From positions 16,120,001 through 16,184,000 of the forward strand of contig OZ059896.1 in assembly GCA_964057225.1 (NCBI GenBank): a stretch of DNA of 64,000 bases, read 5' to 3'. Each line of letters begins with the position of its first letter. Within the stretch, counting starts at the first letter, position 1. The notes beneath the pieces were generated by a model. That model did not search any database. It was given only the letters and a program-made list of their open reading frames with translations, and had not been told where the DNA came from. Positions 1 through 64,000 of the stretch are shown here, in pieces. Both the position numbers and the translations under genes were made by a program. The DNA comes from Auanema rhodensis (lineage: Eukaryota; Animalia; Nematoda).

Positions 1-619
1 AAGAAATATATATATACGTGAGGTGTAGACGGGTCTGGTTAAGATACGAAAGTACCCGCAACCCATTATTCTTTGCAGAGCTTTCAAATTAAAAAAAAAA
101 AATTTTTTTTACTAAAATCACTAATCTAAGACTATATATATATTTTAACTGTCTGACTCAGAAAATACCTTTTTTTTCCGAAAACTAATAGAACTGACGT
201 TTGTTTTCTCATTTTGAACAAAAGATTCATGACATTATCAAGGTGTTAGATAAAAATAGGACAGGATAGTACTCGATGAGCTATGACAAATTTGGCTACA
301 TGCCTGCCATGCTTTATCATCATGATATTCATCTATCTTAATAATTTGCAAATGTTTTGACCATTATACAGCTAAAACTGTGTTTTAGTTGACATACACT
401 GAATGTGTGATCGTCTAGTAGCTTACTGATTCATCCTTGCCGTTTGAAATTGTCTTTGTGATACCGCTCTTTTCATGGTTATTCTCAAATATAGTTATGA
501 ATATTATTGATATCAGAGTATGAATGCATTCTTAAGTACATTTTAGCTACTCATTTCATTATTTTTCTATTTTATAGATAATTGAAAATTAAAATAAATG
601 ATCATTCTTATAGAATACA

Positions 620-3600
620 ATGACAAGAACATTGATGAATTACAAACAAGCATATCCATTTGATGCCCTAAGTATGCCTTATGATGATGAAGACGTTACA
701 GTCAATGATGATAGTCATCAACCATTTGCCAGCCGACGGCCACGATCTCGAAGTGTTTGTCTGAAAATCTGTATACCTGCCACAGTTCTTATATTTATAA
801 TTGGATCCGGATGGTTCATACACAGCACAGGTTAGTTATAATTTGAAATGTTCATTGATTTTATTTGATTTTCCCGAAAAAGTGTTTTATTACTGCTTAG
901 TTTTTCTAATATAATATCAAATTATGGTTTCAAAGTGTGTCAGCAACTGTCATCAACTGATAAGACACTTCCGTTCATGCCATCAAAACAATTTTAAGAT
1001 GCTTTTGAATAGATGTAACTCTTCTATCTAATATGATGCTCTTACTATACATTCTATAACTCTTCAATTTAATTAATATTCACTGCCTATACTATCTATA
1101 TGACAAGTGGATATAGCAACAATCATACATATAACATCGATTATTTCTGCATAATATACAACTTTTACCTCAAAATGTTCATTCGTATATACAAACTACA
1201 TCATCATCTATCTGTATTTTCCAATGTACATTCCAATTATTGTTCAACTATCTATAGTTATAAGTTATGAAGGTAAGAAAAAATTTATATTTTTAACAAA
1301 ATATCAAAAAAAGATCATGATTACAATTCTCTCTCAAGATGCACACTGTTATTTCGCTCTCTCAAGATGCACACTGTTACTTCGCTCTCTCAAGATGCAC
1401 ACTGTTACTTCGCTCTCTCAAGATGCACACTATTATCTCGCTCTCTAGATATAATCATTTCAAACTATAACTGTGCAAGATTTATTTCTTTTTTCACTCA
1501 AATATTGCTTTTTAAACTTTTTCTTCTCCCTTTTCGTTGTCTACTCTTTCTTATGATCGACAAAACTACCACTTCTTGATATGTGTAGATCTTATGATGA
1601 AATTCTCGAGCCTTCTATACATCTGGTCACACATGGTCATCATGTACCATTTCTGTGTTTCAAACAATACATGTGTCATGTATATATGGAAGAAACACTT
1701 TTTTTGATCATTTTTTCTAAACTTCTCATATGGGAGAACATCTGCTTTTTTCTTGTAAAAATTCTCAGCCACGCATGTTGAATAGACAGTTGGAACTATC
1801 ACCTGAGTTTCATTCTGTTGCTGTTTCATCTATCTTCCTTTAATACTAATCTATCTACTTATTGAATAGTATATTTGCAAAAGTTTCGAATCTTTTGATG
1901 TAATGTCTATAAACAGTCGTAAGCCTAGTATTTCTCAGCGTATTCGAAGCTTTTTAGGTGAGATTGCGTGAATTTCAAATATTTAAGTTATAAGGGCAAG
2001 TAATAAGTATTTAAATAATATTCTAAACATAACTTCTATTTATTGATTTTCATATTTCAGAGGCTTGTTTGCCGGGATGGTTTAACGAACCACCATCATC
2101 TATGAGTCTTGAAGGTATAGTTTGTAGATAAAACATTGATTACTACATAAAACTATAAACTATGTGATTTAGGAAGTACTGAAATGCCAACGAGTATGGA
2201 GAATGATAGCATGATACAAGGATCTGGTTTCGATGACAGCGGATTGGAACTTCAAAAATCTACAGATTCCTTTGATAGTGAAGAAAGTAAGTCACTAATA
2301 AGAATGAATTGAAAATATAAACACTATGCTATTCAGATTTTGATATTTACGGTCCTGCTGCTCCGATATTACGTGACGAAAAGCTGGAAGAAACTCGAAA
2401 ATTGCTTCAGAATGAATTATGTGGAGGTATGTTGTCATTATCTCTTCATTCACTTTATACTATTATTATATTATTAAAAGAGAGTTTCACGTGGAAGAGT
2501 GCAACGATTAATCATTTTACCCTTTCAGATTGGTGTGAAGCCGGAGGCGAATGCGTCATCGATGTTGATCCTCATACATATAAACTGATTAGTCGACACT
2601 GTAACTGTCCTCCTGATCGTTTCGGTATAAGATGCCAAACACCGTATGTGAGACAAGTTTTTGAACCTGTGAAAGGAGCTAATCTTAATGTTGAAAAGTA
2701 TATTTAAAGTGTGATAGATGATGATTTCTCATATTTTGCTATTTTCTTTATTAGACCGTCTGTTCCCGTCATCTTTTTTCTTATAATTCTTCTAATGATG
2801 GCGGTTGGCTTGGTTAGATATACTTATCTTAAGTAAGTGCTTATATTCTATTTCTCATTTTATATAATTAATATAATAACTAATCAATATATTATAGTTA
2901 TTTGATTATAGATGCTCACGTCGTCATGAATATGGCTATACACCGTCCAGTACTTTGACCGAGCATCATCATCTTCGTCGAAGTGCATTGTCCGGTAGTG
3001 CCCTATCGGATGGCTCAATGCGAAGAGGACCAGCTCGCACACCGTTTTCTCCATCACCAAAGATGTAAGAATCGCTTATAAATAATATTGGAATTTATAT
3101 ATTGAACTAATTGTATTCAGGTATTACCGTTTAACTGATTACTGGTCACCAGGCCAGCCTATCATGAAGCCATGTTCAAATCTGTCTGCACCTTACTCGA
3201 GCATCTGCCAGCTAAAGCAATTAGTGAGTACTCTTGTATACAGAATGTTCGACAAATGGTCAAACATTTTTTTTGAAATATTTCACAATTCTCTAACCAT
3301 TTCAAGCATGTTGCTTTTAAAAATTTGAATTATTTGTTCTCTTTTCAGACTATTCTCAGTCGTTCGGATATATCAGCCAATTCATCAGCACCGGTTAGTT
3401 GAAATTTTTGAATTTTGAAATTAAAACACGTCAACTCTTCACGCAACTTTCGTGACTCATCATTCTTCTGTATGTATGCTCATTGAACGGTCGTATTTTT
3501 GTTTACTCAATCACTATTGTTCCCGCAATACTGCATGTACTATTCGGCAAATAATAATTTGAAATAAAATAAGCTGTTAAACATTCGGGATTTCAGGTAA

Positions 3601-3812
3601 ATCTTACAAATGGGTCTTCCAACATCTCATCAAACACTATCTTGATGACACATAAAGACTGCGAAATCTCTACGTTATCTGAACCTTCTCGTGTCCTCAT
3701 GGAAACAGCAAATAGTGCGACAGTCGTTACGGCTTCTGATTCCATATCAGCATTATCGATTGCTACAGCATGTGAAGAAGCTCAGGATGCGCAGCAGAAA
3801 GAGAAGGATTAA
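620..3812 (+). CDS. lin-3: EGF-family transmembrane ligand LIN-3 (multi-exon)
   Basis: The spliced product contains EACLPGWF (C. elegans LIN-3 has ESCLPSWF), a 6-Cys EGF domain (CGDWCEAGGEC...HCNCPPDRFGIRC), YVRQVFEPVKG, a TM segment PSVPVIFFLIILLMMAVGLV and a cytoplasmic tail ending TAA at 3810-3812. GT..AG junctions keep the frame. Confidence 0.85.
1329..1446. repeat. 28-bp minisatellite (CTCTCTCAAGATGCACACTGTTACTTCG), ~4.2 copies, in lin-3 intron 1
   Basis: Copies are directly visible starting at 1329, 1357, 1385 and 1413. Confidence 0.95.
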
Positions 3813-4467
3813 CTGTAAAAGCATTATCAACCTCATTACTACCTTCTCAGGCCTTATTAGTAATCTGATCAAAATAGTTGGTAAAATCTCTTAGAGCAGG
3901 TTTCGTTAGAGAATTTTCAAAATTTTTATTAATTTTATATAATTATAATGTTCTGACTTTGTTTAATTCAAGTTCTAACTCCGCGGAAGAAATTTACTAA
4001 TACAATTCTATGTGAGCCATCCTGAAATGCATTTTTCTAAGTCGACTATTCCTGTCAGGAATAATATAGGAAATGTTTTATACTTATAAGAATTTTTATT
4101 TGTTTGGCCCCTCTTCTAAACTGATTTGTATGAAATTTATATTTTAATATATATAAGTTGCTCAAGTTTTTGCTTCCATTTTCTCTATTTTAATGATTCG
4201 AATCTGCAACTGAAAACGGGTGTCTTTTTTGCTTTTATGACAATCTTTTTATAAATATTTTTTATTTTATATGTTAAAAAGGAAACAAAGAAAACACACA
4301 TATATATATATGAAATACATTGGACAATATTTAAAAGGAGTTATATCAAACTTTTAGAATATGTATAGGTATATACATTCGTTGTGAAAGTCAATAAAAT
4401 ATCTTCAGGAATGTATACACGAGATCAAACGCTAATGTTCATAAAAGTATTTATATAGAATGTTAAT

Positions 4468-5823
4468 TAACAACTTCTATTCCCTTTCTCTTCGTCAAGT
4501 ATAGAACTTTTTTCATCTATTTCTTCATCTTCTGGTACTATGACTTCTTCAGGGAAATCTAGAAAAGTCTCCGCCGGTTGACCACGCACTTTTTCACAAA
4601 AATTCAAAAATTCTTCATAAGAAAATTTGTCTGCGGATATGTTCAATGAAGCTTCAATAATTTGCTCTAGTTTAGCTTCTCTTTCAGAAACAGTTAGCTA
4701 AATAACGGTTGATAAAGAAAAATCGAAAATAATATGATTTGAACCTCATATACAAGGTCCTTCTGATCAGCTTGAATCGATTTACTACACGTTTCTCGCT
4801 CAGGAAAATTGAATTGCTTTTCAGAATCACTGAGAATTGGAGTGGAAGCTATAAAACTTGTATAATCGAACACATACTGTGATTGAAATCATACCTCTAG
4901 GTATTCTTTGAGTAGATAATGGTGCAAAAGTTTCATTAAAATTAGTATTTGGATGTTTAAATATCTGAAAAGAAGTAAAATTTCTTAAGACTATGTAGAT
5001 ATAAAGCATACAGAATGGTTAGGATTAGGTTTGCTGTTGTTGATAGAAGCATAACGATTTTGAAATCCAGAAGGCCGACCGAATTCAACCTACATACACA
5101 ATGATCAATTTGATAAAAAAAACAGTTTTTTTTACTTTTTTCGTAGGAAGGACAGATGCCGAACTTTGATATATCGACGTATTCTGGGAATCTATTGTAG
5201 TTGTATCCATATTATGAGAAGTTTGTCGAAAGGTCATCATCGTATATTCCCGTTTCTAAAGTTTTAATAAGATATTACAAAGATGACTGAGAATGCATCT
5301 TACAAGGGAACCTAATTCCTCTCGCAAATTTTTTATTTCAATGTTCTTCTTATCTTCTAATTCTCTTTTCTGTCTATTAAATTCATATTCCTTAAAATTG
5401 ATAGAGGTTGAGGAGTATTAAGCTGGACCAGTATACCCTTGCAGCTTTTTCTTTTTCTAACTTCATCAGAGCTACTTGAGCGTTTTCTTTTTGTTTTTTC
5501 AACATAATCATCTGGCCGATATCAGCTAACTGTGATTGGTACTGAACAATTCAAAACATAGCTTGAAATTTTATATTTTAATCAGAACCTGACTCTGTGG
5601 AAAAACTTGTGAAGGCTGATTGGCTACATTTGGCTGAGTGGCTAAAAAACTTGGACCATCATCATCGAAACTTTCATTCAGTTCTGAAGATGATTATAGC
5701 ATACGACCTGGTCAATCATGCTGGAGCCTTACCACCACCAATGTTCTCAGCTCTAGGATCTTCAAAGGAATCATCTAAATTCTCAACTCGGGGTCGTTTG
5801 GCAGAAGGCCGAAATTGAGCCAT
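4468..5823 (-). CDS. Uncharacterised protein: acidic N-terminus, SQ/TQ cluster, coiled coil (ATRIP-like motifs); 3' end approximate
   Basis: A TTTTCAG acceptor precedes the ATG at 5823. About 8 in-frame exons give MAQFRPSAKRPRVENLDDSFEDP...SFLATQ...LMKLEKEKAAREYEFNRQKRELEDKKNIEIKNLREEL...EEFLNFCEKVRG. Confidence 0.7.
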
Positions 5824-6218
5824 ATTCAGGCTGAAAACTATTTTTAAACAATTGGTTGAAATTATAATGAAGATAAGGAATGTTGTGTGTAACAAAAACA
5901 ATAACAGCTTGAACAATATTATCAGTTTTACTGAATTATTACCACCAGAATTTGCAAAAATCACGAATACAACGATAGAAAATGATAAAAACAAGCATTT
6001 GAAAAAAGAATCAATTATATGTGGAAGTTGTTGATTGAAACCCGCAATCAGTTAGGGTAAGTACAAACATTATAAACATCATTCATCACAGCTTATAGGG
6101 GCAAGACTTAGTTATACTATCACACAAAAAAAAGAAAAATCTAGCTTAAAATACTAAGCGAAATCTTGAAAGCATTTGCTATGAACTTAACTAAAAAGGT
6201 GAATATTCACCTCACAAA

Positions 6219-8129
6219 TTAACTGCTACTCCTTCGATACCGTCGTTGCCGCCACCATTTTTCTTTTCAGGTTTTTTCGCCGGAGTAAGGCGTCGGTTCT
6301 CGTCGAGTTCCGCTCGGAAGTATGATATAGTCTTTCTAAGTCCATCATGCATGCTAACCTAAAAGGATTCCAATTCATTTCAAAACGTAAAGATTAGGAA
6401 CTTACATTAGGCTTCCATCCAATTTCTTTAGCAGCGCGATCAATGTCTGGTCGGCGCTGTTGTGGATCATCTTCTTGAGAAGGTCTTTCGACAATTTCAG
6501 AAGCACTGCCTGAAATAGTAAGAGGTAAATTACGAAGCGAAATAAAGTGAAAAATACCTACTAAATCCCTGATAATATGAGCAAATTCTTGAATCGTATG
6601 TTCTTCTGGATTACCAAGATTTACAGGTAAGGAATAATTACTATTCATTAGTTTGATCAATCCATCAACTAAATCGTCAACATATTGAAAAGATCGTGTT
6701 TGTGATCCATTTCCATAAACCTTAAAGAAATATTTTTCAGATAGTTTTAAAGTTGCGATACTCACAGTCATAGGCTTGCCTTGTAAAGCTTGAATTATAA
6801 AATTAGAAACAACTCTGCCATCATTCATATGCATACGAGGACCAAAGGTATTGAAAATCCTTGCAATACGAATGTTTATTCCATCCTGAAAATGAAGTTA
6901 ATTATATTAACTATTTATTACAAGTAAATTACATGTTTACTATAAGCCATCATCAAAGATTCGGCAACTCTTTTTCCTTCATCATAACAACTTCTAGGGC
7001 CAATAGTGTTGACATGACCCCAATAAGTTTCTGGTTGAGGGTGAACCTACAAAATTATTTATTAAAGAATAAAAATAAAACATGAATATATAAAAAGAGT
7101 TAAAAAACAACTATTTGAAACATTTAGAGCAAAATAAATCTAACTCACTTCAGGATCTCCATATATTTCAGATGTAGATGCTAGTAAAACAGTAGCTTTG
7201 GTCCTCCTATATGACAATATCTTATTTAAAAAAAATAGATGAAGGTATAGACGAACTTGGCTAATCCCAGCATATTAATAGTTCCTAATGTATTGGTTTT
7301 GATAGTTTTCACAGGATTATACATGTAATGAGGTGGAGAAGCAGGAGATGCGAGATGATAAACTTGATCAACTAAACCCAAGTTGTAACAAAATGAAAAC
7401 AAAAAGTAGAATATACCTTCAGCAAAATAAGGATTAATAACATCATGATGAACAAGTTCAAAATTAGGATGCCCAATCCAATGTTCAATATTTCGTTTTC
7501 TACCCGTAAAATAGTTATCCAAAGCAATAACCTGACAACAAAATAAAAAGTATTTAGAGTTTAAATTATGACTTTCTAACCTCATGGCCGTCACGTAAAA
7601 GTCTATCAACTAAATGAGATCCAACAAAACCAGCACCACCTGTGACCAGAATACGCTTAACTGAATCTTCGGTGCGATACCGTACTTCAGGATACACTTT
7701 TCTAAAAAAACATAAGTACGAGAAAACAGATAATAGATAAAAACCCTGAGAGTTTAGTAGAACTAATTCTATTCTTTAATGATTTTATTTCAGCTTCCAT
7801 ACTTTCTATTCGTCTTGCCATCTCTATGACGGTTTCAGTGTCAGTGAAAGTATCTTCAGCACCACTGAGAGAAAAAATATATTGAAGTAAATTCAGAAAA
7901 AATGATAAACGATAACAACTTACTGAACTCTTCTGGACATTTCGTCAGCTAACGAATCCTTCTCACTGTTTAAATCAACCACTGATATTAGAAGAGCTAC
8001 TGAAAACAAGGACCACGTTTTCCACGTATATAACATCCATAACTTACAAATCATAAGGAAAGACAGAGAAACCATAACGATTGGATTAGGTTTTTTTAAA
8101 AGCTTTATAAATCTATCCACATACACCAT
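6219..8129 (-). CDS. sqv-1: UDP-glucuronic acid decarboxylase (UDP-xylose synthase)
   Basis: N-terminal TM anchor followed by [61 protein letters not shown] and [10 protein letters not shown]. Confidence 0.96.
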
Positions 8130-9396
8130 GCATATATCATTAACGTATCCGTGATCTTAAATATGCAATTGAGTACGTTGAAAGAAAAAATTTTTCGAAA
8201 AAGAAAAAACCATTTTAAAGTAATCATCATGAGCTCACTGTATAAAATCGATTATAAATATAAACATTAATAATGTCCGGAAATTGATCGACTATTTGTA
8301 TACAGAAATATAAATATTAGTTCAACTAAATGTTTTAGACCTCGAAATTCATTGAAAAAAAAAACAATATGAAACAATATGATAGTGAAAGTGACCTTCA
8401 AAGAAACGAGCGATATACAAAAGCAGTTATCAATATAGAAATATAACAATTTACATATTATCTTTGTTTATTTTCAGTACTTACCTTCATATTTAACTTT
8501 TATATAAACTTAAGTATATATTGGATTAAAAATATTAAAAGCAATTTTACTGTTGTACGTGAAAACTGCTTCGTGAATTTGCGTACGCTTTTACTAACTT
8601 AAGGGCACCCGACTACTGTAGGTTCAGTAAGAACAATGTTTTGAAGGGCAAAAAAGATAAAATTTCAGGACAAGACGACATTTGACACGACGTAAGAAAT
8701 ATTCACTGTGATCAACTACGATGAAAATTTTAGCAATAAATGTGGGCGGTTTAAATTTGAGAACAAGTTGAGAATACTTTCGATGATTTCGATTGGGAAG
8801 AACAAGAGGAAGATGAATCTATATGATAGCGCTTGGTGAAGAATAGTATAACATATCGCAAACATTTGCTTTCTCATCTATCGTTGTTAGACACTCCATA
8901 AAAGAATGAAATACGGAAAGTACTAATTGAAATAACCTGTTTGGCAATTTGAGTGAAAACGAAATGTGTGAGGCTAGTGAAATGAATGAGATGAAGAGTC
9001 CCAAACTTTAAATCCATAATACATTTTTATTAATTGTTAATTACATTATTATTTTATTAATATTGTGTATATACTATATGTATATATAGTATTATTTCAT
9101 TTCATTTAACATATTTTCAATAAGTTATAGTATTCTTCACCATGTGCTATATATTAAACGTTATTCAAGTTTTAAAACTCTTCAGATAAGCTAGTGAACC
9201 AAAAATGAAATGCAACCGTTCTGAACGAGACAAAAGCTGAACAATCCAACTATTAGATTATTGTCCAACTAATGCGAGATACATGTTAAGACATGTGATA
9301 AATTTCACAATATAAATAAACAATTTTTTCCCCTCTGGCTTGAACTGAAACAAGATAGATGAGTCAATGAGACGATCCTATCCACTGCATATCTGG

Positions 9397-12300
9397 CTAA
9401 TCGTCATCATCGATAAGAACGGATGCATCGGTTCGAGATTGGTGTGTACGACAAAATGGACATGAACCTTTTTGAAGAACAGCCATCTCATAGTCATCCA
9501 TATGAAAAATCTGAAAAGAAAAGAAAACCATTTTTCTTCTTTACTTCAATGATTTAATAGCCAACCTTCCAACAACTTGTGCAAGTCGTAATAGCTATAG
9601 TTGGCATAACATTAAAAAAATATCGATAACGAAGAGGTGGTGGATACTCCAGAATAATTACCATACTTTTGTTTAATGATAGTAGTTGTTCACGATTAAG
9701 CACAACTTTTTCAATTTTTTTCTGAAATAAATACTATCATGAATGATCGTTTTAACAAATATATTCAGAATTTGAATAAAACTATCTACAAAACTAACCG
9801 AATGTGTTCGAAATGGATGAAAATCATCTTGGTTTAAAGGTGGCTCAGCTTCAATTTGCTGTTTAGCTTCAACTGATTCTATGTTATTTTCTACGAAAAA
9901 TTCTAATAATGGTAATATTTCTTAAATATAATGATTATTAATCTTTAAATTACATTCACAAACCAAATGTAGAAAAGGAGAAAACAAATGGAGTTTTACA
10001 GTGCATGCATTGTAATCCACAACTGAATGGATTATTCAAACCACATCTGTAATGTTTCTGAATGTTTCATTGATATCATTGAAACTATGATAACCTGTAG
10101 CAGATAGGTAACAACTCTTCCACATCTGAGTACGGTTTAGCTCTTATGGTTAGCATAGCAAGATCAACCGTTTGCTAAATAGATAACATTGTAAGAAAAA
10201 ACATTATTGACATTAATAAGATTACTTGGAAACGAATTGGGAGGCGTAGCTTGGTTAGTTGATCCAACGCTTCTCGAGCATACTTGTATGCATGTAGTTC
10301 CCGTCCAAGTGTTGCAATTGTAAAATAAGCTAAGCTGAAAATTAATTAAATTAAAAGATTTTGTAATTAATCTTTTGATAAATCAAACAACATAACTTAC
10401 GCTCTAGAAATATTTGGAACAGGTTTTTGAAAAGATACAAACCGTGCCATGTTGAGCAAGGTTTCTACACTCTGTCCAGTGAATGGTTGATGCTGTAAGT
10501 AGTATGATATGTGAAAAATATTATTACATATAGTATAAACATACTTGAAATGAATAAACATTATCATAAGCATAGTATATTTCAGCCAATGAATTAGCTT
10601 CGTAATAATTTGGTATTAATTCTGGATTATTTTGTGCTCGATCTATATATTGCATAGATAGTAACCAGTAATAGTATCTAAAGATCATGAAAGTTGTCAT
10701 AACAGCTCATATTGGGATTGTCTTTACCCTGCATCAGCATATCTACTTTCATTAACAGCATTTCCTTTTAATTGCTCTAATACTCTCATAGCTTCTTGCT
10801 CGTGCCCCGCTCGATGAAAAGCTTAAATCCAAGACAATCATATACGTAAAACTTGTTATTGAAAACCTTTTTGAGCTTCTTCGAAATGATCGTTTTCGGC
10901 GAGAAATCGAGCATAAGGCAAATACACATCTTCAATGTATTTAGGATAACGATCAGCAATTGCAAACGCCTAAATGATTTGAGTGAAGGATATAAAATGA
11001 AATTCAAGACAAAAAGGAGAGTTTTCCGAATGAAAACGAAAACTGAACATGAAATATACTAACATCTGTCCAATGTCCAGCATGAATATGCATCTGAATC
11101 ATTGATTTTGTATCACTCAATGATGTATATATCTTAGATGCCATTGAATACTCTCCTTTTCGAACGAAATAGCTAGCCAAGTTACGAAGTGTTTCCATAT
11201 CTCCTCTATCAAGCTTACGCATTAGAGTTATAGCTCTGAAAAAAAAAATCATCTAAAGAAGGAAATAATAAATAATTGCTTACAAATCCATCCAATCATT
11301 TTCTACAATTAACTGTGTGGCTTTATCTAAATCTCCGCTTGAAATGAGCATTTCAGCAGCTACCTAGAAACGATTATGTTTTTGATTAAACTTGAGTTTA
11401 TAACTCACCTTCGGTTGATTAGAATCTCGTGCCCAATCAGCTCGCTTACGCATCAGCATCTTCTGTGTTTCTCCAGAAGCTTTTGTCATAACATCCTGGA
11501 AAATAAATATTTTTATGCTTCAAAATCCAAAATTCACCTGGGCGTCGTCAAACATCCGTAAATCTGTAAACAATTCCATAGCCTTATTCTCATAACCATG
11601 CTCTTTATATAAAGCTGCAACTTCTCGGAATCTGGAGTATATGTATAAGTTATAATAACAATAAATAATTTTCAAACCGTTTTTGATATGCCATTATATG
11701 TGCTTTCAACAATACATCTGGTTCACCAGCATTTTTCATATCCTGAAAATTTGAAATGCAAAAATCTCAATATGAAACCTACCATAAGTTCTGTTATTAG
11801 TTGTAATGACCTGTAATCTTTGATACGAGCATAAGCTCTGAAATAAATTATATTATATACTATGCTGTTTTATACAAAAATCTGATTTTATATTTAAAAA
11901 TATATGTTTATACCTTGTAGCAATTTCTAATTCCATATTAATTAAAGCATCATTCGCTAAAATTCTCCAATCTTCTTCTGTTACACCGAGGCTAGCAAGC
12001 TTATACGCTGATCTATAATATTACATAATGTATTTTCTAATAATAGTCATATAAATGATCGTACTCATATTGCTTATTCTCAATATATTGGTATAGTTGG
12101 TTTGAAAATGGAACTTCAAACGCGGTCATTGTGTAATTCTGTAGACAGAAGACTTTGTTACATGAAAATCCAACAACAATTCCCTAAAACAAAATATATA
12201 ATTTCAAAATAAAGTTATTCCAGTTATTACAAGCATTCGTTGTTGAAATCCTGGGTAATTACTTGCTCGAACAACGAGGCTAGTGTCAGATGAAAAGCAA

Positions 12301-15300
12301 ATAATATCCTCATTATCAGCATTAAAAGCTACACTTGTACAATTTGTTTCCTAAAAAAATATTTTAAATTCTTTTAAAGTTTAAATATCATTTAACCTGT
12401 AATACACTTTCCCAAGTTGATGTATTGTAAACAGTACAAACACCTGTTTCATCAACGACAGCAAGCAAATGCCTGAAAAAGCTCATCTTGACTCAAACAT
12501 CTTGTGTCTAAACAGGTCATACCTGCTTAAACTTGTATCCAAGCATTTGATGGCATGTTGAAGTCGTAACAAAGTTACAGGAAATGGATTGTCCACAAAT
12601 ATTTTACAAACCTTAAATTAAATTCAAGTTTAAATGAAAACTTGAAACTCTAGCGTACTTGACCCTCTCTGAGACCAACTAATAGAGTTTCTCTACCTGG
12701 TGGACCTCCTATAACCCGTATATATCTGAAGTGACATATATTCTATGTATGTATATGATTTTTTGAAAATTCACTTGATCAATGATTCCATAATCCATTC
12801 TCTTTGCTTCAACCCTTTATGATCATAACATTGAAGTCGTTGTTCCGAGCATAAGATGATATGCTTACTGCTGCAAACCTGAAAAAAATTCAAAAACATA
12901 TTTTATTTTGTTTTGTTTTGTTTTTGTAAAATTGTTTTTTGTAAAAATATAACAAGATATGAAAGATCAAATAAGCGGATATGAAATATAAAATTCTTTT
13001 TTAATAAAAAACTGACCAGAAGAGAGCATTCTAAGGTTTTATTAATTCGTTCAGTTAGTTTAAATTCTAGAGGCTCATCTTCTTGCATTCCAGATATTTG
13101 AGTATAAATATTCAAATGATCTGATAATTGTACCTAAATCAAAATAAAATTATTATAAAACAATTATTGCTTACAGCAAGTTTATCTCCATAAATTGCTA
13201 CTTTTCGTACTCCATCGTTACATTTAATTCGAGCAACTGATTGATAAGTTAGATGCTGCACTATAACTTCTGTCATGTTATCTCTAGAAAAGGTATAGTT
13301 TAACTAATACTTCAATGTTATATATATGTAAATGAAACTTACCGAAATACATATCGATCTTTATAGAGACCATGAACAGCACTAAAGTATAAATGATAGC
13401 AAGCTAATGTGCCATCAACACAACCAACCTTAAATGAGCATTATTCTTGAAATATATGCATATTATTTAAAAAACTTACAACAACATAATTTGATTCAGG
13501 TTTTGTAACAATTGCCCAAATCATTGTGTCCATTAAACAGATCTTTCCCAAATTCAAACCTAAAATAGTTTATTGAGTAATTAAGAATAAATAATAAAAA
13601 ATAATATTAACTAACCAAATCTGGTATACAAATGAGCTTCTTTACCTGATCCAGCCATTATAAGGAAACTATCATTGTTCAAATATTCCATGCATGAAGG
13701 TTCATAATTCAATGACTTAATTCAAATAAATAATTTCATTTATTTTAATAATTTATATTTATTTATACCTTATCATTAGCTATAACTTTATTTCCATTTA
13801 AATCATAAAATGATAATGTTTTTGACCAATCTGATACAGCTAATATTTCGGTGGCATTCCTTCAAAAAAATTATTTTGTTTTCACAATTATTTATAATTT
13901 AAAAAAGTTGCTTACTCATCTGCTTTTGGTCCATCATCTGTAATCATTGGAAATGAAAACTTCAATGCCCACACTGGATCACCACCAGGTCTCTCTATTA
14001 TGGCAGCAGGATCATCATTCTATAAATATAATTACAATAACTATTAAAATATATTATACTAGTTTTAGATTTATAATTCTGATTTTTATAAATTTAAAAC
14101 TTATCTGATTTTCTAAAAAAAAATAGAAAATGTTATTCATTCAACCGCACCGTGCTTGTCAAATACAGTCATATGTTTTTTTGACGTGAAAATTCACGTG
14201 AGGTTTTTAATTTATTGACAAGAATTTATTTTTTTTCAAAAAATTTTTAAAACAAAAGAATGAAATTAAAAACTTGCAAAAGCTGATGTTTTACGAAGTT
14301 GTACTGTCCCATCAAACAAGCCTAACGCAAATATAGTTCCGTCCTGAAATTATAGTTTTTAAAGGGAAAAGGAATATTGAAAATAGATTTCAAACCTTAT
14401 TCCAAGCACAGCTACAACATCTTGCATTTAGTCTTTGTTTTTGAACATTTTTCTCGTTTGCTGACCAAAGGGCTGAAATAAAATGATGATAATGCTTCAA
14501 AATTCTTGATGGAACTCACCGAAATCGTACATTCCACAACTCAGTAGAATTTGAGAAACAGGTGAAAACGCTAAACATTGAACAGCTTCAGCATGACTAT
14601 AAATTAGGTTAGCTATATGATCTCACATCAAATTTTTTAAAAAGTAGTGGCAACTATAACTTACTTGTATTTCAATGTTCCTTCATGCTTATTTGTCCAG
14701 ATAATAACTGTACGATCTGCACTTCCTGATGCAAAAGCTTCACCATCAGCTGACCAGGCCACAGCAAATACAGCTTCTTTATGTCCTAAAACATACACAA
14801 TTGTTTTGCTTTCTTGAGAAAAAGAAATACCTTTCAAGCATTGCATCAATGTTCCATCTGTGGAATCATATACCAGAATCTTGGTATCAGCAGCAACAAG
14901 AAGTTCATATCCATCTGGTTGAAAAGCTAGAGCGTAGATGCATGCTCTTAAAGAATATGATGATGTAATCATTTTTCTCATTCATTTTATCAACTATTTT
15001 ATAAAATTATTATTAGATACACAATATGAATTAATGAAATTGACGCAATAAATCTGCCATTATGGCTAATATATGGATGGATATGGCTGTTCAGCTTGTC
15101 CAGTTCATCTTTCCCTTATACCAATTCCTTTTCAAGAAAAAAAGCTTGTAGCACTGACATCATAATCTATTTTCAGTCTCATCAAACCGAAGCAGCTTTC
15201 TTTAACTTTTTTTTGCTGCTGGTCTCAGCCGGTTTTTTTTCCAAACAAACAATATTATATTATTTTCATTTTCTAAAATAATTGGAAGCACGTATGAAGA

Positions 15301-17639
15301 TGGAATGTAGAGGGAGAAGGCGGAGGAGAAGTATAATCTTATGTGTTAATTGCATATGTATCTTCTATCTTTCTACTGCAATTTCGAATGTTATGATGAT
15401 ATATTGAATAGAAATAGTGTACAATGAATTATATTACATATAGTTAGAATATAATTTAATCAGTTCATTGCTATGTATATGTGACGTGTGGGGAAAACGT
15501 TGAATTCAATGCCACATGGGTCCCAGCATATCTTCAGCTTTTTTCAAATCGTTGTTAAGCCTGAATCTTGTATTCATCATCTAAGACGAGTTACATCAGC
15601 CATTATTCGAGAATAGAAAAACCGTTGAATACGGTGTATGGGGTGGATATGATAATTGAATTAGATCAGAGCCCATTGTTTGTATAACAGCTATATAAGC
15701 TCAAATGAGAAACAAATATTCGTTATTCATCCAAACGAGATGACAGCAATGCTGGTTCAGCTAGCGCTATTTGTAGCTGTTGCTACTGTAGCTCAGGTTA
15801 GTTTTATTATCAAAGAAGTTATTCTTATATTTCAAGTTGTAGGTGTCAGCCCAATGTTGCACCTCCGGTCAATCATCCGATTTCTGTACTGTATTCCAAA
15901 TGCTATCTACTATGGAACAAGCTGAAGTCATGAGCATCCTGGGTATCTTATCTCACTCACACCTCATTTAACTCACTAATGGATTTTCAGGAGAAAATTG
16001 TGAAGGAGATACTGAAGCAGCTCTGAAAACTTTGGAAAAGAGAAAGCCAAACTTTATGAGATACGGACGATCATGTAAGTTATAATTTCAAATTTTCATA
16101 AAATGAAAATATTTTATTCCCAAAATATTATCAATAATCATTCATTTTGCAGCAAATGGAATTCAATTCGGAAAGAAAGGATCTGATCCTAACTTCCTCC
16201 GTTTCGGCCGTTCCCAACCAAACTTCTTGCGATTCGGCAAAGCAGCTGTTGGAGATCCAAACTTTTTACGTTTCGGTAAGAAATATGAATATATATTAGA
16301 GAAATTATAAATAATTGGTAAGAGAGCACAGAGTTAGGGGTTTCAATTAGAAACAAGCTATGTTCATTCCAATCTAAGAAAAGAATTTTTGCATGTTATT
16401 TCACTATATGTAGACGCTTAGTTTCCAGCTAAGGTATGCGGCTCTCTGAATTTAACCGAGTTTGCTGCTCGCCAATGTGCTGCTGTTCTTCTTCCAAATA
16501 AAATTAGTGAGACTTTATCTCTTCTAGTTCTATCTTTTTCATGTATCTTTTTTCTTTCAAAATTCTCTCAATCATAAATTTGTCGGTGTAACGTGTAAGA
16601 GACTAAAAGTCTTGCAATTCTCACCTATAGCCCTAATCATTCCCTAATTTCAGGCCGAAGTGATCCCAACTTCCTCAGATTTGGAAAAGCTGCTGCTGAT
16701 CCAAACTTTTTGAGATTTGGAAAACGATCAGCCGATCCTAACTTCCTTCGTTTCGGACGTGCCGTAGCCGAAGGATTTGATCGTGAGCTCCGAAAGCCAA
16801 ACTTTCTCCGTTTCGGAAAGTAAATTCAGCAAAAGATATCAAAGTTCACCCATTGAACTACGATGTTTCTATTTAATATTTTCTCACATTTAATGAATTC
16901 GATATTCAAAAACTATATCGTTTTCTCATAAAAACAAATTATTAAGTTAAACTTGCAGTTGCTCATTGTAGAGCTAGCATGTTTTTCTACTTAAACTTCC
17001 TGAAAGCCTCATCGTATCAGCATTATTCGTTCTCAGCATCAACTTCTCTTCATCTCAATTACAATACATGATTTTTTGAATATTTTCATCCAAAATGTGA
17101 TAAGATCAATGTCTAATATCAGACATTCACAAACAAACAGACACATTGAGATATATACATCTATAACAGACACACACACAAACGACAATTTATTTCATAA
17201 GGGCCAAATCAATATTTAACATCAATCATTGATTATTTTCTATCATGATCTCAATATTTTATTCTTAATTTTCTGTTAATGTTTTATAAAAACTTAATGA
17301 AAACATTTCTTTCTAACGAAGTATTATTATTATTATTATTATTATTATCTATCTGCCACATAAAAAAACAGGGCTGTCAACATTGCCAGAAATATGAACA
17401 TTTTTCTTCTTCCACCTCCTCACCCAAATCTTGGAGTAAAATCAAATGTTTATCGATTTTTATTTTGTGTTTTTATCAATCAAAAGTAAATGAAAATAAA
17501 CAGTTGTGTTAATAATTATTTGTGTTATGTTGTTTCAAACTTGCTCTGTTAAAATATTTTGGAAAGAACATTGAACTTACCCTCTGTCAGAATGTTCTTC
17601 AGAAGTAATCTTATCAATCCAATTCAATACAGGTCTCAT
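9397..17639 (-). CDS. daf-10: IFT122 intraflagellar transport complex A WD40/TPR protein
   Basis: Exon 1 (17581-17639, [10 protein letters not shown]...) splices in phase to 14946 ([12 protein letters not shown]...[30 protein letters not shown]). The C-terminus has the CPFCR zinc ribbon; stop TAG at 9397-9399. Confidence 0.95.
15740..16823 (+). CDS. flp-1: FMRFamide-like neuropeptide precursor FLP-1, nested in daf-10 intron 1
   Basis: Signal peptide, then [30 protein letters not shown] and seven PNFLRFG peptides flanked by K/R. Confidence 0.98.
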
Positions 17640-17952
17640 GTTTACCGGATTTAAGTTGCAAATAGGAATATTAACATAATGAAATCTACAAATTATATAA
17701 ATTATTTGAATGAAAAATAAATAATTTTCACAATAAAGGAGAAAAAAATTGAATTAGGATATACAGAATAGTAAGTCTCATCTGTTAGAGCTAATTAATA
17801 AATATATTTCTCTAATTTCTTCTAATAATTTGCGAAATAGTGAAAATAAATTTATTAAAATATAGTTATAATGTGGAAAGACAGATATTTCCACTAGAAA
17901 TAGCAAAAAAAAAAAGAATGGACAAACTAAAAGGTGAACCTAGCTTTATGTG

Positions 17953-17966
17953 GTTGCTATGGTAAC
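17953..17966. promoter_or_regulatory. X-box (RFX/DAF-19 site) GTTGCTATGGTAAC
   Basis: 14-bp match to the ciliary X-box consensus, ~314 bp upstream of the daf-10 ATG. Confidence 0.85.
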
Positions 17967-18411
17967 CATATGGAATGGTTTCCACGATACAGCTGAACTA
18001 GCTTGGTTTATTAAATTCATCCATTTCATACATCTTAATAATTTTTTATATATTTTTAATATAAAGAAATTATTCAAAAAAAAATTATTTAATCTTAATA
18101 TTTTATTTTCAAGCACTTGGCATTTATTTGAGAAAATACACTTAGGACTGAATGGGTTCAAGTTTTAAGTTCTAACTGCAATATTTTCGATCAAACGATT
18201 TTTTTAATTTTGATATTTTTTTAATTCAATCTTTTTGTTATATGTATGATTGAATTATTTTCAAAAAAGTTGCAATAAATTTACTAAAATCATCAAAGAA
18301 ATTCCCAAATAAGTAAAAAAACAAGAAATGTATGAAAAATGTTTTATTGTTACTTAAAAATTATAGATTATAGAAGCAAAGTTTTTCTATTAGCTCATAT
18401 GCGGAAGAACT

Positions 18412-19323
18412 TTAGATCTTCTTTGGGGCGCAGCAAACGCATTGGAGGGCCTTCTGCTCAGTCTTGTCATTTTCGTCTTCCTTGTTCTCCTGAAATTTCG
18501 ACTTTGTTTGTTTTGTTTTAACTGTGAAGGAGATATACCTTGTGCTCCTTGCGGTCCCAGTCCATGTCAGGGTCGAAGACGAAGAGAGCTCCAGTGATTT
18601 CGCTCTGAAATATCAGATTTGCATCTGAATTTGAATATAAAAGCATAGGAACATACAACGTTGGTGTTGAATCCACGGCTGGAGATCTTGCAGCAGGTGT
18701 CGCAGGCTTCTTGAGAGAAAATAGCGGTGTGACGGCATCCTTGACGGTCGAATCTACGTGGGCGAACGTAAGATGGGATTGGTCCATAGGTGGCATATCC
18801 TCCAGATGGAGCAGCGGCTACTTGAGTTGGGTATCCGTAGCTACGCTTGGCTGTAACATCGTTATTAGAGAGAAAATATTAAGTAAAGCACATACAGCGG
18901 TGGTGACGGTGCTTACGCTCGATATCAGCAAGTGGGAAGGTAGCGTGAACGGTGCAGTAGTTGACTAAAGAAGTTGGATTAGAAGGAAAAGTTGTAATAG
19001 GTGATGGTACCATCGTAGTTTGGAAGAGCGAATGGGGCTGGAACTGGTACTGGTTGGTAGATGTTGTAAGATCCATAGCTGAATATTAGGATATAAAAAT
19101 TAATTATAGAAATGACGCAAATACTTGTAGTTATTTGATGGAGCAGCAGCAGCTACATTGGCTCCATAGAAACCTCCTCCTTCCTTGACAGCGGCCTTCT
19201 CGTTGGTCTAAAGAAGAAAGGTATATGATTTTCTCAATAGGGAGAAATGAAGCTTACTTTGGTTTCAGCGGCATTAGCAGCTACAAAGCAGAAGAGAAGA
19301 GAAAAAGCTACGGTGCGATACAT
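18412..19323 (-). CDS. Secreted Tyr/Gly/Ala/Pro-rich, 8-Cys cuticle/extracellular-matrix-type protein (paralog A)
   Basis: Signal peptide MYRTVAFSLLFCFVAANA, low-complexity YG/AAAP segments, EACDTCCK and terminal CVCCAPKKI*. TATA box upstream. Confidence 0.8.
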
Positions 19324-19362
19324 CTTGAAAGATGACTCTGATTATTCGAGGATTTCAATCTG

Positions 19363-19381
19363 CTTTTATACTCTTCTGATG
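19363..19381 (-). promoter_or_regulatory. Core promoter motif CATCAGAAGAGTATAAAAG (TATA box) of paralog A
   Basis: Exact reverse complement of 20894-20912. Confidence 0.8.
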
Positions 19382-20893
19382 CGGAGGCGGCGACGATGTG
19401 ACATCAATCACCGGAACCATATCATACAATGCAATTTCTATAATTTTCTAAATTAGAAAATTTAAAACTATATAGAATATATTAAAGTTTATTTGAATAT
19501 AATAAGACATTATTTTAACTTATACTTTACTATATAAGGTAATCAAGAGATATTTTTGTTAAAGTTTTAAAAAATTGCCTTACCAAATCATCTTTTGTGA
19601 AAACATCCTCTGATCCCAAAACTACAATTAAGCTTCGACATGCTATACCATATAAGAGTAATCGTTATGTATTCTGGTTCAGTTATCCAATACAAAAGAT
19701 GTCAATTTTAATTTTTAATATAGGTATAGGTTATTTACTTCTATTTTCATTATTCTTCAACATAAATTTTCTAATAAGGTTGAAATTCTTTTTATGTTTG
19801 TAAGTCGTGTAAGTAAGACTCTATTTTTGAGTTTTTGCACTTCGAGCCTGTAATATCATCTTGAATAATCTCTTTCATTTGAAAATTTCCGTAATTATGT
19901 GTTTTTGGATATTAACTTATAGGGAATTCTATTTGAAATTATACTACAAAGTTATTTTTTTATTTCGAAATATACAATATTACACTGTTTTTCTTATAAT
20001 CTTAGCTAAATGAGATTTATCGTGGAGGCGTCCGAATCTCAAAACATAGTCTATCTATCAGCTGTCATCGGACTTCTGAGCGTGGGTTAATGGTATATCC
20101 ATTAAAAAATATTTTCTTTTGAATACCATCCGGAGATTTTTCATTTTGATAACAAGTTGGCAAAATATCTCACAATCTGCAAGAATTATAAACATGTCAA
20201 ATAAAATTAAATTTTATGAATAAATATAATATTTTACTTATTATTTTACTATATATACAATCAAAATAAATACTGTTAAAAGGTTATTAAAGAGGAAAAG
20301 ATAGAAAATCTAAACGAAATCGAAAATTATAATGAGTTTGACGTATAATGCTGTACCATTTCAATCCAAGTTTAGTTAATATCGGAAAAAATAAAAATGA
20401 TGTTGTTTCAATTACTTGAGTACAGATGAAACTACCATTTTGGTAAATAGTTTAAAACAAATACGAAATTGTTGTGAAATCTCAAAAAAAAAAGATTTTT
20501 TACTTCCAAATAAAGAAAACGAACAGCTGTTATGAATTGAAAAGAATGACTATGAGATGCGTCAACCGCTACAAAAGGCTTGAAAATACAATTGTATTTG
20601 TATTATATCAACAATTGTCAGATAAATACTTACTTTTCTTAGTTTAGTTCTTGAAAATTATTTCCATTTTTCTTAATTTCCATTAATAGAAATGCTTTAT
20701 AACTTAGTTGTTGCAGAAACGCTTTAAGCTTTTTGACAATTATATTGTCTCTCTATTCATTTTGCAACCATGGCATGCATTGAAAAAGATATCTGCTCTG
20801 CAATCTCTTCATTTCTTATGAAATATCAGAGGTTCTGATTCCCGGAAGCATATCCATGATCTATTTCTCTTCACGGGATCCACCCTCTGCCGC

Positions 20894-20912
20894 CATCAGA
20901 AGAGTATAAAAG
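20894..20912 (+). promoter_or_regulatory. Core promoter motif CATCAGAAGAGTATAAAAG (TATA box) of paralog B
   Basis: Identical 19-mer ~34 bp before the ATG at 20946. Confidence 0.8.
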
Positions 20913-20945
20913 GACGTGGAAACAGATTCAGGACATCAGATCACC

Positions 20946-22370
20946 ATGAAGGTTTTCTACACTGCTCTTTTCTGCATTGCCGGAGCCCTTGCTGCCGATG
21001 AGGTATGTCTTCCATTTTTCCCTTCAACCAGCGTTTCTACTCATCTTCAAATCTTCTATTAATCTGCTATTCCTTAGCTCTAAAACGATCATAAAACTAA
21101 AATTCTATTTCATTTTATCTTCATTCTATTAATTTACTAACCTTCCATAGTTGCAGCTCAAGAAGACCGAAGCCGCTGGAGGTTACTATGATATCCCTGC
21201 TGCTGCTCCTTCTGCTTCTTACTACGGATATGGTGGATACGCTTCTTACCTCCCACTTCCCCATCTTGAGGACCGTGAGTTAACACAGCTGCTGATCAAT
21301 CAACTGATTTACTTCTTCAGGCAACGTCTGTGATCTTGATGCCTCTGTTCTCCTTGTCACCGATTCTAGACGCCATGGACACAACCGCGCTGTCAGAGTC
21401 AGGTAGAGTTCTCATTTCTTCATTGAAATTCTCAAAATTAATATTTCAGATGCGCCGAAATCGCCAGCTACGATGAGAATTCCTGCAATGTGTGCTGTCA
21501 ACACGCTGCTCGTCGCGATCCTGAACTCAAGAACGTGAGTAGTGCAAGCTTTAGCTGATCGAAACAGCTCCCACTTGGCCCAACCACGTTTAGGGTACTC
21601 CTTACACGTTGAGACTATCACCGTGCTCCAACGTGTGGTGGTAGCCTGAATGTTGTTTGGCACCATATACCCCTATCAGCTCTAAATTCTAAATTTCTTA
21701 AAATTTCATTATCCAAAAACTAATTCTTTAAATTATAGAGAGATATGATGGGATTCCTTGCTGTTGTCAACCAGACCAGACATCACAACCACGATTTAGA
21801 TGACGAAGAACCAGAAGCCACTCCAGCCGTGAGTTTCTGATTACATCGCTACCTACAATATCCTGGCTTATTATAGAGAATGAAGCGTGGTGTTAGATCC
21901 CACAACTGGAACAAGGATAAGGAAATCGAGGTTGATGTTACCTACGTTGATGTTGTACGGTTTCCACCAGTAATTTACCATACAATCTATTCTGCTTTAG
22001 GAATCCTTCAAGCCAGACTCATTCGCCAGCAACATCAAGTGCGTCTGCTGTGCTCCAAAGCGCAAACAACCACAGCCAATCTACTATCCAGTAAGACACT
22101 TCTAAATCTGCATATCGTTATTTATTAACTCAACTTCAGCAAGCTGCCCCAGTCTACGGAGCCCCAGCCGCCGCCGCCCCAGCTTACGGAGCCCCTGCCG
22201 CCGCCGCCCCAGCTTACGGAACCCCAGCCGCCGCTGCTCCAGTCTACTCTGCCCCAGCCGCCGCTGCTCCAGCCTACTCTGCCCCAGCTGCCGCTGCTCC
22301 AGCCTACTCTGCCCCAGCCGCCGCTGCCCCAGCTTACGGAGCTCCAGCCGCTGCCCCATCTGCTTATTAA
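20946..22370 (+). CDS. Secreted 8-Cys protein with C-terminal cuticlin-like AAAAPAY(G/S)AP repeats (paralog B)
   Basis: Signal peptide MKVFYTALFCIAGALA, NSCNVCCQ, CVCCAPKRK, then ~7 decapeptide repeats (30-bp tandem repeat at 22143-22367). Confidence 0.85.
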
Positions 22371-23247
22371 AGAAAAAATGCAATTTTTCGTAACTTTCTA
22401 CATTCATTCTTTATAGTATTTCTATAGAAAAATAAACTGCTTGTATCTAACACACAACTGCTTTCTATCTTATTTCAAAACATACCACAGTACAATTTGA
22501 CATTTTAAACATTTAAGAAGCACATAAGATCAAAGAGGTAAATCAGCGATAGCTTGATGACATTTCCAGAGGGTGGCTTTAAAACATTAATCTTGATCCG
22601 CCCTCTTCACAAAACATATAAGAATCGTTTTTCATCTGAAACTGTATTTCAATTCGTCCATTCCAACGGGTTGGCTTATTTGCTTACTTCTAAAATTTTT
22701 GTTCTTCATTTCGACTTTTCTACTTGATGTCTAGGGTACTCCTTTGAACGGTGGAAGATATAAGATCCAACGATCAGAGTATCCTGAACATCATTTAGAA
22801 TTTGTTTTTGGCAGTTCCATATAAAAGCCATGTTCTGGCCACTTTCAGGGTACTGAAACATCGCTGGATTGCAAGAACATCCAACGGTTTTTGGTAGCCT
22901 CAATGTTGCACGAACAATACCCTGCCCACCCCCCCCCCTATTTCTTTACTTTAAAAAAATTGGAATTGATGACAAAATATAAGGAGCAGATTGAATTTTC
23001 ATGTTGCTACTATACATGTAAAAAAGAAAATAAGGCACGAGTTTTATTAAGTGTTTAATTACGAGACCACAACGAGAATTACTTCAGGATCAACTGTTCA
23101 TATAGGTTTTTATAATTTTATAATCGATCCCTTTAACAATGTATACAGGCTAATGATAATAACAAATGGAGATATTTTACTACTGGATATCAAAACCGAA
23201 TAGAGAATAATGTGTACATGATAAACAATAAAACCTTCACATTGGTA

Positions 23248-25979
23248 TTAATTAAAATATCCATAACCATTTGATGGGGGTACCGGAGCAAAACCTTGAG
23301 GTGGATAAGCGCCACCCTTAAAAAACCGATAAAGCTTCAAAGAAAACTTTTACCTACCATTGCATGTAGTGGAGCAGATCCATTCGGCCTAGAAGCTATG
23401 GGAATCGTCAAAGTTAGAGCTTCTGGAAACAAATCATGATAGGAATTCACGGGAACGTAATTTGCAGTGATAATCTGAAACATCATAATGAGTAAACGTA
23501 TATTAATGAAAATAAATAGGTAAAATAAACCAAAAAACTCTTACTTTTCCACTGAACCATCTTCCATGAAGAGCTGAGACACTCCTGTGAGCAATAACAA
23601 CAGAGGGGCATTTAACATAAACATTTCCCTGAGCACTGGCTTTATCTACATACACATGAAGTGCTCCTCCATTTTTGGCACACTCTTCGATAACATCCTG
23701 AAATACGCATATAAACAAAGAGGAATTCGAATAGCAATGTTATACCTGTCTAACATCATCTTCCCATGATGGTTCTACTTCCTTCGCAGGATCAAACATA
23801 TTGGAAAGCATAAAGCACTGGGTGGCAATAGAAGGGATAGTTGGGTCATGTTGCTGTGCTTGTTGTGTTTGAAGCGCTTGCTGGGCTTGATGAGGTAACT
23901 CAATTCCAGTTCCTTGAGCTAATTTTGCCATTAACTGTAATCGCCCACTTTGTCCACCGAGAGAAATGCCTTGCTTATCTTCGATAACGTCGTCTAAGCT
24001 CCTCTGTTTAGCTGACTCATCTTCCTTAAAACAAAATATTTGTTACAACGCAAATTAAATTATAACTTACGTCATCAACTATGCTGACACGAATATTGTT
24101 TCCTGCTAGTTCCAAGCCATTCAACTGTTCTGCAGCTTTAGTGCCATCTTCAGTCTTGGTAAACTACAAAAATCAAGTATTAAAAAAAAGTAACAAGAAT
24201 AACTAACCGTTACATATCCAACTCCAACTCCAGTGGCATCTTTACGAATTTTACAGTTTTGAATACGACCGAAAGGCTCGAAAATAGGTTCCAGCATGCT
24301 CTCGTTAATATTTGGGTGCAAGTTCGAAATTTGCAACTTGCAAGGTCCTTTGCTATTAGCCGGGCCAAATCCTAAGGCAGACCCAACTGTAGCAGTGGCA
24401 TTGGCAGCGCGATTACGCTCGGCGCAAGTTCTTTGAATAACCAACGGAGCTCCTGTAAGACAATTAATAAAAAATAATAAATATAAAACGAATGCTACCG
24501 AGCAGTTTCTGGCCATTTAGAGCTAATCCAAGGGAGACACTTTCTTCTTCCCAGAACTCAACATAAGCAATACCCTAAACAATATAAGTAAAAATGAAAA
24601 ATAGAATAGAGTACCTTTGATCTTCCAGTTCTAGAATCTGTAATAATACGGACATCTCTGACTGCACCAACTGAACTGAAAAACTCTTCAAGATCCCGAG
24701 GTCTTGTTTGTCTTGCAATCTAATATAATATGGTTAGGAAATAAATAAATTTACGAAAAAATAACCTGTAATATGAATAATGTTCTGTGATCTCTTTCTT
24801 CTGAAGACAGATCAGTTCTAGCACCTTTTGGAGGTGACGTACGAGCCGTAAATGGCATAACATCTCGACGCTCAGGACCTGGCAAACGTCCTAAAAGGGA
24901 TAAATTAGTAAAATAAAATAATTGAAATACTGAGTACTGACTTATAGGAGATCTTCTGTCACGGTGATCAATTACACGCGGTCTATCACGGGGATGTCTG
25001 TGCCTACGATCACGAGAACGGGATCTGAAATAGTTGAATTATATAAATATAAATATTTTTATTTAATACCTGGAACGTCTGTTATATGTTGGTCGTCGAT
25101 CACGACTGCGGCTTCTTCGTCTTTCGCGACTACGACTTCTTTTTCGGTCTCGGCTTTTACTACGGCGATCACGAGAGCGTGAACGCTTCTTACGGTCTCT
25201 AGATGAGCTTCTTCGGCGATCTCTGCTGGAACTACGTCTACGTTTTTTGCGATCCTCGCTGGGGGATCTGAAACAAAATAGTTAGAACAATTTTCTTCTG
25301 CTCTTTAGAAAATTTTCATTAAAAAAAAACAAAAATAAAACAAGTTGAATCTTCTAATGCTGACCAATAAGGACAACTCCATTGAACAACGCTTCGTGCC
25401 ATAAGCCTGCAACAAAGGCCCGCGACTTTTCTTCATTTTATTATTTCATTTGACAATTATTAAAACTGTTCGAAATGAAGAAAAGTCGCGTTCATGGCCT
25501 TGCAAGGACACGAGCGTACCTCGAGACGCTTCTTCAGACGACATCAGCAGAAAAGGAAGAACAGTGGAACAGCGCTTGTACAAAGGCTCTCGTTTAAAGG
25601 TCTACAACGACGAGCAGGTCTTACAAATGTGAAAAAAAAGTTCAAGATTTGCTTTTGAGAAACTTGATTAGATAATATTTTGAAATAAAGATGAATATTA
25701 CATTAATATTATACAACTTACCGACTACGATTTCGTCGTCCATCATCCTTATTCTCTTTAGAGTCCTGAAACATATTAGTATACTTTAGATTAACTGTTT
25801 CATATTTATATTTTTTATTGTCAATGTAATACATTCTGATTTGTTTTAATCGAAGATCTTCGAAACACCAAAAAAACCATCACCTCCATGATTCTAAAAT
25901 GAATATTAAATCAACTAACCACCTCTTCCGCCTTTTTCGGGTCTAGAGCATCTTCAAGAAGAGCATCGACGTCATCCAT
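23248..25979 (-). CDS. rbm-39: Splicing factor RBM39/CAPER (RS domain, 2 RRMs, UHM)
   Basis: MDDVDALLE, RS repeats, ERDHRTLFILQIARQTRPRDLEEFFSSVG, RLQLMAKLAQGTG, IATQCFMLSNMFDP, ALHGRWFSGK. Confidence 0.95.
25520..25619 (-). other. Candidate poison (PTC-containing) cassette exon in rbm-39 intron 2
   Basis: Acceptors TTTGTAAG| and TTGTAG| and donor GAG|GTACGC at 25519. In the frame of exon 2 it reads RPARRCRPLNESLCTSAVPLFFLFC* (TGA). Confidence 0.6.
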
Positions 25980-27174
25980 GCTGGAAAACTATAAGCCTTT
26001 GAATATCTTCACAACCTCGATCACAATAGTTTCTTCGAAATCGAAAAGGAAAAGTAGCTTGCCCGCGAGCGTGTGATAACGTATTCGAAATGGCACCGTT
26101 TCGAGACCAAATACTTTTTAGTAATAGAGCGCGCTTCAAACAAAAATAATGCTGTTGCCTCATAAACCACAAAGTGAAAATAAAATTATTATTAACCGAA
26201 ATAAGTTAATTAGTTAATAGTGCTTTTAAATTAACAAAGCAAATGGAAATAAAATATTGCAAATAATCTTATAAGTAACTATGAAAAATTTATCTGTTTA
26301 AATTTATTATTTTCAAATTTTTATACAGAAAAGAAAGTTGTGAATAAAACTTGTATTTGACATTTTAAATGATTTCTCTTCCGATCCAGTCATAAAAACT
26401 GAAATATAACATCTTCCTGGTTGTTTGAAAAGCACAACAGACATATATGATTGTGAATCACTCTGTTCGACTTACAGGTCTACAATTTACTAGGTAGAGC
26501 TCGAAGCTGAAATTGAAAGAAATAATTGACTCAAATTGGTTATATTGCTTTGAAGCGAAATATATTGCTTCGAAACTCAACATATGTTAACTGAATCGGT
26601 GAAATTACTGATTTTTTCTTTTACTTTCCTAATTTTATATCAACATTAGCCCAGAGTGGTTGCTTTCCCAGTCAGGTTAGTTTACATTTCCTTTCCTTTA
26701 TGATTGCGAGAACAAAGTTTGTGCCCCGAATCATCTAAATCCAAACTATGAATGCATCGATTTTTTTAATTCTTTACCATTGATTTAAGTTTCAATAAGA
26801 TTTTTCTTCGTATTTTTATGGACTGTTATCACCAACTTACATTAATATATTGATTGCACTATCTGCTTATCCATAACTATCTTAAAAGACTCAGTAGTAT
26901 GACAACATATTTCAAAATATGATTTATTAATTGAAAAGTCTTAAATACATTCGCCTAAATAGCAGCCTTTGTTGAGCATATTGCTAAAAATTTTTTTAGA
27001 TTCAAATAAAAATTTTGTATACTGTCGCAATTCATTTGTCAGCCACGCAATTATACGTACTCCAAATGTTTTTTTAATATTTTTTTTCTATATATGCTTA
27101 TAAAGTTAATTTCTAATGTTTATACCGTACTTTATTGATGTGTAAATAAGAGTAAACACTATGTTTAGGGTAAA

Positions 27175-30100
27175 ATGGCCCTCCTGGATATAGCTAATAT
27201 TTCTGCTCAAATGGACGATCATTTTAATGCTAAAATTCTCCATTATAAATTAGTGGATGACTCAAAATACGCTGTAAGTCTTTTTGCTCTCGTTTTTTTA
27301 CTCCGTCCTCTTCGGTTTTATCAAGTTTCATTTGTGATTACGGTATCTTTTGGAACACCTGCTTGTCACTTGAGTATTTATCAATTTTCTCTTAAAGTTT
27401 CGGTGTTAAATATGACTTCATTTCATATTTTTGAAGTTGTTTTGTTGAATATTTTAAAGAAAAAATGTTACTTTCAGGTATATAATATTCAATTAAATGT
27501 TGGTGATAATACATGGACCATCGAGCGAAGATATAGCGAGTTCGATTCCTATGACCAAGCAAAATTTGTTGATCGTAAGAAGTCTTTTTTACCACCGAAA
27601 AAGCTGGTGGGAAATATGGTGAGTTGCTTACAAACTTAATATTTCTAACGTTTGAAATGAATTTAGGACCCAGAATTCCTTGAAGAACGTAAACGTGAGC
27701 TTGAAAAATATGTTAGAGCAATACTGGAACTAGAAGTTTGGCATCAGAAACAAAAAGGAATCAATTCATTGTCCCTGCCTACTGCAAGGTTTTTCGATTT
27801 CCATCAATACGTAAGTTTTTTTGCTGCTTTGGGGATTTAAACTAAAAAAAGTATACACCATTGTCTGTGTATGCTTAGTCAGAACTTACTCACATCTTGA
27901 GATTTTGCCCTTTGAGTAGGAAGATTGTTTTGTGGTGGGTTGCGTTAAAATTCGAAAAAAAAACAAGAATGAAAACATAAGAACAACGTAAAGGTTTTAT
28001 TATTCTATACATTGACCGAAATACAATTGTTTAACATTATCAATTTTAAAAATGATCTTCTATTCAGTTTCCGTTGATTGATAATGACTTTTGTTTTTTT
28101 CGGCTTCAGAATGTCCGCGAATATTGACTCTTTAACAAAGCAATAAGTAAATATACAACATCAAATAATGGTATTCATGAGATAAACTCAAAGGAATTTA
28201 TGAAATAACACGTGGCGTTTTCTTGCCAGTTGATTTAGTTATCGTCATCAGTAGCATGATGAGCTGTAAGCTGGCCTCGGCTACCAGTTGCTCTACGTTT
28301 CATACGCCAGTACTGAAGCCTGGTCCACATTTCCCGGATAGCGAGATAGATCATGATAACGTTCTTGATTGAGAAAACAGAGAATTGATATCTGAAAAAG
28401 ATAACGTGTGTTCTAATAGTATTTCAATCCGCTTAGATTTATGTAATCAATTAACTTACTTCTTTCCCTTGTTTTCAACTTCGAGAAGGATGTAGAGATA
28501 GATACGAAGCCCAAGAACGGGTCCGTTGACCTGATAATATTCAAAAGTTAATTCATCGTTTCTCTTTTCAAATTTAACTTACAATTAGGACATAGATAAG
28601 AGCCCAGATTTTGTCACTAACTAAGAGTACCGTTGGGAATCTTCCAAAGCGAAGTCTCAGCAGAGTGAACGTTGGCATCACAAAGTTGACGCATACGATG
28701 CTCAAGATAGCAACATCAACCCAGAAATGGAGTTTCCATGTATCATTCTACAAATTGTGAAGTTTTACTAAGTTGATTTTGGGAAATCTCCAAATTTCAC
28801 GTTTTCATGCTAAATTTTCTATTTGGTCTCGTATATAATGACTATTTGGCGCTGGTAAGCTAAGATTTGCTTAGTGCGCAACCAACACAATATAACCTCT
28901 TCATCTTACAGTCTGACCAATAATTGAGGAACTCATATTACATAAGAACTCCGCTTTACTCCTTTTCTTTATAATATTTTGGTTGAAACTCACGAAGGAT
29001 TGCCAAAGGAGGTCCATAAAGTCAATGTTATCGATGAGATCAAGACAAATAGCTGTAGCAAGATAGGCGATGTACATTTGACGGGTGCTCATAAGAGGAG
29101 TATAATGGTGGGCTTCCAAAAGAAAAAGGAAAATTGGTGCCGAAAGCACAAGACCGAGCTTGAAAAGTTGATCATCGAAAAGCTTGTCATTGTTATCCAA
29201 TGGACCAGGTGGAAGCTATAATATGAGTTTTTGGCTAATCCCTGTTGTGCCTCTATTTATACCTCATGATAGAAAAGTCGGAAACATGCAGAGATTTTGC
29301 CCACTAACACCAACGAGTATACGAACCATCCAATCCATGCGTACTTTACTTTTCCATCTGAAAATTGTAATGTCTTAGTTGCCGTTCCCTCCAAAAAAAC
29401 TTGAATTTCTATGTTTTTCTGAGTCTTTCTTTCTTTTTTTGTATGTGTTAGATTAAACACTCACCAACACTGCATACTTCTTCCATTTGTGTCTGGTTGT
29501 GCTTTATAGCCAAAACTAGCAACCAGAGAAAAACAACAATAACTAGAGCATCGGCACCAATCCATGAATACCTGAAATTCAGGAAGAGTTTGTGCTTTTT
29601 TTTGCTTGAAAGTTTACCATATTCTGTCAGAAAGGACTGTCAAGTAGTAGTAATCAAGTAATCCTAATTGGATAATTACCAATGCAATGCAAATGACGAA
29701 CGATGAAATATCAAGGAAGCCTCGAATACAACGACCTAAAACAGCGGTTTCGTGAACAATTTTGAAAAATGACCTCTTTCGCGCTTCTTCGCCTCAATTA
29801 TATATTCAAAGTTGTTATTTACCTGGAATGACAGCCATAGTATGATATTTAGTAGGTGGAGCGAGGACTAGAGCTGTTTCTTCGGCTGAACCGTCACAGG
29901 CCTTGATAGGAAACTCGTCGTGCCCGTCGTAGTATTCTGAGTGCTGTATGAATTCGTCGCCGTTTTCCTCTACAACGTCTTCAATTAGATGACGAGGATC
30001 ACGGCCGGATGTATTGGCGTATTCAACTCCTAGAAAGATCATATTATATTGTTTTGTTTCCAAAAAAATAATTTAATAAACAAAAGACCTCAAAGTTCTT

Positions 30101-33100
30101 GCAGAAAAAACGCAGAATTATAAGAGAATGACTAATGTTTTGAATTATGAAAGCGTCCAAGAGGTCATTTTCATAAATTTTGGTTTAATATTATGGAAAA
30201 GAATAAAATCAAAATGTAATAAATGATAAAAAATGAGTTCCACTGATAGGCAGATGAAGCCTCTGTGAAATCAATTATGTATTATTCAGTTGTGATCTGG
30301 TTGGCTAAATCTGCTAGCCATTTTTACTTTTTGACGAATGCAAGTAGTTGCCTTTATTCGTTAATTGTAAGTCACTTAGCGAGAAAAAAACCAGATTTAT
30401 ATAATAATCGATTGGATCTACTCAAACTGTTGTATAACGTTGGGAAAAGCAACAGAAAGTTTAGCAGGTTAAACGTTTGAATAGAAGATTTCTTCTATGC
30501 TTGAGGAATATGAAGCAAAAATCTCTTCATGTGTTACCCAAACTGACAGGCTTGTAGAAAGTGAGAGAGGGAGCATAAAAGAGTCTACCTGTCTCAAGAT
30601 GAGAAAAGAGCATTGTCAATCCGATTAGGGGAGAAAACGTTACTTGTACAAGCATTCTAACCGCGTGGCTTAGAATCAAAGCAAATAATCTGTTCTAAAT
30701 AGTTGGTGGAGAAGGTTTTTTTCGAATGATAATCCCAAAATTCAAGATATAATAATACCAAGCTAGCCGATTGATTAGCGTGCTCTTTATCAAAAGTTCA
30801 AATTGGCAAAAAATGGTAACACAAACTTTACGTTACCACAGCAAATGCACCAAAACAAAATTTTGTTTAAGAATTGAAATATCGTGTTATAAGGTCAAAT
30901 TTAGTAGCAGAGAATGAATGAGGGAACGCTAGATAAGAAAGAGTTGAATTGACTGAAGACACCCGTGCTTCGTTCACTCTCAGCCTACAATTATTTGAGA
31001 ATCGGCATGTAAACAAGCTCTGGGCTACTCACCCTTTAGATTCTCTCAGAGTACGCAAGAGACTACATAATCGAGTTGGATAGAGAGCGGATATGAAGAA
31101 AGAAGCAATCATCTCATTGAGATTTAGGAGGTTTTTCGATTATAGGTTTCAAAAAGAAGATAGTAGAGAGTGTGTGAATGTGAAAGATTAAGAATCTAAC
31201 TTGAAGAGTAAAACTCAACCGTGCGTAGCGACTGCAATATGCAGAATAAGTTTTTTCCACTCATGTACTTATCACATTTTATCTATTTTTTGAATAATTA
31301 TGTTTATAATCACAATAAAATAATTTTTTTTGTTTAAAAATAGAAAGTGTGTCCATGAGTTCTGGTTTATTAGTTGAATGTGGAAAAAAAGACGGCTGTT
31401 CAATGCTAACTCCTTGCTATGCCTTGGCTTCTTGTTCGTCGCAGTTTGTTGTTGTTTTGTTGTTAAAAATAAAAAAAATTGCAGAAGGAATATATTCAAC
31501 TTGGTTTGTGCAGAAAGGAAGAATCTATCTTAAATGTTGATCATCTTGTGAGCTCTTTATAGCTGCTAAAGGGTCATTTGGTCAATTCTAAAGAATTGTT
31601 GAGTTTTCATGAAGACAATAAATTTTCACAATAGAGCCAAAGGCTTCAACAAACAAGTCAGTATTTCCAGTACTAATGCCGACCAGCAAGCTAGCTCTGT
31701 TGTCTTATTAAGCCAGTTGGTAAACCATATGTTTATGGGTTAACCTGATTATTATATTGATTAGAAATCCAGCTTTAATCATTATAAATTTGTTTACACC
31801 TCTTTTACCTGGCTCTCTAGCCTAGTATCAAGCGTTTTAATTATGCAGATTCGCTGAAGGATTATCGCCTAAAGAGAGGAACTGGACCATCTGCCCCCGG
31901 TTAACAAGAGATATAGCTCCTACGATTGACTGACTGCATAGCTGGTACCAATAAGAGGAAGCTAGGGAGATTGTATGCGCGAACGACCCCATCCGCCTCT
32001 GCCATGCAGCCTTCTGTCATGGCAATATATGGATTGGAGGCTGTTTGCTGCAGAAAACATGATTTTCGACAGAAAAATGCTTTTCTACATGCATTTCTTC
32101 GACATGTGTTCTAATAGTTTCTGTCAGATTTAATGCAAATCATGATTAAGCATGGTATTTGAATATGTTACTCACGACTACGACGGAATGATTTTCGAAA
32201 ATAGTCTTTTATGAAAAGTGAGCCCGACTTTGCTCGTTTTCCTATTTATCCTAGTATATTGTTTTCTACTTTATTTATTCCAAAATTTTAAAAAAGAACG
32301 AAATAAAATTCTCAACTAAAGCCGCTAGAAAGGAAAAAACGGCCTGATAGATGGATGGGTAGCAAAGTATGCGATAAGGAAAAATTTGTGGAACATAAAC
32401 AATCTTTTTCGTGACAGTGGCTGAAGTTCTATTGCTTTTACGAAGGTTTGCTTGTCAAAAGTAACTCCTGAGCTTCGTAGATTGTCTGGGAAGTGATGGA
32501 TCTCGTTGATTGTTCTGACGGTGGTCGTCAGTCAGAGATGCTGGTCTGGGATTGACGACAACGATGACGATAAAAATGATTTGGACTTGGTCGTATCGTT
32601 ACTTACGAAAAACGAAAAGATGGGCGAAGAGTAATTTGGAAATGTTTCGGAAAACCTAATGATCAATGGACCGGGTAGTACAAAGAGCAGCAAATTGGTA
32701 TTCGGAAAAGACAAAATTGCAAGTCTAAGGCCTGTGCCGATGTTATGGTTAACTGGCTCGCTCCTTCTGTTTGCTGTTGACGCTATAAGACGATTAGATT
32801 GTTAATGGACCTAAGGAGATCCGTATACAGTGTCAATATATTCTACGATTTTCAGTTAATAACTACTGAGCCTTAATGAGGGCAGTTTTTCTGTAAAAGG
32901 TGTTGATTCTATAAGAGAGAAGAAGAAGGAAATATTACTATTGAACGATAAAGATGTCATAGAATGAGAAGAAGAATAAGCGAAATATGAAAATTTGAAA
33001 CGGAAAATATTTGGAAAGATTCATCTACATAGAAATTACGACATTCATGTTTCATGGTAGTAATCCCTTCCAAACGACTACCGATTGAAGATATGTGGGT

Positions 33101-36100
33101 TTAGTTCTATATAACAACCTAAAAGCTAGGAACGGCCGTAGGAAGACATTTGTTTCTTCTTGATATATAGGCTAGTCATATGAGCTTCGGAATTTATGAA
33201 TACTGAATGATATAAGAGGAAAATTTGCAGTACAACAAGCTAGTTTCTAAGTTGATTTGAATTAGAATTAGGTAGTTTTATCTTGAAATAGCTATAGCGA
33301 TATTAGAATACACAAAGAAAAATACTAAAAAGCAGTAAAGTGAATAACCCACCTCCGATGTCCATAGAAGTTCAAACAGACGAGGATGATAGCTGTGCCG
33401 CAGGATGAACCTGCTTGTCTCTAAGTTGTTTGTATGTGCTGTCAACAACAACAGCTAGCAGTAATTAATGTTCAGCACAGGCTGAAGAAAGAAGCTGATA
33501 GATCGTTAGTGAAAAAGAGAGAAAGAAAGAAGGAGAATGAGCTGAAAGATATGAATAACAGGAGGCAGATAGCCGGCTGGATGGGCGGATCGAAATGACC
33601 TAAGGATAGCTCTAATTTGGCAATGAGCCAGGCTGCCTAGTAAGTCGGATCAGAGGATGGGAGGCACACACACAGCAGCAGCAGGCGTGGACAGAAGGAG
33701 AAAGAAAACAGCAAAAGATGGAAGAGGCGGAGAGAGAGCCACAGTTTGCATCAGACGAGAGAAGACATAGCATGATAGTTGCAGAAAGAGAGAGGAAAAG
33801 AAGAGGAGTAGAGGTCAGATGGGCACGCCCTCTAGGTTCTGACCGGCTTCGTTCCGGTCTTGAACCCGAAGCAGGCACTCGTTGGGGACAGCATGTGAAT
33901 GCCACCTAATCATGTTTCCGAAGAGCTTTGTTTTCCGGTTCATCTTGGATCCTCAGAAATGGTTATATGAGTCAGGGTCTCTGAATTTGACTTCATCATG
34001 CCATATCCTAGAATAAGCGTGCTATGCTTTAAACCAAGTTGGGATACTTGAGTTATAAAATACATGAATATATTGCGCTTGTTCTCAAGATGAATTAGTA
34101 GGAAGCAGGCCGTCATTTACCAGTCTGACTGCAACTAACGACAGCCGGTCGGCACCGCTTTTATTCTGTACCCCCCGAATGATCATTTGGGGGTAAAGTT
34201 GACGACGACTTCATGACGATAACTCGTTCATCTGTTGCTCGGACGCTATGCGTGACACGATGGTTTCTCATAAAGAAAGAAGCAGCTTGGAGAGGCTATC
34301 AGTTTATAAACGTTGATGAAACCCATTTGGATAGTGTTGCCTTTTTGAGTGTTGGCATAGCTGTCCATATAAGAGAACGATGGATGCATCCAGGTAAACA
34401 GAAAGCCATCTGTTCATGAGCTCATCGACTCAATTGTGTATGCAGAAAGCGATTAACATCAGTAATGTTTTGTAACCTTTGTGGGATATTCTGTATCTGG
34501 CGGTAGATGTGCTGTCAGCCGGAAAACCAGAACATCGCGATTGTTGGTACTTCCATATTGCGATGTAAATTTGTCCAGTGAAGTAACTAACTAGCTAAAC
34601 TAGACGCTACATATGTACTCCTGAGAATGATATCAGCTCTTTCTCAGATATGCCGCTATATAAAGCCTAGGGAGAAATTAATACTAATGAATGAACGACG
34701 AACATGGCGATTAGATTCCCTCGGGAAGTGTGTACAGAGCTTAGCAGATATTTGTTAGTTTTGGCTTTCTAGCTAAATCCAGATTTGGCAAAAAGTTCAA
34801 ACGCAAGTTCTGCTACTGAACAAAACATAAAAAAACAATGTTGTCGATTGTGTGGCGAAAGAAAGAAAATAGAATAGTTTGAGTTCCTGCTCAGCATTAT
34901 TATAACATTATACTTGGTGTTCGAAAGTCAAAAGATCCGGATGGCGAGTTGTGAGCGAAAATGAAGAGGAATAACTCATGTGTTGATGCATATACAACTG
35001 AGTGGTTCCGTCAGTTCGTATTCATGGCTATTGAGAAATTAAATGTGCCAGACTACTCTTCTCGGCAACTCTTATACTTGCCCGTTTTCTCTTATTCTCC
35101 ATCCTCTATCAATGTTGCCCGGTCATCCAGTAAGCTGCTTCATTACATGTGATGCTGGTGGCTCTTGTTCCAAAAACCTCTTATCTTCCATTTTATGTCT
35201 ATATTCAGTTATGCGCTTTCAATTGCAGTTATGCGAAAAGATGTGGTAAAGGGAAAAGTAATTTTAGTCGTCATCTGCTATCGCGATCATATTGCTCTAT
35301 CAATTTGGCACCATCCTTTTTCCCATCTCTTCGAATTACATAATCTTAGCTTTATAAGAGCTAGAGGCATAATAGAATATGCCTGACCGTATATGAAGCT
35401 AGTAAATGGCTTTGAACTGTATAAGGATAGGTACCCTGTCCTGATTCAGCCATTCTCGTTTGCATCTTGACACTATGTCGTATTAAGAGACGAATTCATC
35501 TCTTAATAACTACTTCAACTCTACTGAGCAATCTTATTATTCGATTTGGAGGTCGAAGGTGTTGTCCTTGTTGAAGGTTGCAAGATAACACCCTCAATGA
35601 GCTCATACGATAGTCTGTGAGCTCAAATGTTAGATTTTTTTTACGCCGAGCACTGATCGCAGTCTAACTGCCAACAGAAAGAAATGAGCAGAATACACTA
35701 GCCATGTTTGTATTCTGTTTTCAAATGACAATATCGACCATTTGTGCTCTCATCCTAATGCCATTGTCTTAATAAGGAGTCATCTGTCGTTAGAATGGAA
35801 GGTGTCGCCCGCGATGTATAGCGAAATACAGTGAACCGTGAATAGAGCTGACAGACGAGGCAGCAACAGAATGAGCGTGAGAGATCGCCCAAAGAGACGA
35901 ATCAATGGCATAGAGGGGTTCCTAACGTTGTCTGCAAAGAAACAATGGCAGGCTGCTGCTTGATAATTGGAGCTAAAGCTGGCTGGATCGAAATGATTGT
36001 GTAGCATGTTGTAGTTAGAATACGCTTAGAAGATATGGACAGTGTGCTGCTGACTATGCATGCTTGCTGATGAAGGGAGACTTATGCTGCAGAGGAAAGA

Positions 36101-36462
36101 CCAGTCGTTGATGATTGGGTGGGATGTGGAAAGATGAAGAAGAGAGAAGACAGAAATGCTGGATACTCTCAACAAAAGAAGCTACAGTTATTCTTCCAAA
36201 GAGAAAATGGAATAAGAGGGCTTTGGAAGAAGAGGATAGAAAGAAGACAGGGAGGTCAACGGATGTGAGGGTCGACTCGTTGAGGTCTATTTATAAATCA
36301 TAGTAATTGTTGTCTTTCACAATTGTAGTACACCGTATCAATGTTATTATGAATATGTATATGTGAATAATGGATAGAAGATGAGATGAAGAGAAACGAC
36401 GACAATCCTATTGAAATTAACTAAATTGGATTGGATTGCTACACATACAACATTGCAATTCA

Positions 36463-36501
<39 letters not shown>

Positions 36502-36833
36502 GTATGCATTATAATATTTATTTTCATACTTTAAACCAGGAAGAAAAACAAAAACAACAAAAACAACAAAAACAGATAAAACTTTTCATTTTGTTCTTTT
36601 CGAGACCTTTTTCTTCTTTTTCACATTTCAAATTGCTGCCAATGGAAAAAAAGGTATCAGTTGTGTGACTGAAAGACATTTTTCTTATATGGCCATTTGT
36701 GAAATGGTAGTTAACACCTTTGAATTACAAACGAATTCAAATGAAATAGCACATTAATGCAAATGAAAGTATGGGAATATTGGAAAAAGAGCTAACTCTT
36801 AGTTGATCGCTAAAGTTGATGCTTAATTGTAAG

Positions 36834-36874
<41 letters not shown>

Positions 36875-39800
36875 TGTGACAAGAAAAAGAAAGAGGTACA
36901 GAACGAGAGAGAGAGAGAGAAAAAAGGTATAAAATCGGAAATACAACCATTCTACAAGTATACAATTATATAAAATTAGAATATGACTTATAGCTATTTG
37001 AACGTTTACATCTATTTGGCGTAACTCACGTCTAATTAGAATACAAAAATTAATGAGAATATATATGTAAAAATTAGCATATAAACGATGAAAATATTAG
37101 GATGCTAGCAGTTGTAAATACTATATAAAGTCTGATTAAACTGTGTGTTTATTCGGATGGCCCATCTGCTCTATAATATTATTTGGGAAGCAGAGATGGC
37201 TAGCAGAAGTTACGCCAGAGTCACGACCTAGGATTGCTTCATTCTAACAGAATAAGAAAAAATAACAAATTGTTTGTTGTTATAAAAATGCATATTGATT
37301 GTTTTATGGTTCTTATAAATGGTTCCGAATTGTATGTTGATGGCATCTATTGGTGAAGGCAATAGATCTTGAGAAAGAAGTGCCGCATTCTCTGTTTTTT
37401 GTATCCCATTGAATAGCACAAGCACGTGTATATCCAAATGGGCTCGAATTGTGCGGCTAGGTGCAATGTGTAGGATGAAAGAGAGAATTGATGCTAATGG
37501 ACTTGCTATGAGCAGCAATCCCCCCGCTCTTGTATACCTTTGTAATAGGGGCCAAGAATGCCATTCATTTGATTTGGCTAGTCATCAGCATTCATTTTGT
37601 TGGGCCGGTAAGCCTTCATCATACTGTCTCATTCTTTCTCTATTGCCTCATTCTCTCTCACCTATACTCTCTTCTACCTTTTCCATCTCTTCAGTCTTCT
37701 ATCTTTCTTTTTACCTATCTTGGTTGTGTAGTTAAACCCTTTGGGATAATTGTCCTGACGAAGTGTGATCAGGCCATATGTAATTATTGGTAGGATTAGT
37801 TGTAATTCGAATAATGTCTGTATGCTGGTGAAGTGACGGTGATGTGACAAAGGTATGGAAAAGGAAACATCAAACCAAATACTAGAATTAATTATCCTTC
37901 GGGCAACACATGATGTTGTTGTCACATTATCCTCAATAAATTGACTAAGAGACGGGAAGGGGGCAGAAATCAAAAAGTTAAATCGAAAAATAAGTAAATG
38001 AGAAACTAAGAAACTAAAAGTTCAATTTTAGGTCGGTCTAACTTGCTTTTTTCTTTCAGGAAGTTCATTCCATTGTTGATGATCTATCTATCCGACTCGG
38101 AGCTGTTGGAGAAGATTGGCTAACAACTAGTGCGGTTTCTCCAAAATACTTTGAATTTACTCCAATTGAGATGTTTGCTATTACGGAAAGGCTACGTCTG
38201 GCAGAACCTACTGCACCAGGTTTGTTAAACTATTCTGAACATTCGCTGAAGACATGTGAGCAAGCAATTTATGTCATCGTTTATAAGCAAAAATTTCTTC
38301 GCAATTTCACTAAGCTCATTCTCAACTCTCGATTACTCACATACACACGCACACACATGGTCAATATCTAGCAGAAATGAAAGTCTATTAACGGAGACAT
38401 TATTTTGTTACTTGTAATTGAAAAAAGCCAATTCTGAAGCATCATTAGACGTTGTGACAAAATTTAATTTACCAATAGAATGTGTTGCTCTCAGACTTGC
38501 TTCTTATCTGAGGTTTCCAGATCCGAAGATGGCTGCTGATATTGGCAACACAATCGACTTTCTGCATCGAGTTCGCGCTCTGAAGGTGCGCAACAATTTT
38601 TTTTGGATTGAATATATATTGGAAGAATTTAGATTAGAGGTGCAAAAGGATATGTTGGAACATCGAATATAGTGTGGAATTCACTGGAATTTAGTCTCCA
38701 ATTTTGTAAAAATTTATTAGCTTTATGGGTAGGTTATGTTATATTTATGAGGAAAATGTAAAAAAGTTATGAGAAAATCCGTACCCGAGTAATGGCTGGT
38801 AGTTAATCTAAAAATTATGAGAAATATAACTGAAATATAATTTATGTTGCAGATTACGGATTCAGATGTAGCACGAGTAAAAGCTATTCATAGTCTCAGT
38901 GATAGCTTACGTAGAATTGTTATTCATTATTCTATGAGACAAATAAAGGTAAAATTAAAAAAAAAATAGTCGTAAAGGAGATAGAAAGCGAATGAGAAAG
39001 CGAGAGCAAGGGAGAAAGATTGAAACATAACTGGCGACGTCTCGAAGCACTTTTCAGGATCTTCTACTTGATGAAGAACCTCCTATTCCAATTTCCGAGA
39101 TGCAGCCTTGGACAAGCTTGGAAGAAGCTGATTTTTCGTTTAATGAAGTAGAAGAACTAGATGAAACAGTGGTACGGAAGTTTGTTTTTCATTCGCTCAA
39201 TACAAGTTGTTATGTATTTTAGCGACTACTGGGCCAGATACAGATACTTAACCTTTCTCATAATAGCTTAAGGGTTAGTTAACAATTATATTTTGTTAAA
39301 ATGCGAAATTAGTTGAAGTCAAATGAGCAAATTTCCCTTTCAGGATATTGGACCCCATTTGCAACATTTGACCAATTTGACTGAACTTAATTTATCTCAT
39401 AATAACATTAGCTGTGTAAAGAATTGGAATCTTGTGTTGGGAAACATCAAAAAACTCATATTATCTGGGAACCAAATTGAAAATGTAGAAGGTAATGCTC
39501 ATTTTGCTCTTAAAAGTGAAACAACTAATTAGAAATCAGTTCAGCTAATTTGGCCGTTTTCTCATAAAAAGCTATTTTTAGGTCTTTGCAAATTATATTC
39601 ACTAGAATATCTTGATTTGAAAGAGAACAAAATAGAAAATGTCGAAGATATGAATTCTCTTGGACGCTTGCCTTGTTTGGAAGTTTTAATTTTACGAACA
39701 AATCCAATAAGAAAAATTGTGGATTATCGAAGCAAAGTGTTGGAAGTATTTGGGGAAAGAGCTAAAGAGGTCAGCAAGATTCTTTCGTAACCATATATAT

Positions 39801-40113
39801 AAATGATGACATAAAATATTTGTTTTCCTTACTATTAAATCAGTATTATATAACATGATGGGCTAACATAAGGAATGTCCTTTTGTTTAGATCAAATTAG
39901 ACAGTCGCCTGGCAGATGCGCGGGAATTGGATACTGTTCGAGTCAGATTAGCTTTGCGACAAGCTAAGCTTGAGAAAGAGGAGAAGGAGCGTAAACGACG
40001 AGAAAAGATTGAAGAAAGAATAAGGTAATGAAGCAGTTTGTTAAATTTTAATGGAAGTATATTGCAGATATATCAGTGGCGAAGTGGACTCGCTTAAACC
40101 TGGCTCGTTCTGA
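27175..40113 (+). CDS. nish-1: Nischarin (PX domain + LRR + coiled coil); intron 3 spans ~27811-38059
   Basis: PX motifs WTIERRYSEF, LPPKKLVGN and FLEERKRELEKY; exons resume in frame at ~38060 (EVHSIVDDL); LRRs (LNLSHN, LDLKENKI); stop TGA at 40111-40113. Confidence 0.88.
28235..33365 (-). CDS. TMEM121/CECR6-family multi-pass membrane protein nested antisense in the nish-1 intron; 5' exons tentative
   Basis: Core exons 28235-30029 encode LLDYYYL, YAWIGWFVYS, LDLIDNIDF, NFVMPTFTL, VNGPVLGLR and IKNVIMI. Phase-compatible upstream exons lie at 32176-32241 and 33353-33365 (MDIG). Confidence 0.75.
34717..34726. promoter_or_regulatory. COE/UNC-3-type palindrome TCCCTCGGGA
   Basis: Exact TCCCNNGGGA, ~1.35 kb upstream of the putative TMEM121 start. 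Confidence 0.4.
36469..36920. repeat. (TA)n and (GA)n microsatellites
   Basis: (TA)n at ~36469-36495 and ~36835-36871; (GA)n at ~36905-36920. Confidence 0.9.
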
Positions 40114-41357
40114 GCTGCTGGCGATACTGATGCTGTTGTTGGGTTATGAGCGGGGTGCGTTGAGCGTACTTCACAAATCAACAAATATCATTTTTTATTT
40201 TGAAAATTTATATTTACCTCCGCCTCATCACAGAATTGAAAGCTTAACAGCTTGAAATGAATGCTGTGTTGAGGCTAATGAATTAGAATGGATATATATA
40301 TATATCATTCTGCATGTATTATAAACCTTGCTTCTAGTGTAGCATATCTGCGTCTTTCATACGGGTTTTTTTCTTAACAAGCCCTCCCATTTATACTACC
40401 ACCTACTTTTACTATTACTACTGCTATCTATTTATATCACTAATTACGGAAGATCCTTTGTAATACAAATTATTTTATTTCGTATTTTATATCTAAATAG
40501 CCATTTATATTCGACGTTTTTTCCTTTCTCCACTTCCTTCATCATAATAATATTTTTTCCCCAAAAAAGAACATATTTTGCTATAATTTGTTAGAAATTC
40601 TGTATATGGTGCATGCTGAGTTATTTAAATATGTATAAGAGTGATTTTCTAGAATATGTGTTTTGTTTATCACATTACTTATGTTTCCACATATATTTAA
40701 AAGAAATACCTTTTCCTTTTATTTAAATGTTCTTTTAAAAATATTCTGTAGAAGTGAGTGGTATAACATAGTTCACTTAAATATAGTAGTACAAAGTAGT
40801 ACAAAGTAGTTTAGTATTAGAACAAACATTTACTCTTTTGTCATGATATATTCCATTTATTTTCAGATATTTATCTTTAATTCTTTTTCATATATTTTAA
40901 AAATTGGCATAAGTTTATAACATTCAGATCTGAAATAGGCTGTGTGATCTGAGAGAAATGACTCGTAATGACAATACACGAAACATATGAGGTGATTTAG
41001 ATGTTTTGAGTATACAAACAAACCAACTTAACAGTGAACGACAAAAAGAGAGCCACGAAGCTAAGAGAAAGAGAGGGAGAGAGAGAGAGATAGTGGGGTG
41101 ATGGTTAAGTGAAGAAGCTTCATAACTTGTTTTTGAGATAAGTAGAAAGTGGAAATTGCAAGGTGAAATGATGAAGGGGAGAGAGCAACGAGGTGTTATG
41201 CGAGTAAAATTTAATTTTCAGGCATTTTGTTGTTGATATTCAGGTGGAAAATAATTTTAACAGTGATACTATGACACCATAACTTAGACGAAAGTAATTC
41301 GGAGAATATGATATAGAGATTTTGGCGATTAGCTGGCTAATTTGATTACCAAAGTTA

Positions 41358-44300
41358 TTAACGATGTGAATACCTGATTCAAAGAAAATCATAAAAGAAA
41401 TTAAAAATAGCAAGTTTGATGATTATTCTCGATCAATATATTCCCTATAAATGGGCAAATTAACCATATTTGCTAGAGAAAAATGAGATGCTTACATGCT
41501 CATATAGTTATTAACTAAGTAGGATTGATACTGAGGGGTTGGTGGCATGTATCTCAAGATATTCAGTACATCAGTTGGAGTTTTGCCATGTCGTTTCATC
41601 AGTCTTGACAATTCAATTTCAAATGGCTCTTCCTGTATGTAAATTTTAATTTCAATATTGAAAAAAGATCACGAACTGGAATTGGCGGTTCATATGAAAT
41701 TGGTAAGAGGTTTGTATTTCCTGATGACAGTTGACTTTGATAACTAGAATGATGCGAAAGTGGTCCGTGATGGTTACGAACTAGATCAGAATCTAATGTA
41801 GGAGTTGAGGCAGTAGGAGGTGGAGAATTGAATGTGGTTAAGCACGTTACTACAGCTATTCGAAGAGGAGCAAAGCTAAAACATGATATTAGCATATATG
41901 AGATCACAAATTATACAACATTACCTAACATCTGTTACATTTTCAATTGGTCCACCATGAGTAATATTAGAAAGAACAACTTTTTCCTACAAAATAAATG
42001 TATAAAATATAACGATTTGAGCTTTTAAACAAGCCTTAATCTTATTCTGAGTTAATTTATATCGAGTAATTAGTTCTTGAATACTAACAAGTTCATTTCT
42101 TGCTGTTATAACATAATCTATCTGAAAAAATGGAAGTTTATATCATAAAAGAAAAGGAAAAGTTATAGAAACCTTGGATGATTCAGCTATATCTACCATA
42201 TATTCAAAAATACTTTTAGCTTGTAACCGCTTCAAGTCTATTGGCTCTAAATGTACAACAATTCCCTGAGAATTTTTGATTGTTATACAAATACTTCCTA
42301 AAAAATTTTTTTATTATAATTTAAAATATAATTATCATTTAAATTATAAGAAATATAATTAAATATAAATAAAAAATTATAGAAACCTCCTATTACATAT
42401 GAAATTCGTAAACACATCACAGATAAATGTGGTTCCATTAAAGTTTCAATCTAAAATATTAATATTTGAAAATGAAAAGAATATGTAATGGACGAACCAC
42501 ACCAATATCATTAAAACCTAATAAGATATGATCATTCCACAAAGTTCGTACAGTTGTTCGACCATCTTGATAAATTTGTAAAACTTCTAATAATCCTGAG
42601 AACATAAAGTATAATTAATATAATTATATTATAATAATTATCTTTACCTCTCCATATACTGAATCGCATTTGATTACTATCGACATCATACCGTAAATGA
42701 GGACATAATACGTTCTTGAAAGTTACAAAACGTTCTCTATCTGAATTCATGTGTTTTGAAATATGAATATTTTGAGGAAAGTTGGGTTTACCTGGTTGTT
42801 GAACGCCAGTTCTACAGTAATCACATTCGAGCTTCTCCTCCAAAAGTTGAAAGTCGGAGTCAGATAGTGGACGTTTGACGGCAGCATTCACCAGGAAATA
42901 CGATGTGTAAAGTTTGACAAATCGAGACCACTCAACACCTAAGAATAGTAACATATCTGTTTAGTTGAAGAGCTTTTACAGTATTATCTACAAATAATTT
43001 TTATTTTGAGTATAAAAAGTACCTTTTGCACACCAATTCAATATTAATCCCTCAACGTTACGTAGACCATACAGCCAGAAGCATGTAGCTGTATATGAAC
43101 TCATCATACGTTGAACTTGACAATCCTAAACAACTGTTGAGTTAGTCATCTTAATTCCTGTCAACTAAACCTGATTTCTACGAGTAGCGATAGTAAAAGG
43201 CAATGATAATGTTCTCACATAACAAATATCACCTGAGGGCCCGAACATCATACCACATGTATAGAAGTAGAAAAGTGGTCGTTTGCCAGTATTTGCAAGT
43301 CTTGTATCCAATAGCACCGTATCCTATCAACAAACAGTTGCCAATTAATGATTATTTTTGAGAAATAATACCTTTTGCCTTGTTGTGCAAAGTAAATGAG
43401 GATAGTGGGCTTGCCAACATCCATTTTGCTCATCCCACGATGGTTGAATGGATACAGACTCTCGACTGTTCACATCAGACTTCTTATGAGCTGTATTTCC
43501 TCCATCTATTATAATATTAAGAATATAAATAATGAAAATATTGATGAACTAACCAGCATTAGCTGTAGCATTATTGCGTTTAACGCCAGAAGTTGGTTTA
43601 ACTGCTAATAAAGCAGCCGAAAGAAAAGTACTAGGGAGTGTTTGTGTAATATATCCTCGACGTGTTGAAATAACATGATTCTGAAATTGAACAACAATAC
43701 AAAGTTTAATATAATCATTTAATTTAATGAATAGATTCAACCGGATGCACTATTAATTGTTTATAAAATGAAACTTGAAAGGAATGACGTCAACGCCACG
43801 TGATTCACAACGTGATCTTACTACACAAAACGAGATAAATATTTATCAAGTAAATCATTATTTTCAAGTTTTTCGTCTTACCTGAATTCCTATTGCAGTA
43901 TCTTCGCTTACTATTTGAACATCAAATTGTTTAAATATGAGGCCAGGAGCTAAACTGGCACAATGGAATGGAAAAAGATTGTTCGTCACTAGTATGGCAG
44001 TTGTAGAGGGCTTAGTAGGTAATAAAGCATCACATACTAAGCGTTCAACAACATTGTAAACCTAGAACAAGAATCCATACATGAAGCATGTTTCGGCCGA
44101 GATCTTACCGTCTTGATTACAGAGCCCACAGGGTCAGGACGCGAAAATCTACTTTTTGACTGGCATGCTTCCCAGCGGAGACCCTAGAAATGATGTTGTC
44201 TCTGGTTTTGAAATGAGAAAAAGCAATAAATACCTACCTGTAATCGTGCAGCCAGTATACCTAATGTATAAAGCATATTACTAAAGTAAGCACATGCCAT

Positions 44301-46959
44301 ATGAATAGCTTCAGTATCTAAATCTGCTTTATTCATCATTCTATCAACCTGTGATAACCTGAAATGAGATGATTGAGCTCAGAAAATGAAGATCACGCTG
44401 TAAAACCTCAGCTTTCGAAGAACTTTAGCATGATTAGATATGCATATATCACTGAATAACTGTAAATATGTAGCTAACTGAAATTATAATGATCAGGAAA
44501 AGATGCAAGTTTTTTTTATTCTACTTCACAAGCTGCAAAATTTTCAATTGCTGATTCAACCAGATTAGATGATCGATCAACTTGGGAATACAAGTCGTGA
44601 AGTACATTGAGTGTTCTCTGATGCTGCTGAAATAAAAAATGTTTTACTACTGAAACGATAGTTTTGTCTAAAACCTCCCAAAATGTTCGCCACTCAGCAG
44701 AATTAATGTCCACAGTTGGTGGTACAGACACATGTCGACTCTACACAAAAATTATATAATATATTAGAAATATATGTATAAATATTGTTTGTATAAACCT
44801 TATTAACAAGCATAACAAGATTTTGATTTAATTGCATTTGAACATGCTCCTCATTAGCTGTTAAGGAGCGAGCTGATAATCTATTCAGGATAGATAGTAA
44901 TGGCCATGTAATCATACACCATTCTTTCTCAAAATGTTCTGTTGTCATACTCTGACTAATGGAAAATAATTCTAAATAATGAAAATAAAAAATTATAAAG
45001 CATAATCATATAACAAACCTTCTATTTTAGCATTATATTTCATAATTAACTGAGTACAGTACTGCATAATAGTTTCAGACGTTTGCATAAAGCTATGTGG
45101 ATTTGTAGTGCTCTCATCTTGAGCTCGTTGTAAAGCGGTAATCTGTAATATCCATATATGATCATATTCTTAAGAACTATACATAACTAGTATAAACATG
45201 TAAATTACAAGCTAATATATTATATTATTATAGTTAAATGTGATAATTGAATAATATATATATAAAGAGGTAATAATTTTCATATCATTTTCGAATCTAA
45301 GTGCCCTTCAACTTTTTATATTTTTATCTTTATTATTGCTCCTCAATAGCTTAATTTTCTATATTATCTTTGTTATATTCTTCTTTTTACTCCACTCATT
45401 CATATTTCTATTCAAAAACATTTTTATTACTGAATAATTGGATAGAATATTCGAGAAAGTATCGAGAAACGTTTGAGGATCACACATAGAAGTGATGCCA
45501 AGCCAACTGCCACAGCTCATATGTTATCATATTGCTTTTTCATAAACATGTGATTGTTTAAGTATACATCATGTTAATGAGCAAGATTATGAATGAGATT
45601 AATTGATAAAAAAAATCTTTAAGAATATTATCAATATCGTTTGAAAATTAAAAATAATTCTGGAAAATATTGAACGAATTGTGATGAGGTCTTCTTATAA
45701 ATTGAATTAGAATCAAAACAATCGAACAAGGATTTGAAGAAAAGACGAAGGTCATGGTTTGAAAACGAAAAAAACCAACATCGCAATTTGAAGACGATGC
45801 TTTTTTCGACGAACATAGAACATTGAGAATTAGAAAAGCCGGTAGTTGTATTTCCCTCAATTACAAATTTAATAGACCATTAAGTGATTGAAATGATTTG
45901 CAAAATGCAACATTTTTCTTGAAATATCTAGAATATTCACCAGGAAAGCTTTTAAAAACGGATGTTTTCAGAGACAATGTTTCAAAATCACATCATATTC
46001 GTATCAGATTCTAAGTATTTTCTCAGTACATGGAAACAATCACTTATGCAACGTGGCTTTTACAAAGGTGCTGCTATATCATTCTGCTCATCGATCTTCT
46101 ATCAGCAAAGGAAGTTATAAACATATCAAAGCAATGATCAAATGATTATTTGAGGAAAAGGGATAATTTTCTTTTTAATTTCGTCATGGAATAGAAATTT
46201 ACATTTCATTTACTTATTTAAATAGAAAAATAGTTATTTCTTGTTGAAGAGTACAAAGGAACCATGAATGTATCAAATATATATATAATCAATAATCTTT
46301 TTCCTCAAAAAGCGAAATAAAATACTTGTTTCCATCAAATAATTTAGAATGTAATATTTATAAATTTACTCTTGTACACTTATAATAATAAAAAAATGTC
46401 TAATATAGCCTCAGAATGTTGTTTTGCTTTTAAATTGTCATTTCAACACAATAGGCATAAGCGTGAAGTTGTAGTAACATCACGTGAATCATACACTTCC
46501 ATTGTCAGGAAAAAATCAAAAAGATGGAAAAGAAGCTTCGTTTTAGTAGCGAAAAATTCTTGTTCGTAGTATGATTTTGAGGGAGAAAATGAGAATAAAA
46601 AAGATTTTAACGGAAGACAAATTGCCAAAAGCATCACCTAGTTTTGAGGAAGAACATTAACAGATTGATGAGCAATAATCATATAAAATATCTATATATC
46701 TTCTGGGCAAATGACGAAAATGGCAAATGATGGGAACGAGTTTGAATAGCAATAAACTGAAACAAATCAAGCTGTTAAGAAGAAATAAGAATAAAACAAC
46801 ATTAAACTAAGAACAAATATGTTTGCAAGAGATAAATATGAAGAGAAAATATTGAAAAACTAAGAAATAAAAGAAAAATATGAAAATTTTGATGTTTCTT
46901 ACCAGATCATGAATTAATTTTTGAAAAGATTCGTATATCGGCTGGGCCGGAGTTGTCAT
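41358..46959 (-). CDS. Divergent STAT-family protein (coiled coil, DNA-binding, linker, SH2)
   Basis: [14 protein letters not shown]...YTATCFW...VEWSRF...[15 protein letters not shown] and FSIWRGLLEVL...[10 protein letters not shown]...[14 protein letters not shown] parallel STAT5 TLSLPVVV...ATVLW...RGLTKENLVFLAQKL and WNDGAILGF...LLRFS...GGITI. The start (MTTPAQ) is tentative. Confidence 0.8.
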
Positions 46960-49382
46960 ACCGCATCCAGAAATAGGTGAATACTTGCTTACTAGCACTG
47001 ACAGCCTTTCTTCTTAAAACTCTGAACATGGTATATACTACTTGAAACTGATAATATATATATATATATATATATAAAGAGAGAGAGAGAGAGAGAAGAT
47101 AAAAAGAAAAAGAAGAATTAGATAAACAAACAAAGAAAAAAACAAAGTTGGGAATCAAAGTTTATAAAAATGAATTTCAAATTGGACTTATTAAAAAGTA
47201 AGTAAAACTAAAAAAAGATGTATGGTTATTAGAAAAAAAAATTTTTTAAATTTCAGATAAAAATTAGTACCAAGCAAAAAGTCATGAAAATTTATAGTTT
47301 ATGAATAGAATAATTAAAACCCATTAAAACGAAGCAATGCAATTCATCTATAAACGATTATACAGTAAAAGGATTATTCATTTAGGGTTCGTACTTTGCC
47401 TGATAGTAGCATCCGGTTAGTTAAGCTTTAGCTTTATTATCAATGAAATTTGTATGATGGCATGGATTCTATTTGGTGCAATACGGCTGAACAGTTAACA
47501 GGAAAATTATTTTAAAAAATCTAATCCATGCTATAGGGCATAACTAGAGCAAGTTAAGGTTTTTAAACAATTTTGAGACATAGCATCAGATGAATATAAT
47601 ACTTTATTGAAGATGCCACGTTGCTGCATTTTGAACTACCAAATATTTCATATCTTATATCTTGTCATTGTCAAAATGGAGACATGGTTGACGTTGAAAA
47701 ACTGATGGAGAGCGGAACCAATGATGGAACGACGTTCAGCCATCCAACTTTAGAAAATAAAAAATAACACAAAAATGATATAATTAGTAAGGTAGAACGA
47801 GAAAGATCTAGAATACTAAATGCCTTAGATTAAATTCACCGACTATTTCAGCTTACCGCAAAGTTTTCAAATCGTTTTGATAAGAGTGAACTGGGTGGCG
47901 CTTTGGCCTTAGTGATTGTCGTATCATTTCCTAACAATAATCGATAATTTTGCCCTAACTATCAATCAAACAATCAGATGAAATAAGAAAAAGAATAAAA
48001 AAAAAGAAGAAGAAGAAGGAGATGAAGACGAAGACGACTACAACTATGGTTATGAAGACAACTACGGGCAAAGATTACAGTGTCAGATGGCTCGTTGCCC
48101 ACATTCAAACTGTTTGTCGGATATCATAACGGGCACTACATCTGATGAAAGACATAGCCTTCGTGAACTAAACGATCCGGTAGAATGGAATTCAATTCGG
48201 ATGGAGATAGATATGATAAAACAAAAAAAGTGACTAGTTTTAACATCAGGAAAATCGAGACCTTAAAACAGACACATACGCATACATATACAAGAGAGGA
48301 CCGGGAAATCAATAGAACAGGCCTATTGATAAGCCGGAATGAACTGGATGAACATTCCAACTATCATAAGGAACAACCAAAACAGGCGTGTTTCCACGGT
48401 CTTTCTCGGTACATTGTCTACTATTCTCTTCTCTGCCTATCTAGTGATCAAGTATCACCCCTGAAAGACGGGTTTATGCTGAGTTTGTGAGAGCTGTCAC
48501 TCTCTCGGTAGGCATTTACTGAACTCATCGAATGACAACAAAAACAAAGAAGAAGAACAATCCGATATATAAGAGAAAAAGAAAAGAAATACAGTTGGTA
48601 TGAAGAAGCAAGGTGTATTCGGCTTGGTCTAGGAGTTAATCTTTACATAAATATCTTGTCTGGCTTTGTAAAAGTAAAAGGTTAACCACTGAGACGAATG
48701 ATTGTTTCGATAAGGTAAGATGATTAGAGCGATTTGTCTGATTTATGATCCTTAATATGGACATTTACAAGTTATCCCAATAAACTAATATGAAGATTGG
48801 AGATTGGAGACTAGGTCAACGGAACAAAGAGCAAGATTGAAAAATATCATAATAATGGAATATATTAAGTATTAAAGCAAGAAGTTACATTACAAGTTGT
48901 TTTTGAAACAGTTTTCTCAATTGTAAAACGTTGCATTTTTGGGAAAAATTTAAATCATGTTCAACGTAAGCATGTAAATGCTCTTCTGAATTTTTCTTTA
49001 CTAAAAAAAGTTTTAATCTTCTGATACTGTACGGAGAAAGCAGACATTTCAGTAATTACGATGCCTTTCGAACTAAATGACAAAAAGAAAAACTTTGAAA
49101 TGCGATTATCAACCTTTGGAGATCAATTGTGTTATTCCTGAAGTAGGAAGTGAAATTTATAGAAAAATTTTAAATAATTTCCTTTTAAATATTATAAAAT
49201 TTATGTATTTATTCTAATGTTCTTACAAAATTTGAGGAACCGTAAAACGGATACACCTAGTAGTTTTAGTATAACAACAACAAATAACAATATGGAATAT
49301 AACAAAACATTTGAAATATCAACAAGATAAAAATTTGGAATTAAACTTAACAAACAATCTTTAACAATACAGTTAATTCATA

Positions 49383-52300
49383 TTAATCATCAGCATTATC
49401 TTCTTCAATTTTGGCAAGATCTTTTTCAATAGCTTGAAGTCTTTGCTTCTGCTTTTTGATGGCCTTCTTGTCACCACTGAAATCAAGAAATCAAAATTAA
49501 AGAACATATCGGATATTGTCTTCGTATATAATCCTATCTAAAACATCAAGCAAATTCAAAATACGATTACCTGAATTTTTCAGCAGTCTTTTCACGAAGT
49601 TCTTCAACTGTGTCATCAGTTTTGGCCCATTCAAGAACTAAACGCCTTCCATACAAGTGAGTGGAATGCACCAAAGCATCAAAAGCTCGTTTAGCTTCAC
49701 CAACTGACAGAAAATCTACAAAACCAAAGCCACGATGTTGATCTTTGCTTCCGACCTGTGGAAAAAGACATTGTAGAATGTTTCGGGAAAAAAACTACCT
49801 TTCTTGGAATACGTATATCCTTGATTTCTCCGAAAGTGGCGAATAAGCTTTCAACTTCTTTAATTTTAGCCTAAAAGCCAGGAAATCAACAAATAAAATC
49901 AAACTCAACAAACCTGGAAGGGAATATTTCTGACCAAAAGCTTGGTGCACTGTCCTTGCGCTGCGGCATTGATCCCTTTTCGCTTGACTGAATCTTTATC
50001 ACCAACTTCCCGATGTGAAATTTTTAGTTCCAGACTATGACCATCAAGAAGTTCACCCTGTACTTAAAGGTTAATTTGATTAGAAAGGGACACTAACCTG
50101 CATTGTTTTAATGCAATGTTCAGCTGCCTCTTGGGTATAAAACTGTAGAAAACCAAAACCCATAGATAAACTTTTTGATGGATCAACAGGATTAAGCTTT
50201 TTACTGACTTTAGCAGATTTAATGCGGAACTTTTTGCTGCAAACGCTCATTGAATTTATAATCACGTTTTCTTCCCATACCTGAAGAATTTATGCAAGGT
50301 ATCATCTGTAGTATCGAATGATAAATTCTTGACAAAAACTGTGCAACCAGGTTCCAAGCTATCGTCTTCATTCTCCTCTGTACCTTTCTCTTCAGCTTCC
50401 TAGAAGAATTATATGTATTATTTAAATCTTTACATAAGCGCATCACCTTGGTATTTTCTTCGTACTGTTTTTGCTCATCGATAACTTCAGTCTTTTCATC
50501 TTCCACTGATTCCTGCACTTCTTGCGCTTCCTCCTTTTGCTTGTTTTTATTTTTGAGAGCTTTCTTTTCTTCATAAGTAAGTTCACGTTTATTGATGACT
50601 TCTTTCTTAGTCTCTTCTTCGGTTTCTTCTTCTTCACCCTTAGAAAATTAAATGCTCATAATATTCATTGAAAAAAATATTCACCTCAGTTTCCTTCGTA
50701 TCACCGAATACATTTCCAGGAGCCCATTCCAAATATAAAGGTTGAGTACGGAAACGTGAATAAGCCAAGGCCTGAGAAAAATTGTCAAATAAATTAAGTT
50801 TAGCCTCAAGAACTCACCTTGAAAGCTTTTTTAGCATCCACGTCATTGCCCATAACAATTAAGGCACTGACACCTCCTTCAGGTGGGATTAAAACTTTCT
50901 CTACAGCTCCATATCTTTCAAATAAGCGTTGCAATTCTTCAGCAAGAACTCCAGCTGGCAAATTTTTTACTAATATGACAGTATTACTGTAAACATTTTA
51001 GATACTTAATCAATAATATAATAGAAAATTAACCTTCTTTTTGTAGACGGTCTAGAGAAGGCATCAAGTTTGACACCATTGGCTAAAAGAAAATCTCTAA
51101 CTTCTCGTACAAGCCGTGTTTCAGCTAAGGCGAGGCGTACACCAGCACTAATAAATAATTAAACTATATACATTAAATTCGGGTACAAACCTTTCTCCTT
51201 TATCACCTAAAAGTAGGTCAGATTTTTCAACTCCAAGCTTCTCAGCTAATGTATCAGCAATAGCATTAGGACCCATGAACAAAGCATTCCAAGAATGAGT
51301 CTGTAAGCAAATTGTAAACTATAATTGTGCGAACATCACATTACTTTTCCAGCATTGGCTTTCAGCTTTGCTAGTTTTTCCTTTTTGAATGATGTACCAG
51401 CTTCTTCAATTTCTTTCTCCTTAGGTGCTTCTCTTTTCTCTGATCCTGGCAAGATATGCATCATACGTCCCTTTAGAAGATAACTTTCGAAAAGATTTCA
51501 ATGTTCAATATACCTTGAAAATTTGACCATCGCTAGCAGCATAAGCTGCTACAGCAGACTCAGGAAACATAAACTCAACTATTCCAAAACCTTTACATTT
51601 GCCTGTTTTCTTGTCTATGATTACCTAAAATTAGAGTTAAAATTCTATTTTTAATAAAATCAAAATTACTTGAACGTCCGATATTTCACCGTACTGCTTG
51701 AACAGACTTCTAAGATCAACCTCTTTTGTAGAAAAGGACAAATTTCTAACAAATAATCTACCAGTTTCGAGAATATCCTCTCGAATACGAGCCTATAAAT
51801 AAACTAAAGATAAGCAAGATATAAATAGAAATCACGAGAAAAATAAATGTGAAACAAAAAAGAAACAACTTTTAAGATATTTCGAAATTTAGATAAATTT
51901 AATAGAAAATAAATAAATTTATAAGCATACCTCTTCGGTCGCACGATCTACACCGGGATCTTCATACTCTTCTTCTTCTGGCTTTTCTTCTTCTTTTTGA
52001 GGAACCTCAGTAATAGTTAACCTATATCCTCCTAAAAATTCCTGATTCCGTTGTATAGCACGTCGCACATCCGGTGGACGATTAAAGGAAACAAAAGCAA
52101 CAGAACTATTTGTTCCGTTTATGAGCTATAAAAAATTATACATTGATATAGCACGATTAAAATTTACTTTCATAGCTTTGATTCGAACAGGACTTATCCA
52201 TTCTTTCAAAGACTTTTGTTTGATAGACGCCGGTAAACCGCGGAATATTAGCGATAATTTAGTGTCTCCTAAAAAAGAATAAAATTTCAAAAATATTAAC

Positions 52301-53018
52301 ATTTCAGAAAAATTCTACCTTCTACGCCACTTAGAAGTTCTTCCAACAGTTTTCCCTCTTCTTCAGTCGGAGGTGGAGCATTAACTTCTGGATCCTAAAA
52401 TCAAATAATAGCAAGACTACAAAGATATAACTGTTTTTACTTTTTTCTTAGCCATTCCTTTCGACTCTAAAAATGCTTCAAAGTTTGGATCGTTTTGATC
52501 AGCTTTGGTTTTTTTCTCTGATGGTTCATCATTATTTTCAGAATTTTGAGTTCCATGTTTTCTTTTGAAAGCACTGAAAAAACATATTTAAAAAATTGAA
52601 CAATGACAACAACAAAGCTTAAACAAACAATACAAATATTACATAGTAAATGTTTCAGAATGTTTAAAAGATTATTAGAATACCTGCTGTCTTTGGCATA
52701 TATACTCCACGCTCGAGGCTTATCATCAGCTCCGAATGGTCTACAAACTTGAACCTAAATACAAAATTATTATCTATTTTTGCATTTATCTTTGTATACC
52801 TGTAATTGTCCAGATCCCATATATGTTCCATCAGTACCAACAATAGCTTTATTAGCTATAGCTTCAGAATCAAATCCCAAAAATGCAAACTTGCGAAACA
52901 CGCCTTCTTTGGTATATTTTAATGTACAATCAGTAATATTTCCAAATTTTTTAAAGTGTTCTCTTAAACTTTTTTCGGTACAATTAGCCGGGAGATTTTT
53001 CACGATTAAACGTGACAT
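49383..53018 (-). CDS. rbd-1: Multi-RRM ribosome biogenesis protein RBM19/Mrd1
   Basis: [10 protein letters not shown]...[73 protein letters not shown]. Confidence 0.95.
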
Positions 53019-53477
53019 CTAAAAGTAGACATCAGTAATATCAGAAAAAACATAAAATTTTCAAATATTAATAATTTTTCAAGGAAGTAGAGAATATACT
53101 TAGATTGATAATTTTGTTAAAGCATTTAAGGCATGTTATAGTATAATTAAATTATATAATTTGTCTAATATATATTTTGAAGGTTTGTATTTTTTGTTTC
53201 ACAGAAACTGATGAAAAATTATTCATTACGAAGCAATACGAAGAGCGACAATGATAATTTAAAGGTTCACCTGGCGCGAAATAAAAAATTCAAAAAAAAA
53301 AAAAAAAAAGAGCACAGAGCGTCTGCTCACTTAAGCTTTCAGTATTATTATTTCAATAATTATTAATTCAATTTATAAAACAAGCGAGTTATGGTATTTT
53401 AAAAAAAAAACTCAGTTTCTGCAAAATTACGGTAGCCAAATGACATTACGTGATTTCAGGAGATTGCTTTGAAAAGC

Positions 53478-55965
53478 ATGGCCTTTTTCTCAAAAACGGT
53501 TAGTTTTTTAAGTAAAAAGCATATTTCTTTTTAATTTGAGGAGTATTGCATGAAACAAGCAATTTAATATTCTTTAGGTGCGATTGCGCTGTGATTTTCC
53601 AGATTGTAAAGATGCAAGAGAACGAAGAGATTATAGTATTACAACTATGGAAGAGCACATGGCGAATCATTTTTTGTGTGTCCGACCAAATTGCAAACAA
53701 TAGTACTATATTTAATATATTGTGAAGGTGAACGATATTTGGATTTAGCATTCATCAATATGCATGTTCTTGTGGGATGTTTTTTGCCACTCATTATCAT
53801 TTTACGGTTCATCTGTACGAGTTTAAGAAAGACAGGCATCAGGTTTGAAAGCAATTTAATTTTTGTCTTTATGACATCTTTAGCCTCTGACATTTAAACC
53901 CCAATGGTCTGACAAAGAGTATCTTGATGCACAATCGTATTTTCACACTAAGTTTCTGCCATTATATGTAATTCACGTTCCTTTCCCTAAGACGTGTTAG
54001 TTTTCTTTATTAATCCAACGTATATAACGTGGAACTAATTTAGTAAGGGTTCCTACCGATTTTCCACCTCCCAGCCGAGTTATCAATGGTGAAGATATAG
54101 ATGCCGATGATTATAGATGTATATTTTTTAAAATGAAAATAATTTTTAACTAATAAGTTCGAATTTAGCTAGGAGAGGTTCCACTCCGGGATATGCTACA
54201 CCTGGAAACGCTACACCTGGATCATTTTCACTTTCACGACATGCATCTCCTTCAAGATCTCCCCATAGAGGGCACACACCAATTAGGCAAAGTGAGTTAA
54301 TTAAAAGAATCTTATCTAAATAATATTTTATAGCCAGGCAAAGCTCACCGAATTATACCCAAGATAGCGCTCAAAATACTACAGCAGTTCCTTTTGGTGA
54401 AGAAGGTAATAATTTGCATTAAGTTTGTCTAGAATCGTAATCAAAATGGTCTTAGATCGGCGCCCACAGCCAGTATCATCAGCAAATAATAGTGTTGGAT
54501 TGAATTCTTCTTCAACTCAAGGTAGTTGCATATATTTATTATATAAGAACACTTCTAGAAACAGAAAATCTTAATTCAACTCCATTTGATGAAAAAGCAT
54601 TTTTGAAAGCCTTTCATCGCCGTTTTCCTTGTAAGGAAGTGAAATCAGCTCCCTTATCCATACCGGAAATGAAACCTAAAATCAAAATAGCAATAAATTT
54701 TGGTTCCAATACAATTAAAGAAATTGAAAATAATCAACCAAATCAAAACGGGGAAGAACAAATAACTACCGATAATTCGTGTAGCCATGATGTATTATTT
54801 CTGGTCCCAACCTTTCTTCTTTCAGCTACTTCTAGCTTTTCACTCAGTAAAATTAACACCAAAAAAAGAAAACAACCGACTGTGCAAGAAGAAACCCCTT
54901 CGTATTTGATTGCTAAAGAATCAGATTCTCAAATAAGTGATATCTCTGAACAATATCGTTATGGTGACATTTATTATTTTTTTTAATCTAAAGTTTTTTA
55001 TTTGTTTTTAGGTAATCATCCGCAAAGTATGTCATCTAGTTACAACTATCAGTCTTCTCTTAATTACGGAGGACTTCCGGCTTCCCGAACATGCAAGGAT
55101 TTAAATAATGGGAACTTCAGTAAAAGACAATACAATGATAAAGAAGCTCCTTACACTCGTACCGAAAAGGTAGACCACCAACATTCTGGGCGCAGCTACA
55201 ATCATCCTGAAAGGAGTTCTCAACCACAAAACTTCCAAGCCTATCAGCAAACTGTTCAAGTACCTCATATTCAAGCGATGCAACCTTCTCACTATCAGGT
55301 GGGAAATACTACAAGGCATCAAAATGAACATGCTCTTGAACAGGCGGCCATTGTTCCTAATAATTTATCAACTAATGATTTGCCTAGTACAAAAGGTTCT
55401 GAACCAGCTTCATCAACCATTCAAAAGCAGCAATCAAATGAACCCAGTTGGTCTATGCACACCTCCGACAATCCTAAGGATCAGGTATTATTGCAAAAAT
55501 TAAAAAAAAATTAGAATTATTATTAGTATTATTAACTTTGATTATATGTTTACTCTAGGTTACGGTCGAGCCTTATGAATATGAAGGTTATGAGGCTATT
55601 CATTTAAGACAGAACTCAAAGTCATCTTATCAACCTTCGAAAACTAGTAACGTGTATTGCATTTATTGTTTATAAAATATGCAATTTACAGACACATGTC
55701 GTAGAATGTTTCCAATTCATAGTTTGTCTGCTGATGATGAAAGCAGGATATCTAATTTCCGACCTAGAAATTCTCGGCCGGAAAAGCCGAAATTAGTAAC
55801 TCATCCACCTTTCATGGAGGTATACAGTTATATGATACCAAAATATAAATTAATTTTCAGAATGTTCCATTTCAAGGAGCAAGAACGCGAACACGAACAC
55901 GGAGTAGAAGTCGAAGTCGAAGTCGTAGTTGTAGTCGTTCTCGTAATCCTGTTCTTCGATCTTAA
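53478..55965 (+). CDS. Uncharacterised protein: degenerate N-terminal C2H2 zinc fingers, disordered S/Q/P-rich body, C-terminal RS tail
   Basis: TTTCAG acceptor at ~53459. In-frame exons give CDFPDC...HMANH, YACSCGMFFATHYHFTVH...H, repeated TP/SP sites and RTRTRTRSRSRSRSRSCSRSR...*. Confidence 0.7.
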
Positions 55966-56395
55966 TGCTTAGTATGTCATTTTTTTAATGAGGTAACAAT
56001 TCTCAAGAAGATCAGATTTGTTGGGTAATGATATGATATATGTTTTCTCGAGCGAAATATGAATAAAATGAAACTATATCCATATTTGCAATATTTTTTT
56101 GTAGTATATACTTTATCAATTCAATTGATTTTTGGATTAGCATGTTCCCAAAATACACAATCTTTTAAATATCTGTTGTAATCTTGTTTTTTATTTATTC
56201 GCATCTCTTTGTAAATATTTGCTTAAATTCAAATTTCCATATGTATTTATTTATTAGTTCCAAGAATAACTTTTGTATTACCCTTTGCTCAAATTTGTAA
56301 TCAATTAGCTATTAACCCCTTTATAAAAATAAATGATTTATATTATTATTTTCAGCTTTTTTTACAGTTTTTCAGTACGGGTTTAATTATTTGAT

Positions 56396-57816
56396 TTACT
56401 TGCAGCCTTTTTCTCCCCATTCTGACACATTCTTTTCGAAGTAATGAAGATGATCTTCGATGCTCATAGTAACAAGTAATCCATCACTGCACTTATGATC
56501 TTCCTCACCTTAAATGCTAATTAGAGAAAATGTTTAATGTTTGGACCGACCTGAGCAAACTTCGTACTTAGCTCCTGGTTTCATACTGCTCTTGTAGAAT
56601 GCCTGAAATAATTCGTTTCTTGATAGTTAAGATAAATTTTTAGAAATTAACTAGGTCTTCTCTATCTTGTGTAGTGTGCTCACCTCAAACTTGTGATGAT
56701 GGTAACGTTCTACATCCTCATTAGGGACATGAGGAACAATATCTCTCCAGTGAGTCACGCGATAGCAGGTATTCATGTTCTAAACTTTTAAATTATTTTG
56801 ATCATTCAAGACATAATGAACTTGATTATCATGGGCAGCTGCGAAGGATTTGTCACCAGTGCGAGGTTGTCCGAAGGTGTAAAGATAAACGTTATTGGCT
56901 GGAACCAAGTTTGTAGAAACAATGTAACTTGCAGCCAAAGATGCCATAGCTCCTCCAAGAGAGTGTCCAGTTACCTGAATTATCAGCATTTGATTAATTT
57001 CAAGCAAGAACGTTTGCTAATTACCCAAATTTTGTATCCTGGATTAGCGTTTTTCAAAGTTAAGAAGTCATTTTTCATTCCACCGATCCAAACATCCATG
57101 AAAGCATCATAGAAATATTTGGAAACTTTTCCTCCAGCTGGCCAAATAATCTGAAACAAACCAAATCGGTTTATACACATATATATCTGAATTCTTATAC
57201 CTTATCCTTGAAAATAGCTTGGTTTGATTCAGTAACCAACTGGAAGAAACGATTAGTTCCACTAAAATTCAAAAACTTGAATTCAAATATTCTGTCAAAA
57301 TCAGTTTCTACCGGAATGCAATGACAATGGCTTTTTCATTTGGTAATACAGCTGTATATCCGGAACAACTATCCCTAGCCAAATCACATTTGACAGTTAC
57401 TTGTCTTTTCAGCTGAAAATTTTATTGCCGTTAGTTCCGTTGGTATATTTCATAAAAAAAACATTAATTTCTTTATGTTACGTTTATGATAAGAAGAACC
57501 ACGTGTTAATTGAGTTTTATTTGCTGATAATGTTCCACAAACCACATGCGAAATGGCGAAATATTCAATGAGTTTGATTGATATGAGACAGTTTCGTCAT
57601 TGACTTTTTAGAACTTTTTTAAAAATATTGAATTCAACTAACCTGTCCATTAAACACATGAGTTAAACATTGATCTGGCTTCTTGGAATAAGCTGCAGAT
57701 GATAAAGCCAGCATCTTGCTTCTGGCTGTAGCATCAGAGTATGCATCTTCTTCAAGAGGTGGGACAATGAATCCAAGACATGTTGTGGTTAACCCAAGAA
57801 AAATAATGAGTTTCAT
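56396..57816 (-). CDS. Secreted class-3 (fungal-type) lipase, copy 1
   Basis: Signal peptide, VIAFRGT, WVTGHSLGGAMASL, YTFGQPRTG, DIVPHVP, EDHLHYF. Confidence 0.93.
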
Positions 57817-58241
57817 CTCCTAAACATATGATTAAAGTTGGAGTCTTGTATGATACGGCTAATATAAAGAAGAAACAAAAAGAATTAAACGCTGAAAGTC
57901 AAAAATCATAAGAACCGATAGACCAAATGCCTGGCACTGACATTATCGTTAAGACTGTGGCGAACAAAATCTCTTCCTTCTTTTTACATTGATGAAATTT
58001 TATCACGACAGATGATAAGATTATCAAAAAGAAGGGAAAGAGAATATGGAGAATTGCTCAAATCATATAAACAGGCATGGCTTAGAGAGAAAAATTAAAT
58101 TTTTGTTTTGGTGTCTGGTGTCTGGTTTATAGAGTATGAAGTTTACAGAGATTTTCAAATAAAACATTTATTATGATCAATTATATTATTACAGATTATA
58201 ACAAATTCATAAAGATAACTATTAAATAAGTTTCGTCATAT

Positions 58242-59395
58242 TTACTTGCAGCCTCTTTCTCCAAAATCTGACACCTTCTTTTCGAAGTAATGAAGATGAT
58301 CTTCGATGCTCATAGTGAAGGTCAGATGATCAGAGCATTTCTTGTCCTCATCAGCTGAAAAATACGAAAATTTTGTAAATTCCATTGAGCTTTCTTGGTT
58401 ATTACCTGAGCAAACTTGGAACTTAGCTCCAGGTTTCATACCGCTGTGGTAGAAGACTTCAGTCTTGTGGTGGATGTAGCTTTCCATTCCCTCAGGTGGA
58501 ACGTGTGGGACCATGTCTCTCCAGTGGGTAACACGGAAAGAATTGAATCTCTGTAATTAGAAGAAGAATAACCTAAACTTCTATTTTACTGGTTACTTGA
58601 TTATCGTGAGCATCGGACCATCCGCTGTTACCAGTGCGAGGTTGTCCGAAGGTGTACAAGTACACATTAGTAGGATTAGCAAGATTTTGGTTAACGATGT
58701 AACTTGCAGCCAAAGATGCCATAGCTCCTCCAAGAGAGTGTCCAGTCACCTGCAATTTTAATTTTGAATAATCATTTTAATCAAGATTTGATATCTTTCT
58801 AAAGAACTTAACAACATACCCAAATTTGGTAGTTAGGATTAGCGTTCTTAAGAGCAAGGAAATCATCTTTCAAACCTCCAGTCCATACTGACCAGAAAGC
58901 ATTGTAGAAATATTTAGAAACCTTTCCTCCGGCAGGCCAGTTGACCTAGAAAAAAATTATTTTGGGAAGAAAATTGTATCATAGCTTACCTTAGATTCGA
59001 AAATACTTTCATTGGACTCGGTAATAAGTTGGAGGAAAGCGTCGGTTCCACGGAAAGAAAGAACGATAGCTTGATCCGCATTGAGAACGGCGGTATATCC
59101 GGAACACTTGTCAGAACCGAACAAATCACATTTTACGTTAACTTGTCTTCTGAGCTACAAACAACAATGTTATGAAGAAAAAAAAACTTTTAAAAAATAT
59201 TACCTTAGCATTAGAAAAAGCATTGGCTAAGCAGTTAGCTGGAACATTTGCGTAAGCTGCGGCAGATAGAGGAAGCATCTTATTTCTGGCCAAAAGGTCA
59301 TTATATCCTGGAGTTGCAACTAATTCGTCATTAACTTGAATGCGGAAAGCAACAGTACTGGCTACAAGAGCCAGAAAAACGAGGCTGAGATGCAT
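58242..59395 (-). CDS. Secreted class-3 lipase, copy 2 (tandem paralog)
   Basis: Signal peptide MHLSLVFLALVASTVA, LSFRGT, GHSLGG, TFGQPRTG, DMVPHVP, EDHLHYF. Confidence 0.93.
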
Positions 59396-60516
59396 TTTCT
59401 GAAAATGATAAAACGAATAAAGAAACATTGTGCTTATAAACGATTCCAAAATGGGCAAGAAATAGTTTGAATGAACGTTGAGCTACAATTTCTCAGACAT
59501 GATTTCTGAACATGCAGTTCAAGACACAACTGTACGAATCACTCTGGCTGAATATGATTGGAGTGGTGATTTTTCGTCTGCGTCTGTCCTTATGTTGTCC
59601 TTAAGCACTGTGCAAGCTCGGAGAATGCCTCCTGATAAAGTGTTGAGACCGGATGTAGATAAGCTGATCAATGCAATAATCTGCGTGATTGAGTGTGAGG
59701 CCATCATTAGCAGCTGAGGATCGAAATAATCACGTGCTTAATCAATCACCATATAGCTTGCATTTCTTCATTGCTTATCGAGCATGATCACTCGTTCCTA
59801 ATCGGCTTTTTAAAACTTTCGTGCGAAGGTATGAAATGTTCAATTATTTTGAAAAAGTTTACATTTTCAACGAAAGAAACTATTTCATACGAATTCGATG
59901 ATTTGTGATCATTTTATCACATATTCTATACAATAACTATATAATTTTCATATTAATAGTGAGTATATCAACAGAACAAGCTACATACATACCAAATATA
60001 TCTCTTATTCTTCAAAAAGTTTCAAACCTGAATTTACTTTTATGAAAATGAATTACTTGTTAAGACTTATGACATGTAGTGTATCTTCGTTGTCTCGATG
60101 AAACACCAAAATCTGTTTTATCAGTTAAATTCAAAACAATCAGTTAAACCTTATTACTAGCTAAAAGCAATAATTGTTCTCACACCATGTTCTGATACAG
60201 CGTTTTTCAAATTAAAAATAGAAAATTTATTCATTTCGTAACATTTGAAATGAATAACTTTACAGATCCACCAAAAATGTTTATTATTGTTTAACATAGT
60301 TCATAGAAATAACTTTATACTTCCTTCTATCAACAACTGTTTCATCCATTTCAACTGTCATTCCTGGTTCTCCAATCTTTTCCGAACATTTCAAAAGCTT
60401 GTATGTACAAGTTAATAAAGATATTAAGATTTAAATAAATTATTTTATTTATTTTTTTGTTGTCGAAATATTTAAATAATTTAAAGTAATTTATATAATA
60501 ATTAATACAGATTTTA

Positions 60517-61001
60517 GGGGCTGGTATCGTTTCGCCCACCCCCCCCCCCCCTAAGAGTTAACATTAGAGCGCATGCGTTTTTTACCTGAAAATAAAGAGT
60601 CTCATCTCTGTGAGTGGGAGTGCTCTCTCTGATACTTTTAATACTTTTAAATTTTGTTGAAGCTCTCTCTATCTGGGGGGGATACCCCCCCAGACCCCCC
60701 GGATTTGGGATAGAGCACTCCCGCTGGTTTATGCAAAGCTAGTGCGTGCCCAAAATGTTATCTTAGATCATGCGTTATTTACTCGAAAATACAGTCTCAT
60801 TTCTGCGAGTTTAATACTTTTAAATTTTGTTGAAGCTTTCTCTATCTGGGGGGGATACCCCCCCAGACCCCCCGGATCTGGGATAGAGCACTCCCGCTAG
60901 TTTATGCAGAGCTGGTGTGTGCCCAAAATGTTATAAGCGCGCTCTAATGTTAACTCTCTGATTATTAGGGGGGGGGGGGTGGGCGAAACAATACCAGCGC
61001 C
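60517..61001. mobile_element. Non-autonomous TIR element (Merlin-like MITE) with an internal tandem duplication
   Basis: ~55-60-bp TIRs starting GG(G/C)GCTGGTAT with poly-C/G tracts; 8-bp TSD AGATTTTA (60509-60516 and 61002-61009); two internal ~165-190-bp units. Confidence 0.85.
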
Positions 61002-61134
61002 AGATTTTATTTTAAAATAATTAAAATACTTACACAAAATGCTTTTGTATATTTTTAGATTGATCCCAAAACAATGTAATTTGAAGATGGTGGTGCTCAA
61101 TACGAGGAAATAAACTGTTCAAACATCTCATATA

Positions 61135-61488
61135 CAGTCCTGTGCGATGAAGGTTGCACACCCACTAGGAAGCTTTATATCTTTTCACACAAACTACAAA
61201 AATTCAGAAAAAATATTTTTTGAATGTTAAAAAACGATAAAGAATTCAGAAAAAATCTGAAAACAATCAAAAAATTATGTTTAAAAGTACTTTCTGAAAT
61301 CTCCGAAATTTTTATAAACCGCTTAAAATCTTTTTTCACGAGTTTCATGAGTTTCATAAAGATCAAGATTCATACCTTTTATATTGAGATGAATTATACT
61401 ATATAAACTCACAAAATCTTTTTGTAGTTCGAAGGGGTTTTCTGTGGACTTTAACATAGGGGTGTTCGGCTGTCATCGCACATGACTG
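61135..61488. mobile_element. Tc1/mariner-type MITE
   Basis: Imperfect ~29-bp TIRs CAGTC(C/A)TGTGCGATGA...ACACCC, TA target-site duplication, AT-rich interior. Confidence 0.85.
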
Positions 61489-61829
61489 TATGTAATTCTT
61501 CTGAATCATTTAATTACATCAATTTACTGAAAGTTGTACTTTTTGTTTTCTTTGGTTCAATTACTATATTATCACTCATCTTTGCTTTCATAATATGTAG
61601 TATAAAATCAGTTTTTTTGAATTTTTAATATTTATCCCATAAATTAAAACATGAATTATTCTTCGTTTTCACTGCTATAATTTTTGCTTTCACTCTGTTC
61701 ATTTGGTTCTTGATTTTCGAGTTCATGATAACCAGAAAAAATAAAATCTTTTAAAGTTGAGGCCAATGAACGGCTCCTTCTCTTATTCCCTGTATGAATG
61801 CCGATCTTAATGAAAACAATAAAAAAACA

Positions 61830-61988
61830 CTAATATTTCACAAGTTTTTTAACGTTGGTGGCACCATCAGTTACGCAAGCTATCATCTTGCTCATCAAGT
61901 TTGGAGCGAGCAAATCATTTAACTTGATTTTCATCATTTGGGCCGAATGTGAGCCTGATAGTTCTATAACATCCCATACGAAGTTCAT
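61830..61988 (-). pseudogene. hAT transposase fragment
   Basis: Translates as MNFVWDVIELSGSHSAQMMKIKLNDLL...IACVTDGATNVKK*, matching the hAT H(T/S)A and TD-x-A-x-N catalytic-region motifs. Confidence 0.6.
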
Positions 61989-61989
61989 C

Positions 61990-62393
61990 CGTTTCTGAGT
62001 ATAATAACTAATTTATTTTCAAAAATATTCCCCCCCCTTTCAATAACTTTCTTCCATCTCTTCTCTAAATTTCTTATTCCAATCCTGAAAAATAACTTAG
62101 ATTTGGACTCGAAAAAAGTTTTAATAACTTCCTCTATAGGTTTGAAGCTTTTCCCTTTCAAATTATGTTCCATTGACCTGAACAGATTTTAATCTGTTCG
62201 TGCAAGGTCTGGAGAATATGAGGGATACTTCAAAACTTCCCAATCCAGCTCCTGGAGTAAACCACTTCTTACATGTGCTGTATGCAGGAGAAAAATCTCC
62301 ATAAACAGCTTTCATTTTTTGGTGGGCTTCATGAGCAGAAACACCACTTTCAAAATGAGAAAGAAGGACATGGCGCAGATGTGCTACATCCAT
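61990..62393 (-). pseudogene. Internally deleted mariner transposase relic
   Basis: The N-terminal HTH (HLRHVLLSHFESG...VYGD...TCKKWF) abuts the C-terminal WEVLKYPSYSPDLARTD*NLFRSM...FFRIGIRNLEKRWKKVIERGG. The catalytic core is missing and there is an in-frame stop. Confidence 0.9.
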
Positions 62394-62422
62394 AACGAAA
62401 AATCAAAAAATTGAATGAAATA

Positions 62423-62535
62423 TGGTGTGTCAATAAATACGTGTCCATCTTTTAAAAAAAATTTAAAATTTTGTAAAATTAGCATATAATTTTTTTCAAA
62501 TTCTTGCGGGTGGCCACGTATTTATTGACATGCCA
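62423..62535. mobile_element. Short mariner-type MITE / inverted TIR pair
   Basis: TGG(T/C)(G/A)TGTCAATAAATACGTG(T/G)CC inverted repeats flanked by TA. Confidence 0.75.
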
Positions 62536-62794
62536 TATTTCAGATCCAGACTATCACTAAAGAAAGAAATCATCATATAAACAGATGTTACTACAAAAAC
62601 AGTACAACCGTTTCAGAACTAACCAAAAGTGGAAATACACCTGCTTAATCATTTCAATAAAGGGTAACAGAAGCACATACAAAATTTATATTTAAATTAA
62701 AAACATAATAATGATGTTTATTTAAATTATGATAATTATATAATAATATTGTATTTAATTTATTATATATTTCTTATAATAAAACTATGGAATT

Positions 62795-63968
62795 TTAAAA
62801 GAATTTTAATTTATCTACAATTTTTGTCTTAATTATATGAAATGTAAATATTTTATAATCATTTATCATATATAATATAGTTATTGGATTTAATATAGGA
62901 TATATAGCGTATGAACTACCCATATAACTTCCTAACCACATTGGAAAATCAAGACGTATAAAAGAAATTGTAAATATAAATACAAATGGATAGTGAAGAA
63001 AAAATAGAGGAATAGCACTCTAATAATAAATAAACTGGAAAGATTCTATTTTTTTCGTACCTGTGCCAGTAGTAAGTGAAAATATTTCCATTGAACTGAT
63101 TGAGAAAACAAACTCATGTTTTTTCTATTTTCACGCAATTTATGCATAATACATATAGATAGTATAACTATTGTAATAGCTTCACAAACTATTAAACCAT
63201 AGAAATATATTGTGAAGATAGTAAACCATATAGATGTTTTCATTAACTATTATATTCGAAAACTTATTTTTAATTTATATAATTTGCATAACTAACCTTA
63301 TAAGAAAAGGCCAAATAATAGATATTATTGATATCTGCATGAAATGTTTTGAAAACGATTTGCTCTAAATCTTTTGCATAATATTTTCTTGGATGAAAAA
63401 CCAGATAAAGCTCTATTAGCCATGGTGAAAGATGTACAAGTAACAGGAAACAACTGATGACTAAAACAGTCATTGGCTTAAGCCATTGTTGTAATTTAGG
63501 TCTAAACTCATAATCAACAGATAATATTATAAAATTCAATTAATTATGATAATTCATATTTACCTGCATATTATAATATAACGATATACATAACATAAAG
63601 CTAAGATAAAGTATACAATGCCAACTATAACTGTCATCAAGTTCAGACAAGCACCACATAATAGATAATGTGGTTGAACTAAGCTACTGCTAGCTACAAA
63701 TGCTATTGTTGAAGCATTAAAGACATAAGTCTGTAAAGATAATTCTTGTATCATCAACATCATACATCGTTGTGTTCTTACCGGCATAGCTGCACTAGCT
63801 AGAGCTGTAAGCATAAGATCAGTGACGACGAAAAGGTAGAGGAATATCTTATAAGAACTCAATGATTGTGCTTTACAATTATAAACAGCATAGGCAAGTA
63901 TGAGATTTAATAAAAATCCAAATGGAAATACAATAGCAATGTTAAAAACTTTAAGAATATATAGATGC
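62795..63968 (-). CDS. Str-superfamily 7TM chemoreceptor; 5' exon lies beyond the window
   Basis: Hydrophobic helices with SYKIFL, YVYRYIIIC, Q..YFHLLLAQSAIP and YPILNPITILYMINDY. Confidence 0.85.
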
Positions 63969-64000
63969 CTAAAACAAATGTTAATTTCGATTCATTTTAT

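What the first reader, a model, noticed from the sequence alone, without database searches (positions are those of the whole stretch)
25360..25625. Hairpin-gated poison-exon cassette in rbm-39 intron 2: candidate RNA-structure autoregulatory switch
Seen: intron 2 is ~450 nt, against ~45 nt for most neighbouring introns, and is GC-enriched. It holds a cassette exon (25619 or 25601 to 25520) with an in-frame TGA, then a GT..AG unit (25519-25407). That unit contains a perfect 18-bp inverted repeat (CGCGACTTTTCTTCATTT 25421-25438 / AAATGAAGAAAAGTCGCG 25473-25490). The stem extends through AGGCC/GGCCT, TGCA/TGCA and CGC(T)TCGTG/CACGAGCG, so it overlaps both the 5' donor region and the next 3' acceptor. 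Known: human RBM39 autoregulates through a poison exon near its 5' end, and its RRM1 binds stem-loops. Inference: a structure-dependent NMD feedback cassette in a nematode. Alternatively, the hairpin intron could be a mirtron or ADAR substrate.
Basis: partly seen in the sequence, partly recalled or inferred. Interest (0 to 1): 0.78.

Follow-up and report, generated by a model that had tools for sequence, protein, structure and literature searches.

The report
RNA clamp on rbm-39 poison exon
A stop-carrying extra exon in the second intron of this worm's RBM39 splicing-factor gene is used in real transcripts, and the splice signal at its end sits inside a long RNA double helix that is kept, with matching changes on both strands, in hookworm relatives and Pristionchus, so it is very probably a dosage-control device that works through RNA shape.

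Summary
The minus-strand RBM39 orthologue has a 454-nt intron 2 (25721-25268). It contains a perfect 18-bp inverted repeat, extended into a hairpin of about 45 bp (-56.8 kcal/mol, z -6), and the repeat is single-copy in the genome.

Spliced RNA contigs from four runs of one study join exon 2 to an acceptor at 25601 in all four. This gives an in-frame TGA at 25546-25544. The donor at 25519 is used in one run and joins directly to exon 3. In all four runs, contigs show the hairpin segment retained. The acceptors at 25619 and 25407 were not seen.

Comparison gives the new result. Six strongylid parasites and Pristionchus pacificus share four features:
- the acceptor block (TCGTTGTAG|AC);
- an 83-101-nt stop- or frameshift-carrying exon;
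- a GTAYGC donor;
- a duplex starting at +2 to +4 of that donor.

In strongylids the duplex closes a loop of about 450 nt (34 nt here). It has 54 pairs, 97% of cells paired, and six pairs with compensatory double changes. C. briggsae keeps only the acceptor block.

Best reading: a conserved unproductive-splicing (AS-NMD) module whose poison-exon donor is clamped by RNA structure. It is analogous to, but built differently from, human RBM39 exon 2b/SLi. Feedback by RBM-39 itself is inferred, not shown. The mirtron and repeat readings are rejected.

The parts
25920..25979 (-). Exon 1, coding part (ATG at 25979); the 5' UTR reaches at least 26048
   Evidence: Joint 25764|25919 and contig 25919-26048; sequence
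25722..25765 (-). Exon 2 (44 nt); it ends two bases into a codon, so intron 2 is phase 2
   Evidence: Joints; sequence
25268..25721 (-). Intron 2 (454 nt), removed whole in the productive mRNA
   Evidence: Joint 25267|25722 in runs X1, X2 and X4
25600..25623 (-). Conserved block around the alternative 3' splice site (...GCTCGTCGTTGTAG|AC); the AG is at 25603-25602
   Evidence: 22/24 identical to A. duodenale and N. brasiliensis. Core TCG.T.TAGAC is invariant in 9 species including P. pacificus and C. briggsae
25520..25601 (-). Poison exon, 82 nt (shifts the frame and carries a stop)
   Evidence: Joint 25601|25722 in 4/4 runs and joint 25267|25520 in X4; translation
25544..25546 (-). In-frame TGA, codon 19 of the poison exon reading
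25514..25519 (-). Poison-exon donor, GAG|GUACGC
   Evidence: Joint 25267|25520. GUAYGC is kept in all 8 species. Predicted P(unpaired) for +3..+8 is at most 0.10, and at most 0.03 for +4..+8 (compare)
25496..25517 (-). 5' strand of the outer helix H1, starting at +3/+4 of the donor
   Evidence: MFE fold; RNAalifold helix at columns 15-39/627-652, kept in all 7 aligned species
25473..25490 (-). 5' arm of the perfect 18-bp inner stem, preceded by the 5-nt bulge AUGAA at 25495-25491
   Evidence: strongylids have a 5'-side bulge at the same place
25439..25472 (-). Apical loop of 34 nt (about 450 nt in strongylids, measured between the H3 strands)
25421..25438 (-). 3' arm of the inner stem
25384..25420 (-). 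3' strand of H1. It contains the 3'-splice-site-like UUGUUGCAG|GCU (AG at 25408-25407), whose use was not seen
   Evidence: 27/32 identical to A. duodenale. TTGTTGCAGG is invariant in 7 species and P. pacificus has UUCCAG|GCU at the equivalent place. No joint at 25407
25268..25519 (-). Segment retained in the commoner unproductive form (exon 2 joined to 25601, then unbroken into exon 3)
   Evidence: Contigs 25239-25601 (X1, X2) and 25070-25601 (X3); contig 25256-25490 (X4) covers only part of the segment
25070..25267 (-). Exon 3, start of the Arg/Ser-rich domain
   Evidence: Joints; sequence

Best explanation
Intron 2 of this nematode's RBM39 orthologue (rbm-39) holds a conserved unproductive-splicing module.

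Exon 2 can be joined either to exon 3, which gives the productive mRNA, or to a weak, deeply conserved upstream acceptor at 25601. Using 25601 brings in an 82-nt exon with a stop codon. Two such stop-carrying mRNAs are seen. In one the exon is a cassette (donor 25519 joined to exon 3). In the other, which appears in more of the runs here, the 252 nt after it are retained. Both should be removed by nonsense-mediated decay or give no full-length protein, so the choice of acceptor sets RBM-39 output.

The donor of the poison exon is built into the base of a long RNA duplex. The duplex runs from +3/+4 of the donor to a strand about 120-140 nt upstream of exon 3. Once the distal strand is transcribed, the duplex hides the donor from U1. 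This weakens definition of the poison exon and favours either skipping (productive) or retention of the downstream segment. Opening or stabilising the duplex, by RBM-39 or another factor, would then shift the balance.

Shown here: the splice junctions, the stop codon, the fold, and conservation and covariation of the duplex.
Inferred: NMD of the isoforms, the direction of the structural effect, and feedback by RBM-39 itself.
For: - RNA: spliced contigs of four runs show joints 25601|25722 (4/4), 25267|25520 (1/4) and 25267|25722 (3/4), plus unbroken contigs from 25601 into exon 3 in three runs and a partial one in the fourth.
- Stop: TGA is in frame.
- Fold: -56.8 kcal/mol, z -6.06. Predicted accessibility of donor +1..+6 falls from 0.56 to 0.05 when the distal strand is added.
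- Not a repeat; no Rfam family.
- Orthologues: six strongylids have the same acceptor block, an 85-101-nt exon giving a premature stop, a GTAYGC donor and the two complementary strands about 480-550 nt apart.
- RNAalifold, run without prior input, predicts 54 long-range pairs in three helices, starting at +4 of the donor.
- Covariation: 97% of cells are paired and 6 pairs show double changes, against 32-38% paired and 0-2 double changes when the partner is slid by 1-3 columns. Many G-U pairs fit only the sense strand.
- P. pacificus has the acceptor block, an 83-nt stop-carrying exon, the identical GAG|GTACGC donor, and a hairpin of unrelated sequence (-69.1 kcal/mol, z -3.4) that starts at +2 of the donor.
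- Donor +5..+8 is predicted paired in all 8 species, apart from +7 in A. duodenale at 0.43.
- Literature: the C. elegans rbm-39 (Y55F3AM.3) cassette exon is the first-listed event among the top NMD-sensitive changes in smg-1 and smg-2 mutants (PMC2265522 Table 2). Human RBM39 autoregulates through poison exon 2b, whose 5' splice site is held in an inhibitory stem (PMC10477243).
Against: - Both unproductive forms carry the same stop whether or not the clamped donor is used. Donor masking therefore changes the productive/unproductive ratio only if poison-exon definition feeds back on acceptor choice, and nematode short introns are usually thought to be intron-defined.
- C. briggsae keeps the acceptor block, but its intron 2 is not structured (z +1.7) and lacks the donor and strand motifs. 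The duplex is therefore not indispensable for the module.
- All RNA evidence comes from assembled contigs of one study. Contigs cannot give ratios and can miss rare junctions.
- Nothing here tests NMD, RBM-39 binding or in-vivo pairing.
- The human RRM2 site N(G/U)NUUUG is not present next to the conserved acceptor AG.
- Both strands of part of H1 are invariant, including a 3'-splice-site-like CAG|GCU. This suggests a further sequence-specific role that this model does not explain.
Confidence: 0.6

Rival explanations
1. RNA bridge. The duplex does not mainly hide the donor. It loops out the intervening sequence (34 to about 450 nt) and brings the poison-exon donor close to the exon 3 acceptor. 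This promotes removal of the downstream intron and hence the clean cassette form.
For: The distance from the distal strand to exon 3 is nearly constant (CAG|G to exon 3 is 125-145 nt in seven species) while the loop varies more than tenfold. Long-range complementary boxes that act by looping are known for other poison exons (PMC10789245, listed).
Against: The helix includes donor positions +3/+4 onward in every species, and pairing there is normally inhibitory. In the window species, where the helix is tightest, the donor junction was seen in only one of four runs and the segment is otherwise retained.
Confidence: 0.17
2. Acceptor mask. The main task of the duplex is to bury the conserved, strong-looking internal acceptor UUGUUGCAG|GCU (25407), so that exon 2 reaches the true exon 3 acceptor. 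The donor is paired only as the partner strand.
For: TTGTTGCAGG is invariant in seven species and P. pacificus keeps UUCCAG|GCU at the equivalent place in otherwise unrelated sequence. Use of that acceptor would also give a premature stop (my reading). No joint at 25407 was seen, as expected if it is masked.
Against: The element kept in every lineage is the pairing of the donor, GUAYGC with GCG(U). The acceptor-like motif could be conserved simply as the complement of a constrained 5' strand. No transcript evidence shows that it ever functions.
Confidence: 0.13
3. The double-stranded region is a substrate for dsRNA enzymes. It could be a (tailed) mirtron or Dicer substrate, or an ADAR editing target, and that processing rather than splice-site access is its function.
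For: There is a perfect 18-bp stem within a duplex of about 45 bp. Weak sub-threshold resemblance to plant miRNA precursor models.
Against: The Rfam hits are far below gathering score (25.7 against 100). No 25519-25407 junction was seen. The stem extends 22 nt past the AG. The homologous strongylid structure encloses about 450 nt, which does not fit a pre-miRNA. No variant letters appear over the duplex.
Confidence: 0.05
4. The inverted repeat is an incidental leftover, such as a transposon terminal repeat or a recent inverted duplication, with no function.
For: Perfect arms can indicate recent origin.
Against: It is single-copy in the genome. The outer helix is shared with strongylids. Compensatory double changes occur and slid controls fail. 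An equivalent hairpin of unrelated sequence is present in P. pacificus.
Confidence: 0.02

Closest known systems
Human RBM39 poison exon 2b with inhibitory stem-loop SLi (Campagne et al. 2023, PMC10477243)
   Same: It is the orthologous protein. A stop-carrying alternative exon lies near the 5' end of the gene, before the RS domain. The exon has a weak acceptor, and its 5' splice site is held in an inhibitory RNA stem.
   Different: Human SLi is a small local stem between an exonic ACCUUUG and the donor. Here the partner is an intronic strand 100 to about 570 nt downstream, forming 45-54 bp. The human RRM2 site CUCUUUG next to the AG has no counterpart at the conserved nematode acceptor. Homology of the intron position was not tested, and RBM-39 dependence was not tested.
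C. elegans rbm-39 (Y55F3AM.3) NMD-sensitive cassette exon (Barberan-Soler and Zahler 2008, PMC2265522; exon 3 regulated by mec-8, PMC3025544)
   Same: Same gene family in a nematode. An alternative cassette near the 5' end changes its level strongly in smg-1 and smg-2 mutants. The Caenorhabditis intron keeps the acceptor block found here (shown in C. briggsae).
   Different: It was reported only as a row in microarray tables, scored 'no PTC, multiple of 3', with no structure described. C. briggsae intron 2 shows no significant fold. I could not obtain the C. elegans genomic locus.
Conserved intronic structures controlling poison exons in other genes (SF3B3 stem-loop hiding branch sites, PMC11162794; BRD2/BRD3 complementary boxes, PMC10789245)
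   Same: Conserved RNA pairing next to a poison exon tunes unproductive splicing of a regulator gene.
   Different: Those structures hide branch sites or bridge the exon flanks in vertebrates and flies. This one clamps the poison exon's donor in nematodes. The SF3B3 paper states that nematodes lack that poison exon.
Mirtrons
   Same: A hairpin lies between a GU and an AG inside a host intron.
   Different: The splice sites do not coincide with the hairpin ends. The junction is not observed. Homologues have loops of about 450 nt.

Membership tests
Poison exon / AS-NMD unit | Alternative splice junctions present in RNA | tested here: met
   Joints 25601|25722 (4/4 runs) and 25267|25520 (1/4 runs)
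Poison exon / AS-NMD unit | Inclusion introduces a premature stop or a frameshift | tested here: met
   TGA 25546-25544 is in frame and the 82-nt exon shifts the frame. The same holds for all seven orthologous exons
Poison exon / AS-NMD unit | The stop-carrying isoform is stabilised when NMD is blocked | not testable with these tools
   Lead only: the C. elegans Y55F3AM.3 cassette changes more than 4-fold in smg-1 (-2.39) and about 3.5-fold in smg-2 (-1.81) (PMC2265522)
Poison exon / AS-NMD unit | Splice sites conserved beyond neutral expectation | tested here: met
   Acceptor block conserved in 9 species (shuffles); donor GTAYGC in 8 species
Human-type RBM39 autoregulation (exon 2b) | Inclusion depends on RBM39 protein | not testable with these tools
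   Needs knock-down or CLIP
Human-type RBM39 autoregulation (exon 2b) | RRM2 motif N(G/U)NUUUG immediately upstream of the poison-exon AG | tested here: not met
   The conserved sequence is UCGUCGUUGU-AG. The ACAUUUG about 20 nt upstream in the window is absent from strongylids
Human-type RBM39 autoregulation (exon 2b) | Inhibitory stem involving the poison exon's 5' splice site | tested here: met
   (prediction plus covariation, different architecture)
Human-type RBM39 autoregulation (exon 2b) | Same intron position as in vertebrates (common descent) | not tested
Conserved long-range intronic RNA duplex | Two complementary boxes conserved in orthologous introns | tested here: met
Conserved long-range intronic RNA duplex | Compensatory changes exceeding controls | tested here: met
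   8 pairs by RNAalifold. 6 double-change pairs and 97% paired, against 0-2 and 32-38% in slid controls; 0/1000 shuffles reach the observed pairing
Conserved long-range intronic RNA duplex | Pairing demonstrated in vivo | not testable with these tools
   Needs DMS/SHAPE-MaP or a proximity-ligation method
Mirtron | Hairpin ends coincide with a used GU...AG pair; pre-miRNA size conserved | tested here: not met
   No 25519-25407 joint. The stem runs past the AG. Strongylid loops are about 450 nt
Transposon-derived inverted repeat | Multiple related copies in the genome | tested here: not met

The most novel reading that the evidence does not exclude
The duplex is the sensor of an ancient RBM39 feedback loop. 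On this reading, nematode RBM-39 recognises the clamped donor helix, as human RRM1 recognises stem-loops, and/or the UNGUUG-YAG motifs shared by the poison acceptor and the buried CAG|GCU. It thereby switches exon 2 to the poison acceptor. Structure-dependent self-limitation of RBM39 would then predate the split of nematodes and vertebrates, rather than having arisen twice.
Probability: 0.15. Interest if true: 0.8.

Novelty: new variant of a known kind. Interest (0 to 1): 0.62.

Why it matters
RBM39 is an essential splicing factor and a cancer drug target, and its self-limitation through a poison exon was worked out only in human cells. The same gene in clade V nematodes carries a poison exon whose donor is clamped by an RNA duplex. 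That duplex has been maintained by compensatory evolution in lineages as far apart as Pristionchus, an Auanema-like free-living worm, and hookworms, Haemonchus and lungworms.

This gives three things. First, it is a clear, testable case of RNA structure controlling unproductive splicing in nematodes, where few such structures are known. Second, genetically tractable species such as P. pacificus can be used to test it with compensatory mutations. Third, nature offers its own experiment: a 34-nt loop against one of about 450 nt, and apparent loss of the structure in Caenorhabditis. These differences bear on how loop length and co-transcriptional folding set splice-site choice.

Tried and rejected
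- Repeat or MITE origin: rejected.
- Known RNA family: none. Only sub-threshold plant miRNA hits.
- Mirtron: rejected on anatomy and on the homologues.
- Word search with a single exon returned only fragments at 60% identity or less. This established family membership (PF15519) but gave no usable loci. The representative search was then needed to reach full-length orthologues.
- No gene record was available for the Auanema (P0182), Necator (P0168) or H. contortus (P0179) proteins. The closest relative, Auanema at 87% protein identity, could therefore not be compared. The C. elegans look-up gave only a transcript contig.
- A metagenome scan with the 17-nt acceptor block gave 120 chance matches, none with the second block.
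- C. briggsae intron 2 has no significant fold and no donor or strand motifs.
- A script with co-fold shuffles timed out and one stopped on a pattern error. Both were replaced.
- The alternative pairing of the poison exon's 3' end with the inner 5' arm (I3/D3) was not found in strongylids on inspection. I treat it as lineage-specific.
- Earlier notes of this scan list other candidate poison exons in this genome, but nothing further on this gene.
Full report
**What is in the sequence**

The gene lies on the minus strand. Spliced contigs and the sequence fix its 5' part:
- exon 1, with the ATG at 25979 and ending at 25920;
- intron 1, 25919-25766;
- exon 2, 25765-25722;
- intron 2, 25721-25268 (454 nt);
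- exon 3, 25267-25070, which starts the Arg/Ser-rich domain.

Ten further introns are 40-70 nt. The protein is an RBM39 orthologue. Single-exon searches hit proteins carrying the RBM39 linker domain PF15519 and RRMs. Over four exons it is 87% identical to Auanema sp. JU1783, 70-71% to strongylids and about 62% to Caenorhabditis. The window therefore comes from an Auanema-like clade V (rhabditine) nematode.

**Check of the observation**

- The inverted repeat 25421-25438 / 25473-25490 is perfect, 18 nt, with a 34-nt spacer.
- The arm occurs twice in the window against 0.07 expected.
- It has only six 2-mismatch hits elsewhere in the 181-Mb genome, fewer than the reversed control. The 251-nt block matches only itself. 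It is not a repeat family.
- GC is raised over the block. No Rfam family reaches threshold.

**Transcripts**

Four runs of one study hold the locus as assembled contigs. These contigs skip thirteen GT..AG introns exactly, so they derive from RNA.
- The productive joint 25267|25722 is present in three runs.
- The joint 25601|25722 is present in all four.
- From there the frame runs into TGA at 25546-25544.
- In X1, X2 and X3 the contig continues unbroken from 25601 into exon 3, so the hairpin is retained in the RNA. X4 has a partial contig over the same segment (25256-25490).
- In X4 a contig joins 25520 to 25267, giving a true 82-nt cassette whose donor is GAG|GUACGC at 25519.
- No contig uses an acceptor at 25619 or at 25407. 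Contigs drop rare forms, so this is not proof of absence.
- The hairpin is thus not seen as a separate GT..AG unit.

**Comparative evidence, which decides the matter**

I fetched the orthologous genes of the following species:
- Ancylostoma duodenale;
- Nippostrongylus brasiliensis;
- Parelaphostrongylus tenuis;
- Ostertagia ostertagi;
- Haemonchus placei;
- Angiostrongylus costaricensis;
- Pristionchus pacificus;
- Caenorhabditis briggsae.

In all six strongylids, the intron before the RS exon contains two blocks collinear with the window: the acceptor block (22/24 identical...GCTCGTCGTTGTAG|AC) and the distal strand (27/32 identical, GGCC.TTGTTGCAGGCT...). Between them lie an 85-101-nt exon and a GTAYGC donor. 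In phase-2 reading, each of these exons gives either an internal stop or a frameshift with a stop four codons into exon 3.

**Structure in the strongylids**

RNAalifold was run on the MAFFT alignment of the seven regions with no structure supplied. It predicts 54 long-range pairs in three helices:
- H1 starts at +4 of the poison-exon donor and is kept in all seven species.
- H2 and H3 are further in.
- The loop they enclose is about 450 nt in strongylids.

Eight pairs show compensatory double changes. My own count over the six strongylids gives 97% of cells paired and six double-change pairs. With the partner slid by 1-3 columns, 32-38% are paired and there are 0-2 double changes. None of 1000 column shuffles reaches the observed pairing. 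Many invariant G-U pairs would be A-C mismatches on the other strand, so it is the sense transcript that folds.

In the window species H1 and the 5'-side bulge are kept. H2 and H3 are replaced by the perfect 18-bp stem and the loop has shrunk to 34 nt. The distance from the distal strand to exon 3 stays at 125-145 nt throughout.

**Pristionchus and Caenorhabditis**

P. pacificus has the acceptor block (TCGTTGTAG|AC), an 83-nt exon with a stop and the identical donor GAG|GTACGC. These are followed by a hairpin of unrelated sequence (-69.1 kcal/mol, z -3.4) whose stem starts at +2 of the donor. Its 3' strand again carries a YAG|GCU motif. This is independent support for selection on pairing of the donor.

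C. briggsae keeps the acceptor block (0/300 shuffles; alignment). Its intron 2 is not structured (z +1.7), and neither strand motif is detectable.

Partition-function folding from the poison exon through to exon 3 gives P(unpaired) of 0.1 or less for donor +5..+8 in all eight species, apart from +7 in A. duodenale at 0.43. In the window, accessibility of +1..+6 drops from 0.56 to 0.05 when the distal strand is added.

**Mechanism**

Shown:
- a conserved weak acceptor that yields stop-carrying mRNAs;
- a conserved donor embedded in a selected duplex.

Inferred:
- these mRNAs are NMD targets;
- the duplex limits U1 access to the donor, and so limits definition of the poison exon.

Retention of the downstream segment, where the helix is tightest, fits donor masking.

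There are weaknesses. Both unproductive forms carry the same stop, so masking matters for protein output only if exon definition influences acceptor choice. Caenorhabditis appears to manage without the duplex. The invariant CAG|GCU in the distal strand hints at an additional role, perhaps a masked acceptor or a protein site.

Rivals are a looping bridge, an acceptor mask and dsRNA processing. An incidental repeat is excluded.

**Relation to what is known**

- Human RBM39 limits itself through poison exon 2b. Inclusion there needs an RRM2 site at the acceptor and is damped by a small stem (SLi) that pairs an exonic motif with the exon's own donor. RRM1 binds stem-loops (PMC10477243). The vertebrate exon is conserved as far as fish (PMC3176834).
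- In C. elegans a Y55F3AM.3 cassette is the first-listed event among the top NMD-sensitive changes in smg-1 and smg-2 (PMC2265522) and is mec-8-regulated (PMC3025544). No structure was described.
- Structures controlling poison exons are known for SF3B3 and BRD2/3.
- I found no paper describing a nematode rbm-39 structure.

The finding is therefore a new variant of a known kind. The logic matches human RBM39, but the architecture differs: a long intronic duplex of 45-54 bp, with no RRM2-type site at the acceptor.

**Limits**

- RNA evidence is from contigs of one study.
- The closest relative (Auanema) and the C. elegans genomic DNA could not be obtained.
- Eight species are too few for a formal covariation statistic.

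Noticed in passing
window 25522-25536 versus 25476-25490 and 25421-25435: The last 15 nt of the poison exon are an 80% direct copy of the inner 3' arm (D3), so they can pair with the inner 5' arm (I3). This alternative hairpin would enclose the donor before the true 3' arm is transcribed. Predicted donor accessibility already drops at that stage. I did not see the same arrangement in strongylids.
   Followed up: partly
window 25580-25592 and 25412-25424: There are two copies of G(A/G)GCCUUUGU, one inside the poison exon and one in the distal strand just before the buried CAG (D4). They resemble the human exonic site ACCUUUG (BS2). Strongylids have GCCAUUGU in the distal strand.
   Followed up: partly
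L135:1-404 (C. elegans transcript contig): The contig encoding the annotated 435-aa 'short isoform' starts with about 30 nt of non-exon-1/2 sequence spliced onto exon 3. It has a 133-aa ORF (RS region) overlapping the 435-aa ORF out of frame. The short isoform may therefore be read from an alternative or unproductive transcript that begins at the Met after the RS domain. The window protein has a Met at the same place (exon 5).
   Followed up: no
L010:5853-5915 and the equivalent in L012, L134, L136, L137, L138: A third conserved strongylid block lies just downstream of the distal strand (CATGGAAAACCCC..GAGGA..GAGGATATTTATGGACA). It is only faintly recognisable in the window (about 25382-25345). 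Its function is unknown.
   Followed up: no
L010 and the other strongylid loci, about 19-25 nt upstream of the poison acceptor: Five of the six strongylids have TACTAAG upstream of the conserved acceptor (O. ostertagi has AACTAAG and H. placei TACTTAG). This is close to the classic branch-point consensus UACUAAC, which nematode introns usually lack. The window has TGTAAG there.
   Followed up: no
L011:3100-3330 (C. briggsae intron after the first RS exon): A run of tandem repeats of about 22-23 nt (…aaaatcgctatttcaagctc…) fills a 765-nt intron. It looks like an intronic minisatellite.
   Followed up: no
window 25766-25919: Intron 1 (154 nt) is also about three times longer than the gene's other introns, and very AT-rich (GC about 0.21-0.26).
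   Followed up: no

What the first reader, a model, noticed from the sequence alone, without database searches (positions are those of the whole stretch)
41358..46959. Divergent STAT with Phe at the activating phosphotyrosine position
Seen: after the SH2-like domain, which keeps the Arg in CLRIS (FLLRFS motif), the protein reads [15 protein letters not shown] (Phe codon 41872-41874). Canonical STATs, including C. elegans STA-1, have G-Y-(I/V)-x-x-x-I/L at this position. The DNA-contact segment is also remodelled (TIATRRNQ versus VIVHGSQ). Inference: a STAT that cannot dimerise through pTyr, which may act phosphorylation-independently or as a decoy or adaptor, and may be distinct from sta-1 and sta-2.
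Basis: partly seen in the sequence, partly recalled or inferred. Interest (0 to 1): 0.72.

Follow-up and report, generated by a model that had tools for sequence, protein, structure and literature searches.

The report
Phosphotyrosine-less STAT-fold gene in nematodes
This worm gene makes a complete STAT-shaped protein whose usual on-switch tyrosine is a phenylalanine. It belongs to an unstudied family kept in two copies across rhabditid nematodes (C. elegans C27D8.3 and T12G3.2), in addition to the two STATs the field counts.

Summary
Window 41423-46959 (minus strand) is an expressed gene of 22 exons encoding 855 aa. Spliced transcript contigs from four runs support the shown splice joints, including the exon that starts at 41875 with the Phe codon at 41874-41872.

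Pfam does not recognise the protein. Other evidence shows a STAT:
- A family profile hits only STATs in the PDB (STAT6, E 7e-5).
- AlphaFold models of the closest orthologue and of the C. elegans paralogue match STAT cores (Foldseek E 1e-15; Z 19.6 and 22.6).

The gene is neither sta-1 nor sta-2. A canonical STAT with a GY tail lies about 1 Mb away. The C. elegans relatives are the uncharacterised C27D8.3 (this gene's type) and T12G3.2.

The Phe is a family trait (57 of 62 sequences). It sits in a near-invariant tail motif, F-T-x-x-R-[IV]-A-V-V-T-C, and no tail tyrosine is conserved. The SH2 Arg is mostly kept, but the second phosphate-binding Lys is hydrophobic and the phosphate loop is two residues shorter.

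My best reading is a STAT hard-wired to work without tyrosine phosphorylation. The mechanism is inferred, not shown. The joined spliced model was not searched or folded.

The parts
41423..46959 (-). Whole coding region: 22 exons, 2568 nt, 855 codons plus stop. ATG is at 46959-46957 and TAA at 41425-41423.
   Evidence: Exon arithmetic and splice signals. Spliced transcript contigs. Exon-by-exon tblastn of orthologue P0001.
46903..46959 (-). Exon 1, N-terminal helix
   Evidence: 90% identical to P0001 residues 1-20. Transcript depth in bin 46839-47000.
45019..45142 (-). Exon 2, N-terminal helical region
44799..44971 (-). Exon 3, N-terminal helical region
   Evidence: Contig pieces 44799..44971 in all four runs
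44525..44740 (-). Exon 4, coiled-coil region
44407..44477 (-). Exon 5, coiled-coil region
   Evidence: Found only through the orthologue alignment; frame check
44238..44358 (-). Exon 6, coiled-coil region
   Evidence: Joint 44182|44237
44109..44183 (-). Exon 7, end of coiled coil
   Evidence: Joints 44059|44107 and 44182|44237
43882..44061 (-). Exon 8, start of the Ig-like DNA-binding domain
   Evidence: Contig pieces 43882..44059; 97% identical to P0001
43554..43680 (-). Exon 9, DNA-binding domain, with the near-invariant basic loop (K-P-T-S-G-x-K-R)
   Evidence: Joints 43680|43882 and 43505|43554; column counts
43372..43505 (-). Exon 10, DNA-binding domain, with the loop [11 protein letters not shown]
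43171..43323 (-). Exon 11, end of the DNA-binding domain. It ends in [12 protein letters not shown], the remodelled DNA-contact segment (43194-43171).
   Evidence: The family profile aligns this segment with STAT6 L-S-L-P-L-V-V-I-V-H-G-N-Q-D.
43023..43125 (-). Exon 12, invariant loop and first linker helix
42792..42938 (-). Exon 13, linker domain (R-P-L-S-D-S-D-F motif, shared with the genome's canonical STAT)
   Evidence: Pfam STAT_linker E 0.09
42648..42740 (-). Exon 14, linker domain
   Evidence: Joints 42740|42792 and 42594|42647
42498..42595 (-). Exon 15, end of linker and start of SH2 (W..G-F, helix A)
   Evidence: Joint 42450|42498; alignment to the STAT6 SH2
42387..42450 (-). Exon 16, SH2 strand B with Arg639 (codon 42408-42406) in C-L-R-I-S
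   Evidence: The Arg aligns with the Arg of F-L-L-R-F-S in STAT6, STAT5 and the genome's own canonical STAT.
42173..42297 (-). Exon 17, SH2 core
42035..42121 (-). Exon 18, end of SH2. It is followed by a GC-AG intron (41987-42034).
   Evidence: Joint 41985|42034 skips 48 nt with 3 nt of slack; donor GC
41925..41986 (-). Exon 19, first strand of the tail hairpin (S-N-I-T-H-G-G)
41677..41875 (-). Exon 20, tail motif [11 protein letters not shown] with Phe738 (TTT at 41874-41872), then a low-complexity region
41496..41632 (-). Exon 21, conserved C-terminal two-helix module
   Evidence: Contig pieces 41495..41631; model pLDDT 87 at P0001 residues 790-812
41423..41444 (-). Exon 22, the last 6 codons plus the stop
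   Evidence: Contigs cover 41300..41444, and the X1 contig runs on 589 nt past 41495. Frame check.

Best explanation
SHOWN. The locus is an expressed gene for an 855-aa protein. It is the C27D8.3-type member of a family found across rhabditid nematodes in two ancient paralogues, C27D8.3-type and T12G3.2-type. The protein has the STAT core in STAT order: helical coiled coil, Ig-like DNA-binding barrel, helical linker and SH2. After a short beta-hairpin comes a near-invariant tail motif, F-[TA]-[PA]-[LM]-R-[IV]-A-V-V-T-C. Phe stands where canonical STATs have the activating Tyr. The hydrophobic +5 and Val +8 of canonical tails are kept.

INFERRED. This is a STAT hard-wired to work without tyrosine phosphorylation. 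The tail is still a docking strand for an SH2 domain, most likely the partner's as in the parallel STAT dimer. Phe fills a pocket that kept the Arg but lost other phosphate-binding parts: the helix-A Lys is hydrophobic and the phosphate loop is two residues shorter. Dimerisation would then be constitutive, or controlled by something other than a tyrosine kinase. The invariant basic loops of the barrel (K-P-T-S-G-x-K-R; H-K-K-S-D-V-N-S; T-R-R-N-Q-D) suggest sequence-specific DNA binding with a specificity different from canonical STATs. I put about 0.9 on the identity and about 0.35 on the constitutive tail-SH2 mechanism.
For: Expression and gene model:
- Spliced contigs in four runs, 15 joints shown, no mismatches.
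- Frame and splice check of all 22 exons.

Family:
- The orthologue P0001 was found with the linker exons.
- 114-117 relatives, all named ones rhabditid nematodes, none with a Pfam domain. C. elegans members are C27D8.3 and T12G3.2.
- The window's genome has both types.

STAT fold:
- The family profile against PDB sequences hits STAT6 at E 7e-5.
- With the SH2-plus-tail profile, the top 18 hits are all STATs.
- AF2 model of P0001: pLDDT 81.9, pTM 0.78.
- Foldseek: the top 46 hits are all STATs, best E 1.5e-15.
- VIA: Z 19.6 over model residues 128-731.
- T12G3.2 model: Z 22.6 to STAT5B.

Tail:
- F in 57 of 62 sequences; T724, R727, A729, V730, V731 and C733 are invariant or nearly so.
- No conserved Tyr lies outside the SH2 core.
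- The genome's canonical STAT reads G-Y-I-Q-S-E-I-V-M-V, with the same +5 and +8 pattern.
- The last aligned residues of phosphorylated STAT1, STAT3 and STAT6 chains fall 8-10 residues after the Phe in one model and 5-9 in the other.
- The tail after the Phe is invariant yet has low confidence in both monomer models. That is expected for a strand that binds a partner.

Pocket:
- The Lys of G-F-I-S-K aligns with F, T or I, and the loop after R-x-S is two residues shorter.
- The SH2 Arg is R in 55 of 62. Three panagrolaimid sequences have Tyr at both the Arg and the Phe positions.
Against:
- The structural register of the tail differs between the two models, placing pTyr 1 to 4 residues before the Phe.
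- HMM alignments stop before the tail, and hhalign of the canonical tail exon against the family gave nothing.
- The Arg/Phe co-variation rests on a single clade. Other lineages change one position alone.
- The window's protein has Ala where 61 of 62 relatives have Thr after the Phe.
- No DNA-binding, localisation or genetic data exist for any member in the searched literature.
Confidence: 0.6

Rival explanations
1. The Phe and its hairpin are a structural element packed in cis on the protein's own SH2 or linker. The protein pairs, if at all, through other surfaces, such as the antiparallel coiled-coil-to-barrel contact of unphosphorylated mammalian STATs. The tail-SH2 exchange is lost.
For: Both monomer models build a beta-hairpin that ends at the Phe, with moderate confidence (pLDDT 65-76). 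Canonical STATs are disordered there. Latent mammalian STATs do form dimers without pTyr (general knowledge; PMC10200994, title and abstract only, listed).
Against: The most conserved part, R-[IV]-A-V-V-T-C after the Phe, is not placed with confidence in cis in either model (pLDDT below 50). Yet it is invariant, which fits a partner-binding strand better.
Confidence: 0.2
2. The SH2 domain still reads phosphotyrosine on another protein, such as the canonical STA-1-type STAT or a receptor. The protein would then act as an adaptor or as a dominant-negative decoy that cannot itself be activated.
For: The Arg of strand B and the following Ser/Thr are kept in most members (R in 55 of 62; S or T in 62 of 62). 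A canonical Tyr-bearing STAT exists in the same genome.
Against: The helix-A Lys is replaced by hydrophobic residues and the phosphate loop is shortened. The Arg is Tyr or His in seven otherwise well-conserved sequences. A mere decoy would not need invariant DNA-contact loops or an invariant tail.
Confidence: 0.12
3. The protein is a cytoplasmic scaffold that no longer binds DNA. It would be regulated by sequestration, as reported for C. elegans STA-2 at hemidesmosomes and on SNF-12 vesicles.
For: STA-2 is a precedent for a Tyr-less STAT-like protein controlled by location (PMC4681281, PMC5587905). The DNA-contact segment differs from canonical STATs.
Against: The barrel loops that face DNA in STATs are the most conserved parts of the family and are rich in Lys and Arg. 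N-Q-D of the contact segment is retained.
Confidence: 0.07
4. The locus is a decaying STAT copy or a gene-prediction artefact, and the Phe is a random loss.
For: Pfam models fail on every exon and on ten full-length relatives.
Against: The gene is transcribed and correctly spliced and has an intact frame. Relatives reach E 1e-236, and dozens of columns are invariant across three nematode clades.
Confidence: 0.01

Closest known systems
Mammalian STAT5 and STAT6 (and STAT1, 2, 3) core structures
   Same: The same four domains in the same order: Z 19-23, 420-490 aligned residues, 13-16% identity. The SH2 Arg, the S-L-P strand and N-Q-D of the DNA-contact segment align. The tail keeps the hydrophobic +5 and Val +8.
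   Different: - Phe instead of the activating Tyr.
- The helix-A Lys is hydrophobic and the phosphate loop is 2 residues shorter.
- Arg-Arg stands where STAT6 has His-Gly, and a 7-residue insert follows N-Q-D.
- There is an extra hairpin before the Phe.
- The first ~120 residues are long helices with no match to the STAT N-domain.
- All Pfam STAT models score below threshold.
C. elegans STA-1 and its orthologue in this genome (G000:C4:17164675-17166218)
   Same: A nematode STAT without JAK. The linker motif R-P-L-S-D-S-D and the SH2 core align. Both lie on the same contig.
   Different: The canonical gene is seen by Pfam STAT_bind, STAT_linker and STAT_alpha. It reads V-H-G-S-Q-D, G-F-I-S-K and F-L-L-R-F-S-D, and has a G-Y tail. 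STA-1 needs that Tyr for function (PMC13344970). The window gene is a different locus about 1 Mb away.
C. elegans STA-2 (F58E6.1)
   Same: A nematode STAT-like protein reported to lack the tyrosine motif (PMC5587905; PMC3670131).
   Different: STA-2 has 567 aa and is reported to lack the coiled coil. The window protein has 855 aa and about 270 helical residues before the barrel. The C. elegans relatives of the window gene are C27D8.3 and T12G3.2, not F58E6.1. No hit named F58E6.1 or STA-2 was among the named hits, although its length was within range. I could not fetch a STA-2 sequence for a direct comparison.
Engineered Tyr-to-Phe STAT mutants and unphosphorylated STATs
   Same: The same substitution at the same place. 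Such proteins keep some functions without pTyr (PMC4772975, abstract only, listed; PMC13344970 for STA-1 Y588F).
   Different: There the change is a loss-of-function tool. Here Phe is the conserved natural state, inside an invariant motif, with a remodelled pocket.

Membership tests
STAT superfamily (fold level) | Helical coiled-coil domain directly before the DNA-binding barrel | tested here: met
   Structural alignments start at model residues 124-128 against STAT residues 125-140. Helices span residues 133-271 of P0001.
STAT superfamily (fold level) | Ig-like DNA-binding barrel ending in the S-L-P strand and DNA-contact loop | tested here: met
   Continuous alignment through the barrel. The profile aligns L-S-L-P...N-Q-D with STAT6, at a weak domain score.
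STAT superfamily (fold level) | Helical linker domain between barrel and SH2 | tested here: met
   Pfam STAT_linker gives sub-threshold hits (E 0.09 on the window exon, 0.005 on P0016). The region is covered by the structural alignments. The R-P-L-S-D-S-D motif is shared with the canonical STAT of the same genome.
STAT superfamily (fold level) | SH2 domain with the strand-B Arg | tested here: met
   The SH2-plus-tail profile hits STAT6 at 6.6e-5, STAT5B at 5e-4 and STAT5A at 3e-3, with Arg on Arg. The window's Arg639 is at 42408-42406. R is found in 55 of 62 members.
Canonical STAT (functional definition) | Activating tyrosine a few residues after the SH2 domain | tested here: not met
   Phe in the window gene and in 57 of 62 relatives. 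No conserved Tyr anywhere in the tail.
Canonical STAT (functional definition) | Complete phosphate-binding pocket (strand-B Arg, helix-A Lys, full phosphate loop) | tested here: not met
   The Lys position is F in 35, T in 10, I in 7 and K in 2 of 62. The loop after R-x-S is two residues shorter than in STAT5 and STAT6.
Canonical STAT (Pfam definition) | Scores above the gathering threshold for STAT_bind, STAT_alpha, STAT_linker or SH2 | tested here: not met
   No family passes on any exon or on ten full-length relatives. A genome scan with PF02864, PF21354 and PF01017 found only the other locus.
Canonical STAT (non-nematode) | N-terminal STAT interaction domain | tested here: inconclusive
   Residues 1-120 are four long helices that match only generic helical proteins at Z 8-10. 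The region was not folded alone. Nematode STA-1 is reported to lack this domain as well (PMC3670131).
C27D8.3 / T12G3.2 family (nematode, unnamed) | Full-length similarity with the invariant motifs (H-K-K-S-D-V-N-S; T-R-R-N-Q-D-C-Q-V-Q-R-M; F-T-x-x-R-I-A-V-V-T-C) | tested here: met
   Window exons are 61-97% identical to P0001 over the core and 40-59% in the tail. P0001 hits C27D8.3 at 2e-198 and T12G3.2 at 2.7e-169. P0001 falls in the Rhabditina C27D8.3-type clade, with support 100.
STA-2 (F58E6.1) orthologue | Short protein (567 aa) without a coiled coil; best C. elegans match F58E6.1 | tested here: not met
   The window protein has 855 aa and a long helical N-terminal half. The best C. elegans matches are C27D8.3 and T12G3.2. 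No direct alignment to STA-2 was possible.

The most novel reading that the evidence does not exclude
Rhabditid nematodes, C. elegans included, carry a second STAT system that the literature has missed. It consists of two ancient paralogues (C27D8.3-type and T12G3.2-type) that form hard-wired, phosphorylation-independent dimers. A Phe-bearing tail strand docks into a de-phosphate-adapted SH2 pocket, and the dimers bind DNA through invariant basic loops with a new specificity. C. elegans would then have four STAT-fold proteins, not two, and nature would have made a constitutive version of the pTyr-SH2 switch.
Probability: 0.3. Interest if true: 0.85.

Novelty: new variant of a known kind. Interest (0 to 1): 0.68.

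Why it matters
[quoted passage not shown] One comparative study even reports no STAT detected in Nematoda (PMC13203501). This locus points to two more STAT-fold genes that standard domain models miss. They are far better conserved than STA-2 and have clear one-to-one relatives in parasitic and plant-parasitic nematodes.

They offer a natural experiment on what a STAT does when the tyrosine switch is replaced by a fixed aromatic residue. This bears on the debated functions of unphosphorylated STATs. The question is directly testable in C. elegans, where both genes (C27D8.3 and T12G3.2) are uncharacterised.

Tried and rejected
- **Exon-wise Pfam scans.** These gave only STAT_linker at E 0.09. 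Pfam on ten full-length relatives gave nothing usable. The STAT assignment therefore could not rest on Pfam.
- **STA-2 orthologue hypothesis.** I held this after reading PMC5587905 and then rejected it. The C. elegans relatives are C27D8.3 and T12G3.2, and the protein has a long coiled coil.
- **hhalign of the canonical STAT's tail exon against the family profile.** No alignment resulted. The SH2 exon aligned only weakly, at E 0.04. HMM alignments to PDB STATs stop before the tail, so a sequence-statistical proof of the Phe/pTyr register was not obtained.
- **Reading the register from structural alignment ends.** The two models disagree by 1-4 residues.
- **Maximum-likelihood tree.** The default method did not finish in 300 s, so I used FastTree. 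The tree is unrooted, with no canonical STAT outgroup, because no full-length STA-1, STA-2 or other STAT sequence could be fetched by reference.
This is shared only with the closest orthologue and is not a conserved column.
- **Tools and searches that gave nothing.** Searches for the C. elegans gene names and accessions found no paper on either gene.
- Exons were searched by reference and the orthologue P0001 served as proxy.


Full report
**1. What is in the sequence**

On the minus strand between 46959 and 41423 there is a gene of 22 short exons. I derived the exon borders by hand. I then checked each exon separately for frame, stops and splice signals.
- All introns are GT-AG except one GC-AG intron at 41987-42034.
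- The exon lengths sum to 2568 nt once exon 21 is ended at 41496. That is 855 codons plus a stop.

Four public runs from one study hold spliced contigs of this gene.
- The 15 joints shown all agree with the model.
- They include 41875|41925, which opens the exon carrying the Phe; the GC-AG joint; and a 51-nt in-frame intron (42741-42791) that is spliced out.
- No base differences were reported.

The tool labels these runs 'RNA?' as a guess. The fact that the contigs lack every intron is what shows they are transcripts.

- TTT at 41874-41872 follows the split Ser codon and is followed by [10 protein letters not shown].
- The SH2-like exon reads C-L-R-I-S, with Arg at 42408-42406.
- The exon ending at 43171 ends in T-I-A-T-R-R-N-Q.

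**2. What the protein is**

Exon-by-exon Pfam scans gave only a sub-threshold STAT_linker hit at E 0.09. Instead I searched the two linker exons by reference (window:42535-42960, minus) against the representative library.

The best hit, P0001 (836 aa, Auanema sp. JU1783), aligns exon by exon with the window:
- 61-97% identity over the core;
- 40-59% identity in the tail.

It serves here as the orthologue proxy.

With P0001, the word-index search found 114 relatives. With a 62-sequence profile it found 117.
- Every named hit is a nematode of Rhabditida (spirurine, tylenchine and rhabditine lineages).
- None has a precomputed Pfam domain of its own; the few Pfam entries lie in fused or over-long gene models.
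- The list stops sharply at E 2e-73, with nothing else up to 0.01.
- Most species have two members.
- The C. elegans pair is C27D8.3 and T12G3.2, both labelled uncharacterised.
- The source names ('protein kinase domain-containing', 'integrase catalytic domain-containing' and so on) disagree with each other and with the empty Pfam column, so I treat them as annotation noise. One Ditylenchus record is named STAT1.

**3. STAT fold**

- Sequence profiles.
  - A profile of the family against PDB sequences hits STAT6 at E 7e-5.
  - A profile of only the SH2-plus-tail part puts 18 STAT entries on top: STAT6 6.6e-5, STAT5B 5e-4, STAT5A 3e-3, then STAT2, STAT1 and Dictyostelium STATa.
- P0001 model.
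  - AlphaFold2 on the family alignment with P0001 first gave pLDDT 81.9 and pTM 0.78.
  - In Foldseek against the PDB, the first 46 hits are all STATs, with best E 1.5e-15.
  - VIA-align gives Z 19.6 (rmsd 5.2 over 418 residues) for STAT6, spanning model residues 128-731.
- T12G3.2 model.
  - A second model with T12G3.2 first (pLDDT 73.3) gives Z 22.6 to STAT5B.

All four core domains are covered. The first ~120 residues are extra long helices with only generic matches.

**4. Not sta-1, not sta-2**

Scans of the window's own genome with Pfam STAT_bind, STAT_linker and STAT_alpha found one locus, C4:17164675-17166218. It lies about 1 Mb from the window gene. Its exons read as a textbook STAT: V-H-G-S-Q-D, G-F-I-S-K-Q, F-L-L-R-F-S-D and a tail G-Y-I-Q-S-E-I-V-M-V.

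The same genome also has the T12G3.2-type paralogue at C4:10486274-10490047. Its tail reads R-F-T-A-M-R-I-A-V-V-T-C. In that paralogue an intron appears to sit one base before the Phe codon, as in the window gene. I read this from the sequence, without transcript support.

STA-2 (F58E6.1) is described as a 567-aa protein reported to lack the coiled coil and the Tyr motif (PMC3670131; PMC5587905). No hit named F58E6.1 or STA-2 was among the named hits, although its length was within range. I could not fetch STA-1 or STA-2 sequences by reference, so there is no joint tree.

**5. The tail and the pocket**

- Phe column. In the 62-sequence alignment it is F in 57, Y in 4 and C in 1.
- Following residues. 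T is found in 61, R in 62, A in 61, V in 60, V in 62 and C in 58.
- Tyrosines. No Tyr column outside the SH2 core reaches even half of the sequences. Only 9 of 62 sequences have any Tyr within 12 residues of the Phe.
- Pattern. The family motif F, +5 I/V, +8 V, +9 T mirrors this genome's canonical tail Y, +5 I, +8 V. From my own knowledge it also mirrors the STAT1, STAT3 and STAT5 tails.
- Structure. The last aligned residue of phosphorylated STAT1, STAT3 and STAT6 chains (9-11 residues after pTyr) pairs with residues 8-10 after the Phe in the P0001 model and 5-9 after it in the T12G3.2 model. The register is therefore known only to within 1-4 residues, and no Tyr lies in that span.
- Confidence. 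The strand after the Phe is invariant but has low confidence in both monomer models. A hairpin leading to the Phe is moderately confident.
- Pocket. The strand-B Arg is kept in 55 of 62 sequences and the following Ser/Thr in all. The Lys of G-F-I-S-K aligns with F, T or I, and the loop after R-x-S is two residues shorter than in STAT5 and STAT6.
- Where changes occur. All changes at the Arg or Phe positions fall in the faster-evolving C27D8.3-type sequences. Three panagrolaimids have Tyr at both positions; Aphelenchoides has His/Phe; Mesorhabditis has Tyr/Phe; Diploscapter has Arg/Tyr. The Tyr/Tyr pairing is one event, so it is a hint of contact and not a test.

**6. DNA-binding surface**

The most conserved stretches of the family are loops of the barrel and the segment that follows it:
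- K-P-T-S-G-x-K-R;
- [11 protein letters not shown];
- [26 protein letters not shown].

The profile alignment puts T-R-R-N-Q-D on STAT6 V-H-G-N-Q-D, with a 7-residue insert after it. The score of that stretch is weak. That the His-Gly-Asn region contacts DNA in STAT6 is my own knowledge and was not tested here. These loops have low model confidence despite being invariant, which fits a surface ordered only on a ligand.

**7. Reading**

Shown:
- an expressed, intact gene;
- a STAT-fold protein;
- membership of a discrete, deeply conserved nematode family with two paralogues;
- Phe in place of the activating Tyr as the family norm;
- a pocket missing two phosphate-binding elements;
- separate from the canonical STAT locus in this genome, and not matching what is reported for STA-2.

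Inferred:
- the tail remains an SH2-docking strand, with Phe as a fixed substitute for pTyr;
- this gives constitutive or otherwise-regulated dimers that bind DNA.

The rivals are cis packing with other dimer surfaces, a pTyr-reading adaptor or decoy, and a non-DNA scaffold. They are listed with their tests.

**8. Novelty**

- No paper in the searched library mentions C27D8.3 or T12G3.2 in its main text.
- Wang and Levy 2012 call F58E6.1 the second-best STAT match in C. elegans after STA-1.
- A June 2026 preprint still counts two STAT homologues.
- A 2026 survey reports STAT not detected in Nematoda.

Supplementary tables, WormBase text and structure-based database annotations were not searchable here. 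One automated record already uses the name STAT1. The family may therefore be flagged somewhere without having been studied.

**9. Limits**

- The window's own joined protein was never searched or folded.
- All fold evidence comes from the orthologue (P0001) and the C. elegans paralogue (T12G3.2).
- No multimer modelling and no model coordinates were available.

Noticed in passing
window 41987-42034 (minus strand): A GC-AG intron of 48 nt between exons 18 and 19. The transcript joint fits it within the 3-nt slack reported.
   Followed up: yes
window 42741-42791 (minus strand): A 51-nt intron that is in frame and free of stops, so the six-frame ORF reads straight through it. It is spliced out in all four runs. 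If retained, it would add 17 residues to the linker domain.
   Followed up: partly
G000:C4:10486274-10490047, window (C4:16161423-16166959) and C4:17164675-17166218: The T12G3.2-type paralogue, the window gene and the canonical STAT all lie on one contig within 6.7 Mb. In C. elegans, both C27D8.3 and T12G3.2 sit on a record of 17,493,829 bp. From memory this is chromosome IV, which also carries sta-1.
   Followed up: partly
window 41496-41632 (exon 21); P0001 residues 790-812: A conserved C-terminal two-helix module (invariant F and L, near-invariant G-K; pLDDT 87) set apart from the core by a disordered stretch. It has only marginal profile hits: MvaT at E 0.018 and a UBA-like domain at E 0.53. 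Its function is unknown; it could be a transactivation or partner-binding module.
   Followed up: no
window 41871-41869: The window protein has Ala right after the Phe, where 61 of 62 relatives have Thr. In C27D8.3-type relatives the motif is F-T-P, a possible proline-directed kinase site. This species lacks it.
   Followed up: no
L004 2664-2709 and window 41876-41924: From the sequence, both paralogues appear to have an intron one base before the Phe codon (phase 2), which suggests the position is old. The canonical STAT has no intron at its G-Y.
   Followed up: partly
window 45143-46902: The first intron is 1.76 kb, more than eight times longer than any other intron of the gene. It has no transcript coverage. 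Its content was not examined.
   Followed up: no
window 47060-47100: (TC)n and (TA)n microsatellites lie about 100-140 bp upstream of the start codon.
   Followed up: no
family members in public databases: Source names for family members are mutually inconsistent: protein kinase domain-containing, integrase catalytic domain-containing, CULLIN_2, NR LBD, PINc, UL46 and others. No such domain is recorded for them. These look like automated naming errors.
   Followed up: no
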